Shown: piece by piece, positions 1 to 4,251 of the stretch | Layout of the letters: every line of letters begins with the position of its first letter | How positions within the stretch are numbered: position 1 is the first letter of the stretch | Source: a virus | Taxonomy: Duplodnaviria > Heunggongvirae > Uroviricota > Caudoviricetes | Virus record (IMG/VR): IMGVR_UViG_2648501485_000018 | DNA: 4,251 nt | Strand: one strand, 5' to 3' | Position numbers and translations under genes: made by a program | Notes under the pieces: generated by a model | Told to the model about the DNA's origin: nothing | Database searches by the model: none | Seen by the model: only the letters and a program-made list of their open reading frames with translations

Positions 1-3000
1 TCCCGGATAGCTATACGCTATTCCGTTAAAGATAATGGGCGGAATAATGATTTGACGGTCAAAGTTATGATCATCGCTGATGGTGACTGTAACCGTCCCG
101 TTTGGTGTTTCCGTGTTACCCCACGTACCAGCCTGTTTCGGAAATGATTTGGATACAGCTTTAACGAAATCCCCTCTGACTTGGGTCGCCTCCAGCATGC
201 CCTTAATCGTACAGTTTTCATTTACCGTGACATTGTTGAGCGTCCCGGCGTTCGCATTCACACTGCCACTGATATCCGCATTTTTAGCAGTCAGCTTTCC
301 GTCCGGTGTCAGGGAAAATGCCGGTGGATTGCCACCGCTGGTAATAGTGGGGGCCGTCAGGCGTTTCAGGAACACGTCATTCATGAATATCTGGTTGCCC
401 TGCGCCACAAACATCGGCGTTTCATTCCCGTTTGCCGGGTCAATAAACGCGATACGGTTAGCGGCAACCAGAAACTGGCTCAGCTTGCCTTCCTCCGCGT
501 CCTCCATGCTGAGGCCAATACCCGCGACATAATGTTTGCCGTCTTTGGTCTGCTCAATTTTGACGCCCCACATGGCATTCCATTTATCGTTAGCGTCCTT
601 CCACTCTTTCGAAAACTCCTCCAGTTTGCTGGCGTTATCCTCCGTCAGCTCAAAGTTTTCCAGCAGTTCCTTGCCGAGATGCGTTTTATTGATCAACCCT
701 TTATAAAAATTCAGATAACCTTCCGCATCATCGCTCGCCCGACCGACGGCCTCCACAAATGCCGATTTACCTACGGTGTTCACGCTGCGGATATAAAAGT
801 AATAATCATAACCCGGCTTAATATTGCTACTGGCGGCTATCCAGTACAGCGCCGTACCAAGATAACGCGCGCTGGTTTCAACCTGCCTGATATCGATAAT
901 CCGCTTTTCCGAGAACCAGAACTCAAACTGCACCGTCGGGTCATATACAGCCAGTTTCGGGACCGCTGTTATCTGAAAATACCCTGGTATCAGTTCAATA
1001 GTGACAGGCGCTGCCGGTGCCGCAATCCGGAACGATACCGATGCCGGATCGCCCTGCTGCCCCCACGCATTTACCGCCCGGACTGTCAGCGTGTAACGCC
1101 CCAGCGCCAGTTGCGTGAAGCGGTATGTGGTTTCCGTCGTCCGGGCCGTGCTGACCAGCCGCTCACTGCCGTCGTCCGCTGTTACGGTCAGACGGAGCAG
1201 GAAGCTCACGCCCTTCACCACCTTCGGTGTGTCCCAGCGCGCCAGCACCTGATACTCCCCGCTGTCTGCGGTGACTTCGGCAGTCAGGTGCTGCACCGCT
1301 GGCGGCGTGACACCATTCACCGTGCCGCTCTGGTCGCCGTCAAAGTGCGCCCCGTTATCCACGATGGCCTCTTTTTCCGGGACATGCTGCACGGCTGTGA
1401 CAGCGTACGTGCCGTCGTCGTTCTCACGGACACTCACGCAGCGGAACAGGCGCTGGCGCAACGTCGGCAGCTTCAGCCCCCATACGCTGTATTCAGCAAC
1501 ACCGTCAGGAACACGGCTCACTTTTACCTTCACGCCGTCGGTGACGGACTGAACCTCCACGCTGACCGGATTGCCACTTCCGTCAACCAGGCTTATCAGC
1601 GTGGTACCGGAGGATGGCAGCGTGATTTCACGGTCGAGCGTCAGCGTCCGGGTCTGGCTGTTCACCGCCAGCACACGACCACCGGTGCTGATACCGGCAT
1701 AGTCATCATCACAGATTTCAATGACATCGCCCGGCACATGGCGAAGCCCTTCTGCGCCCACGCAGAAGTCCACGGTCTGCGTTTCCAGCAGTTCTGTTTT
1801 AATCAGCCACAGCCCGGCGCGGTGTGCCTGCCCCCGGCTGGTACAGCCAAAAGCATCCATCTTCGTGACGTTACGACCATAACGGGCAATGGCCTGCGAA
1901 TCCTCCACAAGCTCTGTCGCCGTCTCCCAGCCGTTATCCGGGTCAATCCAGTTAACCTCAACAGCATTATGGCGGTCCTTCAGGGCGCTAAAACTGTAGC
2001 GGAACGGCGCGCCATCATCCGGCATCACCACATTACTGCGGTTATAGGTCCACACCTTATCCGACGGTCGGTCCTGCACGAACGTCAGCGTCTGCCCGTT
2101 CCATACCGGCATACAGCGCATCGCCGAGCAGAAATCACTGAGCACATCCCACGCCTTGCGCTGTGTGGTCAGGTACGCATTACAGGTGATGCGCGGCTCC
2201 GTGCCGCCAAAGCCGTCCGGCACCGACTGGTCGCAGTACTGGCCGATGACATACAGCGCCCATTTATCCACATCCGCCGCACCAAGACGTTTCCCCATGC
2301 CGTAGCGCGGATGGGTAAGCATATCCCACAGACACCAGGCCATGTTGTTGCTGTATGCCGGTTTAAACGTTCCGTCCCAAATACCGCTGTATTGCCGCGT
2401 CTGCGGGTTATAGTTCGACGGCACCTGCAGAATGCGCCCGCGAAGATGATAATTACGGCTCACCTGCTGGCTGCCGAACTGCTCCGAATCCACCTGTACG
2501 CCGACCAGTGCCGTGTTCGGGTAGCACTGTTTCACATCGATGATTTCGGTGTATGACGACCAGAGCGTTTTGTTCTGCAGCTGGTCTGTGGTGCTGTCCG
2601 GCGTCATCCTGCGCATCCGGATATTGAACGGGCGCGCCGGCAGGTTACCCACCACCACCGAGGCCAGATACTGCGAGGTGGTTTTGCCCTTAATGGTGAT
2701 GTCTTTTTCCGTCACCCAGCCACCGTTACGCTGTATCTGAACCAGCAGGCGGACTTCCGACGGATTCCGGTCCCCCTTTGAGGTGGTTTCCACCAGTGCC
2801 TGCACACCGAAGGTAAAACGCAGACGATCGATGTTTGCAGACGTGATAGTGCGGGTGATCGGCGTGTCGTATTTCACTTCCGTACCCAGCACCGTCTCAG
2901 AGCCGGAGGATTCAAATCCCTCCGGCGGAGTCTGCTCCTGCTCACCAGCCCGGAACACCACCGTGACACCGGAGATATTGGTATTACCCTCACTGTCCAG

Positions 3001-3156
3001 CACCGGCGTACTGTTCAGCAGCACGCTTTTTAATCCATCCACCGGACCGTCAATCGGCCCTTCACTGATGGCATCAATCACACTCAGCAGCTGCGAGGAC
3101 TTCAGGTTGTCCTTCGCTTCGCGCGGGGTATGCCCCTTACTGCTGCCTTTACCCAT
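1..3156 (-). CDS. J: Tail tip central fibre / host specificity protein J (lambda gpJ family); 3' end beyond the window, 1052 codons present
   Basis: ATG at 3156..3154 on the minus strand, preceded by GGAG (plus 3165..3168) with an 8-nt spacer. Hand translation gives [19 protein letters not shown] at the N-terminus, [20 protein letters not shown] from 2041..2100, and [20 protein letters not shown] from 1021..1080 (FN3-like region), all in the same frame. These match my recollection of lambda gpJ. Codons in 1..360 were checked one by one and contain no stop, so the ORF runs off the left edge. It is absent from the ORF track only because it has no stop inside the window. Lambda gpJ is about 1132 aa, so roughly 80 codons are missing. 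Confidence 0.95.
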
Positions 3157-3170
3157 TCCTCACGCTCCAT

Positions 3171-3198
3171 AAACGACAAAACCGCCCGCAGGCGGTTT
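3171..3198 (-). terminator. Perfect 8-bp inverted repeat (stem-loop) followed by a U-rich tract in the I-J spacer; possible weak intrinsic terminator or RNA-stability hairpin
   Basis: Plus 3179..3186 aaaccgcc, loop 3187..3190 cgca, plus 3191..3198 ggcggttt, which are exact reverse complements. On the minus-strand transcript the stem AAACCGCC-UGCG-GGCGGUUU is followed by UGUCGUUUAU, then the J ribosome-binding site and ATG. Confidence 0.3.
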
Positions 3199-3216
3199 CA
3201 CATAAAACATTCTGCA

Positions 3217-3483
3217 TCAGCGACCAATCACCACAACCTGACCACCATCCCCTTCATCTGCCGTGCTGATCTCCTGAGAAACCACACGAGACCCCACACG
3301 CATTTCACCGTACAGAACGGGCAGAACATTGCCCTGGGCAACCATGTTATCCAGTGAGGAGAAATAGGTGTTCTGCTTACCGTTATCCGTTGTCTGCGTT
3401 CGGGGAGTTCGGGCTTTAGGAGCCAGCATCTGTGCAACACCACCAAGCGTCATCACTGGCACCCAGAGAAAACAGAAGATCAC
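3217..3483 (-). pseudogene. I: Tail assembly protein I, C-terminal conserved portion in a different frame from the N-terminal part (frame-disrupted I gene)
   Basis: ORF-track protein ...LGGVAQMLAPKARTPRTQTTDNGKQNTYFSSLDNMVAQGNVLPVLYGEMRVGSRVVSQEISTADEGDGGQVVVIGR corresponds to the C-terminal 76 residues of lambda gpI as I recall them. 3860 and 3483 are in different codon phases, so this is a different frame from the N-terminal ORF. Stop TGA at 3219..3217. Possible restart codons are GTG 3483..3481 (overlapping the upstream TGA as GTGA) and ATG 3453..3451. Confidence 0.65.
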
Positions 3484-3860
3484 TCGAAAGCAATACCGAC
3501 TCCCGGCATCCAGATAGCAACAGCAATAACAGCCGCACCCAGCACTGCCTGAAAAACACCGCCACTTTTAGCACCCGCCAGACGCGGCACAATGTGGATC
3601 ACGGCACCATTTGCCAGCGGCTCATTAAGACGGGCAGATAATTCGGTTTCACCTGCATCACGCCCGGCAATCCGCACCTGATACCAGCCCTCATTCAGTT
3701 TCTGACGAAACGCCGGGAGCTGTGTGGCCAGCGCACGGATAGCTTCAGCCCCCGTTTTCACACGAAGGTCGATGCGGCGACCAAATCGTTGTAAATCCCC
3801 GTAAAGGCAGATGCGTGCCATGCCCGGTGACGCCAGAGGGAGTGTGTGCGTCGCTGCCAT
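3480..3860 (-). CDS. I: Tail assembly protein I (lambda gpI family), N-terminal portion; frame ends prematurely at TGA 3482..3480
   Basis: ORF-track protein MAATHTLPLASPGMARICLYGDLQRFGRRIDLRVKTGAEAIRALATQLPAFRQKL... matches the lambda gpI N-terminus as I recall it. ATG at 3860..3858 lies 103 nt inside the 3' end of K, the same overlap I recall for lambda K/I. Similarity to gpI is lost after about codon 110 (VLGAA, near plus 3531), and the frame stops after 126 codons. Confidence 0.8.
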   Translation of the reverse strand: MAATHTLPLASPGMARICLYGDLQRFGRRIDLRVKTGAEAIRALATQLPAFRQKLNEGWYQVRIAGRDAGETELSARLNEPLANGAVIHIVPRLAGAKSGGVFQAVLGAAVIAVAIWMPGVGIAFE

Positions 3861-4251
3861 TTGTCGGTATACCTCTCTCGTTTACTCAGTTGTTCAGGAA
3901 TATGGTGCAGCAGCTCGCCGTCACCACAGTAAATGGCGGCATGATTCGGCACCGATGAACCAAAACAGCACAGCAGCACATCGCCCGGCTGCGCCGCTGA
4001 CAACGGCACCTGATACAGCCCTGTGGCCTCCAGATTATCCAGATAGAGATTCTGACCGTTACGCCACCAGTCATCCTCACGATGAAAATCCGGCATCTCA
4101 ATCCCCGCCAGATGGTAAGCGTCCCGGAACAGCGTGTAACAGTCCGTCACCCCGTGCTCAAAGCGCCGCCCGGTAAGATGTGGCACACAGCGGAACTTGT
4201 GAATCGCCCCCCGGCAGACCAGCCACCACGGCAAATCACTCTGCACCTGCA
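3758..4251 (-). CDS. K: Tail tip assembly protein K (lambda gpK family), C-terminal NlpC/P60-like domain; 5' end beyond the window
   Basis: ORF-track protein (V/M)QSDLPWWLVCRGAIHKFRCVPHLTGRRFEHGVTDCYTLFRDAYHLAGIEMPDFHREDDWWRNGQNLYLDNLEATGLYQVPLSAAQPGDVLLCCFGSSVPNHAAIYCGDGELLHHIPEQLSKRERYTDKWQRRTHSLWRHRAWHASAFTGIYNDLVAASTFV matches lambda gpK residues from about 85 to the C-terminus as I recall them. The M at 4246 is an internal GTG (Val); the frame stays open to the window edge (the preceding bases read ..CTG CAG = LQ). Candidate catalytic Cys in the VTDCYTLF motif (codon at plus 4139..4141). Stop TGA at 3760..3758. Confidence 0.93.
   Translation of the reverse strand, partial: QVQSDLPWWLVCRGAIHKFRCVPHLTGRRFEHGVTDCYTLFRDAYHLAGIEMPDFHREDDWWRNGQNLYLDNLEATGLYQVPLSAAQPGDVLLCCFGSSVPNHAAIYCGDGELLHHIPEQLSKRERYTDKWQRRTHSLWRHRAWHASAFTGIYNDLVAASTFV

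Follow-up and report, generated by a model that had tools for sequence, protein, structure and literature searches.

A phage 434-type receptor-binding module at the end of a mosaic lambda-family J gene, with OmpC as its most likely receptor

A lambda-family J gene with a divergent C-terminal end

We analysed a stretch of prophage DNA of 4,251 nt (the window, by which the whole stretch at its full length is meant) and found that the gene for its tail tip protein, J, is mosaic. The body of the gene is lambda-like, and nucleotides 1-249 of the window, read on the minus strand, encode the start of a receptor-binding module of the phage 434 type, the porin recognised by it being most likely OmpC. 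Taken as a whole, we consider this reading probable. The minus strand of the window holds a part of gene K, gene I and codons 1-1052 of gene J, with the following features:

1-3156, minus strand: gene J, codons 1-1052, tail tip attachment or central tail fibre protein; the 3' end lies past the left edge of the window
1-249, minus strand: J segment of residues 970-1052, in which the central straight fibre ends with its final rungs and the receptor-binding domain begins (first third); 434-type
1-156, minus strand: start of Ig_GpJ_C (Pfam PF12421), J residues 1001-1052, including the loop with a two-residue insertion relative to lambda
3178-3197, minus strand: GC-rich hairpin in the spacer between I and J, AAACCGCC-TGCG-GGCGGTTT on the coding strand, as read from the sequence
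3217-3860, minus strand: gene I, disrupted; tail tip assembly or plug protein (Pfam Lambda_tail_I)
3758-4251, minus strand: gene K, 3' part; NlpC/P60, C40 peptidase-like tail tip assembly protein, with its start past the right edge of the window

The three genes follow each other on one strand in the order K-I-J, as they do in lambda and as is expected for the lambda TipJ family. The visible frame of K is intact and matches Pfam NLPC_P60 (E = 2e-13), in agreement with the annotation "C40 family peptidase" carried by its relatives, and K overlaps I by about 100 nt, likewise as in lambda. The spacer between I and J is 60 nt long and contains the GC-rich hairpin. A simple terminator scan of this spacer hairpin gave no call, its T tract being too weak for one; a terminator is annotated at the homologous position between I and J in the phage 434 record.

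The J frame runs through 1052 codons without a stop, and its translation scored 2188 bits against the NCBIfam model NF049904 (lambda_TipJ; cutoff 1950) over residues 1-1047. The Pfam domains are found in the order FNIII-A_GpJ, Phage-tail_3, Ig_J, Ig_J_second, Phage_Tail_Tip and Ig_GpJ_C, which is the order of lambda. The protein thus belongs to the lambda TipJ family. Of the last domain, which is the C-terminal receptor-binding domain, residues 1001-1047 correspond to profile positions 1-48 of 135, the rest being cut off by the edge of the window. In comparison with a 434-type J of 1137 aa, the window lacks about 85 J codons (255 nt), which make up roughly two thirds of this domain. The initial annotation was right in placing the end of this domain outside the window, but its figure of about 80 codons was slightly low.

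That annotation, made from the window alone, had also described J as close to lambda gpJ up to window positions 1-250 and substantially different from there on, and this description was borne out. BLASTP of the window J against lambda J (NC_001416) aligned 1045 residues at 93% identity, and mismatches pile up towards the C-terminus. Residues 1-969 are identical to lambda at 931 of 969 positions (96.1%), and residues 970-1052, encoded by window nt 1-249, at 41 of 83 (49%) with a two-residue indel (Fisher exact p = 6.5e-30 for the contrast at the 969/970 split). The visible part of the tail therefore lacks the high identity across lambda J residues ~970-1132 that would mark a LamB-type tail of the lambda kind. 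At the DNA level, in windows of 90 nt, identity to lambda is about 94% down to nt ~280 and 43-63% from nt ~230 to nt 1. Differences set in at J nt ~2908 (window ~249), and the break becomes sharp at J nt ~2966 (window ~191). The segment encoding residues 970-1052 also has a lower GC content than the rest of J (47.4% vs 57.2%), as would be expected for an exchanged module.

Both J peptides quoted in the initial annotation are present in the minus-strand translation of window positions 1-3156, and the lambda peptide given there for comparison matches the J protein of NC_001416 exactly in the aligned region, so that the difference does not stem from an inaccurate lambda sequence. The idea that J does not depart from lambda at all and that the lambda J sequence used for comparison was wrong was rejected and can be given practically no weight; no support for it was found, and the drop in identity was measured against a database sequence.

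The divergent end matches the phage 434 allele

The J protein of phage 434 (UMO75286.1, OL657226) aligned with the window J over all 1052 residues with 96% identity and no gap. In residues 970-1052, 74 of the 83 positions are identical (89%), and in windows of 90 nt the DNA identity to 434 stays at 88-91% where identity to lambda falls to 43-63%. By its sequence, the divergent tail is thus the phage 434 ("h434") allele, and the gene combines it with a lambda-like body, in line with the earlier proposal of a non-lambda C-terminal module at a mosaic hotspot. That the tail is a classical allele with a name of its own, and a very common one, went unrecognised in that proposal.

The assignment is strengthened by loop lengths. 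Relative to lambda, the variable loops are longer by two and by six residues, and every indel relative to lambda is common to 434. The first of the two indels of the clade, the two additional residues, lies fully within the window and is present. The second is the longer GIAYxxPGSGNNPGGT loop; the window ends at its start (GIAYSYPG), and the loop is complete in the J of the prophage in Escherichia coli FDAARGOS_1059. When the last 185 residues were aligned, the window, FDAARGOS_1059, a Stx2c phage, PhiR26_1, mEp332, PhiR11_1 and 434 formed a tight clade with only about 14 variable positions, and the tails of lambda and phage 21 showed less than 60% identity to it and had other loop lengths. 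A 434-type J has 1137 aa and ends in ...KKAASGISIR; the sequence end expected for it is ...VIVTKKAASGISIR.

The window J is not a plain copy of the 434 protein. In the tail, nine substitutions separate them (window to 434: A970S, V978I, E980Q, S1004A, Q1008K, A1009V, N1019D, S1049D and Y1050D). At residues 943-951 the window is lambda-like, whereas 434 is already different, and the junction of the window J with lambda-like sequence therefore lies later. Two additional mosaic patches, at residues ~716-735 and ~816-835, are present in the window J and absent from both lambda and 434. Lambda gpJ (NP_040600; PDB 8iyk, 8xcj and 8xck; receptor LamB) agrees with the window J in protein family, domain order and K-I-J synteny, and its receptor-binding domain has the same type of fold (Ig_GpJ_C).

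On this basis, the J gene of the window is a mosaic, lambda-like in codons 1-969 and of the 434 clade from codon 970, in a part that would include the last rungs of the beta-prism and the Ig-like receptor-binding domain. The 434-type module has probably been swapped among lambdoid phages by homologous recombination inside the conserved body of J.

The 434-type tip is common among E. coli lambdoid phages

The best BLAST match to the window was the prophage of E. coli FDAARGOS_1059, with 98.3% identity overall and 100% DNA identity over nt 1-235. Its J can serve as a view of the part of the module that lies outside the window: it has 1137 aa, which is the length of 434 J, and is 96% identical to 434 J without gaps. 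Its Ig_GpJ_C domain is complete (134 of 135 positions, E = 7.8e-28), and its last 179 residues are 93% identical to the 434 tail and 42.9% identical to the lambda tail. Downstream of J, this prophage has a lom-like gene of 600 nt, the side fibre gene stf of 1314 nt and the fibre assembly gene tfa of 270 nt, and 434 has the same set. An exact copy of the window locus was not found by protein look-ups with both possible N-terminal products of gene I; an exact 50-mer from the frameshift region of I had no match in genome_contigs or viral_contigs, and the same held in viral_contigs for an exact 59-mer taken from the end of J.

The divergent stretch of 235 nt matched 2,100 of 5,426 complete E. coli genomes (~39%) at a DNA identity of at least 80%, and about 1,075 of the 5,426 at an identity of at least 95%. 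In 74 phage records, the receptor-binding end is at least 90% identical in protein. Among the carriers of the allele are Stx1a- and Stx2c-converting phages from O157:H7, mEp460, mEp332, Evi, 2B8, ev207 and the PhiR series. In these phages (the Stx1a and Stx2c phages, PhiR49_1, PhiR26_1, Evi, 2B8, ev207, mEp460 and mEp332) the same 434-type module is found in other mosaic backgrounds; their tails show 90-99% protein identity to that of FDAARGOS_1059, and over window nt 1-681 they match at 93-96% DNA identity. E. coli genomes contain a median of three regions, and up to 15, that match the K-I-J window.

The 434-type tip is, then, a standard form of the J tip in lambdoid phages of E. coli, and the one in this prophage is an already known, classical host-range allele. 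As the module is known, a structural analogue of it has been solved with OmpC and about two fifths of the complete E. coli genomes contain a match to it at a DNA identity of at least 80%, its occurrence here is a case of expected mosaicism and not a discovery.

OmpC as the most likely receptor

The receptor of the 434 allele has been known from genetics. Phage 434, and lambda carrying the J allele of 434, are reported to use OmpC and not LamB, according to PMC3509688 and PMC11101478, which cite Fuerst & Bingham 1978 and Hantke 1978 for this; OmpC is also named as the receptor of 434 in PMC12502783. Given that the window J is close to the J of 434, the porin bound by its tip is, judged from this homology, most likely OmpC and not LamB. 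The initial annotation had held it probable that the phage uses an outer-membrane receptor different from that of lambda, and homology to 434 J supports this suggestion and gives it a concrete form.

The sequenced lambda h434 imm21 hybrid bears on the part of J that determines the receptor. Its crossover from lambda to 434 lies between J nt 2115 and 2133, as defined by informative sites. In the 434-derived portion of its J, only eight residues differ from lambda before position 970, and these are followed by the divergent tail. The small number of differences before residue 970 fits the view that the tail is the carrier of specificity. The hybrid, however, also has the lom, stf and tfa genes of 434, so that by its genome alone OmpC use could be due to J or to the side fibre; the role of J as the determinant rests on the cited genetics.

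Structural data point in the same direction. In a PDB sequence search with the J tail, the best matches were 9wca and 9wcb, entered as 'A8 gpJ 713' (E = 4e-43), followed by lambda J in 8xcj and 8iyk (E ~1e-34). Entry 9wcb also contains OmpC, the porin on which A8, a J chimera obtained by engineering, depends (PMC11338833; Brodel et al., Nature 2024). The A8 chimera is therefore the best structural model for docking, and its tip solved with OmpC provides a structural precedent for a lambda-family J tip docking on this porin. The A8 tip belongs to another clade, near the tip of phage 21, and resembles the window clearly less than 434 does (about the 50% identity class, with many mismatches and loop differences).

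In lambda, the three Ig-like C-terminal domains of J put four bottom loops into the LamB trimer, upon which the tail tip opens (PMC11101478). By analogy with lambda J on LamB and with A8 on OmpC, the bottom loops of the trimeric domain of the window J would enter a trimeric porin, and the tail tip would open in response.

If the prophage tail tip belongs to the OmpC-type class and not to the LamB type, as its 434-type allele would have it, this is useful for annotation. The assignment should help to predict host range, superinfection and receptor-based resistance, and it may also guide the choice of J modules for lambda-derived delivery particles.

Loop variation and other porins

The choice of porin in lambda-family J proteins is labile, in that one to a few mutations can change it. 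Phage 21 natively uses LamB, and a single mutation in J adds OmpC to its receptors, with OmpF as a later step (PMC11336670); lambda itself can gain OmpF (PMC11101478). By eye, the tip of phage 21 is closely like that of the OmpC-using A8. Moreover, the two engineered OmpC-binding J chimeras, A8 and 1A2, accept different natural OmpC variants (PMC11338833). A 434-like module could thus, through substitutions in its exposed loops, recognise LamB, OmpF or another porin, or particular OmpC alleles.

The positions at which the window differs from 434 lend this alternative some substance. Five of the nine differences fall in the two variable loops that bear indels: Q1008, A1009 and N1019 are in the loop with the two-residue insertion, and S1049 and Y1050 are where the next, longer variable loop starts, these loops being assigned to contact sites solely by the positions of indels and by variability. 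Position 1050 itself varies, with D in wild-type 434, N in the laboratory h434 hybrid and Y in the window. Position 1115 differs between 434 and the h434 hybrid as well, and it varies in nature. Positions 1050 and 1115 look like sites at which specificity is tuned, and a shift there might concern the preference among OmpC alleles or, less likely, the porin itself. The pair S1049/Y1050 was found, among eight other aligned sequences, only in the prophage of FDAARGOS_1059.

Against a different receptor stand the close match to the 434 tail, with 89% identity for the window and 93% for the last 179 residues of the FDAARGOS_1059 J, and the fact that all indels relative to lambda are shared with 434. 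For members of the 434-type clade, no other receptor is documented in the searchable literature; for the phages that carry the allele, among them mEp332 and the PhiR26, PhiR11, PhiR49 and PhiR29 phages, that literature contained no receptor data. We therefore consider recognition of another porin, or restriction to particular OmpC alleles, to be unlikely, and OmpC remains the preferred receptor. A related and likewise speculative idea is that S1049/Y1050, together with Q1008, A1009 and N1019, shift the preference of the 434-type tip towards one particular natural OmpC allele, such as those of EPEC or EHEC lineages, or towards a second porin. We give it little credence; if it is true, sites in J like 1050 and 1115 would act in nature as switches of specificity.

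Disruption of gene I and the state of the prophage

Gene I is present in two pieces. The N-terminal open reading frame (3480-3860, 126 aa, ending in a TGA stop) matches Pfam Lambda_tail_I, and the C-terminal one (3217-3483, 88 aa) lies in another frame. Alignment with FDAARGOS_1059, 434 and lambda revealed two 1-nt insertions, separated by about 25 nt, within a Gly/Ala-rich linker, and in-frame relatives with the same type of linker measure 4249 nt in comparison to the 4251 nt of the window. In lambda, the product of I is described as the plug of the tail tip (PMC11101478).

A frameshifted gene I means that the prophage may be defective or that the sequence may contain errors. If the prophage is defective, J would not be used for adsorption and would persist only as a reservoir from which incoming lambdoid phages could draw by recombination, which is compatible with the assignment of its tail to 434. 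The two 1-nt insertions relative to the in-frame relatives speak for this, as does the presence of several K-I-J-like regions per E. coli genome (median 3, up to 15), and recombination between temperate phages and defective prophages has reportedly been documented. On the other hand, neither the J frame with its 1052 codons nor K, as far as it is visible, is interrupted, and both insertions in I could be sequencing errors. We regard the reservoir as possible but less likely than not. A further observation bears on this point: the stop codon of the first I reading frame overlaps the GTG start of the second (GTGA), and an I protein made in two pieces is therefore possible.

Mosaic structure of J

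The J gene of the window, whose tail from residue 970 is of the phage 434 type, carried two further short patches in which it differed from both lambda and 434:

about 907-1041, minus strand: J mosaic patch, residues about 716-735
about 637-771, minus strand: J mosaic patch, residues about 816-835

In both patches the DNA identity to lambda and 434 dropped to 76-83%, in comparison to about 95% in the flanks. The patches fall close to the beginning of the second Ig-like domain and where the alpha-helical shaft is joined, and both are also present in the prophage of E. coli FDAARGOS_1059, the nearest relative of the window.

Within the tail itself, the 434-derived part of J in the laboratory hybrid lambda h434 imm21 (OM418627) differed from wild-type 434 by the substitutions D1050N and R1115W. 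Both of these positions also varied across natural 434-type alleles: residue 1050 is Y in the window, and residue 1115 is W in the FDAARGOS_1059 prophage and in the Stx2c phage. Positions 1050 and 1115 may be receptor-tuning sites.

Gene I and the I-J spacer

Upstream of J, two features were noted:

3217-3860, minus strand: gene I (tail tip assembly/plug protein), split into two ORFs, with 3440-3500 as the stretch of main interest
3178-3197, between I and J: GC-rich hairpin, AAACCGCC-TGCG-GGCGGTTT on the coding strand

Gene I was found as a 126-codon ORF (3480-3860) and an 88-codon ORF (3217-3483), both on the minus strand, because of two separate 1-nt insertions relative to the in-frame relatives. 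The GTG start of the 88-codon ORF overlaps the TGA stop of the 126-codon ORF in the tetranucleotide GTGA. The linker of gene I was unusually divergent; in the complete E. coli genomes, the closest match to its full length was 89% identical over 201 nt. The split may be explained either by a defective prophage or by a sequencing error. As for the hairpin, a terminator is annotated at the homologous place in the phage 434 record, and a simple terminator scan of the I-J spacer did not call it.

Relatives of the window and their cargo

Of the 5,426 complete E. coli genomes, 4,653 contained the K-I-J backbone, in up to 15 copies per genome (median 3). In the collections searched, the window had no exact copy; the closest complete E. 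coli genome was 98.3% identical across the whole window. Downstream of J, the FDAARGOS_1059 prophage locus (L002, 1-5700) carries type III effector cargo beyond the tail fibre genes; the prophage cargo comprises EspW, DUF1076/NleG-like genes and IS2. Phage 434 has analogous cargo downstream of J, namely NleB/NleC/NleH. The source of the window is probably a lambdoid prophage with similar effector cargo, carried by an EPEC/EHEC-like strain.

Antisense frame over J

181-2556, plus strand: antisense ORF of 791 aa, opposite J

On the plus strand of 1-3156, antisense to J, 802 codons run without a stop, in comparison to 705 in the same frame of lambda and 585 in that of 434. This frame looks like a shadow ORF resulting from codon bias rather than a gene.

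Follow-up and report, generated by a model that had tools for sequence, protein, structure and literature searches.

Does the broken reading frame of a lambdoid tail gene in a viral record reflect a mutation in a prophage, a gene that works in two pieces or the way in which the sequence was put together? The stretch of DNA analysed here (the window, 4,251 nt in full) carries three tail genes, K, I and J, all on the minus strand according to the ORF listing and the annotation of the closest records (Table 1). The question arises at gene I. An earlier note on this DNA, made from the letters alone, had offered three explanations for the split frame: a decaying, possibly defective prophage, a two-piece I gene with a coupled restart, or sequencing error.

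Gene I belongs to the family of lambda gpI. It is positioned between K and J, a feature of that family, and its start sits 103 nt inside the 3' end of K, an overlap that is identical in lambda (14773..14875). The N-terminal ORF carries the domain PF06805 (Lambda_tail_I) at residues 14-97, with an E value of 4.5e-25 and 88.3 bits against a Pfam gathering cut-off of 23.8. Over its last 79 residues the product agrees with lambda gpI and with both of the natural alleles described below, and the plug and beta-strand region of lambda gpI (residues ~145-223) has its homologue in the C-terminal ORF of the window, from MTLGGVAQML to the end. A single ORF of ~213-223 codons is found in both natural alleles; in the window, I consists of a 126-aa piece and an 88-aa piece.

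In the window, the ATG at 3860 opens a frame of 126 codons that ends at the TGA at 3482..3480. The GTG at 3483..3481 overlaps this stop (GTGA) and opens the frame with the conserved C-terminus, and a third frame over 3455..3475 encodes LFSLGAS. Across the lesions the window string reads GCTTTCGAGTGATC...GCCAGTGATGACG. As a description of the string the earlier note was accurate. Its placement of the N- and C-terminal parts of gpI in different frames agrees with the ORF listing, the PF06805 match and the alignment of the C-terminus with lambda gpI; the TGA that it named as the end of the N-terminal frame closes the minus-strand ORF 3480..3860; and the lambda motif ILFSLGAS, which it gave as the counterpart of the third-frame peptide, is contained in lambda I as GILFSLGAS. 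It had further deduced at least two frameshifting indels, and two were located, both of them +1 insertions, at ~3485-3490 and 3454-3458.

Table 1. Features of the window, with the evidence on which each assignment is based.
Feature	Position	Strand	Basis or remark
Gene J (tail tip attachment protein), 5' 1052 codons	1..3156	-	open throughout
X/Y interleaved tract, first to last Y-derived site	1879..3941	-	base-by-base X/Y comparison
GC-rich hairpin followed by T-run, in the I-J spacer, outside the artefact	3177..3200	-	folding and conservation
Gene I, composite lambda gpI homologue, 644 nt, out of frame	3217..3860	-	two extra bases
C-terminal ORF piece of I, 88 aa from GTG	3217..3483	-	authentic gpI frame from MTLGGVAQML onward
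Second +1 in I, very probably artefactual	3454..3458	-	gaps in the X/Y alignment at columns 793 and 797 (sense 794 and 798)
N-terminal ORF piece of I, 126 aa, starts MAATHTLPL	3480..3860	-	ORF listing
First +1 in I, very probably artefactual	3485..3490	-	gaps in the X/Y alignment at columns 761 and 766 (sense 762 and 767)
Gene K (C40 peptidase tail tip assembly protein), 3' part	3758..4251	-	ORF listing and annotation of closest records

Lambda I is a misleading reference for this locus; the proper comparators proved to be intact alleles of 642 nt. Thousands of E. coli genomes carry such alleles. Records that cover at least 80% of the I locus number 3,253 from complete E. coli genomes and 44 from phages, and among the matches listed the functional phages and the top E. 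coli matches each have a single annotated I ORF. Two alleles are central to what follows. Allele X is the prophage of E. coli FDAARGOS_1059 (identical bar one site over 1852..4251, as is that of O111:H2 12A), and allele Y is the prophage of E. coli 14EC007 (identity taken over the same stretch, 1852..4251). In both, gene I is an intact ORF of 642 nt and 213 codons; the proteins are WP_000090851.1 (X) and WP_052931387.1 (Y), each annotated in RefSeq from an internal ATG that gives 603 nt. The start-codon annotation of I is inconsistent across records: intact homologues in RefSeq begin at this internal ATG (codon 14; 603 nt) or at a later start (576 nt), and the lambda-equivalent ATG yields 642 nt (window 3821..3860).

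The 642-nt alleles are 10 codons shorter than lambda I, in the hydrophobic central segment. Compared with these nearest relatives, the window copy therefore has two bases extra and has not lost 28 nt. The lengths in the earlier note are correct (644 nt for the window locus; 672 nt, or 223 aa, for lambda I), and its "net 28-nt loss" holds as arithmetic against lambda. The cause is different: a natural in-frame length difference of 30 nt (10 codons), to which two bases were then added.

The differences between the window and X are unevenly spread and directional. The whole window is 98.3% identical to X over 4249 nt, with 72 differences (70 substitutions and 2 indels); no substitution falls in 1..1200 and 22 fall in 3401..3600. 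At 68 of the 70 substitutions the window base is the alphabetically higher one on the gene strand, and at 2 it is the lower. The upward changes comprise C>T (25), A>G (16), A>C (8), C>G (7), G>T (7) and A>T (5). Pairs of natural alleles are symmetric in alphabetical direction (39:45, 111:121, 170:177 and 153:152), whereas the window shows a surplus of roughly 60 "upward" differences against each natural allele with which it was compared. We know of no mutational or repair process that favours all six substitution classes in alphabetical order.

The second source of bases is Y. The window state occurs in other natural alleles at 71 of the 72 differences from X, and Y has the window base at every one of the 70 substitutions. 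Distances are exactly additive: that from the window to X (70) and that from the window to Y (277) sum to the distance between X and Y (347), and the window therefore never differs from both parents together. Over 1852..4251 all window bases but one are those of X or Y. Divided into bins of 200 nt, sense positions 201-2400 (window 1852..4051) show the same rule wherever X and Y differ, the window having the higher of the two letters; the exceptions are a few alignment-dependent columns near indels and the site at 3319. X and Y are identical over sense 1-200, and from window 1851 downward the window equals X alone, with a single difference at 1237. In gene order, the tract between the first and last Y-derived sites runs from the 3' end of K through the whole of I and the I-J spacer to ~1280 nt into J. 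Two other assignments of the parents were rejected: (i) E2348/69 in the place of X fits worse, with 118 differences, 29 of them against the rule, and (ii) 14EC007 as Y across the full window fits 1852..4251 only, the rule being violated from 1795 downward and the window equalling X beyond.

The rule suffices to rebuild the sequence. X (extracted locus 3001-5398) and Y (extracted locus 3110-5507) were aligned globally with simple scores, and for each column of one of the co-optimal alignments the higher letter was taken and a gap was made to lose. On the gene strand this selects the alphabetically higher base, which is the lower base on the plus strand of the window. The product is 2400 nt long and equals the window at 2399 of 2400 positions, both frameshifts in I included; the only mismatch is at 3319. 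The informative columns number 131 (61 X-derived and 70 Y-derived), and 130 of them obey the rule; under a 50:50 expectation the probability of at least 130 is ~5e-38. The parent of origin switches 67 times across these columns. A rule blind to biology thus predicts which base stands at the variable sites and at the indels, with bases attributable to two haplotypes that are interleaved at the level of single bases.

Each of the two lesions coincides with a pair of gaps in the X/Y alignment. At the first pair, X reads GCTTTC-AG and Y reads A-TGGCGAG, and the window retains the C at 3490, present in X only, and the G at 3485, present in Y only. At the second, X reads GGGGGC-AGCGATG and Y reads CGGTGCCAGT-ATG; here the window retains the C at 3458 (Y only) and the G at 3454 (X only). 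Because all four unpaired bases are retained, each site gains one base, the gene grows from 642 to 644 nt and an apparent double frameshift results. Through codon 125 the N-terminal ORF has residues of X or Y; its codon 126 (E) and its stop occur in neither parent, and the frame begun by the GTG has 9 residues that are absent from both. The window K is intact and its protein is that of X; J within the blended tract has residues mixed from X and Y and no stops. Both remain open there only because, in these genes, X and Y align without gaps.

The window from 1852 to 4251 is a composite of two alleles, and we hold it to be almost certainly a composite consensus of two intact K-I-J copies, the split in I being an artefact and not a real mutation. 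Two copies, ~95% identical, would have been collapsed into one contig or consensus; they may have been two lambdoid prophages of a single genome, collapsed as paralogues (matching places per E. coli genome have a median of 3 and a maximum of 15), or they may stem from a sample that contained two strains. Sites that differ would have been given the base that comes first in the alphabet on the plus strand of the window (last on the gene strand), and a base opposite an alignment gap would have been kept. A plausible step of this kind is the replacement of IUPAC codes by the first listed base (R by A, Y by C, K by G, M by A, S by C and W by A). Where I diverges most, in the segment for the hydrophobic helices, X and Y have the same length, yet a nucleotide alignment pairs them with two compensating gap pairs. 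Among the three options of the earlier note, sequencing error comes nearest to this explanation; the cause that we favour lies in the merging of two intact alleles and not in an error at the level of reads.

Below ~1851, where Y (14EC007) contributes nothing, either the second copy must have been X-like or the collapse must end there; a second copy that is X-like below ~1851 was found in no complete genome searched, and exact X and exact Y were found together in no single complete genome of the collection searched. Two sites stand apart. The one at 1237, the sole deviation from X in the pure-X part, obeys the rule (C over A). The one at 3319 is the sole informative site that breaks it, for it calls for T, the base of X, and the window has C, the base of Y. 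Taken together, these sites point to small differences between the source copies and the database genomes, and to a second copy that is X-like below ~1851.

The chimeric 50-mer that spans the lesion was matched exactly nowhere among the genomes of 185,579 species (one genome each), 2.9 million viral contigs and 241 million metagenome records. Among 5,426 complete E. coli genomes the best match to the central 141 nt was 89%, and exact look-ups of the truncated N-terminal product, made for both start codons, returned no record.

Two other records bear on frameshifts in this gene cluster. In the I gene of Escherichia phage mEp332 (PV340541.1 34044..34684), a propagated phage, one base is missing from a C-run (AAAAC-CCCCG) ~190 nt before the normal stop; as annotated, the protein is unrelated over its C-terminal ~65 residues and its frame closes 11 nt early. 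Either the record contains a homopolymer sequencing error or the phage tolerates the loss of the gpI plug region. In E. coli tcmA_3 (NZ_CP059835.1 14983..15727, a complete genome), the annotation marks K, which encodes a C40 family peptidase, as a pseudogene with a frameshift; frameshifts of these tail genes, real or sequencing-derived, therefore exist in public records.

Were the lesion real, gpI would be cut within two hydrophobic helices and its N-terminal domain parted from the plug and beta-strand region. One way to arrive at this would be a genuine pseudogene, in which two independent +1 insertions in a decaying lambdoid prophage truncate gpI after residue 125. The stop and the frame changes are present in the given sequence, and tail genes with frameshifts do occur in prophage records (K of tcmA_3, as annotated, and I of the mEp332 record). 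The substitutions around a genuine pseudogene lesion should, however, carry no computational signature, and those in the window run 68:2 in one direction over all six base-pair classes, for which there is no known mutational process. Blending of two intact alleles predicts both insertions and all neighbouring substitutions, K and J in the tract are likewise blended yet open, and a second example was present in none of the collections searched. We regard a pseudogene as very improbable, and the decaying or defective prophage of the earlier note is not supported, since the inserted bases and all nearby substitutions derive from two intact natural alleles. It would be a still greater surprise if the window had arisen by natural recombination between X-like and Y-like prophages, the frame having been shifted where crossover junctions were imprecise. 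Mosaicism is a feature of lambdoid tail genes, and the window bases do come from X or Y, but 67 switches at 131 informative sites in 2.1 kb, many of them between adjacent bases, are not what recombination or mismatch repair would give, namely tracts, and alphabetical order predicts the parent at each site. Strand-specific hypermutation of an X-type prophage, for example by deamination, is so improbable as to be negligible: the differences from X are mostly C>T and A>G on one strand, but the other four classes (A>C, A>T, C>G and G>T) run just as much in one direction, and all 70 "mutated" bases are exactly those of the natural allele Y. Biased mismatch repair was ruled out on the same grounds, six classes being one-directional and each variant base being that of Y.

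A last possibility is that I is tolerated in two pieces, the C-terminal one re-initiated at the GTGA by translational coupling or reached by programmed frameshifting. The overlap of the GTG with the TGA would suit a coupled restart. However, the frame from the GTG encodes 9 residues that neither parent has, and what lies between the lesions is lost. The lesion also divides the region of the hydrophobic helices, which has been located inside the tail tip by cryo-EM (PMC11101478). Homologues in functional phages do not share the arrangement: among the matches listed, these and the top E. coli homologues have one annotated I ORF, and no other searched public sequence has the split, with the central segment matched at 89% or less. 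The merging of two alleles accounts for the arrangement in full. We therefore give a tolerated two-piece gene hardly any credence, and the two-piece reading of the earlier note finds no support. Equally slight is the chance that the window is a true single molecule encoding gpI as an N-terminal ubiquitin-like domain and a C-terminal plug restarted at the GTGA. On such a reading, a lambdoid tail could be assembled from gpI in two pieces or in the absence of the full-length protein. In cryo-EM work the plug and beta-strand region of gpI forms a trimer within the tail tip cone (PMC11101478).

Downstream of I, the 60-nt I-J spacer (3157..3216) folds at -21 kcal/mol (z -2.6). It contains a hairpin at 3177..3200 on the minus strand, GAAACCGCC-UGCG-GGCGGUUU, followed by UUGUCGUUU. 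The hairpin is near-invariant in X, Y and lambda, with variation in the loop only. A consensus terminator scan of it made no call, although folding shows the hairpin.

If, as we conclude, the window is a composite consensus, the split I has no biological meaning and the underlying K, I and J are ordinary intact lambdoid alleles. The consequence is one of data quality. About 2.1 kb of the window (1879..3941), and possibly more of the source, would be a synthetic blend of two haplotypes, and pseudogene calls, new alleles, amino-acid variants and recombination inferences drawn from the blended tract would be spurious; the same caution would apply to other regions of the source that were treated alike. 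A one-directional alphabetical bias against the nearest relative offers a cheap test for this artefact that can be used on other windows.

Among known systems, lambda gpI (NP_040599; PF06805) is the natural reference for this gene, which it resembles in its position between K and J, the 103-nt K/I overlap, the N-terminal domain, the near-identical C-terminal 79 residues and the I-J hairpin. X and Y differ from it in being 213 aa long, 10 residues shorter in the hydrophobic central segment, and the window copy differs in being out of frame, very probably only through the blending of X and Y. With WP_000090851.1 and WP_052931387.1 the likeness is closer: when they are aligned with the window I, one of the two has its base at every position, but each of these has one open frame of 642 nt, whereas the window I has 644 nt and interleaves both. 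The window as a whole most resembles the consensus artefacts that arise from collapsed repeats or mixed strains, with which it shares single-base interleaving, a deterministic choice of base, inserted bases that are kept, and spurious frameshifts at the points of greatest divergence between haplotypes.
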